Source of the DNA: a virus
IMG/VR virus record: IMGVR_UViG_3300007609_000008
Location: 61,422-125,421 of that record
DNA length: 64,000 nucleotides
Strand: one strand, 5' to 3'
Below, in pieces: positions 1 to 64,000 of this stretch. The translations under genes were made by a program, and so were the position numbers. The notes beneath the pieces were generated by a model, which was given only the letters and a program-made list of their open reading frames with translations, ran no database searches and was not told the DNA's origin. Positions within the stretch are counted from its first letter, which is position 1; each line of letters begins with the position of its first letter.

Positions 1-9
1 GAATTTTCT

Positions 10-759
10 ATGCCAAAGAAGAATCTTCAGTTAGTACAAAACGAAAAAAATGAAAGACGCCCCTCAAACAGTCTCAAGATTACTCTTGACGACATGATTA
101 CGATTTCAGCAAAGACCGAAAATCAAGGCCAGTTTATGTCCCAATACAGACATAACCCGGCCTTTTTATTGCATGGCTGTGCTGGAACGGGAAAAACTTT
201 CATTGCCTTATATCGTGCGTTAGAAGAAGTGTTAGATAAACAAAACGGTTATGGTAAAGTAGTTGTTGTGCGATCCGCAGTACCTAGCAGAGACATTGGT
301 CACTTACCTGGAAGCGAGGAGGAGAAAACAGAAGTTTACAGTGCGCCTTATCAATCTATGTGTCAGGAATTTTTTCCCACAAAAGATAAGCCGTATCAAC
401 GATTAGTGGAGCAGAAACATTTAGAGTTTATGTGTACATCTTATGTAAGAGGCATTACATTAGACCACGCAATCGTTATTGTTGATGAGTGTCAGAACTT
501 GAATGACATGGAACTTAATAGTATAATGACACGAGTAGGCGTTAATACAAAGATTATTTTTTGCGGAGACTTCCGACAAACAGATTTGTCTAAACGCTAC
601 GATATGTCAGGCATGCGTCAGTTTATGATTACAACCGAAGCTATGCCGTCATTCTGCTCAGTTGAGTTTGGCCCGGAAGATATTGTCAGATCCGAGCTAG
701 TCAAAGAGTATATCTTAGCCAGAATGCAGTATGAGGACGACTATGGCGTAAGTATCTGA
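10..759 (+). CDS. phoH: PhoH-like ATPase
   Basis: Walker A GCAGTGKT, VVVRSAVP..IGHLPG, YVRGITLD..IIVDECQN and GDFRQTDL motifs of the PhoH family. Confidence 0.95.
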   Translation: MPKKNLQLVQNEKNERRPSNSLKITLDDMITISAKTENQGQFMSQYRHNPAFLLHGCAGTGKTFIALYRALEEVLDKQNGYGKVVVVRSAVPSRDIGHLPGSEEEKTEVYSAPYQSMCQEFFPTKDKPYQRLVEQKHLEFMCTSYVRGITLDHAIVIVDECQNLNDMELNSIMTRVGVNTKIIFCGDFRQTDLSKRYDMSGMRQFMITTEAMPSFCSVEFGPEDIVRSELVKEYILARMQYEDDYGVSI

Positions 760-780
760 TTTAATTGAAGTAATTAATTT

Positions 781-821
781 AGAGTCCCTAAGGAAATCAA
801 GTACTTAGGGACTCTTTTTTT
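781..821 (+). terminator. Rho-independent terminator after phoH
   Basis: 12-bp perfect stem AGAGTCCCTAAG / CTTAGGGACTCT followed by a T run. Confidence 0.8.
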
Positions 822-823
822 GC

Positions 824-852
824 TTGACATTTAGGCAAACACTTGCTATAAT
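824..852 (+). promoter_or_regulatory. sigma70 consensus (early) promoter
   Basis: TTGACA (824-829), 17 nt, TATAAT (847-852), with extended -10 TG. Confidence 0.85.
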
Positions 853-863
853 AGCTATACAAA

Positions 864-1097
864 ATGAAAAAGGAGATTGACATGTGGAATTTAGAAGGTA
901 TGCGAGTTACAGGCACTTACCTAGACGTAGTAGAAGTCTCTGGTAAAGTCACTCACAGCCGAGTAGCATACGGTGGTGGTGTTGAGCATCATGTTAAAAT
1001 TGATGAGGGATTCACCGCAGTAAATGGTCGCTTGACACGACCCGCAGGTGATGTTATAATTATTCATCACAAACACATTACGGGAGTGCGTGACTAA
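864..1097 (+). CDS. hypothetical protein (77 aa)
   Basis: ORF track; AGGAG just upstream of the internal ATG at 882, which may be the real start. Confidence 0.7.
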   Translation: MKKEIDMWNLEGMRVTGTYLDVVEVSGKVTHSRVAYGGGVEHHVKIDEGFTAVNGRLTRPAGDVIIIHHKHITGVRD

Positions 1098-1240
1098 TGA
1101 TTATTTTAAGCAATGGCCAGTCACAACAATTCTTTTCTTGTTATGCAGAAATTATAGATTTCATTGGCAACAGTGAGTTCAATTCAGTGATGAGTGGTGA
1201 TCATCCACAGTACACATTGTCGTATGTGTCAATAACTTAA
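1097..1240 (+). CDS. small hypothetical protein (47 aa, MIILSNGQSQQFFSCYAEII...), not in ORF track
   Basis: Fills the gap exactly, with TAATG stop/start overlaps to both neighbours. Confidence 0.6.
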   Translation: MIILSNGQSQQFFSCYAEIIDFIGNSEFNSVMSGDHPQYTLSYVSIT

Positions 1241-2088
1241 TGAAAATATTCATTCCAACAGTAAATAGACCTGACAACCAGATTACTTACAATAATCTTC
1301 CAGATTCTTTGAAGAAAAATGTAACCATGGTTGTTCAAGCATGGGAAAGAGATAAGTATAATTACGATTGTGATTATCTTGTTCTTCCAGACACTGAAGA
1401 ATTTCATTTCAGTCACTACTACTGTATATCAAAAACTCGCAAATTTATTTACGAAGCGGGTAAAGATATAAAGTATGCTGTATTAGACGATGACTTGTTG
1501 TTTGGCAGAAGAAATGCAAAATACTGGACAGGCATTTCTAATATGGAAATGTCAAAAAGAAAGTCTACCGAGCAAGATGTTTTAGACATGTTTGCGATGT
1601 ATGAAAAATGGTTAGATGAAGAAGAAGTCACTGTTTGTGGTTGTTCACATTCAGAAAATCCTCCTGGCAACAAAGCGTTTACTCGTAACAGTTCTTTAGG
1701 CAGTGCATTGTGGATCAATGGTAAAGACTTCAAAGATGAGTTGCCAGAACTTGATCTTACTTCTGTTAAAGTTATGGAAGATACCTACTTTTTACTTCAG
1801 TTATTGAGTAGAGGTTATGGAAATAAAGTCAGCCAAGAATTTGTATTCTTTAATCAAAGTGTGCATAAGAAGAGTATGCAGTCTACTATATGGGACGAGC
1901 AGACGTTTCAGAATACACTGAAAGATCATAAAATAGTAGAAGCAGCCTTTCCTGGCATATTTACTATATTATACGATGAAAATGGTGAAAGAGTTAAAGG
2001 CGGCTTCAGAGATTTTGGTAAAGTTCGTGTACAGTGGAGTAAGGCATACAATAAAAAGTATGATTCATTGGACCACTTGTTTGATTAA
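1240..2088 (+). CDS. GT-A glycosyltransferase, T-even beta-glucosyl-HMC-alpha-glucosyltransferase / TAGT-like
   Basis: IFIPT..R, ISKTRKFI, YAVLDDD, MEDTYFLLQLLSRGY pattern resembles the T2/T6 enzyme as recalled. Confidence 0.7.
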   Translation: MKIFIPTVNRPDNQITYNNLPDSLKKNVTMVVQAWERDKYNYDCDYLVLPDTEEFHFSHYYCISKTRKFIYEAGKDIKYAVLDDDLLFGRRNAKYWTGISNMEMSKRKSTEQDVLDMFAMYEKWLDEEEVTVCGCSHSENPPGNKAFTRNSSLGSALWINGKDFKDELPELDLTSVKVMEDTYFLLQLLSRGYGNKVSQEFVFFNQSVHKKSMQSTIWDEQTFQNTLKDHKIVEAAFPGIFTILYDENGERVKGGFRDFGKVRVQWSKAYNKKYDSLDHLFD

Positions 2089-2089
2089 T

Positions 2090-2164
2090 GCGCTTGTGGT
2101 GAAAGGGATATCACAGGAGCCTTCTAAGCTCTTATTCCAGGTTCGAATCCTGGCAGGCGTACCA
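2090..2164 (+). tRNA. trnR: tRNA-Arg (anticodon TCT)
   Basis: Acceptor GCGCTTG/CAGGCGT, D stem GTGA/TCAC, anticodon arm GGAGC-CTTCTAA-GCTCT, T arm CCAGG-TTCGAAT-CCTGG, encoded CCA. Confidence 0.97.
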
Positions 2165-2178
2165 AATTTAGGAATATT

Positions 2179-2841
2179 ATGAAAAATTTTATACACATTG
2201 AAGCTCCAACATTACCATCTCTGTCTCGTAAAAACATAGACGGCAAGAGAGTATATGTAAATGGAGATGGAGATAAATATCCATCTGTCACTTCAGTTCT
2301 TTCTGTTCGTGGTAAGAAAGGTATATTTGAGTGGCGCCAACGAGTTGGTGCAGAAGAAGCAGATAGAGTTTCACGTAAAGCCTCTACTCGAGGCACAAGA
2401 ATACATAAATTGTGTGAAACATACTTGCTTAACGAAGAACTACCTGAATTGTTGCCACTAGACTTAGATACTTGGAAAAAATTTCGACCTATTGTTGAGC
2501 GCATAGATAATATTCATTACGTTGAACCATTTCTGTATAGTAATCATTTAGGAATGGCAGGTCAGTGTGACTGTATTGCAGAGTTTGATGGTAAGTTGTC
2601 GGTCATTGACTTTAAGACTTCACGCCGTCTCAAAAAGCATGAAGGCATTTCAGGTTACTTTGCTCAATGTGCTGCATATGCTGTTATGTATGAGGAACTA
2701 ACTGGAATCGCTATAAATAGAACAGTTGTCCTTATTGCAGTAGATGGTGAAGAGCCACAAATCTTTATAGAGAAGCGTGACAATTACACTGACTATCTTT
2801 TAGAGTCAAAAAGAATGTTTGAAAATGGCGAATACGACTAG
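2179..2841 (+). CDS. PD-(D/E)XK exonuclease (T4-like marine phage type)
   Basis: YPSVTSVL, RGTRIH, AGQCDCIAE, IDFKTS, QCAAYA motifs. Confidence 0.88.
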   Translation: MKNFIHIEAPTLPSLSRKNIDGKRVYVNGDGDKYPSVTSVLSVRGKKGIFEWRQRVGAEEADRVSRKASTRGTRIHKLCETYLLNEELPELLPLDLDTWKKFRPIVERIDNIHYVEPFLYSNHLGMAGQCDCIAEFDGKLSVIDFKTSRRLKKHEGISGYFAQCAAYAVMYEELTGIAINRTVVLIAVDGEEPQIFIEKRDNYTDYLLESKRMFENGEYD

Positions 2842-2850
2842 GAGAAACAT

Positions 2851-3240
2851 ATGAGAGCATTACTTTTTATAGCAGCACTAGTACCATCAATCGCATTTGC
2901 TCAGATTGAGATAGTTTCAAAGCGACCTTACTATGTTATGGTTACTCAGCAAGAATGTGAGATACGAGAAGTCTATGTTGAGAATACTACAGGCGCATCA
3001 ATCGTAGGTGGTGTCATCGGAGCAGCTATCGGCAATGAGATTGGCGGCGGTTCGGGTAGAAAGATTGCTACTGTAGTCGGTGCAATTACTGGCGCTAATG
3101 TTGGACGCACTCGTGCCCAGAACAATGGCAGAATAGAACAACGACAGATTTGCCGTGATGTGCAAGTGCAAGAGCAGCGTGGTGAATATGTCACAATGCG
3201 ATACAACGGCAAGTTGTTTACACAATTATTTAATTTTTAG
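2851..3240 (+). CDS. secreted glycine-zipper 2TM protein (YcfJ/SlyB-like)
   Basis: Signal peptide ending AFA; GSIVGGVIGAAIGNEIGGGSGRKIATVVGAITGANVG zipper. Confidence 0.8.
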   Translation: MRALLFIAALVPSIAFAQIEIVSKRPYYVMVTQQECEIREVYVENTTGASIVGGVIGAAIGNEIGGGSGRKIATVVGAITGANVGRTRAQNNGRIEQRQICRDVQVQEQRGEYVTMRYNGKLFTQLFNF

Positions 3241-3243
3241 AAT

Positions 3244-3535
3244 TCGTTGAAGCATGTAATAGGAAGTTTGGACAGGGGTGCAACTCCCCTCGCCTCCACC
3301 ATAAGCACATTGGCTTATGTTCGTATCAAGACCGTAAGTGGAACAATACGATCCCAGTGTGTTTATGATGGGGGCGATTTAGATTCGACAGACAACTGAA
3401 AGCATGTGGAGAATAGGTGCGGGAGCTACCTTAAATGCAACAAACTTAATAAATGCCAACGATGAAGCATTTTCTCTAGCCGCTTAGGTTAGATGAGGTA
3501 TGGGTACCGCCTTATAACCAAATGGGCCCACAACT
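3244..3535 (+). ncRNA. ssrA: circularly permuted (two-piece) tmRNA; acceptor piece ends 3301, coding piece starts 3370, tag ANDEAFSLAA at 3455-3487; outer ends approximate
   Basis: T arm AGGGG-TGCAACT-CCCCT plus CGCCTCC-ACCA lies upstream of GGGGGCG..GATTCGAC; G3:U70 pair; P2 CAGAC/GTTTG; in-frame tag ending LAA-TAG. Confidence 0.93.
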
Positions 3536-3548
3536 AAGGAAGACAATC

Positions 3549-4145
3549 ATGAATCTAGTAAGAGAAACACTTCCTATGATTGCAGCAGTAGTAGTGCTCG
3601 TCATAGTAAGTAAGTTAGCTTATAATGAAAATGATGTTCAAGCGGCACCTGTAGCTAAAGACACTACAAGTGTAGCTAGACCTAATTCGTTCTATCAAGT
3701 AGCACAAAAAGAGACTCACTGTCTTGCTACTAATATGTATTTTGAAGCACGAGGTGAATCATTTGAAGGCAAGAAAGCAGTCGCCTTCGTGACTCTCAAT
3801 CGTGTAGACAGCGATAAATTCCCAAACAACATTTGTGATGTAGTGTATCAAGCACAACACTCTTATTGGTGGAAGACCCAGAGAGATCGTCTTGTGCCGA
3901 TTCGTCACAAGTGTCAGTTCAGTTGGTATTGTGATGGCAAATCAGATACTATCAGAAACACGCATGAATATGAATCACTATATAGATTAGCAAGTGAAAT
4001 TATTGTTGGCAAACACCAAGACAACACAGGCGGTGCTGATTACTATCATGCAACACATGTAAAGCCTAAGTGGCGCACAGCTTTTAATCAGACTACACAA
4101 ATAGATGAGCACATATTCTATTCCTCGCTTGACAAGAAAATCTAA
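3549..4145 (+). CDS. SleB-like cell wall hydrolase (Hydrolase_2)
   Basis: CLATNMYFEARGE, AVAFVTLNRV, FPNNICDVVYQ, CQFSWYCDG, GGADYYHA, IDEHIFY; start at ATG 3549 after AAGGA rather than 3522. Confidence 0.9.
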   Translation: MNLVRETLPMIAAVVVLVIVSKLAYNENDVQAAPVAKDTTSVARPNSFYQVAQKETHCLATNMYFEARGESFEGKKAVAFVTLNRVDSDKFPNNICDVVYQAQHSYWWKTQRDRLVPIRHKCQFSWYCDGKSDTIRNTHEYESLYRLASEIIVGKHQDNTGGADYYHATHVKPKWRTAFNQTTQIDEHIFYSSLDKKI

Positions 4146-4156
4146 TAGTGTATAAT
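4129..4156 (+). promoter_or_regulatory. sigma70-like promoter
   Basis: TTGACA, 16 nt, TATAAT directly upstream of ORF 4164. Confidence 0.65.
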
Positions 4157-4163
4157 AAAATAT

Positions 4164-5018
4164 ATGAGTGAAAAAGCAAGAATTGTTGTTACAGGTGGAT
4201 GTGGATTTATTGGTTCACATTTAGTGCAAAGATTAGCCGAAATTGGTTTCTATGTTTATGTAGTAGACGACATGAGGCAAGGAGATTATGTGTTTGATCT
4301 TCCTAATGTCGAGTATTTTTTTGAAGATGTTGCTACGTGTCAACTAACAGAAAAAATAAAACGTCCACTTGGAATTATTCACCTAGCAAATAGTCCTCGT
4401 GTTCGGCGTTCTTTTGAAGAGCCTAGAGACACTATAAATAATAATATAACTACAACGACTGCTGTTTGTGATTGGGCAAGATACTGGCAAACTTTTCTGT
4501 TCTTCGCCACATCTTCAAGCACACAGTATAAAGATTCGGTCAATCCTTATACTTGGAGCAAAGCAGCGTGTGAAGGAATATTGGACTTGTACAAAGAACT
4601 TTATGATTTAAAATTCATGAAAATGTTCTTCTACAATGTTTACGGACCTGGTGAAGCAGATTATGGTCCATACAGTACAGTAATAAGAAAGTTTAAGAAA
4701 GATTATTTGAAAGGTAATTCTCTTACTATTTTTGGAAACGGAAGCAAAGAAAGAGACTTTACTCATGTTGATGATGTTGTACAAGGCATATTGCAATTAT
4801 TAGTAGATCCTAGGCACTTAGAAGAAGTACACTTCGGTAAAGGTGATCCTAAGACTATACTATCAATTGCTCAAGCATTTAATACCTCAATCGTTCACAG
4901 TTTTGATAAACCAGGAGAAGCGCAGACAACACTCTGTACAAATCCTTATATAGAATGTCCTAATGATGTATTCAGTTACATAGATAACTGGATTAAGGAG
5001 AACAAGATTGACAATTAG
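4164..5018 (+). CDS. NAD-dependent nucleotide-sugar epimerase/dehydratase (extended SDR)
   Basis: VTGGCGFIGSHL, YTWSK (YxxxK), FYNVYGP, GNGSKERDFTHVDDVV. Confidence 0.92.
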   Translation: MSEKARIVVTGGCGFIGSHLVQRLAEIGFYVYVVDDMRQGDYVFDLPNVEYFFEDVATCQLTEKIKRPLGIIHLANSPRVRRSFEEPRDTINNNITTTTAVCDWARYWQTFLFFATSSSTQYKDSVNPYTWSKAACEGILDLYKELYDLKFMKMFFYNVYGPGEADYGPYSTVIRKFKKDYLKGNSLTIFGNGSKERDFTHVDDVVQGILQLLVDPRHLEEVHFGKGDPKTILSIAQAFNTSIVHSFDKPGEAQTTLCTNPYIECPNDVFSYIDNWIKENKIDN

Positions 5019-5298
5019 AGTAGTAAACGAATTTATGGCGAACTTAGATAAACTTACCGACGTTTTTATCATAACAAAAAAGTTTAATACGCCCGCAGAA
5101 TTTTCTCAGCATATAGAAAGACGAGCTGTTCATACAAAATCAAGTTGCATGGATATTTTAATAGAATATTGTATGAGTAATGATATTGAAATTGAAAGTG
5201 TCAATAAACTGCTGAGTTCTAGTCTCAAAGAAAAACTTGAGGCAGAGGCGCAAGAATTAAATCTTCTTAAGGTGAAATCAAATAAACTACCTTTTTAA
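5008..5298 (+). CDS. gp33: late promoter transcription coactivator
   Basis: FSQHIE..MDIL.EYC..NDIEIESV.KLLS.SLKEKL..EAQELNLLK; position before gp59-gp32. Confidence 0.85.
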   Translation: MTIRVVNEFMANLDKLTDVFIITKKFNTPAEFSQHIERRAVHTKSSCMDILIEYCMSNDIEIESVNKLLSSSLKEKLEAEAQELNLLKVKSNKLPF

Positions 5299-5299
5299 T

Positions 5300-5896
5300 A
5301 TGGAACCATTTGAAGTATATAGATTATACTTAGCTCTAAAGTTGCACTTCACTACAAAGGGCTACGATATAACCAAAACTCTTGGTGCTGTTACTGGTAA
5401 AAAAGAAACTTTTCTAAAACGTAAAGACTTAACATCGATACGTAAGTTAGCACGGGATCATAAAAGATCTGAAATTATTGATATTCTAGTAGCAAACTTT
5501 GCAAGTGGAGACAAATGGGGCGGAGTATTCGACTCAGAATGTGTAGAAACTTACAAAAAATGGTTGACAACCAAGCAAAGAATGTTATATAATTTTAGTA
5601 CAGACTTAGATAATATTCTGTTTCGAATGGAAAAAGATGAAGTCAAGTCTGCTATACAAGAAGGCGCACATCCTCTGATATTTAGAATGTACATGGGTCG
5701 TGATATTAATCTAGAAACATTAGTAATGCTAGAAAAAATAAGACCCTTTGTTGACAAGTATAGTGGTGATTTTGTACTTGAGGATATATGTCTTCTTATA
5801 ACGAAGTATAAGCCCTTTGTCAGATTTGACAAAGAGAAAGTTAATTTACAACACATGGAGAAATTGATTTCAATTTACGGTCATGAGCAAATCTAA
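5300..5896 (+). CDS. gp59: helicase loader
   Basis: FEVYRLYLALKLHFT...YD; synteny gp33-gp59-gp32. Confidence 0.88.
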   Translation: MEPFEVYRLYLALKLHFTTKGYDITKTLGAVTGKKETFLKRKDLTSIRKLARDHKRSEIIDILVANFASGDKWGGVFDSECVETYKKWLTTKQRMLYNFSTDLDNILFRMEKDEVKSAIQEGAHPLIFRMYMGRDINLETLVMLEKIRPFVDKYSGDFVLEDICLLITKYKPFVRFDKEKVNLQHMEKLISIYGHEQI

Positions 5897-6035
5897 CAAA
5901 TATAAGCCACAAGAAAAGCGCATCAAGCGTGTGGAGAAGAAGCCTGGCAAGAACATTGACAGGGAATTAAAGCGTATAAATAAGATGGATACATCAAAGC
6001 TAGACGATGTATTTGAAGACCTTTATACAAAGTAA
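5883..6035 (+). CDS. small basic hypothetical protein (50 aa, MSKSNKYKPQEKRIKR...), not in ORF track
   Basis: Open frame from ATG 5883 to TAA 6035 overlapping the gp59 end; phage-like codon use. Confidence 0.6.
   Translation: MSKSNKYKPQEKRIKRVEKKPGKNIDRELKRINKMDTSKLDDVFEDLYTK
5975..5982 (+). promoter_or_regulatory. T4-type late promoter TATAAATA upstream of gp32
   Basis: Exact consensus. Confidence 0.55.
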
Positions 6036-6083
6036 TATAACGCAATATAACGCAATACAAACTATACAACGCATACACAGGAG
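6034..6083 (+). promoter_or_regulatory. repetitive unstructured gp32 leader, putative autogenous operator
   Basis: AATATAACGC x2, AATACAAACT, ATACAACGC, ATACAC abutting AGGAG. Confidence 0.5.
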
Positions 6084-6091
6084 ATATCTAT

Positions 6092-7012
6092 ATGTCGTTT
6101 AACTCACTATCCGAGCTACGTAATGCACGTGGCAACTTTGACTCTCTAATGAAAGAAGTAGAGAAACTTGATTCACCACAGCAAGGCAACAAAGGTGATG
6201 ACAGAGAATGGAAGCCTACAGTAGACCAAGCAGGTAATGGTTATGCTGTCATTCGCTTCTTGCCAGCACCTCAAGGTGAAGACATGCCTTGGGCTCAACT
6301 TTGGAATCATGGCTTCCAAGGTCCAACAGGTAAGTGGTACATTGAAAACTCACTTACAACTCTCAAGCAAACTGACCCTGTATCAGAACTCAACTCCGAG
6401 CTTTGGAATAGCGGCGTAGAAGCTAACAAAGAAATCGCTCGTAAGCAAAAGCGCCGTCTCTCTTATTACGCTAACATTCTAGTCGTAGAAGATTCGGGCA
6501 ATCCTGCTAACAATGGCAAAGTCTTTCTTTACAAGTTCGGTAAGAAAATCTTCGACAAGATCAAGGACGCTATGCAGCCTGAGTTCCAAGATGAAGCTCC
6601 AATGAATCCATTCGACTTCTGGGACGGTGCTAACTTCAAGCTGAAGATTCGTCAAGTAGAAGGCTATCGTAACTACGACAAGTCAGAGTTTGCAGCTCCT
6701 AGTGCTGTAGCTGAATCAGACGAAGCTATCGAGGCTATCTGGAAGCAGCAACACTCACTTGCTGAAATCATTGCTCCTTCTAACTTCAAGTCATACGATG
6801 AACTCAAGAAGAAGCTAGACTTTGTACTTGGTTCAGGTGCTAAAGTAGGTACAGCAGAGAGCATCTCAGCTACTACTGGTGATTCATCTGATGATGACTT
6901 TCTAAAAGATGTCACAGCAGCAGTTGAGAGTCGGCAAGACACTTCTACCGCTGTTGCTGACGATGAAGATGATACAATGTCATACTTCGCTAAACTAGCT
7001 CAAGATGACTAG
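6092..7012 (+). CDS. gp32: single-stranded DNA binding protein
   Basis: GNGYAVIRFLP, WYIENSLTT, FLYKFGKKIFDKI, FDFWDGANFKLKI, NYDKSEF, acidic tail. Confidence 0.97.
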   Translation: MSFNSLSELRNARGNFDSLMKEVEKLDSPQQGNKGDDREWKPTVDQAGNGYAVIRFLPAPQGEDMPWAQLWNHGFQGPTGKWYIENSLTTLKQTDPVSELNSELWNSGVEANKEIARKQKRRLSYYANILVVEDSGNPANNGKVFLYKFGKKIFDKIKDAMQPEFQDEAPMNPFDFWDGANFKLKIRQVEGYRNYDKSEFAAPSAVAESDEAIEAIWKQQHSLAEIIAPSNFKSYDELKKKLDFVLGSGAKVGTAESISATTGDSSDDDFLKDVTAAVESRQDTSTAVADDEDDTMSYFAKLAQDD

Positions 7013-7026
7013 TAATTTTATTTAAG

Positions 7027-7053
7027 AAAAAGGGGCCTCTAGCCCCTTTTTTT
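7027..7053. terminator. bidirectional terminator between convergent gp32 and tape-measure candidate
   Basis: AAAAAGGGGC-CTCTA-GCCCCTTTTTTT. Confidence 0.88.
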
Positions 7054-8872
7054 ATCTCGTATTTTGGCCATTCTGATAGAATCTAAACGAGCTATCGTTA
7101 TTCCTCACAGAGCTAGGAGATACTAGAATAGGAGTCGATTGATTGCCTGAAGTATTGTTAGTAGTATTATTAAATATATTCGTTACGTTATTCACTACTT
7201 GATTGAACGCTTCTGTCATATTTCCTACAGCGTCAGCAGTTGGAGTTACTTGAGGATCAATACCTTGAGCATCCAAAGTCTTGACACCAGAACCAGGAAT
7301 AGTTAGCATATCTGGTTCTGTGCTTTCGTTGTATCCATTTTCTAGTGCTGGTACTATAACGGCTGAACGCATGTGTGGATTTTGTTCTAAAAATACTTCT
7401 CTCTGTTGTGGATTCATGTTTTTAACAGCTTGTATCAAAGCAGGATTATTTTTTTGCTTTTCTTGAATTTCTGTTTTTGATAACTGTGTTGTTGGACTAG
7501 ACGCAACAACATCTGGTTCAGTATATCCTGCTCTTTCCATTTGTATTTTTTGTATTTCTTCACGATCAATTGTTCCATATTCTTCCATGTTTCGTCTTTC
7601 TACTGAACTCAATGGGGCAGTTGTAGTAGTTTCTTTTCCGCCCGCTGTTCTTCTAGTTCTTTCTGGTCCATCAGGGAGAGAATTCTCTCCTATAGGATTT
7701 TCAATCAATATGTTTGCTGCTGCTGCGAGTAATCCACCCACAACTATAAGTGGAGCAGCAACCGCCGCCGTTGTTCCAGTTGCTCCGGCTGCTACAGCAG
7801 TTCCAACCAGTGATGCACCAGTTACCAATGCTCTGGCAGCTCTACGAAATAAACCTGGCTTTGGCTTTTTATTATTAGGTCTTCTATTATTTCCGCCATT
7901 TCTATTTGAGTTTACATTATTTAAATCCATATCCATATCAGGCATAAAACCGTTCATACCACCACTCGAATTGAAAGACTCCATCTCCTTCAATTGCGCT
8001 AGAATCTGCTCTAGTAATTCTACCTGTTGATTGGCTAATGATTCTCTGTCAGTGCCAGATACAAAAGTCTCACCTCCTTCAGCATTTTGTTGAGATATAG
8101 TAGCTTTAGAAGTATTAGTAGCTTTAGAAGTATTAGTAGATGGGTTCTTTTCAATTTTTTCAATTACAGTATTTTCTGATTTTGTGTTCTCTGACAAGCC
8201 TGTCATTTGTGCGACTTCTGATAACGCTGCCATTTGAGATGCTCTTAGATTTTCATCCTCTAGATCTCTTCTTTCTTTTTTTATTATACTGTTAGCGGTG
8301 GGCTTCAATCCAAACATTTTTTCCAAGGTAAACGCTTGTTTCAATGAATCTTTGACGCCAAGTCCTTCGTCTGTTTTCATAAATTTACGAAAAACACTTC
8401 CGGTTATACTTCCTCTTCCTGCATCTTTTGCTAGAGTTTTCTGTGCCTTATCTAGACCTAAATTTTTAACAAGAGCATCGCCCTGATCTCCTGCAGAGAG
8501 TTTTATTTTTTCAATTTGTTTTACTAAATCTTTAATCGCTCTAACATTTGACTTACCTGTTTTTTCCTGAGCTTCTGCCATTTTTTTGATGAGAAGGCTC
8601 AATTCTTTTTTTGTATCATCGTCTGAATCTTCTAATATACTTTGTACTGCTTCTGTGTTATCTCCTAAATTTTTTGCCATAATAGAAGATGCAGATGAAA
8701 TTTTGTTTTTTGCGGACAGAGAAGATTTACCAGGATTGATGGCAGTTCTAATAGTTTCAACAAGTGCCGTTTTACCATCTTTAGTAAAGCGATTATTATT
8801 CTCAGTATCTTGCACATTAGCACCAGAAAATCCTTCGTCTAATATGTTTTTGCCTGATATTTTATATGACAT
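7052..8872 (-). CDS. putative baseplate hub / tape measure protein (gp29-like)
   Basis: 606 aa, helical low-complexity, Ala/Gly-rich hydrophobic stretch, NNTTNN-rich C-terminus; directly after gp26/gp51-like genes. Confidence 0.55.
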   Translation of the reverse strand: MSYKISGKNILDEGFSGANVQDTENNNRFTKDGKTALVETIRTAINPGKSSLSAKNKISSASSIMAKNLGDNTEAVQSILEDSDDDTKKELSLLIKKMAEAQEKTGKSNVRAIKDLVKQIEKIKLSAGDQGDALVKNLGLDKAQKTLAKDAGRGSITGSVFRKFMKTDEGLGVKDSLKQAFTLEKMFGLKPTANSIIKKERRDLEDENLRASQMAALSEVAQMTGLSENTKSENTVIEKIEKNPSTNTSKATNTSKATISQQNAEGGETFVSGTDRESLANQQVELLEQILAQLKEMESFNSSGGMNGFMPDMDMDLNNVNSNRNGGNNRRPNNKKPKPGLFRRAARALVTGASLVGTAVAAGATGTTAAVAAPLIVVGGLLAAAANILIENPIGENSLPDGPERTRRTAGGKETTTTAPLSSVERRNMEEYGTIDREEIQKIQMERAGYTEPDVVASSPTTQLSKTEIQEKQKNNPALIQAVKNMNPQQREVFLEQNPHMRSAVIVPALENGYNESTEPDMLTIPGSGVKTLDAQGIDPQVTPTADAVGNMTEAFNQVVNNVTNIFNNTTNNTSGNQSTPILVSPSSVRNNDSSFRFYQNGQNTR

Positions 8873-9030
8873 TACTGTTTACTCTGTTGTTTATCTGCTT
8901 TCTTTTTTAGATGTGTTATTAGCATACCAACATAAACTTCTCTTTCCCAAGGCATCATATTTTCCAATTCAGTTAAGCTATAATGATGCTCTTGCATTAA
9001 CAAAAAATTCGTTTTGTAATAGTTTTCCAT
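8872..9030 (-). CDS. gp51: gp51-like baseplate hub assembly segment (52 aa), not in ORF track
   Basis: MENYYKTNFLLMQEHHYSLTELENMMPWEREVYVGML; TAATG overlap with the downstream gene; no SD. Confidence 0.85.
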   Translation of the reverse strand: MENYYKTNFLLMQEHHYSLTELENMMPWEREVYVGMLITHLKKKADKQQSKQ

Positions 9031-9047
9031 CGAATCTTGAGAAAGAG

Positions 9048-9752
9048 TTAGGCGAAAAAATGATCATATCCGTTGATCATTATTTTATTTCTAGTGTTAC
9101 ACTCTGAGCATTCATAATCTACTTCATGTATTAACGCCGGAATATTTTTAAAAAATTCTGATGCTTTGTTAATTACTTCAACTGGCAAATTGTCAATAAA
9201 TTCTATCATTTCCTCTGATGTTTCATCTGCAGGGTTTATAACTTCTTCGCCTTGGTAGATATAAGAAATAGAATTTAGCAATATTTCTATATCATCTAAT
9301 TCATTTTCTTTCATTTGAATTTCAGCAGAAGGATACTTCAGTACAATGCCCGTTGTCTCTGATAGTTCTATTTTTGTTTCGGTATTTTCTTGATCTCCTA
9401 CTACCTCAAACTCAGATACGTCCATCTCATAATTTATTTGATTGTTGCAGTTTCCACAGCTCAATACAAAAGACTGTTCGTTGCCAATAGATTTTGTTCT
9501 TAATTGCAAGAAAGTCCATTGCAATTGATACATTGCTAATTTTCTTGCATCTATCTCGCCAAAAGAACAATTTTCTACTACTTGGCAACAGGCAGAATAC
9601 ATATCTTCCATGACTTCTGATGCTGCTGCCAGTGTCAAAATTTTATTTTCTTTCACTAAGAAAGGTCTAAATTTAATTTTATCTTTTATGCCTGGTATTA
9701 CTAAATCAAATGTTGGCACATCAATTACGGGTAAAGCCATTATAATCTCCAA
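9048..9752 (-). CDS. gp26: baseplate hub assembly chaperone
   Basis: MALPVIDVPTF..IKFRPFLVKE.KIL, LRTKSIG, two CxxC pairs, C-terminal FFA; likely start 9740 (GGAG). Confidence 0.9.
   Translation of the reverse strand: MEIIMALPVIDVPTFDLVIPGIKDKIKFRPFLVKENKILTLAAASEVMEDMYSACCQVVENCSFGEIDARKLAMYQLQWTFLQLRTKSIGNEQSFVLSCGNCNNQINYEMDVSEFEVVGDQENTETKIELSETTGIVLKYPSAEIQMKENELDDIEILLNSISYIYQGEEVINPADETSEEMIEFIDNLPVEVINKASEFFKNIPALIHEVDYECSECNTRNKIMINGYDHFFA
9054..9060 (-). promoter_or_regulatory. putative -1 programmed ribosomal frameshift heptamer T_TTT_TTC
   Basis: CAT TTT TTC GCC TAA at the gp26 end; the -1 frame reads FFRLTLSQDS-MENYY into the gp51-like ORF without a stop. Confidence 0.65.
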
Positions 9753-9761
9753 TAATTTACA

Positions 9762-10403
9762 TTAACTTGACTGTGAAATTCTTCTCACAAATTCTTCTAA
9801 TACTGTTAATTCTGTTGTTTCGTCTGTCACTTCTTGTTCCCGAACAACAGTTGTTCCTACTTCATCGTAAACTCTTTCCCAATACTTAGCTGAAAAGGAA
9901 ACAGACATACGTAAAAACCCAGAATTACTCCATGATACTGGTGTTATATTTATTAGCTTTGGTATAGCTTCGTATATTTTCCATTTAGCTATTACGTTGT
10001 CTCTGATATTTAGAGATCTTACTTCTAGATCTGCAACAGAGTTTTCATAGAACGCAATTTCTTTTGATCTAGGGTTTACACTTGCTTTTATCCAATTTTC
10101 AAAAAGTTCTCTGCCCTTCCAGTCCTCGTCAATCAAAAAAGTAAAAACAATATCAGTTGACAAGAACTCAAGATTTTGTGTTCTGTATTCTGTCCATGCA
10201 CCTATTTTTATGGGCAAATTAGTTGCAGAAAATCCTGGTATCTGTGCTTCTTCGCAAAATAAAGATAGTCTTCTTATATCTCCGCCATCTGGTTTGTAAT
10301 TTCGGGGAAAAGAAAAGGTTGCCTCAAATCTATCAGAACGAGGCGTATGTTGTTTTCTTATATCAGAGATAAAAGTTTTTAGATTTGATTGGGAATTAGC
10401 CAT
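9762..10403 (-). CDS. tail tube initiator / tube-like protein (gp54-like)
   Basis: gp19/gp54-like pattern (CEEAQIPG, FTFLID, FENWI, YEAIPK, VSFSAKYW); synteny with gp26, gp2, gp4. Confidence 0.7.
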   Translation of the reverse strand: MANSQSNLKTFISDIRKQHTPRSDRFEATFSFPRNYKPDGGDIRRLSLFCEEAQIPGFSATNLPIKIGAWTEYRTQNLEFLSTDIVFTFLIDEDWKGRELFENWIKASVNPRSKEIAFYENSVADLEVRSLNIRDNVIAKWKIYEAIPKLINITPVSWSNSGFLRMSVSFSAKYWERVYDEVGTTVVREQEVTDETTELTVLEEFVRRISQSS

Positions 10404-10971
10404 TGATTATGTCTCTACTGTCTCTGTATACTTTTTGTAGTGAAGCGCCTTCGAAGTTATGTGTCGGCAAAAATATTGCTGCTTTCCAATGTTCTGGATT
10501 AATTTTAAAAAATCTACTGTTCACTTGGCTATACAAATATTTTTTAACAGATGGCTGAACTTGAGGAAACTTGCCAAAGTTTTTCAGCAAGCTCCAACTC
10601 ACTTCTATCTTACTTTTTTCTGATATATTTTTATCAGTGTAATTTAGAAGTTCGCCTAATAGTTTTGCTCGCTGTAGATAAGGTAAGTAATGCATGTTGA
10701 TGCCCACAAACCCTCCTGATATATCATCGAAGGGCAAGCAAAGTGGAAATTGATCCCAATAAGGAAGAGTGTTTTTGTGTTTAGGATCATAGACATACAT
10801 GTACATGTTGCCTGGTTCAAGCCTAGTTACAAATTCTCCCAAGTCTGTTTTAGACGCATCGCTGAATGAGTCTATGTTGCTCGCAACTTTACGAACATTA
10901 TCTTGATACCACCTAAACGACCTGTCTTGATCGCCAGCGTTGGTTCTTATATTTTCAAAAGGATTAGCCAT
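10396..10971 (-). CDS. gp2: DNA end protector protein
   Basis: PGNMYMYVYDPKHKNTLPYWDQFPL, GINMHYLP..R, VKKYL. Confidence 0.92.
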   Translation of the reverse strand: MANPFENIRTNAGDQDRSFRWYQDNVRKVASNIDSFSDASKTDLGEFVTRLEPGNMYMYVYDPKHKNTLPYWDQFPLCLPFDDISGGFVGINMHYLPYLQRAKLLGELLNYTDKNISEKSKIEVSWSLLKNFGKFPQVQPSVKKYLYSQVNSRFFKINPEHWKAAIFLPTHNFEGASLQKVYRDSRDIING

Positions 10972-10976
10972 ACTCT

Positions 10977-10984
10977 TATTTATA
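10977..10984 (-). promoter_or_regulatory. late promoter TATAAATA for gp2
   Basis: Exact consensus on minus strand just upstream of the ATG. Confidence 0.75.
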
Positions 10985-10985
10985 A

Positions 10986-11432
10986 TCAGATTCCAAGTTC
11001 TTTCTCAGTAATAATCATAAATTCCCAGTTTCTATCAAGACAGAATTCTTTAGCTGCTTCCCACTTTGCTAGATTTACGCCCCACTGTTTGACTTCGTTG
11101 ATGAATCTTTTTGTAGTTCTTTTAGGTTTTTTGGGTTCTTGTGTAAATCGTTTAGGCTTTACTTCAACTAAACAATATCTAACCTTGTCTTTGCTTCTGA
11201 CTTTCACAAAGAAGTCAACGAAATATCTGTGTACTTTGTTGTCTAATGGTGAACGATAAGGAATCACAATTTCTTCTGATCCCCACTCTAAAACTGAGCC
11301 ACTAATATCACACCAATTCATGAACTTGAGTTCGTAGCTAGAACGATAAATAATTTGTGTTACATTGCCTTTGTACTTTGCAGGATTTCTTGGCTGAAAT
11401 CTGCCCGAATAAACTTCTTTTGAATATGTCAT
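10986..11432 (-). CDS. gp4: head completion nuclease
   Basis: F.PRNP.KY.GN..IIYRSSYE, WGSEEIVIPY, YFVDF, EVKP, KWEAAKEFC...WEF.IITEKEL. Confidence 0.95.
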   Translation of the reverse strand: MTYSKEVYSGRFQPRNPAKYKGNVTQIIYRSSYELKFMNWCDISGSVLEWGSEEIVIPYRSPLDNKVHRYFVDFFVKVRSKDKVRYCLVEVKPKRFTQEPKKPKRTTKRFINEVKQWGVNLAKWEAAKEFCLDRNWEFMIITEKELGI

Positions 11433-11451
11433 CTACTGAATCTTTTTCTGT

Positions 11452-11483
11452 TATAAATAAATAAAAATAATACACTATTTATC
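11452..11483. promoter_or_regulatory. divergent late promoters: TATAAATA (+, 11452-11459) and GATAAATA (-, 11476-11483)
   Basis: Located between divergent gp4 and ORF 11501. Confidence 0.7.
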
Positions 11484-11500
11484 AAATAGGAAATTAAAAA

Positions 11501-12028
11501 ATGGCCACTATAGTTACAAGAGCGAGTCTTCCAAGAGCCCTTACCACTGAGGAAATGGATGCTAACTTTACTAATTTGAATGATGAACTGGCAGCAGTCG
11601 ATTCTGCTGGTAAACTTGATGCAGCAGACGGCACTGCAACAGGAACATTGACCGCAGAAGATATCGTTGCAGATAATGTGACTGCTGATCTTAAAGGCTA
11701 CGGCGAAGCAATGCTGACTACTAGCTCCGCTTCAGGTGCAATCAGTCTAGATTTATCTGCTGCTAATATATTTAAACTAGAATTGGCCGGAGATGTCACT
11801 GTAACATTTACAAATCCTCCTGAAGCAGGTTCTACTTCTGTAGCAACAATTATCGCAATTCAAGATGGCTCTGGTGGACACTCAATTACATGGACAGATG
11901 GAATTTTTGCAGGCGGCGTTGCTCCTCCTGATTCTACAGGAGCAAACGAAGTCGATATATGGACTGCTTTCACATATGATCAAGGCACTTCATATGTGGT
12001 TTCTTTATCGATGAAGGATGTTAGCTAA
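11501..12028 (+). CDS. virion structural / fibre adaptor protein, paralog of 36727
   Basis: MATI..R...LT.EE.DANFTNLNDE N-terminus, beta-rich C-domain, late promoter. Confidence 0.6.
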   Translation: MATIVTRASLPRALTTEEMDANFTNLNDELAAVDSAGKLDAADGTATGTLTAEDIVADNVTADLKGYGEAMLTTSSASGAISLDLSAANIFKLELAGDVTVTFTNPPEAGSTSVATIIAIQDGSGGHSITWTDGIFAGGVAPPDSTGANEVDIWTAFTYDQGTSYVVSLSMKDVS

Positions 12029-13593
12029 TGCCAATTGGTAAGTTTGGATTAGAAAAAACCTGGAGAGCTAGTGGTACTGGTACTACTACTGTTAATACTT
12101 CTGGTAATTTTGATGTGCCATTCGGAAAACATGATATCACAGTAGAGGGTAAAGGTGGCTCAGGTACTGCCGCTGTTCCCTCTAACGTTGCATCTTATAA
12201 TGCCCCAACACCGGGCAACGTAGCGTCTTATAATGCCCCAACACCGGGCAACGTAGCGTCTTATAATGCAGAGTCTGGTGGTAACGTTGCTACTTACAAT
12301 TCAGAAGTAGCCGGCAATCCTGCAACTTACAATCCTGAGTCAGGTGGAAATGCTGCAACTTACAATGCTGACACGCCTGGTAACCCAGCAACTTACAATC
12401 CTGAAACGCCTGGTAACCCAGCAACATACAATGCTATAACTTACAATGCACCGACTTTTGAGCCTGGAAATGAGTCTGGTGGCGGCAATGTAGCGTCATT
12501 TAATTTAGCATTCTTTAGTCCAGGAAATCCGACTTATAATTCAATAAGTTACAATGCACCGACTTTTGAACCTGGCAATGTGTCTGGTGGTGGTAATGTT
12601 TCTGGTGGTGGTGATGTTGCATTTAGTAATCCACCTACGTACAATGCTGTAACGTATAATGCACCATCGTTCGAACCTGGCAATGTGTCTGGTGGTGGTA
12701 ATGTAGCGTCTTATAACTCTCCTACTAACACTCCGGGCAATGCGGCATCGTATAATGCACCATTGTTTGTTCCGGAGATTATATATGGCCCAGGATCTGG
12801 AATACCAAACGATCCATCAGTATATGAGCCTGGTAATCCGACAAGTTATAATCCACCAACATCAACACCTGGCAACCCAGCATCATACAATCCTATAACG
12901 TATAATGCACCATCGGTAACACCTGGTAACGTATCTGGTGGTGGTAATGTTGATTCGCCTGGGACAACAAACTACACTCCGACAACTTATAATCCAATAA
13001 CATATAATGCACCTAGCGTAGTGCCTGGCAACCAAGTAGGCGGAAATTTTGCTGGAAACAATTCAGGAACCTTTTCCCCAAGCAATCCAGCAACGTACAA
13101 TCCTATAACTTATAATGCACCATCGATAGAGCCTGGTAACGTATCTGGTGGTGGTAATGTTGCGTCAAATAATTCTCCTACTCCAGGTACTGTTGCAACT
13201 TATAACTCACCAATAGCTGGAAATGTGGCATCATATAACCCACCTACCGGAGGGAATGTAGCGACATATAATACAGGAGCGAGTAGTAATCCTGCGACAT
13301 ATAACCCAGAGATACCAGGAAATCCTGCTACATATAATGCAGAGGTAACAGGAAATCCTGCAACTTACAATGCGCCTGATGGTGGAAACATAGCGACATA
13401 CAACGCTGCTCAGCCAGCTGTACCTGGAGAACCAGCAACTGCTATGGGAGTAACTTTACCTGGATCTAATGTCGGAGGAACAGATGCTCCGTTCACTCCT
13501 CCACAAAAAGTATCTTATTATGACTATCCAGATTCAGAAACATATCCAGTTACTGTGCCTGATGGAGGCAATGTAGTCATAAAAAGTAATTGA
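12028..13593 (+). CDS. Pro/Asn/Tyr-rich repeat protein, putative virion fibre or decoration
   Basis: About 29 [ST]YN motifs in 11-aa and longer repeats between short globular termini. Confidence 0.65.
   Translation: MPIGKFGLEKTWRASGTGTTTVNTSGNFDVPFGKHDITVEGKGGSGTAAVPSNVASYNAPTPGNVASYNAPTPGNVASYNAESGGNVATYNSEVAGNPATYNPESGGNAATYNADTPGNPATYNPETPGNPATYNAITYNAPTFEPGNESGGGNVASFNLAFFSPGNPTYNSISYNAPTFEPGNVSGGGNVSGGGDVAFSNPPTYNAVTYNAPSFEPGNVSGGGNVASYNSPTNTPGNAASYNAPLFVPEIIYGPGSGIPNDPSVYEPGNPTSYNPPTSTPGNPASYNPITYNAPSVTPGNVSGGGNVDSPGTTNYTPTTYNPITYNAPSVVPGNQVGGNFAGNNSGTFSPSNPATYNPITYNAPSIEPGNVSGGGNVASNNSPTPGTVATYNSPIAGNVASYNPPTGGNVATYNTGASSNPATYNPEIPGNPATYNAEVTGNPATYNAPDGGNIATYNAAQPAVPGEPATAMGVTLPGSNVGGTDAPFTPPQKVSYYDYPDSETYPVTVPDGGNVVIKSN
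12193..12269 (+). repeat. 33-bp perfect tandem repeat (2.3 copies) within the repeat protein
   Basis: TCTTATAATGCCCCAACACCGGGCAACGTAGCG at 12193 and 12226, partial copy at 12259. Confidence 0.95.
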
Positions 13594-13618
13594 CAATTAA
13601 CTAAATATGTTATAGAAT
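13590..13618 (+). promoter_or_regulatory. sigma70-like promoter for the oxygenase/GT cluster
   Basis: TTGACA, 17 nt, TAGAAT. Confidence 0.6.
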
Positions 13619-13644
13619 TGTATATTATTTAAAAGTGAAAAATT

Positions 13645-14235
13645 ATGACTGCAATAAACAAGTATGTTGGTGAGTTACAGTGTTACGCTCACATGAATCG
13701 AGCTTTCACAGAAGAAGAAGTCGAAAAAATTCGAGAAATCGAAGAGCTTCAATCATTTCAAAAAGGCACAGTTGGTGGCAAACTAACTGGTGCTGCATTA
13801 AAAAAAGCCAGAGATTCTGACGTATTCTTTATGGACCATGACGATAATACGGATTGGTTATATCAAAGAATGTCTTATCTAATAGCACAAGCTAATAAAG
13901 ACCACTTTTTATATAATGTAGATGATTTTGGTCCAATGCAGTATACTAAATATCAGATAGATGGTCATTATACATGGCACTGGGATGTTTTCTTTGGCTG
14001 GCAGAAAAACACAAGAAAAATATCAGTTGTAGTATTTCTCAACGAACCTGAAGATTATGAAGGCGGAGAATTTGAAATAGTCACTAATGGAAATCTAGAT
14101 GAAATCAAACAGTTAAAGCCTTTGAAGGGCGATGTATTGTTTTTTGCATCTTGGATGCCACATCGAGTTTTGCCTGTAACTTCAGGCGAAAGAAATACAC
14201 TTGTTACTTGGGTAACTGGTCCTAGAGAATCGTAA
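13645..14235 (+). CDS. 2OG-Fe(II) oxygenase, prolyl 4-hydroxylase-like
   Basis: HWD..., RKISVVVFLN...YEGGEF, HRVLPVTSGER: HxD...H triad plus Arg. Confidence 0.92.
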   Translation: MTAINKYVGELQCYAHMNRAFTEEEVEKIREIEELQSFQKGTVGGKLTGAALKKARDSDVFFMDHDDNTDWLYQRMSYLIAQANKDHFLYNVDDFGPMQYTKYQIDGHYTWHWDVFFGWQKNTRKISVVVFLNEPEDYEGGEFEIVTNGNLDEIKQLKPLKGDVLFFASWMPHRVLPVTSGERNTLVTWVTGPRES

Positions 14236-14963
14236 TGTTTAATTTTTTGAAAAGAAAAGAAAAGCCAATAATTGAATTTTATTGTCATCCAAATGTTGAG
14301 GGTACTATTCCAACTCCTAGGCCAGCGAGCAAACATGTACCAGACTGGTTTAAAAGTATACCACCTACAATGCCTGGGCGTGATGCTAGAAATAGAAAAG
14401 GACTCACTGCAAAAAAATGTATGCCAATGCTGGATGCAATGACACTAGGTTATGTTATACCTCTGTGCGGCGATCTTGGACTGAAGTCTTCTGAAGACTG
14501 TAATACAATTGAAGTTTTTAATCCTGATGAGCTTAAATTGGCAGAGTTTCATGACCTCAATCAGTTGGGGCCAAAAGCTCCAGGAATGCCAGCACCACCT
14601 GTAAAATTTATTAATCATTGGGTGATAAAAACAGCACCAGGCTGGAGCACCCTAATAATACCTCTAGTCAATAATAGTCTTGCAAATCCTCACTTTACTT
14701 GTTTAGGAGGTCTAGTAGACACTGACACCTATCCAAAAGAAATCAACTTTCCTGCTGTCTGGCACACTCCTAATTTTGATGGTTTTCTACCTGCAGGCAC
14801 TCCATTGGTTGTAGCTATACCTATAAAAAGATCTTCTGTTCCGAGAGAATGTGTGACTAGACCAATGACGGATAAAGAATTTAAAGACATTGATATCATA
14901 CATCGAAAACAATGTAATAAATTGCATGTGTATACCGATGAATTGAGAGAGAAAAGAAAATAA
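14235..14963 (+). CDS. conserved phage protein of unknown function (CMPMLDAMTLGYVIP type)
   Basis: Paralog of 14963; C..D....GY.IP, G.VDTD, AGTPL..IP motifs. Confidence 0.6.
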   Translation: MFNFLKRKEKPIIEFYCHPNVEGTIPTPRPASKHVPDWFKSIPPTMPGRDARNRKGLTAKKCMPMLDAMTLGYVIPLCGDLGLKSSEDCNTIEVFNPDELKLAEFHDLNQLGPKAPGMPAPPVKFINHWVIKTAPGWSTLIIPLVNNSLANPHFTCLGGLVDTDTYPKEINFPAVWHTPNFDGFLPAGTPLVVAIPIKRSSVPRECVTRPMTDKEFKDIDIIHRKQCNKLHVYTDELREKRK

Positions 14964-15685
14964 TGTTTTCAATATTTAAGAAAGAAAAAGATATCGAGTT
15001 TGTAGACGTAACTAGAAATGCGTATTTAGATTTTCCTGTTATGATGGCTAAAGATGTTCCTGTGCTAGGAAAAGACGAAAGAATAGAGAAGTTTGGAGTA
15101 AATAAATTTGTACATTGTCCTGGTATGGTAGATTATGCTAAACTAGGTTACGTAATACCTGCTTGGTGCGATATGCGAATTAAAGCAAATAAAGCAGGAG
15201 TAGTGGCTACTATTGGAGACAACAGAAGAGGCACAAGAGGATTTCATTTACCTAAAAAAATGGATCAAACTATTGTCGATGGAATAATAGAACCAGAAGA
15301 CGGTGTTCCCTTGACAGTTCTTCATATAGGCGCCCCTTGGAATATTTTTGTAAATAAAAATATATCTGCATTACTGATGCCTGCAGTTTATCATTCGAAG
15401 GTTTTTGATGATTTACATGTCTGGCCAGGAGTAGTTGATTACAAAAATTTTACTACTGCTAATTTAATTTGTACTCCGAAGCGCAAGTGTGAATTTACAA
15501 TTAAAGCAGGCGAGCCACTCATACATGTGATACCTTTTCTAAATACTCATTTAGAAGCTGGATATGGTCCAGGAACTGAACAACAGGTAGATAAGAGTAG
15601 AAATACTATACTAGGAGGAGACAGTCAATATTACAGAAAGTTTCTTTCTGTAAAAAAAATATTTAGACTGGAAAAAGAAGAATGA
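14963..15685 (+). CDS. conserved phage protein of unknown function (CPGMVDYAKLGYVIP type)
   Basis: Same motif set as 14235 and the same MF...K.K..IEF start. Confidence 0.6.
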   Translation: MFSIFKKEKDIEFVDVTRNAYLDFPVMMAKDVPVLGKDERIEKFGVNKFVHCPGMVDYAKLGYVIPAWCDMRIKANKAGVVATIGDNRRGTRGFHLPKKMDQTIVDGIIEPEDGVPLTVLHIGAPWNIFVNKNISALLMPAVYHSKVFDDLHVWPGVVDYKNFTTANLICTPKRKCEFTIKAGEPLIHVIPFLNTHLEAGYGPGTEQQVDKSRNTILGGDSQYYRKFLSVKKIFRLEKEE

Positions 15686-16632
15686 AAATATTTGTTAGCA
15701 TAGTATCTTTTAGAGATCCCTTATTAAAATACACTGTTAAAAGCCTGTTAGAAGAACAGTCAGGCGACAATGAAATTATAATAGGCATATTCGAACAGAC
15801 AAAATTAGAAGACAGTCTTGTTACTATCGATAAAGAGCTAACAGAGAAGCATAATATTAGATATAAGCGAATTGATCCTGAGTATGCAGCAGGAGTAGTT
15901 TGGGCCAGAAAAATAAATGCAACTCAAATTGAAGATGAAGACTTCTTCTATCAAGTAGATTCACACATTCTATACGATAGAAACTGGGACAGATACTTGT
16001 TGCAAGATTGGGAACTCGCTAGACAAAAAGCAGAAAGTAGTAGAGTAATTTTGACTGCGGCATGTTATATTTACACGCTCGATGAGGACGGCATTCCTAA
16101 TAAAGTAACACATAAAGATAATCCATACACCACTTCTTCTAAGTATTTTACTTTCCAAAGACACAATAGATTACCTGCTGCTCATGGTGAATGGATACCT
16201 AAGACTGATGAGGTCATGCCAGCAATTCATATTTTTGCAGGCAATTTTTTTGCTCCTGTAAAGTGGGTTGATGATGTAGGGTATGACGCTAGAATATTCT
16301 TCGAAGGCGAAGAGCAATATATGGTATTAAAATCTTTCATACAAGGTTGGAATTTATATCATTCACGAGAAATGCATTGTTATCATTATGCAGAAGCGCA
16401 CAATCACGTAACAAAGCACTGGATAGATCCTGTTTCAAACAATTACACTACCATGATGGCAAAGGGACTCTTGTATTGGAAGAAATTTTTAGAGAGCATA
16501 TCCGAAGAAGACTTAAAAAAATATTATGAATATTCTGGTGTTGATTATATAAATGGTATAATTGAAGAAAGAGCATTCACCCGCCAAATCATAGATCCTA
16601 ACGCAACTGGTACTCCAGACTCAGAAGACTAG
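15682..16632 (+). CDS. GT60 / Skp1-hydroxyproline GlcNAc-transferase (Gnt1)-like glycosyltransferase
   Basis: IFVSIVSFRD, GIFEQ, G..WAR, QVDSH..YD.NWD, AGNFF, FEGEE match the Gnt1-family motif order as recalled. Confidence 0.82.
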   Translation: MKIFVSIVSFRDPLLKYTVKSLLEEQSGDNEIIIGIFEQTKLEDSLVTIDKELTEKHNIRYKRIDPEYAAGVVWARKINATQIEDEDFFYQVDSHILYDRNWDRYLLQDWELARQKAESSRVILTAACYIYTLDEDGIPNKVTHKDNPYTTSSKYFTFQRHNRLPAAHGEWIPKTDEVMPAIHIFAGNFFAPVKWVDDVGYDARIFFEGEEQYMVLKSFIQGWNLYHSREMHCYHYAEAHNHVTKHWIDPVSNNYTTMMAKGLLYWKKFLESISEEDLKKYYEYSGVDYINGIIEERAFTRQIIDPNATGTPDSED

Positions 16633-16651
16633 TCTAACTTTATAATTCTGT

Positions 16652-16659
16652 TATAAATA
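16652..16659 (+). promoter_or_regulatory. late promoter TATAAATA for gp48
   Basis: Exact consensus. Confidence 0.8.
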
Positions 16660-16692
16660 AACAAGAAGTCATATTTAAAAACAGGAATTATA

Positions 16693-17964
16693 ATGCCAGA
16701 TTTTTTCACCAATCTAGTAGGTCAATTCGGAGATGCTCTTGAAAGTGGAGCTGAGGCTGTTTCGAATGCTGTTTCGGATATTGCGGATGAGGCATTCGAC
16801 AAAGCTAGAGCATTAGGCAGTAAACTAGACGGAGAAAATGTCTGGGAAGACGATCAGCCTCTGACTGGTGACGAAAAAAATAGACTAGACAAGTATATTT
16901 TCTCATCTGCAACTTCGCTTGAATATCCTTTAAAAGTAGGCGAAGAAGATTCAAGAGCGCCAGAACAACTTCACAGCGTCCGTTTTAGTATTCTTGCAAG
17001 AGAAAATAGTAGAGTTGCTCAAGAAACTACCGGTCTTGGTCAAGATCTGGAACGAGAATGGGCAGGACCAGTTGCACCAAGTACGACTCTCGCAGAATCA
17101 GCACCTGTAGATGACACTGATCGAAACAGGCTATCAGCAGATCAAAGACGAGCAGTTGCCCTTCTGAGTTCTGGTGTAGCAGGCGCAGCTCTTGGACTTT
17201 CTGTCGTAGGATCAAAAGGAAATCTACCAGGAAAGGCTGTTTCTGGCTTACTAGGCGGCACATTGGCAGCTGGAGGCGGAGCTGCCGTGATAGAGAGTGT
17301 AAGAACTGTCAGAACCCTTGGTCAAATCAATCTTTTCATATCTCAGCCACCTATCTCTAAGTACAGCGCAAACTGGGAAAACAAAGAATTAGGAGCACTT
17401 GCAGGACTAAGTGACACTGAATTCAATATTTCTGATCTTTTGAAGGGCGCTGGAGGAGTTGGAGAATTAGGAATAAGAGGCGCAATTAAAGCAGCAGCTA
17501 ACTTGCCTTCACAATTTGGTTTAACAGGAGAACTAGGAGCGGCTGTTGATTTAGCTTCTGCTAAGGTCGCTAACCCATACAAAGAACAACTATTTACTAG
17601 TATGGGATTTCGTCAATTCGCATTTAATTATAAATTTGCTCCCAAAAATTTACCAGAATATGAAAATGTAAAAAGGATTATTGATCTGTTTAAGTATCAT
17701 ATGCATCCTGAAAATGATCCTACCGGTCTATTCTTAGAATATCCTTCTGAATTTGAAATAGAATATTGCTATAAAGGAAACAGAAACAAACATCTAAATA
17801 AAATATCTGCGTGTGCTTTAACAGACATAAAAATAACATATGGCAATCAAGATGCTTTTACTACATTTATGGGAACAGATGGTGCACCAGTAGAAATTAA
17901 TTTAGAGTTAGCATTTACCGAACTTGAAACCCTAACCAATAATAGAATAGCGGATGGATTCTAA
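16693..17964 (+). CDS. gp48: baseplate tail tube cap
   Basis: NPYKEQLF..MGFRQFAFNYKF.PKN..E...II..FKYHMHP, P.EF.I.Y, CALTDI...Y. Confidence 0.9.
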   Translation: MPDFFTNLVGQFGDALESGAEAVSNAVSDIADEAFDKARALGSKLDGENVWEDDQPLTGDEKNRLDKYIFSSATSLEYPLKVGEEDSRAPEQLHSVRFSILARENSRVAQETTGLGQDLEREWAGPVAPSTTLAESAPVDDTDRNRLSADQRRAVALLSSGVAGAALGLSVVGSKGNLPGKAVSGLLGGTLAAGGGAAVIESVRTVRTLGQINLFISQPPISKYSANWENKELGALAGLSDTEFNISDLLKGAGGVGELGIRGAIKAAANLPSQFGLTGELGAAVDLASAKVANPYKEQLFTSMGFRQFAFNYKFAPKNLPEYENVKRIIDLFKYHMHPENDPTGLFLEYPSEFEIEYCYKGNRNKHLNKISACALTDIKITYGNQDAFTTFMGTDGAPVEINLELAFTELETLTNNRIADGF

Positions 17965-18470
17965 TGTTTTTTAAAGCAATGCCACGATTATCTTATAAAG
18001 CTGGCGATAAAACAATACTATCAAAAGATATATTCAGACGAGTTGGTCTGGATAGAAGAATAAATAGTAAATTAGCATTACAAGCATATTATGTAAAAGA
18101 CGGCGAGACGCCTGAAATGTTGGCGAACAACTTTTACAGCACCTCTAAATATCATTGGATATTATTAACGGTCAATGATATTGTAAATGTAAACGAAGAG
18201 TGGCCTAAAAGCCAGGCGCTACTTTATGATTATGCCCAACTAAAATATGGAACAGAGAACATTCTCAATGATCACCATTATCGACTTACTGCTAACACTT
18301 CGATTACAGTAGATTATGATGCAACTGCAATTAATGACGGAACAATACAAGCAGTTTCAAATTTAGATTATGAGATAGATGAGAATGAAAAAAAGAGACA
18401 GATATATATTTTGAAGCCAGAATTTTTGGCACAGTTTGTTACTAATTATAAGAGTTTGATGGCACAATAA
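17964..18470 (+). CDS. gp53: baseplate wedge subunit (LysM-like)
   Basis: FFKAMP.L.Y, Y.VKDGETPE.LA..FY....YHWIIL..NDI.N...EWP, NEKKRQI.ILKP. Confidence 0.92.
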   Translation: MFFKAMPRLSYKAGDKTILSKDIFRRVGLDRRINSKLALQAYYVKDGETPEMLANNFYSTSKYHWILLTVNDIVNVNEEWPKSQALLYDYAQLKYGTENILNDHHYRLTANTSITVDYDATAINDGTIQAVSNLDYEIDENEKKRQIYILKPEFLAQFVTNYKSLMAQ

Positions 18471-18471
18471 A

Positions 18472-19833
18472 ATGGAAGAAGAAGTTCTCATACATGCGGG
18501 TGACTTTAAGTTAGAAAAGTTAATCATCTCAAGTCTTAGCACTGAAACATCTGCTGATATTACAGATTTTATGATGGAGATAAATCTCTATGAGGACTTA
18601 TTTTCGCCCTGCATGACTGGCAACTTAATTATAGCAGACGCAGCTAATCTAATATCAAACCTTCCTATTTTAGGAAACGAATACATCACAATAAAACTTA
18701 GAACTCCTTCACTTGAAGATAGTCCAGAAAATGTGATAGAAAAAACTTTTCAGATATATGCTATCTATGATAGAATCTTGAATGATGATAGATCTCAATA
18801 TTATAACATTTCATTCATGTCTATTGAAGGATATGAACAGCAAACAACTACGATAACAAAGTCTTACAGCGGTACAACTGATGCTGTCGCACAGAGCATA
18901 TATGAAGAATACTTAGAACTCGACAGACCTTTGGTAATTCTTGATACTCCTCATACAAGAAAAGTTAAGTATGTTTCTAATCATTGGTCTCCTTTTAAAA
19001 ATATGAATTTTATAGCAAAAAAAGCAAAAGGATCTTCGTTATTAGGATCTGATTATCTTTTCTTTGAATCAAATAAGGCATTTTATTTTACAAGCATAGA
19101 AAGTTTAATATATGCACAGAGAAATGAATCAGTCTTTGATGAATATGTTTTAGAAAGAGATGGTGCAAAGATGCCAAGAAGAATAAGTGATTTAGGTTTT
19201 GTTGGCAATAAAATGCCAGATGATATGACTCGGATTGAAAATCTAAAAATGCTTACCTCTGTTGATGTTATGGATGGAAACAACAAAGGAGCATTTTCTT
19301 CTAGTCTAGATGGTTATGATTTGTACACAAAAAAAATTGTGAGTAAAACATTTGACTTTACAAAAGACATGAACAAATTTTACAAGACTGGTCCTACAAA
19401 CATAGTACCATCAAATATAAAAAGAAATCCATTAGCAAAAAAAGATTTTTACTCTTTAAACACTGGTCTATATAACGATTACGGACTAACAGACGAAGAA
19501 GATTTGCCTGATGGATCTACAGCAAACTATACAGTAGACAGAATTCTTTTTAGACAAAGCTATCTTAATTCGTTTGAAAACAATAAATTTTTAATGACGA
19601 TTCCTGGTAGAACTGACATACAAGTAGGCAACTTAATAAGTCTATTGCATCCGTCTCCTGAGCCACCATCTGATGATTTGACTGCGGTTTTAGATCCTAT
19701 GTTGTCTGGTCTTTATATTATTTCAGCTATTCGACACAAGATAACTTCTGATAGACATGTGATGGAAACAGAATTGATAAAGAATGGATTATCTTCTTCC
19801 CCTGAAAATGGTAATCTTGAAGGAGAAGAATAG
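18472..19833 (+). CDS. baseplate hub protein (gp27-like)
   Basis: EINLYEDLFSPCMTG.L.I.D, IPGRTDIQVG.LI, SG.YIISAIRH; lies between gp53 and gp5. Confidence 0.72.
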   Translation: MEEEVLIHAGDFKLEKLIISSLSTETSADITDFMMEINLYEDLFSPCMTGNLIIADAANLISNLPILGNEYITIKLRTPSLEDSPENVIEKTFQIYAIYDRILNDDRSQYYNISFMSIEGYEQQTTTITKSYSGTTDAVAQSIYEEYLELDRPLVILDTPHTRKVKYVSNHWSPFKNMNFIAKKAKGSSLLGSDYLFFESNKAFYFTSIESLIYAQRNESVFDEYVLERDGAKMPRRISDLGFVGNKMPDDMTRIENLKMLTSVDVMDGNNKGAFSSSLDGYDLYTKKIVSKTFDFTKDMNKFYKTGPTNIVPSNIKRNPLAKKDFYSLNTGLYNDYGLTDEEDLPDGSTANYTVDRILFRQSYLNSFENNKFLMTIPGRTDIQVGNLISLLHPSPEPPSDDLTAVLDPMLSGLYIISAIRHKITSDRHVMETELIKNGLSSSPENGNLEGEE

Positions 19834-21354
19834 ATGTATCCTAATTTTAAATGGTGGATAGGTGTAGTAGAAGATAGAGCTGATCCCGCTCAGTTGGGTA
19901 GATGTAAAGTAAGAATCATAGGTTATCACACCAATAATACAACTGATTTACCAAAGAGCGAATTGCCCTGGGCAGTTCCTATGATGCCTATGACATCTGC
20001 CAGTATCTCTGGTGTAGGAGAAACTCCTTCTTATGTCGAAGGATCTACCGTAGTCGGTTTTTTTAGTGATGGAGATGACGAACAAGTTCCTATAATTTTT
20101 GGCACTCTTCCTGGAAAGCCAAGAAACAAAAGAGATCCATCAGAAGGATTTGCTGATCCTCATGGAGTATTTCCTAGAGAAGGCGAAAATGGTCTTAACG
20201 GTCTTCAAGAATCAGACATGTCAAGACTTGCTAGAAATGCAGTTGCAGAAGGTCATTTAACGCTAGTTAATAAAAGAGCAACTCGTCTAGGTGAAAAGAA
20301 ACAACCAGACCCTGAAGCAAATGAAGTGCCAAGAGCAACTGCTCCTCGTGTAACGTCTATCAGTGAAGATATACCAGGGGCAGTTTATGATCGAGAGATG
20401 TGGGAAGAGCCTCATCCAAGATTTGGAGATACAGATACTGGTGATTATAATGCGCCGAATCAAGTACCAAATCTGAATGGCAAGACCTCGGCATATCCTT
20501 ATAACAAAGTAACTGAAACTGAAACTGGCCATGTTTTTGAAGTAGATGACACACCCAACAATGGTAGAATACACGAATATCATAATGCAGGTACTTTTTA
20601 TGAGATACAGGCAGATGGATCTAAAATTACAAAAGTTGTCGGTGATGAATACGAGATAACTCTGCTGGACAAAAAAGTTTATGTTAAGGGTACATGTGAT
20701 GTTACTATTGGAGGCGATGCTAGACTTCTAGTGACCGGAGACATGTATCAAGAAATTGGCGGCAATTTATATACAACAGTAGGAAAAAACCGAGTTACTA
20801 AAATTGTAGGAAATGATTTGACAGAAGTTTTGTCAGGACAGAGCACCAACGTCACTCGGGATTCTTCTTTTAAAACTACTGGCAATCATACAGTAAATAT
20901 ATCAAAAGATTATACAGAAACAACTGTCGGTAATAAATTTTCTTTTGTGGCAGAAAGCAGCAGATCACATGTACTGAAAAGCACAAGTATTGTCTCGGGA
21001 CTAGGAGTTAAAATTCTTAGTGCAACTGGCAATCTGAAACTACTAGCGCCGATTGGAACATTAAAGGCTATTAGTTTAAATATGTCACTTAAGGCTACTT
21101 TAAATCAATCTATCACCGGTTCTGTGCAGCTAGTAGAAGCAAAGTCGTTGCAGACTCTATCTTCATTAGGAGCACAAGTATTGACATCAACGGCACAGCA
21201 GACAGTAGCACCTGCTAGAAGTATTATAGGCAACACAACCCACACAGGAAACTATACTGTGATTGGTGTTGCTAGTGGCACTATAGTTAGACAAGGCGCA
21301 ATTGTACTAGGAACACATAGACATCCAGCTAACATGACACCACCGGTACCGTAG
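19834..21354 (+). CDS. gp5: baseplate central spike (no lysozyme domain)
   Basis: WWIGVVEDRADP.QLGRCKVRI.GYH OB fold, YPYNKV.ET.TGHVFE.DDTP, beta-helix repeats, terminal GTHRHP. Confidence 0.93.
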   Translation: MYPNFKWWIGVVEDRADPAQLGRCKVRIIGYHTNNTTDLPKSELPWAVPMMPMTSASISGVGETPSYVEGSTVVGFFSDGDDEQVPIIFGTLPGKPRNKRDPSEGFADPHGVFPREGENGLNGLQESDMSRLARNAVAEGHLTLVNKRATRLGEKKQPDPEANEVPRATAPRVTSISEDIPGAVYDREMWEEPHPRFGDTDTGDYNAPNQVPNLNGKTSAYPYNKVTETETGHVFEVDDTPNNGRIHEYHNAGTFYEIQADGSKITKVVGDEYEITLLDKKVYVKGTCDVTIGGDARLLVTGDMYQEIGGNLYTTVGKNRVTKIVGNDLTEVLSGQSTNVTRDSSFKTTGNHTVNISKDYTETTVGNKFSFVAESSRSHVLKSTSIVSGLGVKILSATGNLKLLAPIGTLKAISLNMSLKATLNQSITGSVQLVEAKSLQTLSSLGAQVLTSTAQQTVAPARSIIGNTTHTGNYTVIGVASGTIVRQGAIVLGTHRHPANMTPPVP

Positions 21355-21363
21355 GAATAATAT

Positions 21364-21993
21364 ATGAGTTTATGCGGCGCAACTGAAAAACTAGTAGAAC
21401 TTACTGATAGTTTTTTGACACAAGACGAACTGATAGATAAAGTTATCGATGAGCTTCCTATCACTCCTGCACAAGGCCAGTCTATTCAAGATGCAATTGA
21501 AATCGCTCTTATTGCAACCGATGCAGCGGCTTTGCAGTCTTTAGTCACTGCAAAAATAAAAGAACATCTTCCAGAAATAGAAGTGCCAGAAGAAATAAAA
21601 GGACTTCAATCTGATATTCAGTCTTTTGCTTCTGACATTTTAGCAGCCAAACTGGCAGCGGAAGATATTGCAAACGAAGTCAATAATTTAAAAACAAAAT
21701 ACAGCGGATTAGATTTAGGAGATGTTGATATTCAAGATATTCCTAAACTCTTAAAACAAGGTGCTCTTGATCTGAATAATCTTTGTAAAAAGATACCTAA
21801 CTTCGAAGAGGACGGTGCTGGATTTGTCTTGAAAGGTACTCCAATAACTACACCAAATTCTAGTCCTGTGTTCGATCTATTAGGAATAGAAATACCAGAA
21901 ATACAAGATTTTGTTTATAGAATACAAGAAGTAAAACAAGCGAAAGAAGAATCTTTTATTGACGTAGAACTCCCAGAATCTATAGGACTATAA
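21364..21993 (+). CDS. hypothetical protein
   Basis: ORF between gp5 and gp25. Confidence 0.6.
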   Translation: MSLCGATEKLVELTDSFLTQDELIDKVIDELPITPAQGQSIQDAIEIALIATDAAALQSLVTAKIKEHLPEIEVPEEIKGLQSDIQSFASDILAAKLAAEDIANEVNNLKTKYSGLDLGDVDIQDIPKLLKQGALDLNNLCKKIPNFEEDGAGFVLKGTPITTPNSSPVFDLLGIEIPEIQDFVYRIQEVKQAKEESFIDVELPESIGL

Positions 21994-22003
21994 CAAAAAG
22001 AGT

Positions 22004-22011
22004 TATAAATA
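22004..22011 (+). promoter_or_regulatory. late promoter TATAAATA for gp25
   Basis: Exact consensus 5 nt before the ATG. Confidence 0.75.
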
Positions 22012-22016
22012 CTAAA

Positions 22017-22421
22017 ATGGCAAACGACACTCTTAAAGTATCTAGACTATATAAAGATTTGGACTTAGCATTTAGTGCTAATCCACTGACCAGTGATGTC
22101 TCCAAAAAAATAGATGCAAATGCAGTAAAGCAAGCAATCAAAATATTAATGCTTACTAATTTCTATGAGCGCCCATTTGCTCCTCAAAAAGGAGCTAATT
22201 TAAGAGGGCTCTTGTTTGAGCCAATGAGTGCAAACTTTGCCAGCGTAATTGAAAGAACTATAACTGATTTAATTGGAAATTACGAACCAAGAGCTAGAAT
22301 TCAGTCTTTAATAGTAACTCCCAATTTTGATACAAATGCGTATGAAGTAACTTTGACATTTTTTATTGTAGGTATAACCAGACCTCAAACACTTACGGCC
22401 AACTTAAAAAGATTAAGGTAG
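22017..22421 (+). CDS. gp25: baseplate wedge subunit
   Basis: YKDLDL.F..NP.T.DV, AVKQAIK.L..TN..ERPF.P..G, I..YEPRA. Confidence 0.93.
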   Translation: MANDTLKVSRLYKDLDLAFSANPLTSDVSKKIDANAVKQAIKILMLTNFYERPFAPQKGANLRGLLFEPMSANFASVIERTITDLIGNYEPRARIQSLIVTPNFDTNAYEVTLTFFIVGITRPQTLTANLKRLR

Positions 22422-22425
22422 AACA

Positions 22426-24348
22426 ATGGCACAACTCAATGTAACAGAATTAGATTTCGATCAAATAAAACAGTCTTTAAAAACTTTCATGCAAGCGCAA
22501 GATGAATTTAGAGATTACGATTTTGAGGGTTCTGCGCTGTCTGTTTTATTGGATACGTTAGCTTACAATACTCATTACAATGCTGTCCTTGCTCACATGA
22601 TTGCAAACGAATCTTTTTTAGATTCCGCCATAAAAAGAAATTCAGTAGTCTCTATTGCAAAGTCTCTCGGGTATACTCCAAGGTCGAATAGAGCTGCTAC
22701 AGCATATGTTGATTTTTCTGTAAAGCCTGCTTCATCTTATACTAATATTAACTTTACTCTTTCTAGAGATACTGTTTTTACTTCACGTAATGGCACTACT
22801 TCTTTTAATTTTTACCCAGAGTCAGATGTCACTGCCGTGCTAGAGACTGTTGATGGGGTAGATAAATTTGTCTTCAATAATCTTGCTTTAAAAGAAGGCA
22901 CAAGAGTTACAAACAGATTCTTTATAGACTTAAATACTGTTTCGGGACCTCTTACTATACCAAATGAATCCATAGATACCAGTTCTTTGCGTGTTAGAGT
23001 TCAAACTTCTAATACAGATCTATCTATTCAAACATACACGTTGTCTACGGGCCTTCTAGATTTAAAAAGCGACACCCGAGCATATTTTGTAGAAGAGGGA
23101 CACGATGGAAAATATATCATTAGATTTGGTGATGATGTATTTGGCAAAAAGCTAGAACCAGGAAATATTGTAATTGTAGATTATCTGGTCTCATCGGGCG
23201 AAGCTGCCAACGGAGCTAGATCTTTTAGTGTCGCAGGGACATTGACTGCTGATGATGGAGCCGAGCTAGACAAAGAATTGAAGTTTTTTGAAAACACAGT
23301 TAGAGCTGCAGGCGGATCTGCTAGAGAAAGTATCGATAGCATAAGAAAAACAGCTCCAATCTATAACCAGACAAAAGAAAGAGCGGTAGCAGCATCAGAC
23401 TATAGAAGTCTTATCCTCGCAGAAAATCCTAGCGTTCAGTCGTGCTCTGTATGGGGAGGAGAAAATAATGATCCTCCTATTTATGGTAAAGTTTTTATTT
23501 CGTTGGATCCTGTTCAAGGCCAAATCATTACCGATGAGCTAAAAGACAACATTATAAACACTCTGATTTCTCCAAGAGCTCCCGTTGCTGTATTGCCAGA
23601 GTTTGTTGATCCTGAATATACCTATATAGGTTTAAGAGCTGGTATTGTTTACGATCCATCAAGAACATCTTTGACTTCTGGGCAAATATCTCAAGCAGCT
23701 AATACTGCAATTATAAACTATTTTAATACTGATTTGAATCAGTTGAATAAAAACTTTTACTACTCTGCTGTACATAATGTAGTTAAAGCTGTATCAGAAT
23801 CTATTGTTTCTGTAAATATAACTCCAACTTTACAAAAAAGAATTACTGCAATACTTGGAGAGAAAAGTAATTACAATTTTACATTTAATAGCAGAATACA
23901 ACCCAGAGAACTGCATAGTACATGGGCAAATATTAAAGTAACAGATACAATATATAAAGTTAAATTTCAAGATGTTCCAAATTCAGGTGTTGTACCTCCT
24001 GCTTACAATGGCACGGGAACGGTTTTCCTTGTAGATACAAGTGGAACTAGAATAGCAAATGTGGGTACAATAGACTACAGCACAGGAAAATTATCTTTAA
24101 ATGGAGTCAATGTAACTTCATTGTATGGTAATGAGAGTGAGTTAAAATTTAGAACTAGACCGCATGATGATTCGAAAGATATTGTAACTAGTACATTAAC
24201 ACGCCAATCTGACGTATCAAACGAAGCAGTGGTTGCAAAGCCTTCAAAAAATACAATTCTTACTCTTGACAATAGTGTATTTGACAGCACTGTAGGATTA
24301 AGAAAAGGATTGGAAATAGTAGTAACGACTGAAACCGAAGGTTATTAA
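22426..24348 (+). CDS. gp6: baseplate wedge subunit
   Basis: LDFDQIK..LK.F...QDEF.DYDFEGS.LS.LLD.LAYNTHY, RAV.ASDY, WGGE.N.PP.YGKVFIS. Confidence 0.95.
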
Positions 24349-27020
24349 TGGCACATCAAATACCAGAACATTTAAAATATGTATCTAGTATCACTATTGT
24401 AGATGGTGGTTCTAGTTACAGTAACAACAGCGATACTCCGCCAACCATAACAATTACTGGCGGAGGTGGTTCTGGTGCTACTGCTACGGCTTCGGTTTTT
24501 GATGGAGTAATAAACGCAGTAAATATAACAAACATAGGCACAGGTTATACAAGTATTCCTACTGTAACAGTAACGGATACAGAAGGAGGATCAGGATCTG
24601 GGGCTGTGCTTGAAGCTGTTCTTGCTTCTGCTATTGCAACACCAACAGAATATGAAGAGAAGAGCAGTGTTGGTGCAAAATATACTGTACCAGAATTTAT
24701 CCGTGAAGAATATTCTAAATTTGTTTCGTTTATTGAAAAGTATTACGAGTATATGGATTCAGATGGCAATCCTGCAAATCTTCTTTTAAATAAAAAGTAT
24801 TCAGATTTAGATGATATTAATGATGAAGAACTTAATCAAAGAGCACTTGAACTAGCTAAAGATTTTCCTCAGATACTACAAGCTGACAGAAAAAGTTTAC
24901 TCAAGAATATAAAAAGTATATATGAATCTAAAGGTTCTGCTAGATCAATTAAAGCATATTTTAAACTTATATACAATGAAGAAATCGAAGTTATTTATCC
25001 CAGTAAAAATATACTACGTGCTTCAGATGGTATATGGCTGCAAGATTCATATGTTTTTGCTTCTACGGGTTATAACAATTTTGAAGTTCAAAATTTAAAT
25101 GGAACAATTGCTGATTTAAAATATCATGAAACGGTGGGCTCGTTAGATTTAATCAGAACAATTCCCATAACTATTCCTCAAGTTTCTAAAATATCATACA
25201 CTTCTCCGCAAGTTTATTCTCTTCAAATAAAATTGCCAGAAGGAATAACTTCTATTCCCGGTCCAGGAGTAGGAGCAGAAGCAACAGCAACAGTATCCGG
25301 TGGTAAAGTCACAAATATAGAAGTGACGAATGGTGGCTTACAGTATTCAGCAGCTCCTGCTGTAGTGTTGTCTGGTGCTGGCAGCGGCGAAGATTTCTCA
25401 GCAAGAGCAGTTTTGACTGATGGAGTTATAACCTCAGTTGTTATACTCGATGCTGGTTCGGGTTATACAGATGGAACTTATTCTCTTACATTCGATACTT
25501 CTAATCTTCGTACAGTTATTGTTGACAGAGGAGCAAGCACTGATCTAGAAAATATTAAAGCCTATGTAGATCGTTGCTTGACGTCCGTATCTGCTGCTCC
25601 GTATACGGGCATAATAATAGCTACTAGAATTGTTGTTGGTAGAGAATATAGAATTGTTACTTCAGGATCAAGCGACTTTACTTTGATCGGCGCTGAAGAC
25701 AATGACATAGGAACAGTTTTTACAGCAACAGCATCAGGTAGCGGCTCGGGTACAGTTATTCGTACTGGAACTCTAGATGCAGGATTTTCTATAGGACAAA
25801 TCTATAGAATCAACGAAATAGATGGCAACAACAATGCTATAATTCGAATTCAATCTATTGATAATAGAAATGCTCCCACTGCATTTTCAATTATAAATCC
25901 TGGAAGACAATTTACCGAAGCAGAATTTAACGTAGGAATAGGCTCTAATTTACGAGAATCTGTTATTCTAACATTAAACACTGGATATCTGTATGCAGAA
26001 GAAGGTAAGTTTAAAGACGATAGAGGCAAACTTTCAGACGCCAACCGTATACAAGACAATTTTAGATATCAAAGTTATTCTTATATAATTAAGTCCACCC
26101 TGCCTGAAAGCACTTGGAAAAAAAGATTTAAAGACATAATGCATCCTGCTGGCATGGAAGTGTTTGGTGATCTAATTATCAAACATAATGTTGGTTTTGG
26201 TCAATTCTTTACAATAGAAGCTGAAGGATTACATTTACACGAGTTTAAGACTGAAGACATCGTTACTTCACCAGATGTCGTAACAATTGTTGTTCAATGG
26301 GTAAGAGCATTCCCAAATCTTGATGATAACGGATTTGATCCAGTAGATCCAGACAGCGAAACAGTATATACAACAGATGCAGAATCATTCAATTTTGGTA
26401 AAAACCCTGTAGACATAGCTACTACGAGTGATGATTACGCAGACGATTTATATGTAGAATCAGACTATTTACCTTTTGCATATCATGGTCCAGGTGTATT
26501 CAAACTGATCAATAAAGTGTTGACATCACAGGCAGAAGCGTCAGAGTTGTTGAGTATAGCAATGGATTATTCTAGGTCATTTGCAGATACTTTTACTGCG
26601 ACCGAATCTTTTTCTGCGCTAGTTGAAAAGCCTTTCACTGAGGTTGTAAATATATCTGAAGTATTTGATTATTCATATTTATTACAAAGATTCTTCTCAG
26701 ACACGGTAGGAACGTCTGACGAGTATGACAACTCTCTATATGTTGAGCTAGGGTATTTACCAGATTTATACCATGGTCCAGGTGTGTTTAAACACGTGGA
26801 TAAAGTCTTTTCTAATAATCTTACAGCAGGTTCAACATCTGTTATAAATACAACTAAGCTATTTACAGAAACAAAAACAATTAGTGAAGAAGTAGTCAAA
26901 ACAATTTCTTTACCAAATTCAGAAGATATTACTGCATCAGATTCTGGTGTAGCAACCATACAAGACTATGCGCCAACATACTTTGCTGAAGATTATGTTG
27001 GAGCAAGTTACTCTTTTTAA
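24348..27020 (+). CDS. gp7: baseplate wedge initiator (gp7-like)
   Basis: [50 protein letters not shown]. Confidence 0.8.
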
Positions 27021-27036
27021 ACAACGGAGAAACAAA

Positions 27037-27480
27037 ATGATCACAAATGAAAAAACTAAGGCCACTGGAATGGTTAACATTGTTGTGTCTGACAGCAATG
27101 GTAAAGTAAAGCAAGAAGTTACTGTTCCAAATCTAGTAGTTACTACTGGACTGAATTTTATTGCATCGAGAATGGAAGGCACTGATGCTGACATTATGTC
27201 TCACATGGCAGTAGGCACAGACGATACTGCTGCTGCTGTTTCTGATACAGCTCTCTTAAACGAAGAAGCACGAGTTTCATTAGATAGTGGAGAGGCTACT
27301 GGCAATGATATGGTATATACAGCTACTTATCCTGCCGGAACAGGAACCGCTTCATTGACTGAAGCAGGTATCTTCAATGATGCTACAGCTGGCACTATGC
27401 TTTGCCGTACCGTATTTGCAGTAATCAACAAAGGTGCAGCAGATTCAATGACCGTCACCTGGACCATTACAATCTCTTAA
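27037..27480 (+). CDS. virion structural protein
   Basis: NLVVTTGLN.IA, MAVGTD, TEAGIFN..TAGTML.RTVF; start 27037 after GGAG (ORF track starts 26968). Confidence 0.7.
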   Translation: MITNEKTKATGMVNIVVSDSNGKVKQEVTVPNLVVTTGLNFIASRMEGTDADIMSHMAVGTDDTAAAVSDTALLNEEARVSLDSGEATGNDMVYTATYPAGTGTASLTEAGIFNDATAGTMLCRTVFAVINKGAADSMTVTWTITIS

Positions 27481-27492
27481 TAGGTAAACATA

Positions 27493-29250
27493 GTGGCTAT
27501 TTTATTAACTAGACTGGCTAGAGTTGAACTAGCGAGATCATTTGTTCGAGAAGTTAAAAATGTAATAGACTCGGAGACTAATAAGCTCTATGACTATTAT
27601 AATTTTGCACTTGCCAGAACTACTGCCTGGACAGATGAAGACGCTCCAGAGACGGCATATGATTCTCAGAAGTATATTAATCAGTTTAGAAATAATATTT
27701 TGTTTACACAAAAAGTTAATCCTTCAGATGTATGTAACTTAATTGAAAAAAAAGAATGGGATACGTCAGGTACCACAGTATACGATCCGTATGATGATGA
27801 CTATTCTATTGCTAATCCAGCTCCTTCTGGAGCAACTACTTTAGCAGATGCTGACTTTTATGTTTACAACGAAGCAAACTTTAGCGTGTATAAATGCATA
27901 GACAATAATGGCGGGGCTTTTAGTACAGATGCCCCTGTCCTTACTACAGATGTTATTTTTTCTACCGACGATGGTTATAAATGGAAATTTATGTATCAAG
28001 TATCGGAAGCAGATCGAAATAAGTTTGTAGATTCTAGATATATTCCCGTCAGAAAACTTACCACAGATAGTCCATCATACGGAACTCTTGTGGGTGAAGT
28101 AAAGTCTATTACAGTCACAGATGGTGGGGCAGGTTACACGGCAGCTCCTAATGTTTACATACAGGGTGACGGCACAGGTGCCGCCGCTACTGCAACGATC
28201 AATGAAAGCGGCGAGGTTGTCTCTATAGATATTGATGTCACTGACGGAGAAACCTTTGAAGGACTAGGTTATACTTTCGCATTTATTCAATTCGACAACG
28301 GAGACGATGCGGAAAACGAAGGCTTTCGAAGTGCTGAAGCAATTGTTAATTTAGGAGATGCTGATCCAGAGAATACTGTTTTACAAAAAGCGGTAGAAGA
28401 TGCAGCTATTGAAGGAACAATAGATAGAATAATCATTCCACCTGGCGGCGGAGGTAACGACTATGTTATTGGAGACACTTTTGTTAAAATAACAGGTGAC
28501 AGTGTTCTAGAAGAAGATCAAGCAGCAGCTACAGTTAATATAGCAGAAAATTCTGGTTCTATAACGTCAATTGATGTTGCTGATGTAGGCGCAAACTACA
28601 CATATGCAGACATAACTTTTGTTGACTCAAACGGCGATGAAATTCATACTGCTGAAGATGATCTTAGCAAAAAAGCGACAGCCAGGGCAATCATTTCTCC
28701 TATACACGGTCACGGAAGTAATCCTGTAAAAGAACTTTTTAGTACAACAGTAGCAATAGTATCTTCTCTATCTGACAATACCAATAGAGATTTGATGGTA
28801 GATAATGATTTTAGACAAGTGGGACTGATTAAAAATATTTATGACTATGATGAGCAAAATATATGGAGAGAAGCGACAGCTACATCTTGTTTCATAGTAA
28901 ACATAAATAGTGCTGACTCAAATAAATATGATATTGATGACATAATAGTTACAGATTTAGGCGATTCTGATGAAGGTAGATTTAGAGTAATACAAGTTGT
29001 CGAATCAAATCGTTCAGATATTGTTGACGAAGGAACTTTTGATGTATACTTACAGTCAATAGTACCAAATATAAAAAATGCAAGCGTATTGACTAACATC
29101 ACACAAGACATATCGTCACTCGGTATAAATAGATATGATCAACCAGAGATAAGCACTTCATATGGCGAAGTTGTTTACATTGAAAATAGAACGTCTATAA
29201 CTAGAACGGCAGATCAAGTAGAAACAATTAAAGCAATAGTACAATTTTAG
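27493..29250 (+). CDS. gp8: baseplate wedge subunit
   Basis: W..GT.YD.YDDDY, VYKCIDN.GG, DGYKWKFMY, P..GHG.NP..EL, DFRQVGLIKN, GEV.YIENR. Confidence 0.9.
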   Translation: MAILLTRLARVELARSFVREVKNVIDSETNKLYDYYNFALARTTAWTDEDAPETAYDSQKYINQFRNNILFTQKVNPSDVCNLIEKKEWDTSGTTVYDPYDDDYSIANPAPSGATTLADADFYVYNEANFSVYKCIDNNGGAFSTDAPVLTTDVIFSTDDGYKWKFMYQVSEADRNKFVDSRYIPVRKLTTDSPSYGTLVGEVKSITVTDGGAGYTAAPNVYIQGDGTGAAATATINESGEVVSIDIDVTDGETFEGLGYTFAFIQFDNGDDAENEGFRSAEAIVNLGDADPENTVLQKAVEDAAIEGTIDRIIIPPGGGGNDYVIGDTFVKITGDSVLEEDQAAATVNIAENSGSITSIDVADVGANYTYADITFVDSNGDEIHTAEDDLSKKATARAIISPIHGHGSNPVKELFSTTVAIVSSLSDNTNRDLMVDNDFRQVGLIKNIYDYDEQNIWREATATSCFIVNINSADSNKYDIDDIIVTDLGDSDEGRFRVIQVVESNRSDIVDEGTFDVYLQSIVPNIKNASVLTNITQDISSLGINRYDQPEISTSYGEVVYIENRTSITRTADQVETIKAIVQF

Positions 29251-29259
29251 GAAAAAATA

Positions 29260-32200
29260 ATGGCCCTCAATTTAAGTTCTTCACCTTATTATGACGATTT
29301 TGATCCACAAAAGAACTATCATCGTGTTCTTTTTAAGCCTGGCGTTGCGGTTCAAGCTAGAGAGCTTACTCAACTTCAAACAGTGCTTTCTGATCAATTA
29401 TCTCAGCTGGGTAGCTTTAGCCTTAAAGAAGGCGCAGTCATCAGTGGCTGTGAGCAAAAAATTGAAAACTTTAAATTTATCAAAATTCTTGATGAAGATG
29501 CCAATGAAGATCCTGTAGCTAATGCAGATCTAGCTTCGTATGAGGGTGCGATTCTAGTTGGACAAACAACTGGACTACGAGCAAAGATTCTTACACACAA
29601 AACTGGTCAAATAACAGTAAGCGATACTATCAACGCAAAAGCCTTATATATTGTGTATGTAGATGAAAATGCACAAGCAGCAGACTTGACTGTAAATCAA
29701 TACAAAAGATTTTCTCAGGGGGAAACACTTACTGTAGAATCTGTGAACCCTAATTTAAATGGTAAGACATTCGTAACTCAAACTACACCTAGCGGATCAT
29801 ATGGAAAAAGAAATTTCTATGCGGGCGTAGCTCCTCACTTAACCATGACACCTGGTATAATATATGCACTAGGTAACTTTATCAGAACTAAAAACTTGTC
29901 AGTATTCATTGATAAGTTTAGTCCATCAACTGATAAAAAAATAGGCTTTATAGTAAATGAAGCTATAAAACAAGCATCAGTAGATGGTACGTTGTACGAT
30001 AATGCCAGAGGCACATTCAATCAAGGAGCTCCGGGCGCAGATAGACTGGAGCATACTGTATCGCTCATTTCTTATAATAAAGATACACAGGTAGCGGATA
30101 ACTATTTTCAGATTGCAACCTATTCTAATGGTAGAATTATAAGGTCTGATATTAAAAATGATCCTCTAGGAAATCTTAGAGATATATTAGCACGAGAAAC
30201 ATATGATCGTCATGGTAATTATGTTTCAAAAGGTATGCAAGTATATTTCAAAGAGCATCTCCGTTCTGCTAAAGGCAAAAATGGTGGAATATTGCCTCCT
30301 GCTGCGGGTGGTGATGCAAGTAAACTTGTTCTAGGAGTCAAGGCTGGTGTAGGAAGCGTTTCTGGTTATCCTATAGAATTGTTACAAGATATTGAAACTT
30401 CTTTTGACAAACCAAGCGCAACACAGACAGAAGAAACTGTATCACAATCTACTACGTTTGGTAATTATGTAATTGTCGATGACGTTTGTGGTGCATGGGA
30501 CACAGATGGAGCTGACGAAAACGCTAATGGCATAGTAAATTTACATAGCGTTGAATCTAATGGAGTTTCAGGTGCTGCATATTCTAATACTTCTGTGCCT
30601 AGCGGTATCATAGGAACTGCAAAAGTCAGACACATCTCTTTGCAATCAGGCACTCCTGGCTCTGCATCTGCTCAATATAGGCTTTATCTTTTTGACATTA
30701 AAATGTTTGATGGCGACTTCAGTACAGTCAAATCTATTTCATATGAAAATTCTAAAGCAAATGCGTTTGCAGATATTGTTTTAAATGATGCTGGTGTCGC
30801 TCAAGTTTATGAAAAAAATTCAAACAAATTACTCTGGAATCTTCCTTATCGTTTCTTAAAAACTTTAAAAGCAAATGAAGGTGCATATAGATATAATTTT
30901 AAATTCATAAAAGAATTTGATGTATCTTCTGCTGCTGCTGAGACTGGAGAAATTAATCTTAATTCTACTTCATCAGATCAAACTTTCTTTTTTAGCACTG
31001 AAACAATTGGTGGTGTTGAAGACAGCGTTTCTGAATCTGATGTAAGAAATCACATAAAACTAGTAGCAACTGAAACTTTTGATATAGATGGCACTACAGT
31101 AGAAAAAGGAGAGTTTATTGATGTTGTCGGCAAGGTAAGAAAAACCAGTGAAGATCGTTTAACTATAACTCTAGGAGCTTTAACAGGCGCCGGTCCTTAT
31201 AGTGTTAGAGCATATATAAATATGCAAGTAGAAAATACTGCTCCTTTTTCCAAGTCTTTCGTAAAAAGTAAATATGTCAAAATAAAGGCAGACGAGAATG
31301 AGAATTTTGGCTCTAATAAGTTTTGTCTAGGTGTACCTGATGTATTTAGAGTAACAAGTATAACAGCGACATCGAATTCTGATTATACAACAAATGCAAG
31401 AAACGTCTCTGAATCATTCAAACTTGACAATGGTCAACGAGATAATTTCTATGGGTTATCATATATTGTAAAAAATTCTAGCAGCACAATAGACCTTACA
31501 GTAGAAAAATATATTACTGTGAAGTTTGATTACTTTGACAACGAAACTATCACAGGACCATCTTTTGCTTGTTTAGATTCTTATCCTGTTGATGACACCG
31601 GAGACGAGGGAATCAGAACAGAAGAGATTCCTCTTTACGTGTCTGCTTCATCTGGACAAGTTTTTGATTTAAGAAATGCTATTGACTTTAGACCTTTTAT
31701 GAGATCTACAGTCACTCCTTCTTCTACGGTTGCAGGTGCACCTGAGAACCCAAGTGCATTTGAAGAAGTTAATAGACCAGAAGTAGGTTTGACTAATCCT
31801 ATTCCTACAGCGACATTTACAACTGATTTAGAGTTTTACTTAGCTGAAGCATATAGAGTAGTTGTTACTCCGTCTAGAGCAGTAAAAATTATTAAAGGTC
31901 TTCCTTCTGTATCTCCTAAAACACCTTCTTCTCCTGAGGGTGCTATGACGTTGGCTACTGGCGTATTGCCTCCATATCCTTCTCTTTCAAAAACAGCTGG
32001 AAGAAATTTTGGACGTGAAGATTTATCAATGTCAATTGTGCCTGTCAAAAATAAAAAATACACGATGAAGGATATTGGAGCACTAGAACAAAGAATATCA
32101 AATCTAGAGTACTATACTACTCTTACTCTTTTAGAGAAAGAGGCAGGAAAAGTAGTTATTGCAGACTCAGATGGTATTGATAGATTCAAAAATGGTTTTC

Positions 32201-35200
32201 TTGTTGACTCTTTCTCTAACTTTAGTGTCAATCATGTCAATAATCCTGACAATAAGTGCTCTATTGATACCAGAAAACGAGAATTGAGAGCTGCCTTTAG
32301 AACTTCACAGATAGGCTTTAAACCTATAGCTACAGGATCTACTGCTGGACAGTCTGGTTATTTCTGGCATGTTCCTTATAATGAAACAATATACACACAA
32401 CAAACTCAAGCAAGTTCATATAGAAATGTCGTGGGTGAATTGTTCATAACTCCTCCTCCTGCTACAGAACAAGAAGCAGAAGAAGTTGCTACTGAAAATG
32501 GTGGGACTGGCGAAGACGTAACAGAAACAGAGCCATCTACGAATGACACAGAATCAACTCAGCAAGGAACTACTCCAACTGCTCCTAGCTATTATCTCAT
32601 TAGATCAAAAACAACTGCAAATGAAGGCGATACATTTACTATAACTTTAGAAACTACCAATGTACCGGAAGGCACAGAATTAGGATATACTGTATTTGGT
32701 ACTGGTATCACAAACGCAGACTACACTACAGTTCCTACTACAGCCAGTGACGGTACAGGAACACTTACAGTAGACGCAACCGGTTCTGCTTTTTTGACAG
32801 TTACTTTATCAAGTGATTTGAGCACTGAAGGACAAGAAACCTGGGGTATTACACTTTCTGACATAGGAATATCTGCAAGCACTTCTGTAGTGATTAATGA
32901 TACTTCTATCACTCCAGGAGAAGAAGAAGAAGTTGAAGACACTACTCCTGTTGTTCCTGTCGCAACAGGACCGTGGACGGGAAGTTTGAATATAGATCCT
33001 CCTGTTTCTAATTTCATAGATACCAATTATAATGGCGAGCCACTTCAAAACGTAAACGGTGAATATGATCATCTGGTTCAGGGTGATGTTTTTGATGACG
33101 ATGGAATTCGTTCTGGGTGGGAATTGGAATGGTCTAACTGGGAATATGCAACTAGTACTATAGGCGGACAAGATCCTGGTGAAAACTTTGGAGATTCCGC
33201 AGATATAAACAATGCAGTAGAAACTCCCGACGGGCTCTACATTCCAGAATATGGTGGCACTTGGGTTAATCCAGGCACTTTGCCTCCTAGCTCTTCTACC
33301 GTGTGGGAAACAAGAGAGCTTGATTATGTATGGAAAGGAAGCGAAACAGTAGAAGATCTCGTAACTATTCCAGTCGATACATTAGCAAGGGAAGAAAATC
33401 TTGTTCTACAAGTATGGGGTCTTAAGCCCAACACTCTTCATACTATTCTAGTTGATGGTAGACCATTTAAAACCAGCACTAGCTTTCCTAACGGAAGATT
33501 TTCTACGGGATTGATATTACCTGCAGGACAATTTAATACCGGCGCCATAAAAATTGAGATTACAAATCACAATGATGTATCTCAAGCAGATTCATATGCG
33601 GTTAATTATTTTTTATCCGCTCATTCGGTACAAAAAACTGTTGTAACAAATTTAACTACTAGAGCACCAAAACCCTCTTATTCAGTAGAAACTCAAATTA
33701 AAAGCAACACATATTATACGAATAGCAATAGAGAAGAACAACAGCGTCAAGAAGAGGCTGCTAACCGAGCAAAATTAGCCAGTGGCAACAAAGATCCCTG
33801 GGTTCAAGTTCATACTCTAGATAATCAATCTCTAGTCCGGGCAGATAGAGTTCCTATTGAGCAGCTGGACATTAGTGATGAAGTTCTTGGTGTAGAATGT
33901 GGTATACCAGCCGGCTTAGATGGATTAACTACTGGTATTTCTAGGGCTGTGCTACAGAGACCAGACGGTAGTAGATACAGTGTGGAAACAGACGATCCTG
34001 GCTGCGCTACTTATAACGATTACTTGCAGAATCAAGCTCCTGCCTCTGTAAAAGATCAGCGTGAAGTGTATACTGAAATAGATACTACAGTTACAGGCAC
34101 CGTTCAGGCTGCTACTACAAATGTAATTCTTGTAGACGATAGCGGAACTATTGATACAGATACTGGTTCAGTTCAGGTTATTGATGCTACGTTATACACA
34201 CATGAAGATGCAGATGAAGATGCTCCTGTAATCAACACAAGTACAGAGACAAATAGCATAGGCGAAACTAATATAAGATTAGATTCTTCTACCACTAATA
34301 GCGATTTAGAAACTACAGAAGTTATTAACATTCCTAATGCTGTTACTGTAACTGGAATAAACGATCTAGGAATAGATTTGGCAGCGATTGCAGCTCTTGA
34401 TTTTAATATTTCAGAAATAGATTTATTCTGTGGTAGTCCTGGTCAAGATCCATTAGCACAATCTTTCTTGGTAGAGGGTTTACCTGGTGGTATGTTTACA
34501 ACCTCTGTCGATGTCTTCTTTAGAAATAAGTCTTCAGAAGAAAATAACAGCGGCATCACTCTACAGCTTAGAGAGATGATAAATGGAATACCAGGAACAG
34601 ACATTATAGCAGAAAGTCACAAGTCTCGTTCTGAATGCCTTGTCAGTACTGAAGATGAAAACGGCAATATAACGTTTAACTCTACTAACTTTAAATTTAG
34701 TGGCCCCGTTCACCTACAAAATAATACTGAGTACTGTATAGTGCTCAAGCCAGACGGAAATGATCGTGGTTATGAAGTTTGGATAGGTAAATTAGGAGAA
34801 ACTAGAAAAGGTTCTTCTGAGATTATAACAGAACAAACACATTCGGGAGTTCTGTTCACATCTGCAAACAATAGAACCTGGTCTCCGCATCAATCTGAAG
34901 ACTTAATGTTTACTGTACGCAGAGCCAGCTTCGCAGTGGATCAAGATTACATTGTAAATACTGTGAACAAAAATATTGACTGGATTAAGTTTGATGCAGA
35001 CGAGTGGGATCGTACTCCGAATTCAGCTCTAGGTACAGATGGTGATGGTAATCCATTGACACCAGCAAGTTATTTTTCTACAGGCGATTTTGTACATGGT
35101 TTCAAACCAACCATAACCAATACAGGAACGCTTTATTCTGATGGTACATATAATTTATCATTTGATAATACTGGAACAGGCGGCAGCAATGCAGCTGGAA

Positions 35201-36474
35201 CTTATGAAGTGTCAGGCAATGAAGTTACTTCAGTGACAATTACGAATCCTGGTACTGGATATACATCTGCTCCTACTGTTTCTCTTGCAGCAGGAGCATC
35301 AGAAACTAGTGAAACAGCTAGAGTAACGCTCGCTTTAAATCGTGCTAAAGTTTCAAGATTTGATAGGCGTCTATCTACTTACGAACTAGAAGTTACTAAC
35401 GGAAGTTTCGTAACAGGAAACTTAGTTGGTAATGGAAAAACATTTACCAAGATTTCTGCGATCGAAAACAGAGATTTGACTGCTCATGTTATTCAATATC
35501 ATTCTATCAATCCAGATGAAATTGGTACAATTACTCCTAAAATTGCTTTGACTAAAAAAGATGCTTCTACTGCAAACACTACACTAACTAATGCTGTTTT
35601 GCAATCAACAATAGAGCTTCCTGAAGTTAAAACTGTATACAGTTATTCGAATGAAATTGCAAGAGATGGAGAAAAGACTGCTAGGCTGCAATTTACTCTG
35701 AGAACAACTTCTAATAATGTCAGTCCTATTCTAGATTTAGCGGCACTTGATATGTTAGCCGTTGCTAATAAGATAAACAATACTTCAGCAGAAGAAGAAA
35801 CACGCTCAGGCGGTGATGCTCAAAGTAAATACATAACAAAAAAGGTTATCTTAGCTGAAGGTCAAGATGCAGAAGACTTGAAGGTCTTCTTAGAAAATGC
35901 AATTCCTTCAATATCAGATGTTGAAGTATACGCTAAACTACAGAATGCAGAAGATGACGGAGATTTTTCTAACGATATATATTGGAGAAAATTGGAAGTA
36001 GAATCTTCACCATTTATTGCAACAACAGGTCTAGCAGAATACACATATAAAATTCCAGAAAAATCTTCTGGAACGTGGGGCGTTGATGGCGACACAGGAA
36101 TATTTGAATATGATTTAACACGAGTTGATTCTATACCAGTGTCGTCAGGTGGAACATATGTTTCAGCGCCTATTGTTAAGATCACTGACGATCTTGGTGT
36201 TGGTTACGGAGCATCCGCAGAAGCAGTGATGACCGGTACTACAATCTCTAAGATTAGAATTACTAATCCAGGCAGAGATTATACCGCAGGTAATATTTCA
36301 GTAGAACTTATAGGAGGCAGTCCCTCAGTAGACGCTGTATTAGGAACTCCTACAGTATCGACTGTTACCTACAAATCCTTCAAACACTTTGCTATAAAGA
36401 TAGTACACTTGAGTGAAAACAGAGCTATATTGCCTAAGACAAAATCGCTTAGAGCGTATGCACTACAGGTATAA
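29260..36474 (+). CDS. large virion structural protein, VrlC/DUF4815-like (2404 aa)
   Basis: SPYYDDFDP.KNYHRVLFKPG.AVQARELTQLQ, FKNGFLVDSF, DPLAQSF.V, EDLKVFL, FAIKIV. Confidence 0.85.
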   Translation: MALNLSSSPYYDDFDPQKNYHRVLFKPGVAVQARELTQLQTVLSDQLSQLGSFSLKEGAVISGCEQKIENFKFIKILDEDANEDPVANADLASYEGAILVGQTTGLRAKILTHKTGQITVSDTINAKALYIVYVDENAQAADLTVNQYKRFSQGETLTVESVNPNLNGKTFVTQTTPSGSYGKRNFYAGVAPHLTMTPGIIYALGNFIRTKNLSVFIDKFSPSTDKKIGFIVNEAIKQASVDGTLYDNARGTFNQGAPGADRLEHTVSLISYNKDTQVADNYFQIATYSNGRIIRSDIKNDPLGNLRDILARETYDRHGNYVSKGMQVYFKEHLRSAKGKNGGILPPAAGGDASKLVLGVKAGVGSVSGYPIELLQDIETSFDKPSATQTEETVSQSTTFGNYVIVDDVCGAWDTDGADENANGIVNLHSVESNGVSGAAYSNTSVPSGIIGTAKVRHISLQSGTPGSASAQYRLYLFDIKMFDGDFSTVKSISYENSKANAFADIVLNDAGVAQVYEKNSNKLLWNLPYRFLKTLKANEGAYRYNFKFIKEFDVSSAAAETGEINLNSTSSDQTFFFSTETIGGVEDSVSESDVRNHIKLVATETFDIDGTTVEKGEFIDVVGKVRKTSEDRLTITLGALTGAGPYSVRAYINMQVENTAPFSKSFVKSKYVKIKADENENFGSNKFCLGVPDVFRVTSITATSNSDYTTNARNVSESFKLDNGQRDNFYGLSYIVKNSSSTIDLTVEKYITVKFDYFDNETITGPSFACLDSYPVDDTGDEGIRTEEIPLYVSASSGQVFDLRNAIDFRPFMRSTVTPSSTVAGAPENPSAFEEVNRPEVGLTNPIPTATFTTDLEFYLAEAYRVVVTPSRAVKIIKGLPSVSPKTPSSPEGAMTLATGVLPPYPSLSKTAGRNFGREDLSMSIVPVKNKKYTMKDIGALEQRISNLEYYTTLTLLEKEAGKVVIADSDGIDRFKNGFLVDSFSNFSVNHVNNPDNKCSIDTRKRELRAAFRTSQIGFKPIATGSTAGQSGYFWHVPYNETIYTQQTQASSYRNVVGELFITPPPATEQEAEEVATENGGTGEDVTETEPSTNDTESTQQGTTPTAPSYYLIRSKTTANEGDTFTITLETTNVPEGTELGYTVFGTGITNADYTTVPTTASDGTGTLTVDATGSAFLTVTLSSDLSTEGQETWGITLSDIGISASTSVVINDTSITPGEEEEVEDTTPVVPVATGPWTGSLNIDPPVSNFIDTNYNGEPLQNVNGEYDHLVQGDVFDDDGIRSGWELEWSNWEYATSTIGGQDPGENFGDSADINNAVETPDGLYIPEYGGTWVNPGTLPPSSSTVWETRELDYVWKGSETVEDLVTIPVDTLAREENLVLQVWGLKPNTLHTILVDGRPFKTSTSFPNGRFSTGLILPAGQFNTGAIKIEITNHNDVSQADSYAVNYFLSAHSVQKTVVTNLTTRAPKPSYSVETQIKSNTYYTNSNREEQQRQEEAANRAKLASGNKDPWVQVHTLDNQSLVRADRVPIEQLDISDEVLGVECGIPAGLDGLTTGISRAVLQRPDGSRYSVETDDPGCATYNDYLQNQAPASVKDQREVYTEIDTTVTGTVQAATTNVILVDDSGTIDTDTGSVQVIDATLYTHEDADEDAPVINTSTETNSIGETNIRLDSSTTNSDLETTEVINIPNAVTVTGINDLGIDLAAIAALDFNISEIDLFCGSPGQDPLAQSFLVEGLPGGMFTTSVDVFFRNKSSEENNSGITLQLREMINGIPGTDIIAESHKSRSECLVSTEDENGNITFNSTNFKFSGPVHLQNNTEYCIVLKPDGNDRGYEVWIGKLGETRKGSSEIITEQTHSGVLFTSANNRTWSPHQSEDLMFTVRRASFAVDQDYIVNTVNKNIDWIKFDADEWDRTPNSALGTDGDGNPLTPASYFSTGDFVHGFKPTITNTGTLYSDGTYNLSFDNTGTGGSNAAGTYEVSGNEVTSVTITNPGTGYTSAPTVSLAAGASETSETARVTLALNRAKVSRFDRRLSTYELEVTNGSFVTGNLVGNGKTFTKISAIENRDLTAHVIQYHSINPDEIGTITPKIALTKKDASTANTTLTNAVLQSTIELPEVKTVYSYSNEIARDGEKTARLQFTLRTTSNNVSPILDLAALDMLAVANKINNTSAEEETRSGGDAQSKYITKKVILAEGQDAEDLKVFLENAIPSISDVEVYAKLQNAEDDGDFSNDIYWRKLEVESSPFIATTGLAEYTYKIPEKSSGTWGVDGDTGIFEYDLTRVDSIPVSSGGTYVSAPIVKITDDLGVGYGASAEAVMTGTTISKIRITNPGRDYTAGNISVELIGGSPSVDAVLGTPTVSTVTYKSFKHFAIKIVHLSENRAILPKTKSLRAYALQV

Positions 36475-36476
36475 TT

Positions 36477-36722
36477 ATGAGTATAAATAAGTTTGTAAGA
36501 GTAAAGGACGATATTACGATTGCTAGAGATGTTGAATCAAAGGCAATCGTGAACATAGACAATTCTTCTCTGGCTGAATATAAAAAGATAAAAGAAAAAA
36601 GACTTGCAAAAAGTAGAAAAATTCTTGAATGTGAAAATGATATAAATACATTAAAAGATGAAGTCACCGATATTAAAGACTCGTTGAGATTAATACTAGA
36701 AAAGTTGAATTCTCGGGAATAA
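36477..36722 (+). CDS. small coiled-coil protein
   Basis: RDVESKAIVN, C-terminal heptads; contains a TATAAATA at 36482-36489. Confidence 0.7.
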   Translation: MSINKFVRVKDDITIARDVESKAIVNIDNSSLAEYKKIKEKRLAKSRKILECENDINTLKDEVTDIKDSLRLILEKLNSRE

Positions 36723-36726
36723 CTAA

Positions 36727-37209
36727 ATGGCAACAATTACATTAAGAACTGTTAAAGGTGTTCCTTTATCTAATACCGAGGTTGACGACAACTTTACTAA
36801 TTTAAATGACGAAAAATATGAGTCTGGCGATGATGTTAGTTTTGGTAATATGTCTGTTTCCGGAGAAAGTACCTTTAGTACAGCAGCGGCGGTGAGTGCT
36901 GCAGGGAATAATCAGGGAACCGCTACTTCTTTATCTGAAAGTTATAATATTGTAACTACTGCCACAACAGATCAAGGAGTTATTTTACCAAGCGCATCAA
37001 CAGGAAAAACTGTTAAGGTCATAAACGCAACATCAGAAAATATTAAAATATATCCAGCATCATCAGAAGCAATAGATTCCTTAGGAAGTAATGTCGCTAA
37101 AAACTTGGCACCTGGTGCTAGTTTAGATTTAGTATGTGCGTCAGGATCTCTTTGGAAATCTTTATTGCCTGTTGTTGTATTTGACTCTTCTGGAACTCAA
37201 TTAAATTAG
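36727..37209 (+). CDS. virion structural / fibre adaptor protein, paralog of 11501
   Basis: MATITLR...LSNTEVDDNFTNLNDE. Confidence 0.65.
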   Translation: MATITLRTVKGVPLSNTEVDDNFTNLNDEKYESGDDVSFGNMSVSGESTFSTAAAVSAAGNNQGTATSLSESYNIVTTATTDQGVILPSASTGKTVKVINATSENIKIYPASSEAIDSLGSNVAKNLAPGASLDLVCASGSLWKSLLPVVVFDSSGTQLN

Positions 37210-37218
37210 GAATAAAAA

Positions 37219-38547
37219 ATGCAACCTATACGTATTAAAGCCTCATCCAGTCCTATCAGTTCAGGGAACTTTGAAGGACTTCAGGAAATGTCAGATGCTC
37301 AGATCAATCAGTATCTTTCATATGTAATAACAAACAAATTTGCAAGTGATACAGACGGTACTGGCACAGCAGAGCTTAATGTTGACACATCAAATGCGTT
37401 GACTGGTACTAGTATTGGTACTTGGACAAACCAAATCAGAGATGACGCAATCGGAACTCATCCTACTGATGGCGCAACTACAGATACTACTTACTACTTT
37501 AAGCAAGTAACCGCAGCGGCTTCTGAAAGCATTACTAATCGTCCAGTAGGTTACGATTCAGGTATTAAAGAATTCTCTGATGCTGCACTAGACACTGACG
37601 TTTTGGATAAAGTAATTGAAGACATGGTGACAGGCACAGGTTACACTGTAGGTCAATACAGTCTAGCGGCATCTGCTCCTGCTGGTGGTACTTGGACGTC
37701 AAGATACACAATCACAGACAGCAATCAAGGTGGCAGTACTAATCTTTACTTGTGGCAAAAAACTACTCCTACTACTTCTGCAAATGAAGACTTAGCATCT
37801 CTCAAACTTGACGGCACAAACGTTAAGATGATGTCTGCTGCTGAAATTGAGCAGATGGTTCCTAACTTCAGAAATAGAATTATTGATAGCGAGATAGGCA
37901 CATACAAGTTGCAATCAACAGCTCCTGGTACAGGTACTTGGACTCAGATGGGCGATTCACTTGTTGATACTAGACAAGAAGTTGCATCAGAAAATTATGC
38001 AGGTACATACACTGGCTCGTTCTCTGGCGGATATGTAGGAAACTATGTAGGCAATTTCAGTGGCAACTATGTAGGCGACTATGTAGGCAGTTATGTTGGT
38101 GCAAAAACTTACACGGGTTCTTATACTGGATCATTCTCTGGAAGTTATGCAGGTAACTATGTAGGCACATCTGCATATGCAGGAACTTATGCAGGAACTT
38201 ATGCAAGAACTGAAGGATACACTCTATTCTACTCTGGATTTGCTGGCGGTACTAATTTCTACACTGGATTCTATACTGGTTATTATACTGGATTCTATAC
38301 GGGTGCAAAGTCATACACTGGTTTCTACACCGGCGCTTATAATAGAAACTTTTCAGGTAACTATGTAGGAACTTCTGCTTTCTCTGGCACATATTCGGGA
38401 ACTTATACTGGATACTATTCAAACACGTTCTCTGGCACTTATATTGGAAGCTATAGCAACGACTTTACAGGCAATTATGCAGGTGATACTATCCAAGCTA
38501 CTACTGAGAATGTATCTACTGTTAAACTCTGGCTGAGAACAGCTTAA
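37219..38547 (+). CDS. Gly/Tyr tetrapeptide-repeat virion protein
   Basis: About 160 aa of (Y/F)xGx repeats (approx. 37996-38484) inside a globular frame. Confidence 0.65.
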   Translation: MQPIRIKASSSPISSGNFEGLQEMSDAQINQYLSYVITNKFASDTDGTGTAELNVDTSNALTGTSIGTWTNQIRDDAIGTHPTDGATTDTTYYFKQVTAAASESITNRPVGYDSGIKEFSDAALDTDVLDKVIEDMVTGTGYTVGQYSLAASAPAGGTWTSRYTITDSNQGGSTNLYLWQKTTPTTSANEDLASLKLDGTNVKMMSAAEIEQMVPNFRNRIIDSEIGTYKLQSTAPGTGTWTQMGDSLVDTRQEVASENYAGTYTGSFSGGYVGNYVGNFSGNYVGDYVGSYVGAKTYTGSYTGSFSGSYAGNYVGTSAYAGTYAGTYARTEGYTLFYSGFAGGTNFYTGFYTGYYTGFYTGAKSYTGFYTGAYNRNFSGNYVGTSAFSGTYSGTYTGYYSNTFSGTYIGSYSNDFTGNYAGDTIQATTENVSTVKLWLRTA

Positions 38548-38551
38548 AAAA

Positions 38552-38580
38552 TTGACTATATAGTATTGAAGATTTATTAT
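38552..38580 (+). promoter_or_regulatory. possible sigma70-like promoter
   Basis: TTGACT, 17 nt, TATTAT right after the repeat-protein stop. Confidence 0.45.
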
Positions 38581-38593
38581 TTGGAGTTACATT

Positions 38594-39085
38594 ATGACAG
38601 ATTTAAACGTTTCTTCGGACACCTCTGTAAAACAAGTGTCCGAAGAGATTACCCCTAAAAAGAAATATCTTAATCCTTATTGGTCTAATAAGGAAAATAG
38701 ACACCTCATCGTTACTATTGAGCAACCTGATGGCAATCATAACATTGCTTCTGTAATGGATCCTGACGGCACTAATCGTGACATGAAGGCAATCTTAGAA
38801 CAATACACAGAAGAAGAAATTGATAAAAATACTCAAGACGGATTAGATCGCCGTAATGAAAATATCAAACAACAAATGGAAAGGCGTGAGTCTCAGCAAG
38901 TTAGAGCTAAACAAGAAGCATTGTTTAATTGTAAACTTGAAGCGTTTGAAGTAGAAGGGATTAAAAATTCTAAAAACGCAGAACTAAAAAGAAAGATTCG
39001 TAAGTCTAAATCTATCATGGAAGTTCAAGCATACGCTACTATTTTGTTGATGAAGGAAATTGAGAATGGCGAAGAAACAAACTAA
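38594..39085 (+). CDS. hypothetical protein
   Basis: ORF with GGAG; helical C-terminus. Confidence 0.65.
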   Translation: MTDLNVSSDTSVKQVSEEITPKKKYLNPYWSNKENRHLIVTIEQPDGNHNIASVMDPDGTNRDMKAILEQYTEEEIDKNTQDGLDRRNENIKQQMERRESQQVRAKQEALFNCKLEAFEVEGIKNSKNAELKRKIRKSKSIMEVQAYATILLMKEIENGEETN

Positions 39086-39770
39086 AGGGTTTGTCATTGT
39101 TGCTTCTGTCAGGAAAGGTTTTTATCGTTATGCAAAAGTTCTTGCTGAATCTGTAAGAGATTTCTATCCAGAAGCTAATATCACTTTCTTCACACACGAA
39201 GAGTGGGTAGAGCCTGAAGACTACACTCTGTTCGATAACATCGTGACTGAAGGTATACCACGGCACATTCGTGCTAAGTTGTGGGCGCTCAACAAAACTC
39301 CATACGACATTACTTGCTATCTAGACGCTGACATGATGTGTGAGCACGAAGATATTGTAAATGTATGGGACGAGTTACCTGATGATCTAGATATTGTATT
39401 TACTAAGAATCGTCCCTACAATGCTAAACTGACTAAGTTAGCAGAAGGCGAAGAGATGACTTGTCACTGTGGATTTTTTATCTACAGAAAGAATGAAGCG
39501 ACAATGGATCTCATGGGTGCATGGTACACTGAGTATCTAGCACAGTGGGAACCAGACTATGACATGCAACATTATCCAGAAGATGCTCGTAAGTGGGACA
39601 CATTCACTATGTGGCGTCTACTGACTTACGGCGAAAAAGGTGTGAAGTGGGGATATATCAAAGAGCCTGATGCTCGTTGGAACTTTGTCAATGGATACCA
39701 CTTTGAAGAACTACAAGGAACCGATGTCGTTCTTTATCATCACACAATTCCTAAAGACAAGTTAGACTAG
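39060..39770 (+). CDS. GT-A nucleotide-diphospho-sugar transferase
   Basis: AKLWAL..TPYD.T.YLDAD (DxD), WDTF..W, RWN; likely start 39066. Confidence 0.85.
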   Translation: MRMAKKQTKGFVIVASVRKGFYRYAKVLAESVRDFYPEANITFFTHEEWVEPEDYTLFDNIVTEGIPRHIRAKLWALNKTPYDITCYLDADMMCEHEDIVNVWDELPDDLDIVFTKNRPYNAKLTKLAEGEEMTCHCGFFIYRKNEATMDLMGAWYTEYLAQWEPDYDMQHYPEDARKWDTFTMWRLLTYGEKGVKWGYIKEPDARWNFVNGYHFEELQGTDVVLYHHTIPKDKLD

Positions 39771-39781
39771 GAGTTTATATT

Positions 39782-40438
39782 ATGAAATGGATTAGTATTA
39801 ATAGTACTGAAATCTCAGAAATTTTAAACTCTTACAGCGATTGGTTCTTTGGGCAAGACTTATCTGATCTAGATAAAATTTCACATCACGAAGGAAGGCA
39901 TCAAGGATTTACTCTGCCTAAAGGATGTAGTCTAGAACATTTGCAGGAAATTATAGAGAAAGATGCTGAACACATCGGCTATCCTGAGAAGACTATTTCA
40001 GTAGACATTGCTTCAGAAGAAAGAGTTTCGTCTGAACACAAAAGCAAAGTACGAGAACTATCTACTAACCTTTGCTCACTTCTCGGTGCTAGAAATCAAG
40101 CAGTCAATGTGTACTATCCAGAAGGCGGATTCATGGGATGGCATAATAACTGGAATGCATCTGGTTATAATATTCTGTTTAGTTACTCTGAGAAGGGCAA
40201 TGGCTTCTTTAGATACTTAGATCCTGTGACTAAAAAAGTAGTCAACATGCAAGACAAGCCAGGTTGGACATGTAAGGTAGGTTACTTCGGAAGAGGAAGA
40301 GAGCCAGACAAAGTGTTTTATCACTGTGCAGGCTCTCATGAAAAAAGAATCTCTTTAGGCTTTGTCATACCTCACTTAGAAATGTGGCAAGATATGATTG
40401 AAGATATATCAGGCGAAGACGCTACTTCTTATCAGTAA
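39782..40438 (+). CDS. double-stranded beta-helix (2OG-oxygenase/cupin-like) protein
   Basis: YPEGGFMGWHNN ... YHCAGS..KRISLGF. Confidence 0.65.
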   Translation: MKWISINSTEISEILNSYSDWFFGQDLSDLDKISHHEGRHQGFTLPKGCSLEHLQEIIEKDAEHIGYPEKTISVDIASEERVSSEHKSKVRELSTNLCSLLGARNQAVNVYYPEGGFMGWHNNWNASGYNILFSYSEKGNGFFRYLDPVTKKVVNMQDKPGWTCKVGYFGRGREPDKVFYHCAGSHEKRISLGFVIPHLEMWQDMIEDISGEDATSYQ

Positions 40439-40715
40439 GCCTGCTTTTTAATTCTTTAATCAGCGATTCTTTAGATTCTATATTGTAATGCTTAATAAGT
40501 TTAAGAAACTTTGCTTCATCATTTGATTCTAAGTCTCTTATATGCTTTTTTACTAACTTTTGATTATATTTTTTTCTAGGAGCATTTAAAAACGAATCAG
40601 CTATTTCATGCTCTTTTGACACATTGAAATCAATACCATCTAAAGAACGATCTTTTGGCATTTTTCCTTTTATAAATTTTTGTTTGCCTGTATGAAAGTC
40701 TGCTATCTTTGTCAT
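40422..40715 (-). CDS. hypothetical basic protein
   Basis: ORF chained by overlap to upstream minus-strand genes. Confidence 0.6.
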   Translation of the reverse strand: MTKIADFHTGKQKFIKGKMPKDRSLDGIDFNVSKEHEIADSFLNAPRKKYNQKLVKKHIRDLESNDEAKFLKLIKHYNIESKESLIKELKSRLTDKK

Positions 40716-41407
40716 TACTTCTTTCCAATAGCCATAAATCTGTCAAAGAAAACTTTACCTTCCCAGTTATAATAAAACTGCTCTACTTTTCCTTCGTAGA
40801 GTGGTTTTGTTATACCAGTATTCTCTAAGTGTTCTTCGTTGTTAGACACACAGTTGATACCGTACATTTCTTGAATCACATTACTAGACTGTAAAGCAAA
40901 CAGACAGTCTGGATTTGCAGTTGTAAGTTCCTTGAGAGGATACATTTGCTCACACCCCAATGAAATAACAATGTCAGTATCAAGTGCATTGATATCATGA
41001 AACGCAAAAGGTATATCTAGATTCAAGTGATTGATATCCATGCCTTGATCTGTGTAGTGCTTGTTGAATACTTTAGACAGTTCTAATGCTTCTTTGTCAA
41101 TATCAATCAAGTCCATATGTTTAACTTTGATGTTCTCACAAATCAATGGCACAAGAGGAAAGCCTAGCCAAGAATTTAGAACAATAATATTGTATTCTTT
41201 GTCTGGGTCTAGTTGTTTTACTAACTCTTCCATCAACCAGACAGCAGCATCCATTGTATTTGGATTCATTGACTTTCTAAAATCATCGTGTTTGTGGGGC
41301 ATCTCATGCTCTATCTTATCTAGAGCTAAACCCCAGTATCTAAAGCTAGTCAGAAAATTCAAGTTTAACATCTTCAGGTCTCTCCATTGAATCAAATAAA
41401 CACACAA
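40715..41407 (-). CDS. class I SAM-dependent methyltransferase-like protein
   Basis: IIVLNSWLG (degenerate motif I), LIDID.EA, DIVISLGCEQM, ALQS.N; likely start 41371. Confidence 0.6.
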   Translation of the reverse strand: MCVYLIQWRDLKMLNLNFLTSFRYWGLALDKIEHEMPHKHDDFRKSMNPNTMDAAVWLMEELVKQLDPDKEYNIIVLNSWLGFPLVPLICENIKVKHMDLIDIDKEALELSKVFNKHYTDQGMDINHLNLDIPFAFHDINALDTDIVISLGCEQMYPLKELTTANPDCLFALQSSNVIQEMYGINCVSNNEEHLENTGITKPLYEGKVEQFYYNWEGKVFFDRFMAIGKK

Positions 41408-42050
41408 AGGGTGTTTTACGAATTAAGTTTTCTTCTGTGTCGCTAGGATACATGTAGCCATAATTATAACTGTACACCCATCCTTGCGGAAAATATTTTA
41501 TATGATCGTGATTGAATCTGTTGTAAAATAAATTGTCTAGTCCTCTATAATAAAAAAATATTTGACTAGGATAATCTCTTAACAGTTTCCAAAAACTTTT
41601 CATCTCTTCTGTATTGAGTACTTCATCGTTCCATCTCAATATGCTTGAATTTAAATCAGTATATTTGTTTGGAATATGTCTTGTATCTTTGTACATTTTT
41701 TCTAAATTATGCCAATGAGTGTGTACAAAAACAATTTTATCTTGACACGAATATTGTATAAATGCATCTAAGTTAGATTGTACGATGACATCTAAATCTA
41801 GAAATATTTTTTCACCTTTTTGTGTTACAACATTTTCGTCAAACAAGTAAAGTTTGTTCCACCACTTCTCATAGTAGTTATCTTCAGGGAATGCTATTGC
41901 TTCTATGTCTTTGTGTAAACCCTTAGGGTCTTCAGTCAAGCAATAGAATTTAAAATAACTAGTAGAATGTTTTTTACACTGTTGATAAATTTTATTGACA
42001 TGCTTACTAGAATATTTTGTTCCCCATTTAACAGTATAGATATGTATCAT
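41346..42050 (-). CDS. GT-A glycosyltransferase (KWGxKY family)
   Basis: TVKWGTKY, WWNKL.LF, FLDLDVI, NSSI.RW, YSY. Confidence 0.85.
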   Translation of the reverse strand: MIHIYTVKWGTKYSSKHVNKIYQQCKKHSTSYFKFYCLTEDPKGLHKDIEAIAFPEDNYYEKWWNKLYLFDENVVTQKGEKIFLDLDVIVQSNLDAFIQYSCQDKIVFVHTHWHNLEKMYKDTRHIPNKYTDLNSSILRWNDEVLNTEEMKSFWKLLRDYPSQIFFYYRGLDNLFYNRFNHDHIKYFPQGWVYSYNYGYMYPSDTEENLIRKTPFVCLFDSMERPEDVKLEFSD

Positions 42051-42871
42051 TGCCAGTGTGCCAATAGATCAGGATCTGCTAGATCATCTTGTTTTGTGCT
42101 GCCTCTGCTCTTGTCTTCGAAAGGCAACAAGTCAATATTGAATACACAGAGAATAGCACCTGGGCGATAAGTATCTACCCGCAAATCATCTTCGTCCCAA
42201 GATCGTCCTCTATTGTATGAGTAAGCCATCCAACTAGGAAAGTGTCCCCATAGAGGCGTGTTGCTAAACTCGCCCCATCTCCAACTGTGATAGTTGTCTG
42301 TACCGTCAGTGAATGTGAACCAAATTTGTTCTTGATGCTTGAGAACATCTTTCCAAATTACTTCACACTGATCATCACTCCACACTTGACAGCTACCATT
42401 CGTATAAGCACCGTGCGCTAGTTTGAACTGTCGAGTTTTCATTGGGCGAGGATCTTGCCAGTGACTACGAAGTTTAGTAGGACGGTCTAGATCATATGTA
42501 ATGATAGGACCCATATCGTTTTGAATGATAACATCTAAATCTAGAAAGACAAAGCGACCAGTAGGCTTATCTTCAGCAAAGTTATGAGTGTTGAAGACAA
42601 AAGTCTTAGGACGGTCCCAACAACGAGCCATACCATATTTAAAATTATCACCGCCAAACCAATACTTAGGATGAATGCTATCAATGTCAGGAAAGTCAAT
42701 CACTTTGATATCGTCATCTAAACCTTCAGGGTGCTCAGTATAACAATAAAAGTGAAAGTCAAACTTATCAGGATCAGTATGACGCTTCGCCATGTTCTTG
42801 AGTTTGTTTACAAAGTGAGGGCCGTACTTAGTTCCCCACTTACAACACACGTAATTTACTCGCATTTCCAT
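42047..42871 (-). CDS. GT-A glycosyltransferase (KWGxKY family)
   Basis: CCKWGTKY, WDRPKTF, FLDLDVII, NGSCQVW, YSYNRG. Confidence 0.85.
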   Translation of the reverse strand: MEMRVNYVCCKWGTKYGPHFVNKLKNMAKRHTDPDKFDFHFYCYTEHPEGLDDDIKVIDFPDIDSIHPKYWFGGDNFKYGMARCWDRPKTFVFNTHNFAEDKPTGRFVFLDLDVIIQNDMGPIITYDLDRPTKLRSHWQDPRPMKTRQFKLAHGAYTNGSCQVWSDDQCEVIWKDVLKHQEQIWFTFTDGTDNYHSWRWGEFSNTPLWGHFPSWMAYSYNRGRSWDEDDLRVDTYRPGAILCVFNIDLLPFEDKSRGSTKQDDLADPDLLAHWQ

Positions 42872-43626
42872 AACCTCAATAAATCTTCATCTTCAAGTTG
42901 CTCTAGCTTTATTTGACTTTTTGCTCTTGGGTCAGGCGTCAAATCAGTATTAAACACACAGAGTTTAGCGTCAGGACGATACGTTTTAGTTTCAATGTCA
43001 TCTGGAAAACTCATTCCTCTGTTGTAAGAATACACCCAATCGAAAGGAATATTTTTCCAGAAGTTTCTCTGTCGCCAATAATGATAGTTGTCAGAGCCTT
43101 TGTAGAAAGTTTTGAAGACTATCTCGTCTTCAAACAATACTTCATGATATATTTTTTCACACTGTTTTTCATTCCAACACATCATACTAGAGTTAAAAAA
43201 TGTGCCTCTAATATCAATAAACAACCTTTCGTGTATCTGTTTAGGATCTTGCCACTTAGAATGTACTATTCGTGGTCTTTCTGCCAGCTCATCAATGGCA
43301 TCTATATTGTTTTGAATGATAACATCTAGATCAAAGTAGCACCACTTGCCTTCGTATCCTAGCCATTGGTGTGAATTGAACACAAGAAACTTAGCACGAT
43401 CCCAGCAATAGTTTTCTTTGCCAAACCAATGATCTGGGTGAAGAACGCCGTCATCTGGAATAGGATGTGTATCACACTCTAGTCCTTCAGCGTCATCTGT
43501 GTAGCATGTGAATGTAAAAGGCTTCGTATAGTTCTTTTCAACCATACGATAGAGATTGTTCACATAGTCTGGAGTGTATTTGTCACCCCACTTGATGCAT
43601 ACAAAATTCATCATATTCTTTCTCAA
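42856..43626 (-). CDS. GT-A glycosyltransferase (KWGxKY family)
   Basis: CIKWGDKY, WDRAKF, YFDLDVII, NSSMM.W, YSYNRG; likely start 43614. Confidence 0.85.
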   Translation of the reverse strand: MRKNMMNFVCIKWGDKYTPDYVNNLYRMVEKNYTKPFTFTCYTDDAEGLECDTHPIPDDGVLHPDHWFGKENYCWDRAKFLVFNSHQWLGYEGKWCYFDLDVIIQNNIDAIDELAERPRIVHSKWQDPKQIHERLFIDIRGTFFNSSMMCWNEKQCEKIYHEVLFEDEIVFKTFYKGSDNYHYWRQRNFWKNIPFDWVYSYNRGMSFPDDIETKTYRPDAKLCVFNTDLTPDPRAKSQIKLEQLEDEDLLRLWKCE

Positions 43627-44230
43627 TGTCGGGAAAGTCAGCTTGCCCGTTTAATAATGCTATTGTTTTATCTGGCTGATATTTACCACCAGAAAATTTA
43701 AATGAGTATATCTCATCTTCTGGAAAGTGTTCGAAAGTAAAGTTCTCATGGTACAGAAATCTATCATCACCTGCGTATTTAACCATGTAGTAATCTTCGT
43801 TTTCTTTCCAGTAATTATATATATGTCTTGCATCTTCCCACAGCATCACACTAGAATTAAAGTTACTGAGATAGTTAAACGACCATCTAGCGTCTTTGTG
43901 ATAAGGAAAGTTTTTATCTTTCCAATAAGTATAGCAAATGACTGGTGTGTTGTCAAGATAATCCCACAAATGATCTATATCTTTTTGTATGCGAACATCT
44001 AGGTCTAGATACAGAATCTTGCCGTAAGTATGAAGTTTAAATAGTTTTATCTTTTCCCAGTGACCTTCTATCTCGTTGTCTAACGGCAATGTATAAATAT
44101 CTGGGTGAAGACCAGAAGCATCGTCTGTCACGCAAACATAGTTGTATCTACCTTGAGTAGTATGATAGATACGATTCACATCTTCTGCTGAGTACTTATC
44201 GCCGTATTTTAATAATAAAATTGTTTTCAT
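43583..44230 (-). CDS. GT-A glycosyltransferase (KWGxKY family)
   Basis: LLKYGDKY, WEKIKLF, YLDLDV, NSSVMLW, GDDRFL, YSF. Confidence 0.85.
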   Translation of the reverse strand: MKTILLLKYGDKYSAEDVNRIYHTTQGRYNYVCVTDDASGLHPDIYTLPLDNEIEGHWEKIKLFKLHTYGKILYLDLDVRIQKDIDHLWDYLDNTPVICYTYWKDKNFPYHKDARWSFNYLSNFNSSVMLWEDARHIYNYWKENEDYYMVKYAGDDRFLYHENFTFEHFPEDEIYSFKFSGGKYQPDKTIALLNGQADFPDIEKEYDEFCMHQVG

Positions 44231-44235
44231 AAAGA

Positions 44236-44253
44236 TATTTATTCTTATAAATA
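44236..44253. promoter_or_regulatory. divergent late promoters: AATAAATA (-, 44236-44243) and TATAAATA (+, 44246-44253)
   Basis: Between the inverted GT block and ORF 44278. Confidence 0.65.
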
Positions 44254-44277
44254 AAAGAGTAAATTAAGGATACATAT

Positions 44278-44604
44278 ATGGCTGGCATACAAAATTTAGT
44301 TATAGATCAAGGCACGAGTTTTGAGATAACTATTAACGTGACTTTGGATGATGGATCAGAGAAAGATCTAACTGATTATACAGTCTCATCACAGATTCGT
44401 AAAAGTTATTATACTAATACTTATACTGAATTTACAACTTCAAAAGTAGATCTGTTTGGTGAAATTACATTATCTTTGAATCCAACTCAAACCTCAGCAC
44501 TCAAAGCTGGTCGATATGTTTACGATGTTGAAATAGCGTCTGATGAAGAAACTGTTAGAATCATAGAAGGGATTGTAACAGTAACTCCGGAGGTAACTAG
44601 GTAA
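44278..44604 (+). CDS. virion structural protein (BppU-N-like Ig fold)
   Basis: NLVIDQGTSF, ITLSL...QTSALKAGRYVYDVEI, RI.EGIVTVTPEVTR. Confidence 0.72.
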   Translation: MAGIQNLVIDQGTSFEITINVTLDDGSEKDLTDYTVSSQIRKSYYTNTYTEFTTSKVDLFGEITLSLNPTQTSALKAGRYVYDVEIASDEETVRIIEGIVTVTPEVTR

Positions 44605-44831
44605 TGGCAATTAAAGTTTCGGTTCCATCTAGCAATCCAAGATTAGTTTCTACAGTTGCTACTGGATCTAAAAGAGTAACCAGCGCTAAAGTAGAGCAGT
44701 TGGCAAATGTTGACTCAACTACTTTGGAAGATGGTTATACACTAGTGTATGATGAAACGACAGGAAAGTGGGTAGCGCAAGCGCAAGAAACAATAGTTGA
44801 TATTGATTCTTTGGACGGTGGTACTTACTAA
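44604..44831 (+). CDS. small virion protein ending LDGGTY
   Basis: DGYTLVYDETTGKW motif; C-terminal DGGTY. Confidence 0.65.
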   Translation: MAIKVSVPSSNPRLVSTVATGSKRVTSAKVEQLANVDSTTLEDGYTLVYDETTGKWVAQAQETIVDIDSLDGGTY

Positions 44832-44884
44832 AAAAATTATATTATAACAAAAAAAACTATAGTTTGTAAAGGAGAAAAGCCAAT

Positions 44885-46636
44885 ATGGCAACTGTAATTC
44901 AGATTAAACGCTCGGCACTAGCAACGGCACCTACGACATCACAACTTGAACAGTCGGAAATGGCGTATGCACAAGACAAAGCTAATGACGGCGACAGTGC
45001 GATTCTATATATCGAATCCGTCAATAACGACAACTCAGCAGCTATTCACAAAGTTGGTGGTAAGTACTACACTGACCTCGTAGACGCTGCAACTTCATCT
45101 AAAACTAACAACGCTATTGTTAAGCGTGATGGTTCTGGTGCAATCTCTGCTGACGTAACGGGTGACCTCACTGGTAATGTTACAGGCGATGTGACTGGTG
45201 ACCTCACTGGTAACGCTGACACAGCAAGCGCATGGGCAACTGCTCGTACTATTACACTCGCTGGTGATCTTTCTGGTTCCGTAGAAATCGACGGTTCTGG
45301 CGATGTTACTCTTACTGGTAGTGTATCAGGCGCAGAAGCAACTTCACTAACTGGTGATGTGTTTGCAAACGACGGTACTTCTAAAATACTAGAAAATGGT
45401 ACTGACGGATCAGACGCTACTTTCACTGGTGCCGTAACTGGTGACGTAACTGGTAACGTAACAGGTGATGTGACTGGCGATCTTACTGGTAATGTTACTG
45501 GTGACGTAACTGGTGATGTGACTGGCAACGTAACAGGTGACGTAACTGGTAACGCTGACACTGCAACTGCTCTTGAAACTGCACGTACTATCGGTGGTGT
45601 TTCATTCGACGGTTCTGCAAACATCGATCTTCCTGGTGTAAACACTGCGGGTAACCAAGACACTTCAGGCAACGCTGCTACTGCATCTGCTCTTGAAACT
45701 GCTCGTGCAATCAGCACTTCAGGTGACGCAACTGGTACTGTAAACTTTGACGGTTCTGCTGATGCAGACATCGCTCTTACACTTGCAAACTCAGGCGTTT
45801 CTGCTGGTGACTACGGTTCAACTACTGCTGTTCCTGTAATCACTGTTGACGCAAAAGGTCGTGTTACTTCTGCAACAACTGCTGCAATCGCAACTTCATT
45901 TGACATCTCTGACGGTTCAAACAGCGACACTGTTGCTGGTGGCGAAACTCTTACTTTCTCTGGTACTACTAACGAGACTAATGTAACTGTTTCAGACAAC
46001 GAAGTAACTGTAGGTCTCGTAGACAACCCAACTATTGGTGGTAACCTAACTGTATCTGGTAACTTGACTGTTTCTGGTACTACTACTCAGGTTAATACTA
46101 CTAACATGGCTGTTGAAGATTCACTCGTAGCTTACGCTACTGGCAACTCTTCAGACGCAGTTGACATCGGTTTCTTCGGTAAGTTCAACGACGGCGCTGC
46201 TAAGACTACTGGTCTATTCCGTGATGCAAACGATGGCAAGTTCCATATGTTTGAATCAGAAGAAGACATTACTGGCAACACTATCGATAAGTCTGCAACT
46301 GGCTACACTGTTGCTACTTTGGTTGCTAACCTCGAAGGTAACGTAACTGGCGATCTTACTGGTGACGTAACTGGTGATGTCACTGGTAATGTTACAGGTA
46401 ACCTAACTGGCGATGTGACTGGTTCACTCTCAGGCGGTACTGTTTCAGGTCTATCTGCTGCAATCGCAGTCGCAGACGGTGGTACTGGCGCAGGCACATT
46501 CACTAGCAACGGTATCATCTTTGGTAACGGCACTGGTGCAATGCAAGTAACTGCTGCTGGTACAGAAGGTAAAGTACTGATTGCTGGTTCAGGTGGTACA
46601 CCTGAGTTCGCTGACCTCGATGGCGGTACATACTAA
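44885..46636 (+). CDS. tail fibre-like protein with VTG(D/N) repeats
   Basis: MATVIQIKRS..AP....L...E.AY N-terminus, GDVTGNVT repeats, ALETARTI modules, ends LDGGTY. Confidence 0.8.
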   Translation: MATVIQIKRSALATAPTTSQLEQSEMAYAQDKANDGDSAILYIESVNNDNSAAIHKVGGKYYTDLVDAATSSKTNNAIVKRDGSGAISADVTGDLTGNVTGDVTGDLTGNADTASAWATARTITLAGDLSGSVEIDGSGDVTLTGSVSGAEATSLTGDVFANDGTSKILENGTDGSDATFTGAVTGDVTGNVTGDVTGDLTGNVTGDVTGDVTGNVTGDVTGNADTATALETARTIGGVSFDGSANIDLPGVNTAGNQDTSGNAATASALETARAISTSGDATGTVNFDGSADADIALTLANSGVSAGDYGSTTAVPVITVDAKGRVTSATTAAIATSFDISDGSNSDTVAGGETLTFSGTTNETNVTVSDNEVTVGLVDNPTIGGNLTVSGNLTVSGTTTQVNTTNMAVEDSLVAYATGNSSDAVDIGFFGKFNDGAAKTTGLFRDANDGKFHMFESEEDITGNTIDKSATGYTVATLVANLEGNVTGDLTGDVTGDVTGNVTGNLTGDVTGSLSGGTVSGLSAAIAVADGGTGAGTFTSNGIIFGNGTGAMQVTAAGTEGKVLIAGSGGTPEFADLDGGTY

Positions 46637-46650
46637 ATAGTAGAAAGAGA

Positions 46651-46674
46651 GAGGGGAGTTCGCTCCCCTCTTTT
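46651..46674 (+). terminator. Rho-independent terminator (UUCG loop)
   Basis: GAGGGGAG-TTCG-CTCCCCTC-TTTT. Confidence 0.88.
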
Positions 46675-46701
46675 ACTTAACATATAACAGGTGATATTAT
46701 A

Positions 46702-47274
46702 ATGGAAAACGAAAACTTAGTTAATGCATACATTGCAAACCTTGCGAAGAGCGTAAATGATTTAACGCTTGAAAATCTTCTTTTAAAATCAAAGCAGCAA
46801 AATGCTGCTACAGAAACAAATGAGATTAGAGAACAAGTAAACAATCAAGCTCAAGATATTCAAGAGCTAAAGGACACTGAAGAAAAACTGAGAAATGAAA
46901 TTTTTGATTTGCAAAGAAAATCAAAAGATGACGCTGAATTCATTGAAAGATTAGAAGGCGGCATCGAACAAGCTAACCAAATTATAGCTCAGTTTGAAGA
47001 AGAGAAAGATGGAGCACTAGCTAAAGTAGCGAGACTCGAAAAAGAAGCTAAACAAGCAGTAGTTTCTGCACCATCTACAAGTAAATTAAAAGAAGAAAAA
47101 GATACATTATTTAAACAAAATGTTAAGTTGCTAAAAGATTTAGATTATGCCGAGAACAAAATTAAAGAGCTTAAAACTAAGCTCAGAGAAAAATCAAAAG
47201 AGGAATCGGTAAATGGCGACAATAATCAAACCGAAACGGTCGGAAGTAGCGGACTCGATACCGAGTTCAGGTGA
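46702..47274 (+). CDS. coiled-coil protein
   Basis: Long E/K-rich heptad pattern. Confidence 0.7.
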   Translation: MENENLVNAYIANLAKSVNDLTLENLLLKSKQQNAATETNEIREQVNNQAQDIQELKDTEEKLRNEIFDLQRKSKDDAEFIERLEGGIEQANQIIAQFEEEKDGALAKVARLEKEAKQAVVSAPSTSKLKEEKDTLFKQNVKLLKDLDYAENKIKELKTKLREKSKEESVNGDNNQTETVGSSGLDTEFR

Positions 47275-47566
47275 TCTGGCAGTCGGAGAAATTGCACTAA
47301 ACCCTACTGACAAAAAGATTTACACGAAGAAAGCAGATGGTACTGTTGTAGATATGAATCCTGGAGTAACTGCTTCAGACACAGATTCTACCCAAGCAGT
47401 TGAAAAGTTTACGTTTGCAGATACTAGTACTGGCAACATGTTTGTAGATTTTGATTCAGAGTCTGGAACAGCTATTGTTAAAGTATCTATTAATGCAGAC
47501 CAAGACTACGGCTCTATCACTCAGGAAGTCGGCGACTTCAATGCAATCGATTACGGGAGTCTCTAA
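47213..47566 (+). CDS. small virion protein with Mtd-N-like N-terminus
   Basis: IIKPKRSE...P...L.VGEIALN..DKKIY; ends IDYGSL. Confidence 0.7.
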   Translation: MATIIKPKRSEVADSIPSSGDLAVGEIALNPTDKKIYTKKADGTVVDMNPGVTASDTDSTQAVEKFTFADTSTGNMFVDFDSESGTAIVKVSINADQDYGSITQEVGDFNAIDYGSL

Positions 47567-47568
47567 CA

Positions 47569-47796
47569 ATGGCGAGTAGAATTAAGTTTAGAAGAGGCAC
47601 TACCACCGAACATGCAACTTTTACAGGTGCTGAAGGTGAGATTACTGTAAACACAACTAAAGATACTCTTGTGGTACATGACGGAGCTACTGCTGGTGGT
47701 TTTGAAATGATGAGAGCAGATTTAAACAACTTGGATAGTGGAACAGCTATTCCTGCGGCAAACATAACCGACATTGACTGCGGCACTTATAGCTAG
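47569..47796 (+). CDS. Mtd-N (major tropism determinant N-terminal)-like small protein
   Basis: RRGTTTEHATFTGAEGEITV.TTKDTLVVHDG.TAGG; ends IDCGTY. Confidence 0.8.
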   Translation: MASRIKFRRGTTTEHATFTGAEGEITVNTTKDTLVVHDGATAGGFEMMRADLNNLDSGTAIPAANITDIDCGTYS

Positions 47797-47807
47797 GAGA
47801 TTAAAAA

Positions 47808-49082
47808 ATGCCAACAATATTACAACTAAGAAGAGGTACTACTACCGAGCACAACAGTTTTACTGGTGCAGTAGGTGAAGTTACCGTAGATACAACTAAA
47901 GATACTCTCGTAGTCCATGATGGATCTACACAAGGTGGCTTTGAACTTGCACTAGCAGACGGCTCAAACGTGTCAGTATCAACTGAACAAGTGCAAGACG
48001 CTGCTGCAAGTATGTTTACTTCAGCTACTCACACTAATATCACTGCAACGTATGATGATGGGGCTGGCACTCTTTCTCTTGCAGCAGCAGAGGGCTACGG
48101 CGACTCTGATGCTAGAGATGCAGTAAGTGCGAGTGGAGATCTTTCATACAACAGCTCTACTGGTGTGTTCTCATTCACTGAAAGAACTGATGCAGAAGTA
48201 CGTGGATTAGTAAGTGCTTCAGGCGACTTAGCATACAACAGTACTACAGGTGTTATTAGTTATACTGAACCTACTATGTACGCTGACTCTGATGCTAGAG
48301 CAGCAATTAGTGCTTCAGGCGACTTAGCATACAACAGTACTACAGGTGTTGTTAGTTTTACTGAAAGAACTGATGCAGAAGTACAAGGACTTATCACTGG
48401 CGGTACTGGTATAGATGTTAGTTCAGGAGAAGTTTCTATTGATTCTACTGTTGCTACTAAGACCTATGCAGATAGTGCTGCGACAACTGCTGTAGCTGCT
48501 GTAATTGATTCTTCACCAGATGCTTTGAACACTCTAAATGAGTTGGCTGCTGCATTAGGTGATGATGCTAATTTCTCTACTACAGTAACTAATAGTATTG
48601 CAACAAAGCTGAATTCATCTGCTGTAAGTGCATTTGGTCTTACGCTTGTAGATGATGCTGATGCCGCTGCTGCAAGGACTACATTGGGTTTAGGTACTGC
48701 TGCGACAACTGCTGCAAGTGCTTATGCTACTGCTTCACAAGGCTCTAAAGCAGACTCCGCTGTTCAAGACTTAGGCGATCTTAGTATTACTGCAACAGCA
48801 GCAGAGATCAATAAGCTAGATGGTGTTACTGCTACTACCGCTGAGTTGAATTATGTTGATGGTGTTACTAGCAACATTCAAACTCAGTTAAATGCTAAGT
48901 TGGCTTCAAGCTCTTACACTGCCGCAGATGTTTTAAGCAAAATCAAAACAGTTGACGGTTCTGGTTCAGGACTAGATGCTGATTTGCTTGATGGTCAGTC
49001 AAGTGCTTACTATGCAACTGCTGCAACTGTGACAGCAAATAGAATTGATATCTATAATGCTGCTGGCACTCTGCTAAACTAA
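47808..49082 (+). CDS. tail fibre-like protein with Mtd-N domain
   Basis: Mtd-N start, YNSTTGV repeats, SPDALNTLNELAAALGDD and GSGLDADLLDG fibre motifs. Confidence 0.8.
   Translation: MPTILQLRRGTTTEHNSFTGAVGEVTVDTTKDTLVVHDGSTQGGFELALADGSNVSVSTEQVQDAAASMFTSATHTNITATYDDGAGTLSLAAAEGYGDSDARDAVSASGDLSYNSSTGVFSFTERTDAEVRGLVSASGDLAYNSTTGVISYTEPTMYADSDARAAISASGDLAYNSTTGVVSFTERTDAEVQGLITGGTGIDVSSGEVSIDSTVATKTYADSAATTAVAAVIDSSPDALNTLNELAAALGDDANFSTTVTNSIATKLNSSAVSAFGLTLVDDADAAAARTTLGLGTAATTAASAYATASQGSKADSAVQDLGDLSITATAAEINKLDGVTATTAELNYVDGVTSNIQTQLNAKLASSSYTAADVLSKIKTVDGSGSGLDADLLDGQSSAYYATAATVTANRIDIYNAAGTLLN
48213..48350 (+). repeat. 42-bp exact direct repeat (96-bp period) in fibre gene
   Basis: AGTGCTTCAGGCGACTTAGCATACAACAGTACTACAGGTGTT at 48213 and 48309. 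Confidence 0.9.
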
Positions 49083-49093
49083 GGTAGTATCTT

Positions 49094-49402
49094 ATGGCTA
49101 TAGTAATAAAACCTAAAAGAAGTGAAGTGACCGGTGCGCCTACCTCGGAAGATTTAGAGGTAGGCGAAATCGCTATGAACTTAGATGACAAATCATTGTA
49201 TTCAAAGAAGTCAGACGGAAGTATTGTCGAAATTGCAAATTTTTCTGTGGGTGATCCATCAGTTCAGTTTCCTTCAGGAGATTTAGGAACTTTGTCTGGA
49301 GCTTCTACAGATGCATTTGGACAATCTTTGACTCGTGAATACGATTCTTTAGATACTCCTAATGGAGTACTTACTACAGAAGATTTAGGAACACTGGCGT
49401 AA
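49094..49402 (+). CDS. small virion protein with Mtd-N-like N-terminus
   Basis: VIKPKRSE...P...L.VGEIAMN..DK.LY, paralog of 47213; ends EDLGTLA. Confidence 0.7.
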   Translation: MAIVIKPKRSEVTGAPTSEDLEVGEIAMNLDDKSLYSKKSDGSIVEIANFSVGDPSVQFPSGDLGTLSGASTDAFGQSLTREYDSLDTPNGVLTTEDLGTLA

Positions 49403-50367
49403 TGGCATTATCAACAAGACAGGAACTAATAGACTATTGTTTGCGTAGGCTAGGCTTTCCTGTAATTGAAATTAATGTCGATGAAGATCAAGTCAACGAC
49501 AGAATAGATGATGCAATTCAAAGATGGCAAGAGTATCACTTTGATGGAACTGAACGCACATATGTTCAGCACAGAATAACTGGATCTACTCTTAATTTAA
49601 CTACATCGGTTGGCGATACGTTTACAAACAACGATAGAGTTACTGGTTCAACCTCTGGCGCAAGTGCATTAGTTAAAGGAGGAGATGGCTCCACTCTTAC
49701 TATTGAAGATACAGCAGGAGAGTTTCAAGCAGGAGAGAGCATAACAGGATCTCTGTCTGGTTCTACTGCAATACTTGATACGACTCCTTATGTTGCAGGT
49801 GATATGGATAACAAATATATTCCTATCAGCAACGGCATTACAGGTATTGTCAGACTGTTTAACTTCGGCGGCGCTGCAACTGCAAACACACGAGACGGCA
49901 ACCTATTTGATCTACAGTATCAATTCAGACAGAATGATCTGTACAATCTGATGGGCGCTGATATGATTTACTATTCAATGGTACAATCACATCTACAAAC
50001 ACTTGAAGAACTTCTCATAAGTGACAGACAGATTAGATGGAACAGAAAAACAGATAGACTCTACATTGACACTGACTGGGACAAGACATTCAACCCAGGC
50101 GACTATGTAGTAGCAGAAGCGTATGCTATATTAGATCCAGCAGAATACTCAGAAGTTTATGATGACATGTGGTTGAAGAAATATGCTACCGCTCTTATCA
50201 AAAGACAGTGGGGCGAAAACATGAAGAAGTTTGGCGGTATTCAAATGCCTGGTGGCGTTACACTAAACGGCGACAAAATATTTGAAGAAGCTATTACAGA
50301 AATCAATGCTATAGAAGACGAGATGCAGTCTCGCTACGAACTACCACCTTCGTTCTATGTAGGATAG
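49402..50367 (+). CDS. gp13: neck protein
   Basis: RQELIDYCLRRLGFPVIEINVDEDQ..DRIDDA, W.KKYATAL.K.QWG.NM.KF.G.Q.PGG.TLNG. Confidence 0.95.
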   Translation: MALSTRQELIDYCLRRLGFPVIEINVDEDQVNDRIDDAIQRWQEYHFDGTERTYVQHRITGSTLNLTTSVGDTFTNNDRVTGSTSGASALVKGGDGSTLTIEDTAGEFQAGESITGSLSGSTAILDTTPYVAGDMDNKYIPISNGITGIVRLFNFGGAATANTRDGNLFDLQYQFRQNDLYNLMGADMIYYSMVQSHLQTLEELLISDRQIRWNRKTDRLYIDTDWDKTFNPGDYVVAEAYAILDPAEYSEVYDDMWLKKYATALIKRQWGENMKKFGGIQMPGGVTLNGDKIFEEAITEINAIEDEMQSRYELPPSFYVG

Positions 50368-50371
50368 TCTT

Positions 50372-51118
50372 ATGCCTACTAACTTTTATTTTCAAAGTGG
50401 ACTGACAAGCGGAACTACTAATGAGCAGCGTCTTGTAGAAGACCTTGTCATTGAGAGCTTGAAGATTTACGGCCACGATATTTACTATCTTCCTCGAACC
50501 CGGGTAAATACAGACGATATCTTTGATGAAGATACTTTGTCTCAGTTTACTCAAGCATATCCTCTTGAAATGTATTTTGAGAATGTAGATGGATTCGAAG
50601 GTCAAGGAGATCTGTTTACCAAGTTTGGCATTGAGATAAGAGACCAAGCAACATTTGTTCTAGCAAAAAGAAGATGGGAAGACTTGGTTCTGACATCAGG
50701 CGGCGTATTTCCTTTAGAAGCAAGACCGTCTGAAGGAGACTTATTATTCTTTCCTCTGACTGGTTCGATGTTTGAAATAAAACTAGTAGACTTTCAGAAT
50801 CCTTTCTATCAATTAAGTAAAATAAATATATTTAAGATGCAATGTGAATTGTTTGAATATTCTTCAGAAGTTATTCAGACTGGTATTTCTATTATTGATA
50901 ACATTTATGCTGAACAAAACATCGACATGTTCTTGTATCAATTCTTATTAGAAGACGACACATTATTACTCCAAGAAGATGGCACTTCTATTATATTAGA
51001 AGACTATGCTCTTACCAAGGCTAATGCAAATACTGATAATACTAACTTCATTACGGAAAATGAAGCATCTGATATTTTAGATTTCTCTGAAGTTAATCCA
51101 TTCGGGGAGATTGGCTAA
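50372..51118 (+). CDS. gp14: neck protein
   Basis: EQ.LVEDLV.ESLKIYG.D.YYLPR, D..F.KFG.EI.D, P.EGDL.FFP, DFSE.NPFG. Confidence 0.95.
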   Translation: MPTNFYFQSGLTSGTTNEQRLVEDLVIESLKIYGHDIYYLPRTRVNTDDIFDEDTLSQFTQAYPLEMYFENVDGFEGQGDLFTKFGIEIRDQATFVLAKRRWEDLVLTSGGVFPLEARPSEGDLLFFPLTGSMFEIKLVDFQNPFYQLSKINIFKMQCELFEYSSEVIQTGISIIDNIYAEQNIDMFLYQFLLEDDTLLLQEDGTSIILEDYALTKANANTDNTNFITENEASDILDFSEVNPFGEIG

Positions 51119-51915
51119 TGTTTAAAGATACACAGTTCTATCATGAGCACATCAGAAAGGCTATTGTAGCCTTTGGTATGATTTTTAATAATATTAGAAT
51201 TGAAAGACAAACTTCTGAGGGAGAGACTGCTCAAGTTATGCGAGTTCCTCTTGCTTACTCTACAAAACAGAAGTTCTTGTCTCGTATTGCATTGATCCCT
51301 GATGCAGAATCTCGTGGTGAAGTAGCTATAGTTCTGCCTCGTATGGGCTTTGAGATACAACAACTGACTTATGATCCTACACGTAAAGTTTCTCCTATAC
51401 AAAGAAATAAAGCAGTAGGAGAAGGCGATAACACAAACACAGTAAGAACATCATACGTGGCTACTCCATACAATATGTCACTTGCGTTGTATGTGTTTGC
51501 AAAAAATCAAGAAGATGGTCTAAGAATCGTAGAGCAAATATTACCATTCTTTAATCCAGATTTCAATATCACGGTAAATGAGTTGCCTGTTCTTGGAATT
51601 AAGCGTGATATTAAAATCACAATGGATAGCATAGATTATGATGATAATTACGAAGGCGATTTAGCAGATAGACAGAGTATTATTTGGACTTTTAATTTTA
51701 CAATGAGACTTAACTTTTATGGTCCAGTAGAAAATACTGGAGTAATTAAGGAGTCAATTGCCAAATTATATGAGAATGATGATTTGTTAGATGTTAGAGT
51801 AAAAAGTACATCGACAATAGGAAATAATGGTGTTGTAGATAAATCTCTGACACCTGCAGATGAATATGAATATATAACTAGTATACTTGAGAGTTTTGGT
51901 GACCCAATTGAATAA
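51118..51915 (+). CDS. gp15: tail sheath stabiliser / terminator
   Basis: FYHE.IRKAIVAFG.IFNNI, VPL.Y..KQKFL, LPRMGFE, EQILPFFNP. Confidence 0.95.
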   Translation: MFKDTQFYHEHIRKAIVAFGMIFNNIRIERQTSEGETAQVMRVPLAYSTKQKFLSRIALIPDAESRGEVAIVLPRMGFEIQQLTYDPTRKVSPIQRNKAVGEGDNTNTVRTSYVATPYNMSLALYVFAKNQEDGLRIVEQILPFFNPDFNITVNELPVLGIKRDIKITMDSIDYDDNYEGDLADRQSIIWTFNFTMRLNFYGPVENTGVIKESIAKLYENDDLLDVRVKSTSTIGNNGVVDKSLTPADEYEYITSILESFGDPIE

Positions 51916-52354
51916 TCCATTTGACAGTTTAGACGAAACATTTGACACAAAAGATAAGACAAAAGCTCTTGAGTCTAATCTAAAGAAGACAAGAGAAGAG
52001 AATAACTTGCCTGCTCCTCCTGCTGATGCAGCAAAGGACCTTGAAACTGATTTTCAGGAAGCAAGAGATATTCTGAGAAGGACTGCTGACTACAGTGAAG
52101 AAGCTATCAAAGGCATGCTACACATCGCAAAGAACAGCGATCAGCCTAGAGCGTATGAAGTCGCAGGTCAGCTAATCAAAGCGTTACAAGACAATGCAAA
52201 CGCTATGATGGAAGTACAAGAGAAAGCAAAGAAAGTGAAAGGCGAAGAGATTAAAGCAAGCAATGCTGCCGTGACAAATAATAATTTGTTTGTCGGTAGC
52301 ACAAAAGATTTATTGAGAGCTTTAAAAGACGAGCAAGTAATAGAACATGAGTGA
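51887..52354 (+). CDS. gp16: terminase small subunit
   Basis: A.NS.QPRAYEV...LIK, VTNNNLFVGST.DL; true start may be TTG 51908. Confidence 0.92.
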   Translation: MRVLVTQLNNPFDSLDETFDTKDKTKALESNLKKTREENNLPAPPADAAKDLETDFQEARDILRRTADYSEEAIKGMLHIAKNSDQPRAYEVAGQLIKALQDNANAMMEVQEKAKKVKGEEIKASNAAVTNNNLFVGSTKDLLRALKDEQVIEHE

Positions 52355-54002
52355 AGAAACTTCTTATCATGGCAATCCTAATCTAAAATCTATTGGTCAC
52401 AAGCACGACTTCACTCAAGAACAAATTAAAGAGTATTTAAAGTGTCAAGATGATCCAATTTATTTTATTGAGAATTATTGCCACATTGTAACTCTGGACA
52501 ACGGTCTTCAGTTGTTCAAGCTCTACGACTGTCAAAAGACAAAAGTAGATATCATTATGAATAATCGTAAGGTTATTCTTATGGAAGGCAGACAGCAGGG
52601 TAAGACTGTAACTGCTGCTGCATGTATTCTACACTATACTATTTTCAACGCTGACAAAACTGTAGCTATCATGGCAAACAAAACTGCCTCTGCTAGAGAA
52701 GTGTTGTTGCGTTATCAGACCATGTATGAGAACTTGCCGATATGGATGCAGCAAGGCGTAAAGACATGGAACAAAGGTGATGTTGATTTAGAAAACAACT
52801 GTCGTGTATTCACAGCAGCGACAACAACATCAGGTATTCGTGGTAAGTCTGTAAACTGGTTGTACATTGACGAAGCGGCAATTATTCCAAACAATGTAGC
52901 AGACGAGTTTTTTGCATCAGTATATCCTACAATTTCTGCTGGTGAAACTACAAAGATTCTACTGACATCTACGCCTTTGGGATACAATCATTTCTGGAAG
53001 TTTTGGAACGAGGCAGAAAAGAATGCGAATGGATTTGTAAATCACTTCATTCACTATACAGAGATACCTGGAAGAGACGAGAAGTGGGCAGAAGAACAAC
53101 TTAAACTACTAGGCGAACTCAAGTTCACGCAGGAAGTTCTATGTGAGTTCTTGGGTTCATCAAACACACTCATCAATGCGAGAACGATTGGAGCATTGAG
53201 TTCAGTAGATCCTCTGTATGACAATCACGAAGGTACTGGTATTGACATATACGAAGACCCGAAAGAGAATCATTTTTATTGTATTACAGTAGACACTGCC
53301 AGAGGAATAGGCGGTGACTACTCAGCATTTGTTGTTGTTGATATTACTGACATGCCATATAAAGTGGTAGCAAAATACAGAAACAACAAAATAGCTCCGA
53401 TGTTATATCCTAACGTCATAGCAAAGGTAGGACAAGATTATAATAACGCATTTGTCTTGATTGAAAACAACGACATAGGCGGGCAAGTAGTAGAGATATT
53501 ACACGAAGAAATAGAATACGACAATATCTTTAGTACGGTGACAGAAAAATCTAGACAGTATGTATCTCCAGGCTTTGGTAAATCTACAAGACTCGGTGTC
53601 AATACATCTAAACAAGTAAAGAGACAAGGTTGTTTTAACTTCAAGTCTCTTATGGAAGAAAAAAAATTATTAGTATTTGACGCTGACATCATCAGTGAAA
53701 TCTCTACATTTGTTGAGAAAGGCAATACTTATCAAGCAGACGAAGGCTACAATGACGACTGTGTGATGTGTATGGTCTTGTTCGGTTGGCTATCTACTAT
53801 GCCGTTCTTCAAAGAATTAGTAGATGTGAACACACGAGAAGGTCTTTATAATCAACAGATGGAAAGTATTACTCAAAATCTCACGCCTTTTGTAATGAGA
53901 AAGAGTAATGAAGAACCTCAGGCATGGGTTGCAGGGGGAGATTATTGGTTGATGGATGATGAGTACAGTAAACGACTCAAAGACAGCGGGTTCAAATATT
54001 AA
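52347..54002 (+). CDS. gp17: terminase large subunit
   Basis: YHGNPNLK, GRQQGKT, LYIDEAA, STPLG.NHF, DTARG...DYS, DD.VM. Confidence 0.97.
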   Translation: MSEETSYHGNPNLKSIGHKHDFTQEQIKEYLKCQDDPIYFIENYCHIVTLDNGLQLFKLYDCQKTKVDIIMNNRKVILMEGRQQGKTVTAAACILHYTIFNADKTVAIMANKTASAREVLLRYQTMYENLPIWMQQGVKTWNKGDVDLENNCRVFTAATTTSGIRGKSVNWLYIDEAAIIPNNVADEFFASVYPTISAGETTKILLTSTPLGYNHFWKFWNEAEKNANGFVNHFIHYTEIPGRDEKWAEEQLKLLGELKFTQEVLCEFLGSSNTLINARTIGALSSVDPLYDNHEGTGIDIYEDPKENHFYCITVDTARGIGGDYSAFVVVDITDMPYKVVAKYRNNKIAPMLYPNVIAKVGQDYNNAFVLIENNDIGGQVVEILHEEIEYDNIFSTVTEKSRQYVSPGFGKSTRLGVNTSKQVKRQGCFNFKSLMEEKKLLVFDADIISEISTFVEKGNTYQADEGYNDDCVMCMVLFGWLSTMPFFKELVDVNTREGLYNQQMESITQNLTPFVMRKSNEEPQAWVAGGDYWLMDDEYSKRLKDSGFKY

Positions 54003-54007
54003 AAAGT

Positions 54008-54015
54008 TATAAATA
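54008..54015 (+). promoter_or_regulatory. late promoter TATAAATA for gp18
   Basis: Exact consensus. Confidence 0.8.
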
Positions 54016-54068
54016 ATCAGACGAAATAACAATAAAATGTTGTCTGTTTTTTAACGAGGAGAATAAAT

Positions 54069-56003
54069 ATGGCTTTTCAGCTATCACCTGGAGTCCAGGT
54101 AACAGAGAGAGACCTCACTTCAGTAGTTCCTGCAGTCGGATCATCTATTGGTGGCACTGCAGGAATATTTAAATGGGGGCCAGCTAATGAAGTTGTTACT
54201 ATTAGTTCTGAAAACGAATTAGCTCGCCGATTTGGCGAACCATCTAAAACTGGCACTGACTATAGAACATGGTTAGCTGCTGCTTCATTTCTAGCATATA
54301 CTAGCACTCTTAAAGTAGTACGAGCAATTCATGCAGATTCCTTGAATGCAACAGTAGGTGTAGCTGGCGCTTCTGCGACAGGTAAACTCATTGCAAATGA
54401 AGTTGATTATGATCAGAATCATTCTAGTGGTAATACCGATGACTCTGACGGTATGTTTGCTGCCAAATGGCCAGGTGATATTGGTGATTCATTAAAAATT
54501 TCATTTGCTGACGCTTCTGATTTTGCTGCTAATGATGCATCAGGAACAATCACTGCTGCTGTTGACAGTACTACAGTAACTGGTGTTGACACAGCATTTG
54601 ACGATGAGCTTTTAGTAGGAGATACTATTCAAAATGCTGACGGTGACACGATTGGTACTATTTCAGCAATCGCTTCAGCCACTTCTCTTACTCTTGCTGC
54701 TAATGCAGCAGTGGCAGTTGCAGGAGCAGCATTCAAAAGAGGCCCATGGCAATACGCATCACAGTTTGACTATGCACCTTCTGAGACCACATATGCAGCA
54801 ACAGCCGGTGCTTCAAGTGATGAGATGCATATCATTGTAATCGATGAAGACGGCTTGTTTAGCGGATCACCAGGAACTATTTTAGAAAAATTTGCTGGTG
54901 TTTCTAAAGCATCTGATGCAAAAGATTCGGTTGGTCGTTCAAACTATTACAAGAATGTATTGAATCAAAGATCACAATACGTTTGGTGGACACATCATCC
55001 AGATGCAGACAATAACTGGGGTAGTGTAGCAAATGGCGTAACTTTTGATAGTAACCATGTTCCAGCAGAATCTATGGCTTCTTTTGATGCTGGTCAAGAC
55101 GGAGCATCTGATTCAGAAGATCCGACCGTAGCAGACGGAGATAAAACAACTGCGTTTGACTTGTTTGCTAACGATGAACTTGTAGATGTTAATCTTATTT
55201 TTGTTGCTGATGCATCTATTTTTGTTGCTGACTATGTTATTGATAATATCGCAGAAGTTCGCAAAGATTGTATGGTATTTATTTCACCACAAGCAGCTTC
55301 GGTTGTAGACAATGTAGGTGCAGAAGCTACTTCTATTGTAGCAGAAGTCGCACAATATACTAGAAGTTCTTATGCAGTATTTGATTCTGGTTACAAGTAC
55401 ATGTACAACAGATACACTGACCAATTTGTTTTTGTTCCTTGTAATGGAGACACTGCAGGTGTTTGTGCTAATACTGATACTGTTGCTGATCCTTGGTTCT
55501 CTCCTGCTGGATTGAATAGAGGCGCAATCAAAAATGCTGTAAGGCTTGCATACTCTCCTGTCAAAGCTGATAGAGACTCTCTATATAAAGCAGGAGTTAA
55601 TCCTGTTGTTGGCTTCCCTGGATCAGGTATTGTTTTGTTTGGTGATAAAACAATGCTCGAAAAGCCAAGCGCATTTGACAGAATTAATGTTCGCAGACTG
55701 TTTATTGTTCTTGAAAAGGCAATTGCAACTGCTGCTAAGTTCCAGCTCTTTGAGTTTAACGATGCCTTTACACGAGCACAGTTTAAAAATCTAGTTGAGC
55801 CTTTCCTGCGTGATGTACAAGGTCGCAGAGGCATCTATGATTTCCGTGTTGTGTGTGACGGTACAAACAATACAGCGCAAGTTGTAGACTCGAATCAGTT
55901 TGTAGCTGATATCTTTATACAGCCAGCGAAGTCAATCAACTTTATCCAACTAAACTTCATTGCTACTCGAACTGGTATTGCGTTTGAAGAAGTTGGTGCC
56001 TAG
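54069..56003 (+). CDS. gp18: tail sheath protein
   Basis: FQLSPGVQV.ERDLT, PWFSPAG.NRG, FGDKT, FDRINVRRLF, FEFND.FTR, PAKSINFI.LNF.ATRTG. Confidence 0.97.
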   Translation: MAFQLSPGVQVTERDLTSVVPAVGSSIGGTAGIFKWGPANEVVTISSENELARRFGEPSKTGTDYRTWLAAASFLAYTSTLKVVRAIHADSLNATVGVAGASATGKLIANEVDYDQNHSSGNTDDSDGMFAAKWPGDIGDSLKISFADASDFAANDASGTITAAVDSTTVTGVDTAFDDELLVGDTIQNADGDTIGTISAIASATSLTLAANAAVAVAGAAFKRGPWQYASQFDYAPSETTYAATAGASSDEMHIIVIDEDGLFSGSPGTILEKFAGVSKASDAKDSVGRSNYYKNVLNQRSQYVWWTHHPDADNNWGSVANGVTFDSNHVPAESMASFDAGQDGASDSEDPTVADGDKTTAFDLFANDELVDVNLIFVADASIFVADYVIDNIAEVRKDCMVFISPQAASVVDNVGAEATSIVAEVAQYTRSSYAVFDSGYKYMYNRYTDQFVFVPCNGDTAGVCANTDTVADPWFSPAGLNRGAIKNAVRLAYSPVKADRDSLYKAGVNPVVGFPGSGIVLFGDKTMLEKPSAFDRINVRRLFIVLEKAIATAAKFQLFEFNDAFTRAQFKNLVEPFLRDVQGRRGIYDFRVVCDGTNNTAQVVDSNQFVADIFIQPAKSINFIQLNFIATRTGIAFEEVGA

Positions 56004-56006
56004 GGT

Positions 56007-56014
56007 TATAAATA
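56007..56014 (+). promoter_or_regulatory. late promoter TATAAATA for gp19
   Basis: Exact consensus. Confidence 0.8.
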
Positions 56015-56034
56015 AAAGTAAACAGGAGAATTAA

Positions 56035-56550
56035 ATGAACATTACAGAGTTTAAAGCTCGCCTAGGTGCCGGAGGAGCAAGACCTAATCAGTTTAGAGTC
56101 TTGCTAGGCTTTCCAAGCTATGTCACCGGCGTAGATACTTCAAATAGTATTTTGGTGACAGGAGCTGCTGTTCCTGCTTCTACTGTCAACCCAGCGATCC
56201 TTCAGTACAGAGGTCGTGAAGTTAAATTGGCAGGTGAGCGTATTTTTGATCCATGGACAATTACTATTGTGAACGACAGTCAGCAATCACTTCGACGGCC
56301 ATTTGAAGACTGGATGGAAGGATTGAATGCTACTGCTGAGAACACAGGCGTTTTAACACCTGCTGATTATCAAGCAGACATTACTGTCCAACACCTAGAC
56401 AGAAACGATGACGTTTTGCGTGGTGGTACTTATGTGCTACGTAACGCATTCCCAATTCAGATGTCTGAAATTGCATTACAGTATGCACAGAATGACGTTA
56501 TTGAAGAATTTACAGTGACATTCCAGTATCAGAACTACGACAACTTCTAG
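56035..56550 (+). CDS. gp19: tail tube protein
   Basis: GGARPNQFRV, YRGR.VKLAGER.F.PWTIT..ND, EEFTVTFQY. Confidence 0.96.
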   Translation: MNITEFKARLGAGGARPNQFRVLLGFPSYVTGVDTSNSILVTGAAVPASTVNPAILQYRGREVKLAGERIFDPWTITIVNDSQQSLRRPFEDWMEGLNATAENTGVLTPADYQADITVQHLDRNDDVLRGGTYVLRNAFPIQMSEIALQYAQNDVIEEFTVTFQYQNYDNF

Positions 56551-56581
56551 TCGTAGAATATGAAGAAGGACTTAATATAGA

Positions 56582-58135
56582 ATGAATATTTTTGGGTTTA
56601 ACATCACTCGGGAGCAGCCGCCTAAGACTGAAAAGTCTTTCGTGGCTCCTTCTGATGAAGGTGGTGTAGAGAGTATACGGGCAGGTGGGTATTACGGTAC
56701 CTACCTTGACCTCGAAGGCGTTGCTAATAACGAAGCCGAACTAATCAAACGATATAGAGATATCTCTTTGATGGCTGATGTTGACACGGCAATACAAGAC
56801 ATTATTGATGATGCAATTGCAAATCTTGACAATGAAGATCCAGTTACGCTGGACACTGACAAGTTAAAAGTTTCTAATGCGGTAAAGAAACAAATTCAGG
56901 ATGAGTTTGAGAACATAGTAGAGTTACTAGATTTTAAAAACAGATCCGCAGACTATTTCAGACGATGGTATGTTGACGGTCGTCTATACTTCCATAAAGT
57001 GATTGACACAGAAAATCCTAGAAAAGGTATTCGTGACATTCGCTATATTGATCCTCGTAAAATTACAAAGATCAAGCAAATACATAAAGAGAAAAACGAT
57101 CAAGGCGTACAGTTTGTTAAGAAAGTCGAAGAGTTTTATATCTTCAACGAGAAAGGACTTTCTTCTAAGCCTAGTCAATACAAAGCACCTGAGAACGACT
57201 CGGCGCTAAAGATTACGAAAGATGCTATTACTTATTGTCCATCTGGTCTAGTCGATCAAGATAAAAATATACCTCTTTCATATTTGCATAAAGCCATTCG
57301 CCCTGCGAATCAACTTAGAATGATGGAGAATGCCGTAGTCATCTATAGGATTACGAGAGCTCCTGAACGAAGAATATTTTATGTTGATGTTGGTAACCTA
57401 CCTACCAATAAAGCAGAACAATACTTGAAAGACATCATGGACAGATATCGCAATAAACTAGTATACGATGCTGGTAGCGGCGAGATTCGTGATGATAAAA
57501 AGTTTATGTCAATGCTAGAAGACTTCTGGTTGCCACGTAGAGAAGGTAGTAGCGGTACAAGTATCGATACTCTGCCTGCAGGCCAGAACTTAGGACAGAT
57601 TGAAGACGTAGAGTATTTCCAAAAGAAACTCTATCAGGCTTTGAACGTTCCTGTTTCTAGACTAGAGCAACAAGCAGGACTTAACTTCGGTCGTTCTGCT
57701 GAGATCAACAGAGACGAATTGAAATTTACAAAGTTTGTTTCTAGATTGCGTAAAAAGTTTGGAGTGATGTTTGATGATCTACTGAAGACGCAGCTCATTC
57801 TAAAGAACATTATCACAGAAGAAGATTGGACAGATATTAAAGATGATTTGATGTACAAGTTTGCACAAGATGCATACTACACCGAGTCAAAGAATCAGGA
57901 AATATTAAGAAGTCGAGTCGAAGTTTTGAATGGTATGGCAAGCTATATTGGAACTCTTTTCAGTAAGTCGTATGTTCAACGAGAAGTGTTAATGCTTACA
58001 GACGAAGAGATAGAACAAATTGAAACTGACTTGAGACTTGAGCAACCATTTGTTACTCAAGATCAACAACATCAAATGAATATGGCTCAACAGGAACAAG
58101 AAGAATCTCCGGTTGAGCCTACAGGAGAAGAATAA
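56582..58135 (+). CDS. gp20: portal protein
   Basis: FRRWYVDGR, SYLHKAI.P.NQLRMME.A.VIYR..RAPERRIFY.DVGNLP, MLED.WLPRREG. Confidence 0.98.
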   Translation: MNIFGFNITREQPPKTEKSFVAPSDEGGVESIRAGGYYGTYLDLEGVANNEAELIKRYRDISLMADVDTAIQDIIDDAIANLDNEDPVTLDTDKLKVSNAVKKQIQDEFENIVELLDFKNRSADYFRRWYVDGRLYFHKVIDTENPRKGIRDIRYIDPRKITKIKQIHKEKNDQGVQFVKKVEEFYIFNEKGLSSKPSQYKAPENDSALKITKDAITYCPSGLVDQDKNIPLSYLHKAIRPANQLRMMENAVVIYRITRAPERRIFYVDVGNLPTNKAEQYLKDIMDRYRNKLVYDAGSGEIRDDKKFMSMLEDFWLPRREGSSGTSIDTLPAGQNLGQIEDVEYFQKKLYQALNVPVSRLEQQAGLNFGRSAEINRDELKFTKFVSRLRKKFGVMFDDLLKTQLILKNIITEEDWTDIKDDLMYKFAQDAYYTESKNQEILRSRVEVLNGMASYIGTLFSKSYVQREVLMLTDEEIEQIETDLRLEQPFVTQDQQHQMNMAQQEQEESPVEPTGEE

Positions 58136-58395
58136 TGGATCAACAAGCAGCTATTAGAGATATGATGGACAGCATTGCACAAGGCAAGGCTTCCGAGGTA
58201 CAAGATAAATTCAATACACTTATGTTTGACAGAGCTAGTGATGCCGTCAACGACTACAAGCAAGAGCTTGCCAAGAGTGTGTTTAGTAATCCAGACTTAC
58301 AAGCAATGGGTCTAGCAGATGGCGAAGAGCATATCACAGAATTTGATCCTGCCGCTGAACCCGAAACAATTGGAGACGAAGATGAAAACGTTTAA
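58135..58395 (+). CDS. prohead core protein (gp67-like)
   Basis: Small, acidic, directly after the portal gene. Confidence 0.6.
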   Translation: MDQQAAIRDMMDSIAQGKASEVQDKFNTLMFDRASDAVNDYKQELAKSVFSNPDLQAMGLADGEEHITEFDPAAEPETIGDEDENV

Positions 58396-59296
58396 AGAAT
58401 TTAGAAATCTCAAAGAAGCTGCTAAGTGCAGCAAGTGTGGTTGCGATCCAATGAACCCTAAAGAAGGTTGCGATTGTTCACACAAAGAAATGAAAGAAGA
58501 GCCTATGGACGGTGTAGCTGCTGGCTCACTTGAAGGCGACAAGCACATGTGTGCAACTAAAATCTTTAAAGAAGGTCTAGGCGAAGGCACTCCTGTTCAC
58601 GGTGAGCATGCTATCCCTGACGAAGCAGGCAACATTTCTTGGTACAAAGTTATGTTTGAACATGGCATCGAGACTGTAGACGTTGAAGAAGAAGGCGTTG
58701 AGATTCTTATGTCAGAAGCTCATATGAACCATAAAAAAAAAGTAAAGGAAAATGTTGAGCTAGACGAAGTTTCAAATAAACTGGCAAAAAGCTATTACAA
58801 TAAAGCTGCTAAAGATATTGGCCGTCAAGCAGGCAACGCACAAGCATCAAGACATTTTGCGGCTGACTCAAAGCGTAAAGCTGGTAGCAGTTATCAATCG
58901 TCTTCACTGGGTGTTAGAAAAACCACAGATGACGATAAAAAGCAACACAGTGACTCAGCAGACAGTGCAACGGCTAGTGCTAAGAATGCCGAGCGAAAGA
59001 TTAAAAACCGTGCAACAGGTATGTCTAGGGCTGCTGATAGAATGAAAGAAGAAGTCGAAGAGATTGAAGAAGTCTCTAAGAAGACTTTAGGTTCTTACAT
59101 TAAAAAAGCAACTGCTAGTTACGGTACAAGAGAAAGAATCGGAAAGGATTTTGAAAGAGATTCTGAAACTGGTTCTGCAAAGTCAAGAAACTCAGCGGGC
59201 AGGCTAGCAAGAGAGTATAGAGCAGGCGCACAAAAAAGAAAAGTTGGTATTGAAAAAGCTACAGATAGACTAGTAAACAAAAAGAAAGACGACTAA
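58382..59296 (+). CDS. putative internal head protein with CTS-like N-terminus
   Basis: Start ATG 58382 gives MKTFKEFRNLKEA; repeated VELDE/IEE sites; ORF-track start 58319 overlaps the previous gene. Confidence 0.65.
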   Translation: MKTFKEFRNLKEAAKCSKCGCDPMNPKEGCDCSHKEMKEEPMDGVAAGSLEGDKHMCATKIFKEGLGEGTPVHGEHAIPDEAGNISWYKVMFEHGIETVDVEEEGVEILMSEAHMNHKKKVKENVELDEVSNKLAKSYYNKAAKDIGRQAGNAQASRHFAADSKRKAGSSYQSSSLGVRKTTDDDKKQHSDSADSATASAKNAERKIKNRATGMSRAADRMKEEVEEIEEVSKKTLGSYIKKATASYGTRERIGKDFERDSETGSAKSRNSAGRLAREYRAGAQKRKVGIEKATDRLVNKKKDD

Positions 59297-59309
59297 TTGG
59301 AGATAAGAG

Positions 59310-59699
59310 ATGGCGGCGGTAACTACAGTTCTTAAACTTACACAAGTACAGGGTGTTGTAAAAGTACATGGCGAGAATAGCGACTCTGCCACTATTGCTT
59401 TGGCAACTACTTTAAAGAAGACAACCGAGACTCAATCTTCACCAGTAGCAAATATTAGAAGAATTTATTGGTCAACTGACAAAAATGCGGACATTACTAT
59501 CACAAGAAATGGCGTAGTATGTTGGGATCTTTTTGGTTACGGTGATCTTGAGTTCAATGGCTTTGCAGACAACGAAGAAAATGATTCTGATGTCGTAGTA
59601 GATTTCAACAATGGCCACGGAACTATCATTATTGAATTTGCAAAAGTATCTGGATATGGACCACAAGATCATCAAGGCGCTGATGGAGACTTAGGATAA
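59310..59699 (+). CDS. hypothetical protein in head cluster
   Basis: ORF with GGAG, between core proteins and gp21. Confidence 0.7.
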   Translation: MAAVTTVLKLTQVQGVVKVHGENSDSATIALATTLKKTTETQSSPVANIRRIYWSTDKNADITITRNGVVCWDLFGYGDLEFNGFADNEENDSDVVVDFNNGHGTIIIEFAKVSGYGPQDHQGADGDLG

Positions 59700-60358
59700 T
59701 GAAACTAATAAAAGAAGTTACAGAAGAGATTAAATATATCTCTGAACTCAATGAAGAGACAGGCAAGAAGAGTCACTTCATTGAAGGCGTTTTCTTACAA
59801 TCTAATCTGAAGAATCGTAACGGCAGAATGTATCCTAAAGAAGTGATGCAGAAAGAAGTTGCACGATACACTGCGGAATCTATTGATAAGAAAAGAGCAT
59901 ACGGTGAGCTTGGACACCCTGAAGGTCCTACAGTAAACCTTGATCGTGTTTCTCATATGATTGTTGGTCTTCGTGAAGACGGCGACAACTACATTGGTAG
60001 AGCAAAGATTCTTGATACACCTATGGGTCGTATTGTAAAAGAACTTATTGACGAGGGTGCCAGCTTAGGCGTTAGCTCTCGTGGATTGGGTTCACTCAAA
60101 GAAAGAAACGGTGTCAATGAAGTACAAGAAGACTTCATGTTAGCTACTGCTGCTGATATTGTCGCTGATCCTTCTGCTCCTGATGCGTATGTTCAAGGCA
60201 TCATGGAAAACAAAGAGTGGACATTTGTGAACGGCATCTTTCAAGAAAAAGAACTTGAAGAGTCTAAGGGTAAAATTCTAGCTGCATCTACAAAAGAGCT
60301 TGAAGCAGTTAAACTAGAAGTCTTTGAGAACTTTTTGAGCAAGTTGTCTAAAATTTAA
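59699..60358 (+). CDS. gp21: prohead protease
   Basis: IEGVFLQS..KNRNGR.YP, GELGHP, RVSH.I, ILDTPMG, GVSSRG.GS, D.VADPSAPDA. Confidence 0.97.
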   Translation: MKLIKEVTEEIKYISELNEETGKKSHFIEGVFLQSNLKNRNGRMYPKEVMQKEVARYTAESIDKKRAYGELGHPEGPTVNLDRVSHMIVGLREDGDNYIGRAKILDTPMGRIVKELIDEGASLGVSSRGLGSLKERNGVNEVQEDFMLATAADIVADPSAPDAYVQGIMENKEWTFVNGIFQEKELEESKGKILAASTKELEAVKLEVFENFLSKLSKI

Positions 60359-60363
60359 TTTTT

Positions 60364-60371
60364 TATAAATA
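60364..60371 (+). promoter_or_regulatory. late promoter TATAAATA for gp22
   Basis: Exact consensus. Confidence 0.8.
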
Positions 60372-60412
60372 TATATTGTACAAAAGTAATACAACCTAAT
60401 AGGAGAATAAAC

Positions 60413-61573
60413 ATGGGTGTAGAATCCAAAATCCGAGAGCTTATGGAAGGCGCTGCAAATCGCCCCAAAGATAAGCAACAAGGTGACGCTTCTAATCCTA
60501 CTCAAGGAGATTCAAACGCTAATCCCGAAATGCAAGACCTTAGTGGTACTGGCAACAAGGAAGGCGGATTGACTTCACCTGTAGGCAAAGCGGCTTCAGG
60601 CAAAGAATCTAAAGACACTACTCTTCCTAAGGGAGCTGGTGCTAAAGAGGCTCCTGCTAACTTCGAGAACGACAAGCCATCTGAGACTGACGTAATGAAA
60701 AAAGCATCAGCCGGTAACGTTGCTAAAGAAGACGTTGACGTAGATGACGAAGTTATTGCCGAAGACGAAGTAGTCGAAGAAGATGCAATCGTTGAAGACG
60801 AAGAAGTATCAGAAGAAGATGCGATCACTGAAGAAGAAGCACTAGAAGAAGCTGCTCTTTTCGAAGCTGATCTGTCTGCACTCTTTGCTGACGAAGAGCA
60901 TCTCACAGAAGAATTTAAAGTAAAAGCAGCCGAAGTATTTGAAGCTGTTGTTACATCACGAGTTAGTGCTGAAATTGCACAAATTGAAGAAGAGCTTACT
61001 GAGGCAGCAAACGTAGAGTTTGAGTCACAGTTGGAGCAAATGGTAGAAAACATTGATAAGTATCTTTCTTATGTTACAGAAAACTGGATGACTGAAAATC
61101 AAATCGCTGTCGAAAGCGGTATTCGTACAGAAGTAACTGAGTCATTTATCAAAGGTTTACAGCAAGTATTCTCAGAGCATTACATTGACGTTCCAGAAGA
61201 AAAGTATGATGTAATGACTGAAATGCAAAGTCAAATTGATGAGCTTACTGCAAAGCTAGACGAGCAAGTTGAGTCTAATATTGCAATTAAAGAAGAAGCC
61301 ATTATGCTGAAGAAGCAATCAGTGCTTGCTAAGATTTCAGAAGACCTTGCGTCTACTGAAGCAGAAAAGTTTGCCGCATTAGTCGAAGACATTACCTACA
61401 CAGGTATGGATTCATATGAGCAAAAACTTCAAGTCGTTAAAGAAAACTATTTTCCAGCCGAAAAGTCGTTGACTGAAGACAAACTTGAAGACACATTTGA
61501 AGCTACATCAGAAGTAACTAATACAGTTATGTCTAAGTATGCTCAAGCAATTTCAAAAACAGCTAAGTTCTAA
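60413..61573 (+). CDS. gp22: prohead scaffold protein
   Basis: Acidic; L.EEFK.KA..VFEA.V, DKYL.YV...W..EN..A.E.GIR.E..ESF..GL...F.EHY. Confidence 0.95.
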   Translation: MGVESKIRELMEGAANRPKDKQQGDASNPTQGDSNANPEMQDLSGTGNKEGGLTSPVGKAASGKESKDTTLPKGAGAKEAPANFENDKPSETDVMKKASAGNVAKEDVDVDDEVIAEDEVVEEDAIVEDEEVSEEDAITEEEALEEAALFEADLSALFADEEHLTEEFKVKAAEVFEAVVTSRVSAEIAQIEEELTEAANVEFESQLEQMVENIDKYLSYVTENWMTENQIAVESGIRTEVTESFIKGLQQVFSEHYIDVPEEKYDVMTEMQSQIDELTAKLDEQVESNIAIKEEAIMLKKQSVLAKISEDLASTEAEKFAALVEDITYTGMDSYEQKLQVVKENYFPAEKSLTEDKLEDTFEATSEVTNTVMSKYAQAISKTAKF

Positions 61574-61584
61574 TATTAATTTTT

Positions 61585-61592
61585 TATAAATA
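61585..61592 (+). promoter_or_regulatory. late promoter TATAAATA for gp23
   Basis: Exact consensus. Confidence 0.82.
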
Positions 61593-61637
61593 GTACTGTT
61601 ATTATAAAAACAAAACTGAAACAACAAGGAGACTTAA

Positions 61638-62912
61638 ATGTATCTTTCAGAGCAAATTGAGAGCAAGTGGGCACCAGTCCTCGAGCATGCAGACCTGCAG
61701 CCTATCGCAGATCCGTATAAGAAGGCCGTAACTGCTGTAGTTCTCGAAAACCAAGAAAAAGCCCTCGCTGAAGAGCGTGGCATCATGGAAGCAACTCACG
61801 CTAACCAAACTGGTGGCGGTGTTGATAACTACGACCCAATCCTAATCAGCCTTGTTAGACGAGCATTGCCTAACTTGATGGCTTATGACGTTGCTGGTGT
61901 TCAGCCAATGACTGGTCCTACTGGTTTGATCTTCGCTATGAAGTCACACTATGAAAGCCAGACTGGTACTGAAGCACTCTTCAACGAAGCTGATACTGAC
62001 TTCTCTGGTAGTTCTGCTGATGGCCCTAACCACGCAGGTTCTAACCCTGTTGACGGTACTTACACTACAGGTACTGGTGTATCTACTGCAACTGCTGAAG
62101 GCTTCGGCGACTCAACTACTCTTAACGAGATGGCTTTCTCAATCGAGAAGACTACTGTTACAGCTAAGTCTCGTGCATTGAAAGCTGAGTACACAATCGA
62201 ACTCGCACAAGACCTGAAAGCAATCCACGGTCTGGACGCTGAGTCTGAGCTTTCTAACATTCTTTCACAAGAAATTCTTGCTGAAATCAACCGTGAAGTA
62301 ATCCGTACTATCTACAAGGTAGCTAAGCCGGGTGCTGCTTCAACTGCAACTGCTGGTACTTTCGACCTTGACGTTGACTCAAACGGTCGTTGGTCAGTAG
62401 AGCGTTTCAAAGGTCTCTTGTTCAACATCGAGCGTGATGCGAACGTGATTGCACAAGATACTCGTAGAGGCAAAGGTAACTTCATCATCTGTTCATCAGA
62501 TGTTGCAAGTGCTCTCGCAATGGCTGGCGTACTCGATTACACACCTGCTCTCTCTACTAACCTAAACGTTGACGATACTGGTAACACTTTCGCTGGTGTT
62601 CTCAACGGTCGTTACAAAGTTTACATCGATCCATACAGTGCTAACACTGGTGCTGCATCGCAGTTCTACGTTGCTGGCTACAAAGGTACTAGCGCATATG
62701 ACGCTGGTCTCTTCTACTGCCCATACGTACCTCTGCAAATGGTTCGTGCGATTGACCCATCGACTTTCCAGCCTAAGATCGGCTTTAAGACTCGTTACGG
62801 CATGATCGCTAACCCATACGTAACTCAGTCTGACGGTACTACTGACGGTGATACATTCACTGCTTCACGTAACCAGTACTACAGAAAAGTTAAAGTCACG
62901 AATCTCATGTAA
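61638..62912 (+). CDS. gp23: major capsid protein
   Basis: KWAPVL, LVRRALPNLMAYDV.GVQPMTGPTGLIFAM, AKSRALKAEY..ELAQDLKAIHG.DAE, FQPKIGFKTRYG. Confidence 0.99.
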   Translation: MYLSEQIESKWAPVLEHADLQPIADPYKKAVTAVVLENQEKALAEERGIMEATHANQTGGGVDNYDPILISLVRRALPNLMAYDVAGVQPMTGPTGLIFAMKSHYESQTGTEALFNEADTDFSGSSADGPNHAGSNPVDGTYTTGTGVSTATAEGFGDSTTLNEMAFSIEKTTVTAKSRALKAEYTIELAQDLKAIHGLDAESELSNILSQEILAEINREVIRTIYKVAKPGAASTATAGTFDLDVDSNGRWSVERFKGLLFNIERDANVIAQDTRRGKGNFIICSSDVASALAMAGVLDYTPALSTNLNVDDTGNTFAGVLNGRYKVYIDPYSANTGAASQFYVAGYKGTSAYDAGLFYCPYVPLQMVRAIDPSTFQPKIGFKTRYGMIANPYVTQSDGTTDGDTFTASRNQYYRKVKVTNLM

Positions 62913-62946
62913 GAATAAAAAGAATTGCTTAAAGCAATCACTTTTG

Positions 62947-62972
62947 AAAGGGCTCTTCGGAGCCCTTTTTTT
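62947..62972 (+). terminator. Rho-independent terminator, C(UUCG)G loop
   Basis: AAAGGGCTC-TTCG-GAGCCCTTT followed by more T. Confidence 0.92.
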
Positions 62973-63019
62973 ATGTCTGTAAAAAAGTGTGACAAACTAG
63001 TAATGTGATTTCAACGTAT

Positions 63020-63027
63020 TATAAATA
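63020..63027 (+). promoter_or_regulatory. late promoter TATAAATA for ORF 63060
   Basis: Exact consensus after the gp23 terminator. Confidence 0.75.
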
Positions 63028-63059
63028 GTACACATTAATTCAATTAACGAAGGTGTATT

Positions 63060-64000
63060 ATGAAAAAACTACTATCGATGGTTACATTTTTTGCTGTAGG
63101 ATTTGTTGCAGGCGGAGTCAACGCACAAACATATACAGAAGAAGTGGCAAATATTATTAACGAGAACTGTGTAGTATGTCATCGTCAAGGCGGCATAGGA
63201 CCAATGAGTTTCGAAACATACGAGCAAGTTCGTCCATGGGCACCACTGATTGCTATGAAAGTAGCATCACGAGAAATGCCTCCTTATGCATACGATCACG
63301 GCATTGGCATTCAAGACCTACAAGGCGATTGGCGACTAGCACAAGAAGATATTGACACAGTAGTAGCATGGGTAAATGGCGGTTCTATTTATGGAGACGC
63401 TGACACAGTAGTACAAGCACCAGAGATGAGAGATCCAGAAGCATGGAACTTTGAAGGCGACTTCGGTGCACCTGACGCAATCATTCCTTCAGTTGCTATT
63501 GACATTCCTGCAAACGGCAATGATCTATGGCACAAGCATCTAGTACCAAGCGGTCTCAGCGAGGACAGATGCATCAAAGCAGTACAAGTGAAGCCACGAG
63601 GTGCAGCTAAGTCAGTAGTACATCACGCTAACTCAAGTATTCTCACAGCAGAAGGGCGTGAAGGCATGCTCACTGAGTACGCTATGGGAAAGTGGGGAGA
63701 GATTGTACCAGAAGGAGTCTGTCGTACGATCCCCGCAGACGCACAAATCAGTTGGGATATTCACATGTTCCCAGGTGGTCTTGGAGCAATGGCCCCAGGT
63801 TCTGTCATCAAAGACAATGTGGTAGAGATTGGTCTCTGGTTATACACAGAAGAGGAAAGCGAACAATTAAAATACAAACAAGATTTGAGTTTGTATCGCT
63901 TAGGGGATCAGGACGATCTGGTTATCCCACCCAATGGATATGCAATGACACAAGGTTTCCATTCTTTCGACCATCCTGTGCGTTTAGATAGTTTCCAACC
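63060..64000 (+). CDS. secreted cytochrome c / copper type II monooxygenase (PHM-like) fusion, 3'-truncated by the window, not in ORF track
   Basis: Manual translation: signal peptide MKKLLSMVTFFAVGFVAGGVNA, CVVCH (63168-63182), REMPP, VVHHAN (HH at 63621-63626), DIHM; frame open to the end (..LDSFQP). Confidence 0.8.
   Translation, partial: MKKLLSMVTFFAVGFVAGGVNAQTYTEEVANIINENCVVCHRQGGIGPMSFETYEQVRPWAPLIAMKVASREMPPYAYDHGIGIQDLQGDWRLAQEDIDTVVAWVNGGSIYGDADTVVQAPEMRDPEAWNFEGDFGAPDAIIPSVAIDIPANGNDLWHKHLVPSGLSEDRCIKAVQVKPRGAAKSVVHHANSSILTAEGREGMLTEYAMGKWGEIVPEGVCRTIPADAQISWDIHMFPGGLGAMAPGSVIKDNVVEIGLWLYTEEESEQLKYKQDLSLYRLGDQDDLVIPPNGYAMTQGFHSFDHPVRLDSFQ

Follow-up and report, generated by a model that had tools for sequence, protein, structure and literature searches.

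Putative −1 programmed ribosomal frameshifting in a single gp26/gp51-family phage gene

Comparative sequence evidence supports a putative −1 programmed ribosomal frameshift near the 3′ end of a single gp26/gp51-family gene in an uncultured marine T4-like phage (viral record IMGVR_UViG_3300007609_000008), by which one gene would yield equivalents of both T4 gp26 and T4 gp51. The initial annotation of this DNA had proposed such an arrangement, and comparison with homologous loci now supports it; there is no expression evidence, and we put the probability of this reading at roughly 0.85. No report of a gp26/gp51 frameshift was found in the literature or database records searched. The window analyzed here is the 64,000-nucleotide stretch at positions 61,422–125,421 of the record, and the features of the locus are collected in Table 1.

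Table 1. Features at the 3′ end and surroundings of the gp26-like gene, in positions of the window.
Feature	Position	Strand	Details
606-aa ORF, tape-measure candidate by position	7052–8872	−	ATG overlaps the stop of the extension (TAATG)
60-codon −1 frame extension (RLTLSQDS plus 52-aa ORF), gp51 C-terminal segment	8875–9054	−	stop TAA at 8874–8872
ATG of the 52-aa ORF	9028–9030	−	no Shine–Dalgarno (SD) sequence, not conserved; SD duplex −0.7 kcal/mol
gp26-like baseplate hub assembly chaperone gene, short form of 230 aa	9048–9740	−	ATG at 9740; 0-frame stop TAA at 9050–9048
Slippery heptamer T_TTT_TTC (U_UUU_UUC), X_XXY_YYZ register	9054–9060	−	read directly
−1 frame TGA stop	9064–9066	−	two codons before the re-read point; closes the frame upstream of the heptamer
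GGAG Shine–Dalgarno sequence of the gp26-like gene	9747–9750	−	anti-SD duplex −6.4 kcal/mol

By direct reading, all genes around the gp26-like gene lie on the minus strand. The gene ends AAC GGA TAT GAT CAT TTT TTC GCC TAA, encoding NGYDHFFA and a stop, and the slippery heptamer noticed in the initial annotation is present there in the expected register. Read in the −1 frame, the same bases give TGA TCA TTT TTT CGC CTA ACT, a stop followed by SFFRLTLSQDS and, directly, by the MENYYKTNF that opens the 52-aa ORF. The overlap of the two frames is short, about four codons, and contains the heptamer. Joining 229 residues of the 0 frame to the 60-codon extension gives a predicted fusion of 289 aa, close to the 290 aa first estimated. 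The claim that the 52-aa ORF lacks a Shine–Dalgarno sequence also held: the two duplex energies in Table 1 compare with a median of −4.2 kcal/mol at gene starts in the window (n = 55), and duplexes of −4 kcal/mol or better are found at 58% of these starts versus 10% of random positions.

The gp26-like protein belongs to PF12322 (T4_baseplate; E = 1.9e-45, profile positions 2–219 of 219) and matches phrog_150 (E = 8.3e-47). No other PF12322 gene is present in the 125-kb record (approximately 76% complete), and complete relatives also carry a single paralogue: there are two PF12322 genes in T4 versus one each in S-PM2, Cr30, P-HM1, YB07, phiAS5, phiN3, pf16, D531, and RHph_I1_18. T4 gp26 (208 aa) consists of the PF12322 domain alone, and T4 gp51 (249 aa) comprises the domain (residues 1–201) and a C-terminal segment of approximately 48 aa, an architecture that the initial annotation had already given for gp51. 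Both T4 proteins are hub assembly chaperones (Leiman et al. 2010, PMC3004832, Table 2), and gp51 is required for tail assembly yet is not found in the virion (PMC3004832). Among PHROG families, the 52-aa ORF matches phrog_634 (E = 5.8e-23), the gp51 family, annotated as baseplate hub assembly catalyst. Within phrog_150, the extension matches positions 242–278, after positions 5–232 matched by the gp26-like gene, and the two matches become colinear only via a −1 shift. The extensions of relatives and T4-type gp51 proteins also share the precomputed Pfam family PF28602, and the predicted long form has the same C-terminal extension and the same 11-residue linker as T4 gp51. In repeated MAFFT alignments, the extension was paired with the last approximately 45 gp26 residues; an internal duplication was considered on this basis and rejected (hhalign probability 0.06%).

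A slippery heptamer at a single locus is weak evidence. In-frame X_XXY_YYZ sequences occur at 0.46% of codon positions in this window (n = 19,066), from which the expectation for the three-position overlap is approximately 1.4%, or 0.17% for T_TTT_TTN. Conservation in relatives takes the heptamer far beyond chance. The conservation check suggested in the initial annotation was run, and both the heptamer and its relationship to the −1 frame proved conserved: in-frame T_TTT_TTN stands at the same position in 88/89 homologous loci sharing 25–73% identity (65 ending in TTC, 18 in TTT, and five in TTA). It is also present in the cultured phages S-PM2, P-HM1, S-8S56, Cr30, YB07, ACP17, phiN3, RSP15, pf16, Paraglaciecola GD1, phiAS5, and RHph_I1_18. 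Constraint extends to synonymous sites. The codon before Phe-Phe has T as its third base in 85/86 unique junctions, though the residue it encodes differs (D/N/S/H) and T-ending codons make up 52–75% of usage elsewhere in the same genes (naive log10 P = −16). TTT encodes the first Phe in all 86 unique junctions, versus 73% expected (log10 P = −11.8); these P values take no account of kinship among loci. In the five loci with TTT TTA, the residue became Leu and the bases were retained. Finally, the base 3′ of TTTTTTC is G in 62/62 loci, making the −1 codon CGN, and hence Arg, every time, while the 0-frame residue after the heptamer differs among relatives (G, E, V, A). This pattern indicates that selection switches frame at the heptamer.

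Downstream of the heptamer, the −1 frame is open for 55–73 codons in 87/87 complete loci, and the extension peptide is conserved in 89/89 loci from its first residues. Upstream, the frame closes 0–25 codons before the heptamer, at a position that varies among relatives. Some metagenome proteins are fused in frame (P0004, P0012, and others); these were not counted as evidence, being singletons with possible homopolymer errors, and a sibling of theirs, P0016, has frame errors.

The 52-aa ORF could instead be an independent gene, translated from its own ATG, perhaps by re-initiation 17 nt past the stop, in which case the T run would be merely the codons of a conserved Phe-Phe. We consider this unlikely. 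The window does offer an ATG, and start codons lie near the start of the segment in other loci (ATG in 23/86 relatives, only GTG or TTG in 15), but 48/86 loci have no ATG, GTG, or TTG in the −1 frame before extension codon 13, and at the place of the window's ATG 9030 its closest relatives (L008, L009, L011, and L012) have a Leu codon (CTT/CTC). Conservation of the peptide begins upstream of any ATG, at the codon overlapping the heptamer, where the CGN/Arg signature also marks −1 frame selection. The window's ATG, moreover, lacks a Shine–Dalgarno sequence in a phage that uses them. A free-standing "gp51" is annotated in GenBank records, but the extension is left unannotated in ACP17, where it has no start codon. 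Independent genes would also accommodate one Vibrio phage group (D531), in which the extension lies in the −1 frame and the heptamer is absent (TCA CTT TTC AAG TAA); there, the extension may be usable if expressed by another route. Some independent initiation at the in-frame ATG 9030 cannot be excluded.

Whether a conserved Phe-Phe alone could account for the T run can be judged from phages with separate genes 26 and 51. Phe-Phe is kept even in T4 gp26, but T_TTT_TTN was missing in all 10 two-gene phages sampled, from several Straboviridae lineages. Seven of these encode Phe-Phe, two Phe-Val or Phe-Leu, and UP87 neither, using GAA/GAG TTC TTT, TTC TTC, or similar codons at that site. This control was drawn from GenBank records, as IMG/VR gave only six to seven close T4 relatives. 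In a maximum-likelihood tree, frameshift-type, gp26-type, and gp51-type proteins form one group each, implying that the arrangement changed once in the sampled proteins; the tree is unrooted, and which arrangement is older cannot be read from it.

A second alternative is transcriptional slippage, whereby RNA polymerase would add a single U within the T run, giving an edited mRNA that encodes the fusion in one frame. An extra U gives exactly the same long protein as a −1 ribosomal slip, and a homopolymeric run of six to eight T, lengthened by the T that precedes the Phe codons, is conserved. Efficient transcriptional slippage in bacteria usually requires runs of approximately 8–9, however, and 65/89 loci have six T followed by C; selection on run length would favor TTT in the last codon, where TTC dominates. 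This route therefore seems improbable to us. That the extension is a decaying, unexpressed remnant of a once-fused gp51-like gene has nothing in its favor beyond the absence of expression data and is very improbable, given that the frame is open in every complete locus, that the peptide shows strong conservation in phages infecting cyanobacteria as well as alpha-, beta-, and gamma-proteobacteria, and that it matches the C-terminus of the essential T4 gp51.

Ribosomal −1 frameshifting is usually, not obligatorily, aided by a downstream hairpin or pseudoknot or by an upstream Shine–Dalgarno-like stimulator. Neither was found as a general element here. In the window, the 40 nt downstream of the heptamer fold at −1.5 kcal/mol, and a 94-nt fold gives z = +0.48. 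Across relatives, 60-nt minimum free energies have a mean z-score of −0.23, the 40-nt downstream folding energies of 83 relatives do not differ from those of control segments of the same loci (Kolmogorov–Smirnov p = 0.39), RNAalifold predicts no consensus pairs for the 83 sequences, and an Rfam search gave no match. Upstream, the AACGGAT that precedes the heptamer is not Shine–Dalgarno-like. Downstream hairpins are confined to some lineages (S-PM2, P-HM1, L008, and the L029 group). The 8-bp hairpin of L008 is lost in the window, at the place where the window carries its ATG.

We propose that most ribosomes would read CAU UUU UUC GCC and stop at UAA, producing a short form of 230 aa equivalent to T4 gp26. 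Some would slip back one base on U_UUU_UUC, with two tRNA-Phe re-pairing from UUU-UUC to UUU-UUU; the next codon would be CGC (Arg), and translation would run through the 60-codon extension to the UAA at 8874–8872. The resulting 289-aa long form is predicted to be colinear with T4 gp51, its PF12322 domain being followed by an 11-residue linker and then by an extension of three helices. The two forms may serve hub and tape-measure assembly as non-virion chaperones, at a ratio set by the slip frequency, as for lambda gpG/gpGT. The occurrence and efficiency of the slip, and the binding partners of each form, are inferred. The long form should be recognizable by the predicted tryptic junction peptide IMINGYDHFFR, where the short form ends IMINGYDHFFA, and by the predicted extension peptide that follows the junction without an initiator Met, LTLSQDSMENYYK. 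In S-PM2, the equivalent junction peptide ends GLQSFFR and the extension peptide starts ISMFYNNLENYYR. The slip site could easily be tested in cultured S-PM2, P-HM1, Cr30, pf16, and phiN3.

The initial annotation further suggested that these proteins are tail-assembly-chaperone analogues. Two proteins were modeled, the gp26-like protein alone and a natural T4-type gp51. For the AlphaFold2 model of the former (pLDDT 91.8), the top PDB entries in VIA-align all match residues 1–95: 3fgx (Z 7.4), the HK97 tail assembly chaperone 2ob9 (Z 6.9; 82 residues aligned, rmsd 3.8), and B. subtilis YqbN 3klu (Z 6.8; 85 residues aligned, rmsd 4.4), with the next entry at Z 5.2. For the T4-type gp51 model, 2ob9 and 3fgx recur at Z 3.9 and 3.8. 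These scores sit in the range that the alignment tool calls common for unrelated folds. Foldseek of the gp26-like model against the PDB gave no match, nor did a sequence search of the PDB, and the gp26-like protein matched no tail-assembly-chaperone Pfam or PHROG family. The HK97 chaperone and YqbN are small, unlike the gp26-like protein, whose remaining approximately 140 residues have no counterpart in them. The analogy gains some structural support for the N-terminal approximately 90 residues, at Z 6.8–7.4 that are not decisive.

The case for the 606-aa ORF is weaker than the initial annotation had it: the ORF remains a tape-measure candidate by position and size only, being close in size to T4 gp29 (590 aa). 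It had no Pfam or PHROG match, and BLASTP against the Cr30 tape measure, T4 gp29, and the P-HM1 neighbor detected no similarity; a weak protein-atlas lead points to the T4_Tape_measure cluster (score 0.87). In Cr30 and RHph_I1_18, the annotated tape measure lies one small gene beyond the neighbor position.

A wider set of ideas may be entertained only tentatively, and taken jointly we doubt that they will all hold: that PF12322 proteins are genuine, greatly enlarged members of the tail-assembly-chaperone superfamily, that the frameshift is ancestral to the T4 superfamily, and that it is coupled to the tape measure. If the frameshift were ancestral, a duplication in T4 and its close kin would have given each form a gene of its own, 26 for the short one and 51 for the fused long one. 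To our knowledge, the chaperone frameshift is near-universal and T4 looked like an exception, which an ancestral frameshift would explain. As for coupling, the TAATG overlap could mean that the tape-measure gene is translated largely by frameshifted ribosomes, tying tape-measure output to that of the long form.

For annotation, the proposed frameshift would correct a core gene, homologues of which occur in 608 phage records. Among twelve frameshift-type records examined, none joins the gp26 coding sequence to the extension, which is instead given as a free "gp51" or a hypothetical ORF, truncated to a later start (phiAS5, for example), or omitted.

T4 itself resembles the window phage in that a short and a long form of the same family, PF12322, both exist. 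It differs in encoding them as two divergently transcribed paralogous genes, 26 and 51, without a slippery run (GAG TTC TTT), whereas in the window phage one gene and a −1 slip would yield both. Xu, Hendrix, and Duda reportedly described, in 2004 (Mol Cell 16:11), a conserved −1 frameshift in tail assembly chaperone genes. The proposed arrangement matches that of lambda gpG/gpGT on sequence comparison alone: short and long forms would share an N-terminus through a −1 frameshift near the short-form stop. As in lambda, that stop is preceded within a few codons by an X_XXY_YYZ heptamer, the long form would be extended at the C-terminus, a tape-measure-sized gene comes next, and no strong stimulatory structure would be required. 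The differences from lambda are a U_UUU_UUC heptamer in place of G_GGA_AAG, a different sequence family (PF12322), and a larger chaperone domain, of 230 aa with a zinc-ribbon-like CxxC...CxxC pair. If the frameshift is real, lambda G/GT would provide a concrete role model for T4 gp26 and gp51. P2 gpE/gpE+E′ and Mu gp41/42 are frameshifted chaperone pairs of contractile-tailed phages. There is no detectable sequence relationship to these pairs, and the T4-type hub is far more complex, but the contractile tail, the −1 frameshift, and the nested chaperone forms beside a tape measure would be alike. The T4 superfamily, the best-studied contractile-tail phages, would then fall under the general rule of short and frameshift-extended tail chaperones.

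Direct reading of the sequence confirmed that the gp26-like gene, which like every gene in this stretch lies on the minus strand, carries a slippery heptamer and an open -1 frame at its 3' end, as the initial annotation had proposed. The 230-aa ORF, taken from the ATG that follows a GGAG Shine-Dalgarno motif although a TTG at 9752 is in frame too, ends AAC GGA TAT GAT CAT TTT TTC GCC TAA. After an upstream TGA, the -1 frame reads TCA TTT TTT CGC CTA ACT... (SFFRLTLSQDS-MENYYKTNF...) into an extension that includes the 52-aa ORF; the frames overlap by about four codons, with the heptamer inside the overlap. A slip here is predicted to join 229 and 60 residues into a 289-residue product, matching the fusion of about 290 aa estimated earlier. 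Upstream lie a tail-tube-family gene, a gp2-like DNA end protector gene and a probable gp4-like head completion gene, in an order also found in phages phiN3 and RHph_I1_18.

Features of the gp26-like locus and its neighbours (window positions)
Feature	Position	Strand	Basis or remark
gp26-like ORF	ATG 9740 to TAA 9050-9048	minus	read from sequence
GGAG Shine-Dalgarno motif of gp26-like ORF	9750-9747	minus	
-1 frame stop TGA upstream of heptamer	9066-9064	minus	
Heptamer T_TTT_TTC	9060-9054	minus	X_XXY_YYZ register
-1 frame stop TAA closing extension	8874-8872	minus	
606-aa ORF	8872-7052	minus	ATG overlaps extension stop as TAATG
213-aa tail-tube-family protein gene, directly upstream of gp26	9762-10403	minus	phrog_45, E 3.5e-25; weak PF06841
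gp2-like DNA end protector	10396-10971		recognition and S-PM2/P-HM1 synteny; no family search
Probable gp4-like head completion gene	10986-11432		recognition and S-PM2/P-HM1 synteny; no family search

PF12322 (T4_baseplate) covers the 230-aa protein as a full-length domain (E 1.9e-45), and the protein is a member of phrog_150; for the 52-aa ORF the match is to phrog_634 (E 5.8e-23), 'baseplate hub assembly catalyst'. On the 282-position phrog_150 profile, gp26 spans positions 5-232 and the 52-aa ORF follows directly at 242-278. T4 gp51 (249 aa) spans positions 13-280 with PF12322 at residues 1-201, bearing out the initial annotation's description of it as a gp26-like domain plus a C-terminal segment; T4 gp26 (208 aa) has the domain and nothing further. 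The 11-residue linker between ..DVF and FYQIN.. of T4 gp51 (alignment A1) is equalled in length in the predicted fusion (HFF-RLTLSQDSMEN-YYKTN). In a large protein collection, Pfam family PF28602 marks the extension in both T4-type gp51 proteins and relatives of the window. A zinc-ribbon-like CxxC...CxxC pair in the window gp26 (residues ~95-100 and ~212-216) is shared with T4 gp26 and YB07, whereas these cysteines are absent from the cyanophage proteins (S-PM2, P-HM1).

The signal is conserved among homologues. We compared 89 loci of 25-73% protein identity (80 IMG/VR loci from an alignment query, four closer loci and annotated phage records), and 88 carried an in-frame T_TTT_TTN in the last codons of the gene (TTTTTTC in 65, TTTTTTT in 18, TTTTTTA in 5), the single exception being TCG TTT TTT TAA. 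No more than one codon separates the heptamer from the 0-frame stop in 75/89, and every complete locus has a -1 frame that stays open for 55-73 codons. The codon before Phe-Phe ends in T at 85 of the 86 unique junctions, although it may encode D, N, S or H (elsewhere in these genes 52-75% of the codons used end in T; naive log10 P -16); because this residue varies, the T must have been retained while the amino acid changed repeatedly. At 86/86 junctions TTT serves as the first Phe codon, against 73% expected (log10 P -11.8). Neither P value takes account of shared ancestry. Five loci have TTT TTA, changing Phe to Leu; here the protein changed and the bases did not.

Past the heptamer, conservation passes to the other frame. 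G directly follows TTTTTTC in 62/62 loci, where the 0-frame residue may be G, E, V or A, every GNN class, and the -1 codon CGN always encodes Arg. Conservation of the extension peptide begins at its first residues (approximately R-[IL]-x-L-S-H-x-x-L-x-N-Y-Y-x-T-N-F...P-W-E-R-E), and the -1 frame is closed by a stop 0-25 codons upstream of the heptamer, at variable positions. Judged from these sequence patterns, selection changes frame at the heptamer. At 48 of 86 loci no ATG, GTG or TTG occurs in the -1 frame before extension codon 13, and the window's closest relatives among them have a Leu codon in place of its ATG. That ATG is indeed without a Shine-Dalgarno, as first noted, its duplex reaching only -0.7 kcal/mol; -4 or better is reached by 58% of gene starts in this phage and 10% of random positions. 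In Acidovorax phage ACP17 (L091), a 153-nt gap after gp26 (2263-2415), unannotated in GenBank, codes in its -1 frame for the conserved extension without a start codon, and GAT TTT TTC is kept.

The heptamer also tracks gene content. Single PF12322 genes occur in the complete genomes of S-PM2, Cr30, P-HM1, YB07, phiAS5, phiN3, pf16, D531 and RHph_I1_18, and in the 125-kb record that contains the window (about 76% complete); the T4 genome has two. Among ten sampled two-gene phages (T4, PG7, mobillu, Phi_KR1, LHE83, Kosakonia 305, Octan, E26, UP87 and one IMG/VR contig), none has T_TTT_TTN in gp26. Phe-Phe is present in seven, Phe-Val or Phe-Leu in two and no such pair in UP87; the codons read GAA/GAG TTC TTT, TTC TTC, TTT GTT or TTC CTT, with GAG TTT TTT in one. 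Since these phages mostly keep the residues without the T run, the run follows the one-gene arrangement rather than the amino acids. Heptamer and single gene occur together in phages of cyanobacteria, Caulobacter, Sinorhizobium, Rhizobium, Stenotrophomonas, Acidovorax, Ralstonia, Pseudomonas and Paraglaciecola, and in Aeromonas phage phiAS5, classified in Straboviridae. In a maximum-likelihood tree of 37 proteins, the frameshift, gp26 and gp51 types each form one group (supports 97/91, 94/92 and 100/99), which implies a single change of arrangement within this sample; because the tree cannot be rooted, the older arrangement is undetermined.

Vibrio phage D531 (L092, 3040-3290), which belongs to a group of 67 Vibrio records, carries the extension in its -1 frame without an X_XXY_YYZ heptamer at its gp26 end (TCA CTT TTC AAG TAA). 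Its extension may be reached from its own ATG codons or by slippage of a single tRNA on T_TTC, a weaker slip; only a 34-aa piece of the gp51-like segment is annotated. Metagenome singleton proteins (P0004, P0012, P0016) include in-frame domain-extension fusions (e.g. ...GLSSFFRIALSH...), which could reflect homopolymer sequencing errors instead of natural fusions, given the obvious frame errors in a sibling sequence.

No family-wide RNA structure downstream of the heptamer was found among the relatives, the window's own downstream region folds weakly, and Rfam gave no match. Some lineages (S-PM2, P-HM1, and the groups of loci L008 and L029) have a hairpin 5-10 nt downstream. In L008, L009 and L012, close relatives without the ATG, a 7-8 bp hairpin (TTCTCAAG...CTTGAGAA) lies ~10 nt past the heptamer; its pairing is lost in the window (9000-9045 versus L008:3190-3225), where ATG GAA stands.

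The gp26 stop lies 176 nt upstream of the 606-aa ORF, whereas the -1 stop overlaps its ATG (8870-8874), and 62/84 relatives (L006-L089) have the start of their next long ORF between -11 and +6 nt from the -1 stop. The downstream gene may be translated in a way that is coupled to frameshifted ribosomes; phage operons in general are also often tightly packed. The 606-aa ORF adjoins the extension, as in the initial annotation, but only position and size speak for a tape-measure role: it had no Pfam or PHROG match, BLASTP detected no resemblance to the Cr30 tape measure, T4 gp29 or the P-HM1 neighbour, and a protein atlas hit to a T4_Tape_measure cluster (score 0.87) is a lead only.

The further inference that these proteins are tail-assembly-chaperone analogues received only modest structural support. 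For the gp26 model (pLDDT 91.8, pTM 0.85), the top three matches in an exhaustive VIA-align search were small proteins, all on residues 1-95: 3fgx (Z 7.4), the HK97 tail assembly chaperone 2ob9 (Z 6.9; 82 residues aligned, rmsd 3.8) and YqbN 3klu (Z 6.8), with the row below at Z 5.2. A T4-type gp51 model (P0079, pLDDT 93.5) has the extension as three helices (residues 208-221, 226-230 and 234-249) and again gave 2ob9 and 3fgx for its N-terminal part, at Z values of only 3.9 and 3.8. Foldseek gave no PDB match for gp26, and because the Z values fall where the tool warns of chance, these models suggest a chaperone fold but do not show one.

Taken together, these results support the initial annotation: the most likely mechanism, to which we assign a probability of roughly 0.85, is tandem -1 slippage on U_UUU_UUC, which would yield a short form resembling gp26 and a long form resembling gp51. 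No report of a gp26/gp51 frameshift was found in the literature searched, nor any joined CDS in the GenBank records examined. T4 gp26 and gp51 are both listed as hub assembly chaperones (PMC3004832). The chaperone idea is not new for T4, since the record of Acinetobacter phage Octan (L118, MT409116) already names both 'tape measure protein assembly chaperone'. The gp26-like gene would be a new addition to the phage tail chaperone genes already known to be frameshifted.

Follow-up and report, generated by a model that had tools for sequence, protein, structure and literature searches.

The prolyl 4-hydroxylase of the chlorovirus PBCV-1 hydroxylates virus-encoded proline-rich repeat peptides. 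It is a virus-encoded enzyme of the P4H type, like the phage oxygenase described here, which matches it weakly (PDB 5c5t, E 0.0057), but PBCV-1 infects a eukaryotic alga and its gene has no linkage with DUF6065, with GT60 or with the gene of a dedicated substrate. The Skp1 pathway of Dictyostelium and Toxoplasma, in which PhyA is followed by Gnt1, combines a P4H-type 2OG-Fe(II) oxygenase with a soluble PF11397/GT60 transferase (PMC6939170), as does the phage locus, and the enzymes of both systems are cytoplasmic and without a lectin domain. In the phage, however, the candidate substrate is a repeat protein with many potential sites rather than one, Hyp is a putative acceptor, the genes are in an operon with two DUF6065 proteins that are missing from the Skp1 pathway, there are no PgtA, AgtA or Gat1 extension enzymes, and variants may have another transferase or none. 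The mucin-type pp-alpha-GlcNAc transferases of Trypanosoma cruzi and Dictyostelium belong to the same Pfam/CAZy GT60 family and have repeat-rich, low-complexity Ser/Thr/Pro domains as substrates (PMC8724618), but they reside in Golgi membranes and modify secreted mucins, whereas the phage transferase is a soluble protein of 316 amino acids.

Among T4-like phages, gp38 of Salmonella phage S16, the adhesin on the tip of the gp37 fiber (PDB 6F45), is likewise encoded directly 3' of a fiber gene and has a conserved core and Gly-rich repeat motifs, connected by hypervariable loops that set the host range (PMC6851490). Its repeats are, in contrast, polyglycine and unmodified, no tailoring enzymes are linked to its gene, and no sequence or Pfam relation to the phage repeat protein could be detected. 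Marine T4-like cyanophages and pelagiphages have many 2OG-Fe(II) oxygenases (phrog_61) of one family with the phage oxygenase (35-40% identity), but they are mostly scattered among auxiliary genes, whereas the gene studied here is strictly linked to that of a candidate protein substrate. No paper describing the cassette as a system was found in the literature, and the repeat protein and the transferase were not found in any cultured phage. On balance, we favor the reading that the locus is a late-expressed cassette of an uncultured T4-like phage for the tailoring of a fiber adhesin, acting on the repeat protein rep521.

The six open reading frames are all present at the stated coordinates (Table 1) and form one block bracketed by two T4-type late promoters. 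The block is located at the gp4/gp48 junction of the structural module, with homologs to gp4, gp2, gp3 and gp26 on one side and to gp48, gp53, gp5 and gp6 on the other. The window, the 64,000-nt stretch of DNA that was analyzed, contains 19 copies of the late promoter motif TATAAATA, as compared to 5.3 expected, and none of 100 shuffles reached 19. The enzyme genes had been described as an operon, in agreement with the bracketing promoters and with start codons that overlap the preceding stop codons at all junctions but one (in order TAATG, which joins fib175 to rep521, a 51-nt gap, TAATG, TAATG and ATGA). Two related loci, L001 and L003, keep both hexamers of the possible sigma-70-type promoter, and a third, L004, keeps the -35 hexamer. 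The short fiber-like protein fib175 matched phrog_9017 (2.1e-08) and phrog_7760 (2.7e-07), both annotated as 'tail fiber protein', and in most of the related loci its homologs precede the repeat gene.

Table 1. Features of the block and its borders, with positions in the window.
Feature	Position	Strand	Basis
T4-type late promoter TATAAATA	11452..11459	+	Motif match; 42 nt upstream of the fib175 start codon
fib175, short fiber-like protein	11501..12028	+	C-terminal domain common to phage tail fiber proteins
rep521, candidate substrate and adhesin	12028..13593	+	Conserved N- and C-terminal segments, hypervariable repeat middle
rep521, conserved N-terminal end (residues 1-56), predicted to form beta strands	12028..12195	+	Alignment; AF2
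rep521 repeat region, residues 59-459	12202..13404	+	TRF arrays, unit splitting
rep521, conserved C-terminal end (residues about 451-521), predicted to form beta strands	13378..13590	+	Alignment; AF2
Possible sigma-70-type promoter TTGACA-17-TAGAAT	13590..13618	+	11/12 match, consensus match only; gap upstream of enzyme genes
2OG-Fe(II) oxygenase, prolyl/lysyl-hydroxylase type (PF13640)	13645..14235	+	Profile and PDB matches, conserved site
DUF6065 paralog A, dUTPase-like fold	14235..14963	+	phrog_7084 match, fold comparison
DUF6065 paralog B	14963..15685	+	phrog_7084 match; keeps the family's invariant residues
GT60-family (PF11397) glycosyltransferase, invariant D-S-H	15682..16632	+	Profile match, homolog alignment
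Next late promoter TATAAATA	16652..16659	+	Precedes gp48-like baseplate gene; block ends here

From its genomic context, we infer that rep521 (521 amino acids) is a virion surface protein; profile searches yielded no Pfam or PHROG family. Its first-pass description as a Pro-rich repeat protein holds for the repeats but not for a dominance of Pro, since the 71 Pro residues are matched by 74 Asn and 71 Gly. Arrays of 33 bp (11 amino acids) were identified in the gene with TRF, and cutting the protein after Tyr/Phe-Asn gives 31 units, mostly 11-mers with the pattern x-x-x-(P/G)-G-N-(V/P)-A-(S/T)-Y-N. The constant feature is the aromatic-Asn pair that closes each unit (29 YN dipeptides against 5.4 expected), relative to which Pro has no conserved register across the repeats. 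Five of the 31 units contain no Pro, as do up to 10 of 17 in one relative, and the Pro content of the repeats is 8-20% across the family. The PG dipeptide occurs 18 times in rep521 (7.8 expected), and X-Pro-Gly is enriched in about half of the repeat-protein family. Ser or Thr is present in 30 of the 31 units, at a position that is not constant, the residue before the repeat Tyr being S, T, N or G across the family. Lys is absent from the repeats in 19 of the 26 family members (rep521 and 18 of its 25 relatives) and occurs 2 to 5 times in the other seven. A minimal recognition motif could not be defined in the hypervariable repeats, although a conserved enzyme would need one.

The two conserved ends of rep521 are predicted with high confidence to pack into one beta-sandwich. 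The repeat loop that separates them, about 390 residues long, is predicted with low confidence. The block-mean AF2 pLDDT is 70-96 for residues 11-50 (88-96 for residues 21-50) and 84-97 for residues 461-521 (68 for residues 451-460), and single-domain beta-sandwich chains align over 74-95 residues within the range 11..521 of the model. The repeat region was modeled without regular secondary structure (AF2 pLDDT about 35; ESM 0.38). It has a central non-repeat stretch with longer inner units on each side and 11-mer arrays outermost, a layout that is thus mirrored; with a pLDDT this low, it is the symmetry of the sequence, and not the model, that suggests a hairpin.

The oxygenase matched PF13640 (2.1e-19, 70.7 bits, cut-off 27) and phrog_61 (5.9e-37). 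The HWD..H..R motif reported in the first pass is confirmed by the homologs: of 58 sequences, at least 95% have H112-W-D114 and R183 and 53 have H173, and the alignment shows a complete HxD...H...R site for Fe and 2OG. Matches in the PDB up to E 0.3 were all to prolyl 4-hydroxylases, going by their deposited names (we take entry 4iw3 to be one as well), besides PiuC proteins and four very weak rows for NAD-dependent DNA ligases (E 0.29-0.31). The closest solved relatives are uncharacterized PiuC/YbiX proteins (1e-7), with proven prolyl hydroxylases only at 3e-4 and weaker, and by its sequence the enzyme is a member of the prolyl-hydroxylase-type superfamily.

A search against GT60 had been set beforehand as a check on the transferase, which was found to be a member of the family (PF11397 'GlcNAc', CAZy GT60; 1.2e-26, 94.5 bits, cut-off 21). 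The motifs IFVSI.S.RD, DSH and GEE, noticed earlier, correspond to residues that are invariant in 27 homologs (I3 F4 V5 S9 R11 D12, D93 S94 H95 and G209 E210 E211). No GT60 structure was found in the PDB by sequence search. The family includes Ser/Thr-directed mucin-type enzymes (PMC6939170, PMC8724618), of which the protist pp-alpha-GlcNAc transferases target Ser/Thr-rich mucin domains (PMC8724618).

The two proteins between the oxygenase and the transferase are indeed paralogs, both matching phrog_7084 (DUF6065; A, 4e-46 and B, 2.9e-21) with 22% mutual identity. Their fold is of the dUTPase/dCTP-deaminase type (Z 10.1 to dUTPase), as might be expected if dUTPase-fold proteins, oxygenase and transferase made a hypermodified, glycosylated base. 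Phages are known to glycosylate hydroxylated bases (PMC13326640), and the DUF6065 homolog in HF1 adjoins ribonucleotide reductase and a DNA methylase. Such a nucleotide or DNA modification module is nevertheless highly improbable here: known pathways employ thymidylate-synthase homologs or TET/JBP oxygenases, not PF13640 (in part PMC13326640), PF11397 is a protein-glycosylating family, PF00692 has no match anywhere in the genome, the DUF6065 genes included, and the motif-III-like Asp residues are not conserved throughout DUF6065. The block also lies in the structural module, under a late promoter, and the reading would leave its strict linkage to the repeat protein unexplained.

The recurrence of the gene order across phage genomes, another check proposed at the outset, was found in searches in both directions. 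With the transferase as query, oxygenase/DUF6065 genes were present in 61 of 80 viral loci, down to 35% transferase identity (oxygenase and both DUF6065 genes in 58, part of the set in 3 more); of the 19 loci without the cassette, 2 are cut at a contig end and 17 have a transferase identity of at most 37%. With the C-terminal domain of rep521 as query, the oxygenase was directly downstream in 52 of 52 loci, and both DUF6065 genes were also present in 51. The genes for the repeat protein, the oxygenase and the DUF6065 pair are co-inherited in more than 100 loci of uncultured phage contigs, at differing genomic positions. Baseplate genes are neighbors only in L001-L004, while the other loci have a neck protein, tail assembly chaperones or collagen-like fibers; the cassette thus moves as a unit, keeping its composition while its neighborhood changes. 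Seven loci are arranged as oxy2-GT-repeat protein-oxy-DUF6065-DUF6065, with the repeat gene thus lying within the enzyme set.

This linkage could in part reflect common descent of a mobile fiber module, and the enzymes might merely ride in a mobile, hypervariable tail-fiber island and act on a different fiber, on a component of the host envelope or on a host protein such as a translation factor. Marine T4-like phages have many 2OG-Fe(II) oxygenases without an assigned role outside the fiber regions (363 phage records with homologs at 35-40% identity), for which a function in DNA repair or in the modulation of 2OG has been suggested (Sullivan et al., 2010; PMC3037559), DUF6065 occurs alone, with no repeat protein nearby, in haloarchaeal viruses and cyanophage Sf-CH8, and the enzyme genes have a possible sigma-70-type promoter upstream. 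We regard another target as improbable, given the oxygenase beside every repeat gene in the reverse search, the embedding of the repeat gene among the enzyme genes in rearranged loci, the constant composition of the module in changing surroundings and the late promoter shared with structural genes.

Repeat protein, oxygenase and DUF6065 pair make up the constant core of the cassette, whereas the transferase is exchangeable: GT60 is fused to a methyltransferase in L006, a PF03567 sulfotransferase takes its slot in L095, and L141-L144 have the core without any transferase. Because the transferase is missing or replaced in some variants, hydroxylation would not solely serve glycosylation. The repeats in the sulfotransferase variant have a very regular P-G-N-P and mostly Phe-Asn instead of Tyr-Asn, which makes Tyr less likely as an acceptor shared by all variants.

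The earlier reading of proline hydroxylation followed by GlcNAc addition is partly supported: of the three refutations named for it, a transferase outside GT60 and a lack of conserved synteny were both looked for and neither was found, and the oxygenase is of the P4H-type superfamily, but the specific chemistry is one candidate among several. In its strict, Skp1-like form, the oxygenase would be a prolyl 4-hydroxylase and the transferase a Gnt1-type enzyme that accepts hydroxyproline only, with Hyp-O-GlcNAc at every modified site. The PF13640 and PF11397 pairing parallels PhyA and Gnt1 (PMC6939170), the transferase lies beside an oxygenase paralog of its own in the seven rearranged loci, the sulfotransferase of other variants likewise requires a hydroxyl acceptor, and X-Pro-Gly is over-represented as described. 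This form is unlikely, however, since GT60 has Ser/Thr-directed enzymes and nearly all units offer Ser or Thr, Pro is not at a fixed position, some cassettes keep the oxygenase without the transferase, and the Skp1 pathway has no counterpart to the DUF6065 pair. Moreover, the paralog beside the transferase has no distal iron-binding His and is therefore probably inactive.

Two independent modifications would accommodate the transferase-free cassettes: a mucin-type GT60 acting on repeat Ser/Thr, as in the protist enzymes (PMC8724618), and an oxygenase that, with the DUF6065 pair, hydroxylates Pro or another residue solely for the stabilization of an extended, polyproline-II-like stalk, as in collagen. 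The repeats are rich in Pro, Gly and Asn and were modeled without regular secondary structure, and S16 gp38 is a fiber-tip adhesin of PGII/PPII-type helices and variable loops (PMC6851490). PPII helices in the repeats are unsupported, however, and the Ser/Thr position varies across the family; we rate this combination as quite unlikely.

Returning to the adhesin-tailoring reading, chemical decoration of the phage's own host-binding appendage is probable, because the gene set travels together in more than 100 phage contigs. In our model, rep521 would be an adhesin-like appendage protein and partner of the fiber-like protein encoded just upstream, with a loop that extends out and then back around a variable tip. 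The oxygenase would hydroxylate residues in this loop, most likely Pro, since enzymes of this family have Pro or Lys as their target and the repeats contain little or no Lys, and the two dUTPase-fold DUF6065 proteins would be obligatory partners in this step. The exchangeable transferase would then decorate a hydroxyl group; here, GT60 would add HexNAc, probably GlcNAc from UDP-GlcNAc, to the new hydroxyproline or to Ser/Thr. If the cassette acts on rep521, Hyp-O-GlcNAc is our first, tentative choice of product, Ser/Thr-O-GlcNAc with separate hydroxylation is a possible second, and other chemistry is rather unlikely. The likely benefit to the phage would be a host-recognition surface that is stiffer, protease-resistant or chemically diversified.

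The six genes of the cassette are located at the divergent junction of a minus-strand set of structural genes containing the gp4 homologue and a plus-strand set containing the gp48 homologue (see table). The source record is a 125-kb IMG/VR viral record with an estimated completeness of about 76%, and the phage is a divergent T4-like myovirus, in which a conserved tail protein shows only about 25% identity to the nearest cultured phages (cyanophages, Pelagibacter phage HTVC008M and others). In the window, 19 copies of the T4 late-promoter octamer TATAAATA were identified, as compared to 5.3 expected, and this number was reached in none of 100 shuffles. Eighteen of them have the plus orientation and for the most part occupy short gaps 5' of structural genes, and the sole minus-strand copy is placed just 5' of the minus-strand gp2-like gene. 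The phage thereby appears to use T4-type late promoters. One octamer is located 42 nt 5' of the first cassette gene and another just 3' of the last gene, with no copy between the two. The junctions between successive genes are TAATG, a 51-nt gap, TAATG, TAATG and ATGA, and since the genes overlap and are bracketed by late octamers, the block reads as one late transcription unit that is translationally coupled. In the 51 nt that separate the repeat gene from the oxygenase gene there is a near-consensus sigma-70-type pair (TTGACA-17-TAGAAT), a consensus match only; two related viral loci (L001 and L003) have kept both hexamers and a third (L004) has kept the -35 hexamer. By means of this putative promoter, the enzymes may also be produced earlier in infection, before the late substrate.

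Cassette genes, neighboring structural genes and promoter-like sequences
Feature	Position	Strand	Match
gp4 homologue (head closure)	upstream of cassette	minus	phrog_218, 8e-61
gp2 homologue (DNA end protector)	upstream of cassette	minus	
gp3 homologue (tail tube family)	upstream of cassette	minus	
gp26 homologue (baseplate hub)	upstream of cassette	minus	
Late octamer, minus-strand copy	10977-10984	minus	
Late octamer 5' of cassette	11452	plus	
Fibre-like protein	11501-12028	plus	
Repeat protein, 521 aa	12028-13593	plus	
Sigma-70-type hexamer pair	13590-13618		
Oxygenase	13645-14235		PF13640
DUF6065 paralogue A	14235-14963		
DUF6065 paralogue B	14963-15685		
GT60 glycosyltransferase	15682-16632		PF11397
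Late octamer 3' of cassette	16652	plus	
gp48 homologue	downstream of cassette	plus	phrog_230, 2e-49
gp53 homologue	downstream of cassette	plus	PF11246
Tail protein	downstream of cassette	plus	
gp5 homologue (hub + lysozyme)	downstream of cassette	plus	
gp6 homologue (wedge)	downstream of cassette	plus	

The product of the last gene had been suggested in the first-pass annotation to be a GT60 glycosyltransferase, and this assignment is borne out by a score of 94.5 bits (E 1.2e-26) as compared to a cut-off of 21 for PF11397 (GlcNAc), the Pfam family of CAZy GT60, with residues 52-250 aligned to profile positions 92-284 of 352. PF11397 is present in all 120 homologues among the matches listed. 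The sequence motifs on which the suggestion was based show no variation among 27 homologues (44-76% identity), including D93-S94-H95, a motif of the D-x-H type, which we take to be the metal-binding motif that defines GT60/PF11397, as in related GT27 enzymes. Searches with the glycosyltransferase profile against PDB sequences gave no match, and among 50,697 phage records (INPHARED) only two Xanthomonas jumbo phages were matched, with 23% identity. The activity that characterizes GT60 is transfer of alpha-GlcNAc from UDP-GlcNAc to a hydroxyl group of a protein. Among its members are Gnt1 of the Skp1 pathway, which is specific for hydroxyproline, and polypeptide alpha-GlcNAc transferases directed to Ser/Thr (PMC6939170, PMC8724618).

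The oxygenase matches PF13640 with 70.7 bits (cut-off 27), with the same result in the genome-level search, and aligns over its full length to the PRK05467-type models of NCBIfam with scores under the equivalog cut-offs. At least 95% of 58 homologues from cassettes have the residues H112-x-D114 and R183, for Fe and 2OG, and 53 of the 58 have the distal iron ligand, H173, the five exceptions being a second paralogue encoded beside the glycosyltransferase. By sequence, the nearest solved relatives are the uncharacterised "PKHD-type hydroxylases" PiuC/YbiX (~1e-7), followed among the PDB matches by prolyl 4-hydroxylases (3e-4 and weaker), with the enzyme 5c5t of a chlorovirus among them, and by four very weak rows for NAD-dependent DNA ligases (E ~0.3). 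One of these hydroxylase matches, 4iw3, is deposited only as an uncharacterised protein and is presumably a Pseudomonas prolyl hydroxylase. The family of the oxygenase points to Pro as the candidate hydroxylated residue. The second paralogue was found directly 5' of the glycosyltransferase gene in rearranged cassettes (L012:7438-7992, L024, L026, L038, L040 and L065), and has kept the HxD motif and the Arg, with Ser or Ala in the position of the distal iron-binding His; possibly it is inactive and serves the glycosyltransferase as an adaptor. Multiple 2OG-Fe(II) oxygenases have been described in marine T4-like phages, with an uncertain role for which DNA repair or modulation of 2OG was proposed (Sullivan et al., 2010; PMC3037559).

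The two genes between those for the oxygenase and the glycosyltransferase encode paralogues, A and B, that both match phrog_7084. Their assignment to DUF6065 (PF19541) rests on homologues of 55-65% identity that carry a precomputed PF19541 annotation; a Pfam search of A and B at E-values up to 0.1 gave no match, and the homologue in Halophage HF1 scored 23.6 bits against PF19541, with a cut-off of 26.6. The AF2 model of paralogue A (pLDDT 81.5) has a dUTPase/dCTP-deaminase fold. In a VIA search of 48,161 chains with this model, the top 22 matches were dUTPases, dCTP deaminases and viral dUTPase-related proteins (Z 10.1-5.8), after which the score dropped to Z 4.6 for the 23rd match, and Foldseek concurred with a dUTPase-type fold (best 2e-4). 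No match to PF00692 was obtained across the genome, DUF6065 genes included, and none to the DUF6065 profile among PDB sequences. A dUTPase motif-III-like V-D-T-D-x-Y is present in A and in the HF1 homologue and altered in B and in the homologue from cyanophage Sf-CH8, and the residues E14, K33, C62, D/E67, H106, W129, S138 and G188-x-P190 are kept in A, B, the HF1 homologue and a cyanophage homologue.

DUF6065 was also found singly, without the other cassette genes, in HF1/HF2-type haloarchaeal viruses (34% identity) and in cyanophage Sf-CH8, and is a family common to viruses of different host domains. The HF1 homologue (L090; AY190604.2, 48119-49003) has counterparts in about 48 other haloarchaeal virus records; in the HF1/HF2-type tailed viruses the gene is present in a single copy, with 30-36% identity, and is flanked by the ribonucleotide reductase gene on one side and the tail genes on the other. 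Sf-CH8 was considered as a carrier of the cassette and rejected, as no oxygenase gene and no second DUF6065 gene adjoins the homologue there. A literature search on DUF6065 retrieved no paper that mentions the family, and the Skp1 pathway differs from the cassette in that it has no counterpart of the DUF6065 pair.

The clustering of oxygenase, glycosyltransferase and repeat gene that was noted in the first pass recurs across phage contigs. The loci were collected with pattern-seeded searches and many of them are related, so the counts do not represent independent events. With the glycosyltransferase as the query, 80 viral loci were recovered, in 58 of which the oxygenase and both DUF6065 genes adjoin the glycosyltransferase gene, with part of the set in 3 more; of the 19 loci without the set, 2 end at a contig edge and 17 have a glycosyltransferase of at most 37% identity. 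With the C-terminal domain of the repeat protein as the query, the oxygenase gene was located directly downstream in all 52 loci, and all three core genes, for the oxygenase and the two DUF6065 proteins, were present in 51. The DUF6065 pair is tied more tightly than the glycosyltransferase to the oxygenase and the probable substrate. Nine bacterial homologues of the glycosyltransferase (24-43% identity) lack the cassette, except on one 4-kb contig binned as Chitinophagaceae, which looks phage-derived.

Gene order and neighbors vary among the loci. Seven are ordered second oxygenase paralogue, glycosyltransferase, repeat protein, oxygenase, DUF6065, DUF6065, and the flanking genes change by genome (neck protein, tail assembly chaperones or collagen-like fibres), with baseplate genes adjoining the cassette only in the four closest relatives. 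On a 108-kb phage contig, the gene directly 3' of the cassette (L029:9306-16718) encodes a protein of 2,470 aa that includes an alanine-zipper segment (PF11839, 3e-23). GT60 alone is one of four states seen in the transferase slot. In a second (L006:7980-9551), the GT60 domain has a class I SAM methyltransferase domain fused to its C-terminal side. In a third (L094, L095 and L097) there is no glycosyltransferase, and a PF03567 sulfotransferase is encoded between the oxygenase and the DUF6065 genes (L095:7848-8471; E 3.2e-05, 24.6 bits, cut-off 22). The fourth (L141-L144) has no transferase at all. Four further GT60-methyltransferase fusions were seen among metagenomic homologues (P0062, P0071, P0079 and P0086).

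No family was matched in Pfam and PHROG searches of the repeat protein and nine relatives, yet these proteins make up a clearly delimited family of their own. The ends of the protein are conserved, with 32-65% identity to the window protein over the first ~55 residues and 36-54% over the last ~70, also across loci where the glycosyltransferase is only 35-50% identical. Between them is a hypervariable middle, in which the units differ in length (4 to 23 residues), in sequence and in copy number, and the sole constant of the repeats is an aromatic-Asn pair that closes each unit. YN is 2 to 9 times above expectation in all 26 proteins of the family examined, and Phe mostly replaces the Tyr of the pair in the variant with the sulfotransferase, where the repeat protein also has a regular T-P-G-N-P motif. 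Pro accounts for 8-20% of the repeats in a register that is not fixed relative to the aromatic-Asn pair, and about half of the family shows an enrichment of X-Pro-Gly. In the window protein the layout is mirrored, with arrays of 11-mers (residues 59-135 and 394-459) outside, longer units inside and a central non-repeat stretch. In four relatives (L036:4672-5841, L045:4830-5891, L049:4994-5833 and L009:4683-5855), a central non-repeat segment of ~80-110 residues between mirrored arms is rich in aromatic residues and Cys, and looks like a distal tip domain.

In the AF2 model of the window protein, residues 11-55 and 455-521 form beta strands with block-mean pLDDT values of 70-97 (88-97 over 21-50 and 461-510), and the intervening ~390 residues lack regular secondary structure (pLDDT ~35). 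Single-domain beta-sandwich chains align to 74-95 residues spanning both ends of the trimmed model, so that both ends are predicted to belong to a single domain, with the repeat loop projecting from it. A RiPP-like precursor was judged unlikely because the ends are predicted to fold together as a structural domain. The end domain is not assigned to a specific fold family, as the matches are to generic beta-sandwiches only (TNF/C1q-like, phage tail-tip and baseplate domains; Z at most 5.6). Assignment to the glycine-rich domain proteins (PF21722) was rejected, as the leads were weak (ESM feature score 0.78; Foldseek BFVD E 0.2-3 over ~40 N-terminal residues) and no Pfam match was obtained even at E-values up to 5. 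The only significant match to the model among viral structures in BFVD, A0A516KZD8 (503 aa, E 1e-05, 21% identity across its full length), possibly represents the family in a phage genome that has been deposited. Megablast and tblastn searches of the 50,697 INPHARED records with the region, the repeat protein and its C-terminal domain gave no hits. The preceding fibre-like protein has a C-terminal domain common to phage tail fibre proteins, and recurs 5' of the repeat gene in most loci. S16-type gp38 adhesins have no sequence-family match to the repeat protein, and the likeness is confined to gene position and repeat logic.

We consider the repeat protein to be the probable substrate of the cassette enzymes, because it is constantly associated with them, its gene is embedded among theirs and the operon is a late one. 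Strict linkage to the repeat gene, a setting among structural genes and the late promoter weaken the alternatives in which the cassette modifies DNA or acts on a host target. Collagen-like tail fibres were considered as substrates of the hydroxylase because such fibres adjoin the cassette in two loci (L012 and L041), and were rejected since the window contains no run of five or more G-X-Y triplets. Hydroxylation of Lys was rejected, since the repeats of the window protein, and those of 18 of 25 relatives, contain no Lys. The sulfotransferase variant, with its mostly Phe-Asn pairs, argues against Tyr being the acceptor common to the cassettes, whether for O-sulfation or for O-glycosylation.

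Both GT60 and the sulfotransferase require a hydroxyl acceptor, which fits a scheme of hydroxylation followed by decoration and equally permits a Ser/Thr acceptor. Hence, the model of the first-pass annotation, in which a P4H-like oxygenase hydroxylates prolines of the repeat protein and a Gnt1-type enzyme then adds GlcNAc to the hydroxyproline, is doubtful, and is not favored over a mucin-type reading. We tentatively suggest that several T4-like lineages have a modular adhesin-tailoring system with a fixed core of oxygenase and DUF6065 proteins and swappable transferases. The P4H-type oxygenase and the dUTPase-fold DUF6065 pair, which would represent a new enzyme or cofactor class, would make a modified, probably hydroxylated, residue in the hypervariable repeat loop, and the interchangeable transferases (GT60, the GT60-methyltransferase fusion or the sulfotransferase) would diversify this residue. 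Receptor-binding chemistry would thus evolve by enzyme swapping as well as by mutation of the adhesin.

Capsid and tail proteins of mycobacteriophages are glycosylated by phage-encoded glycosyltransferases, and glycosylation of phage virions as such would therefore not be new. What would be new is a system of hydroxylase, DUF6065 and GT60 that is tied to a dedicated adhesin. In our literature search, no paper linked GT60 or hydroxyproline to phage virions and nothing relevant was found on PiuC, and INPHARED contained no cultured phage with the repeat protein or a close glycosyltransferase. To our knowledge, glycosylation of hydroxyproline has so far been a eukaryotic trait; the cassette provides a set of enzymes and probable substrate that bears on this modification in the world of viruses and bacteria, and if the suggestion is true, this phage would be the first bacterial virus to make GlcNAc linked to hydroxyproline (or of the mucin type). 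The cassette would also give a concrete function to some of the 2OG-Fe(II) oxygenases of marine T4-like phages, and it places DUF6065, shared with haloarchaeal viruses, in a biochemical context. In tailed phages, host range is generally attributed to the amino-acid sequence of fibres and adhesins; hydroxylation of the adhesin together with glycosylation or sulfation would give host recognition and protease resistance a further, chemical layer.
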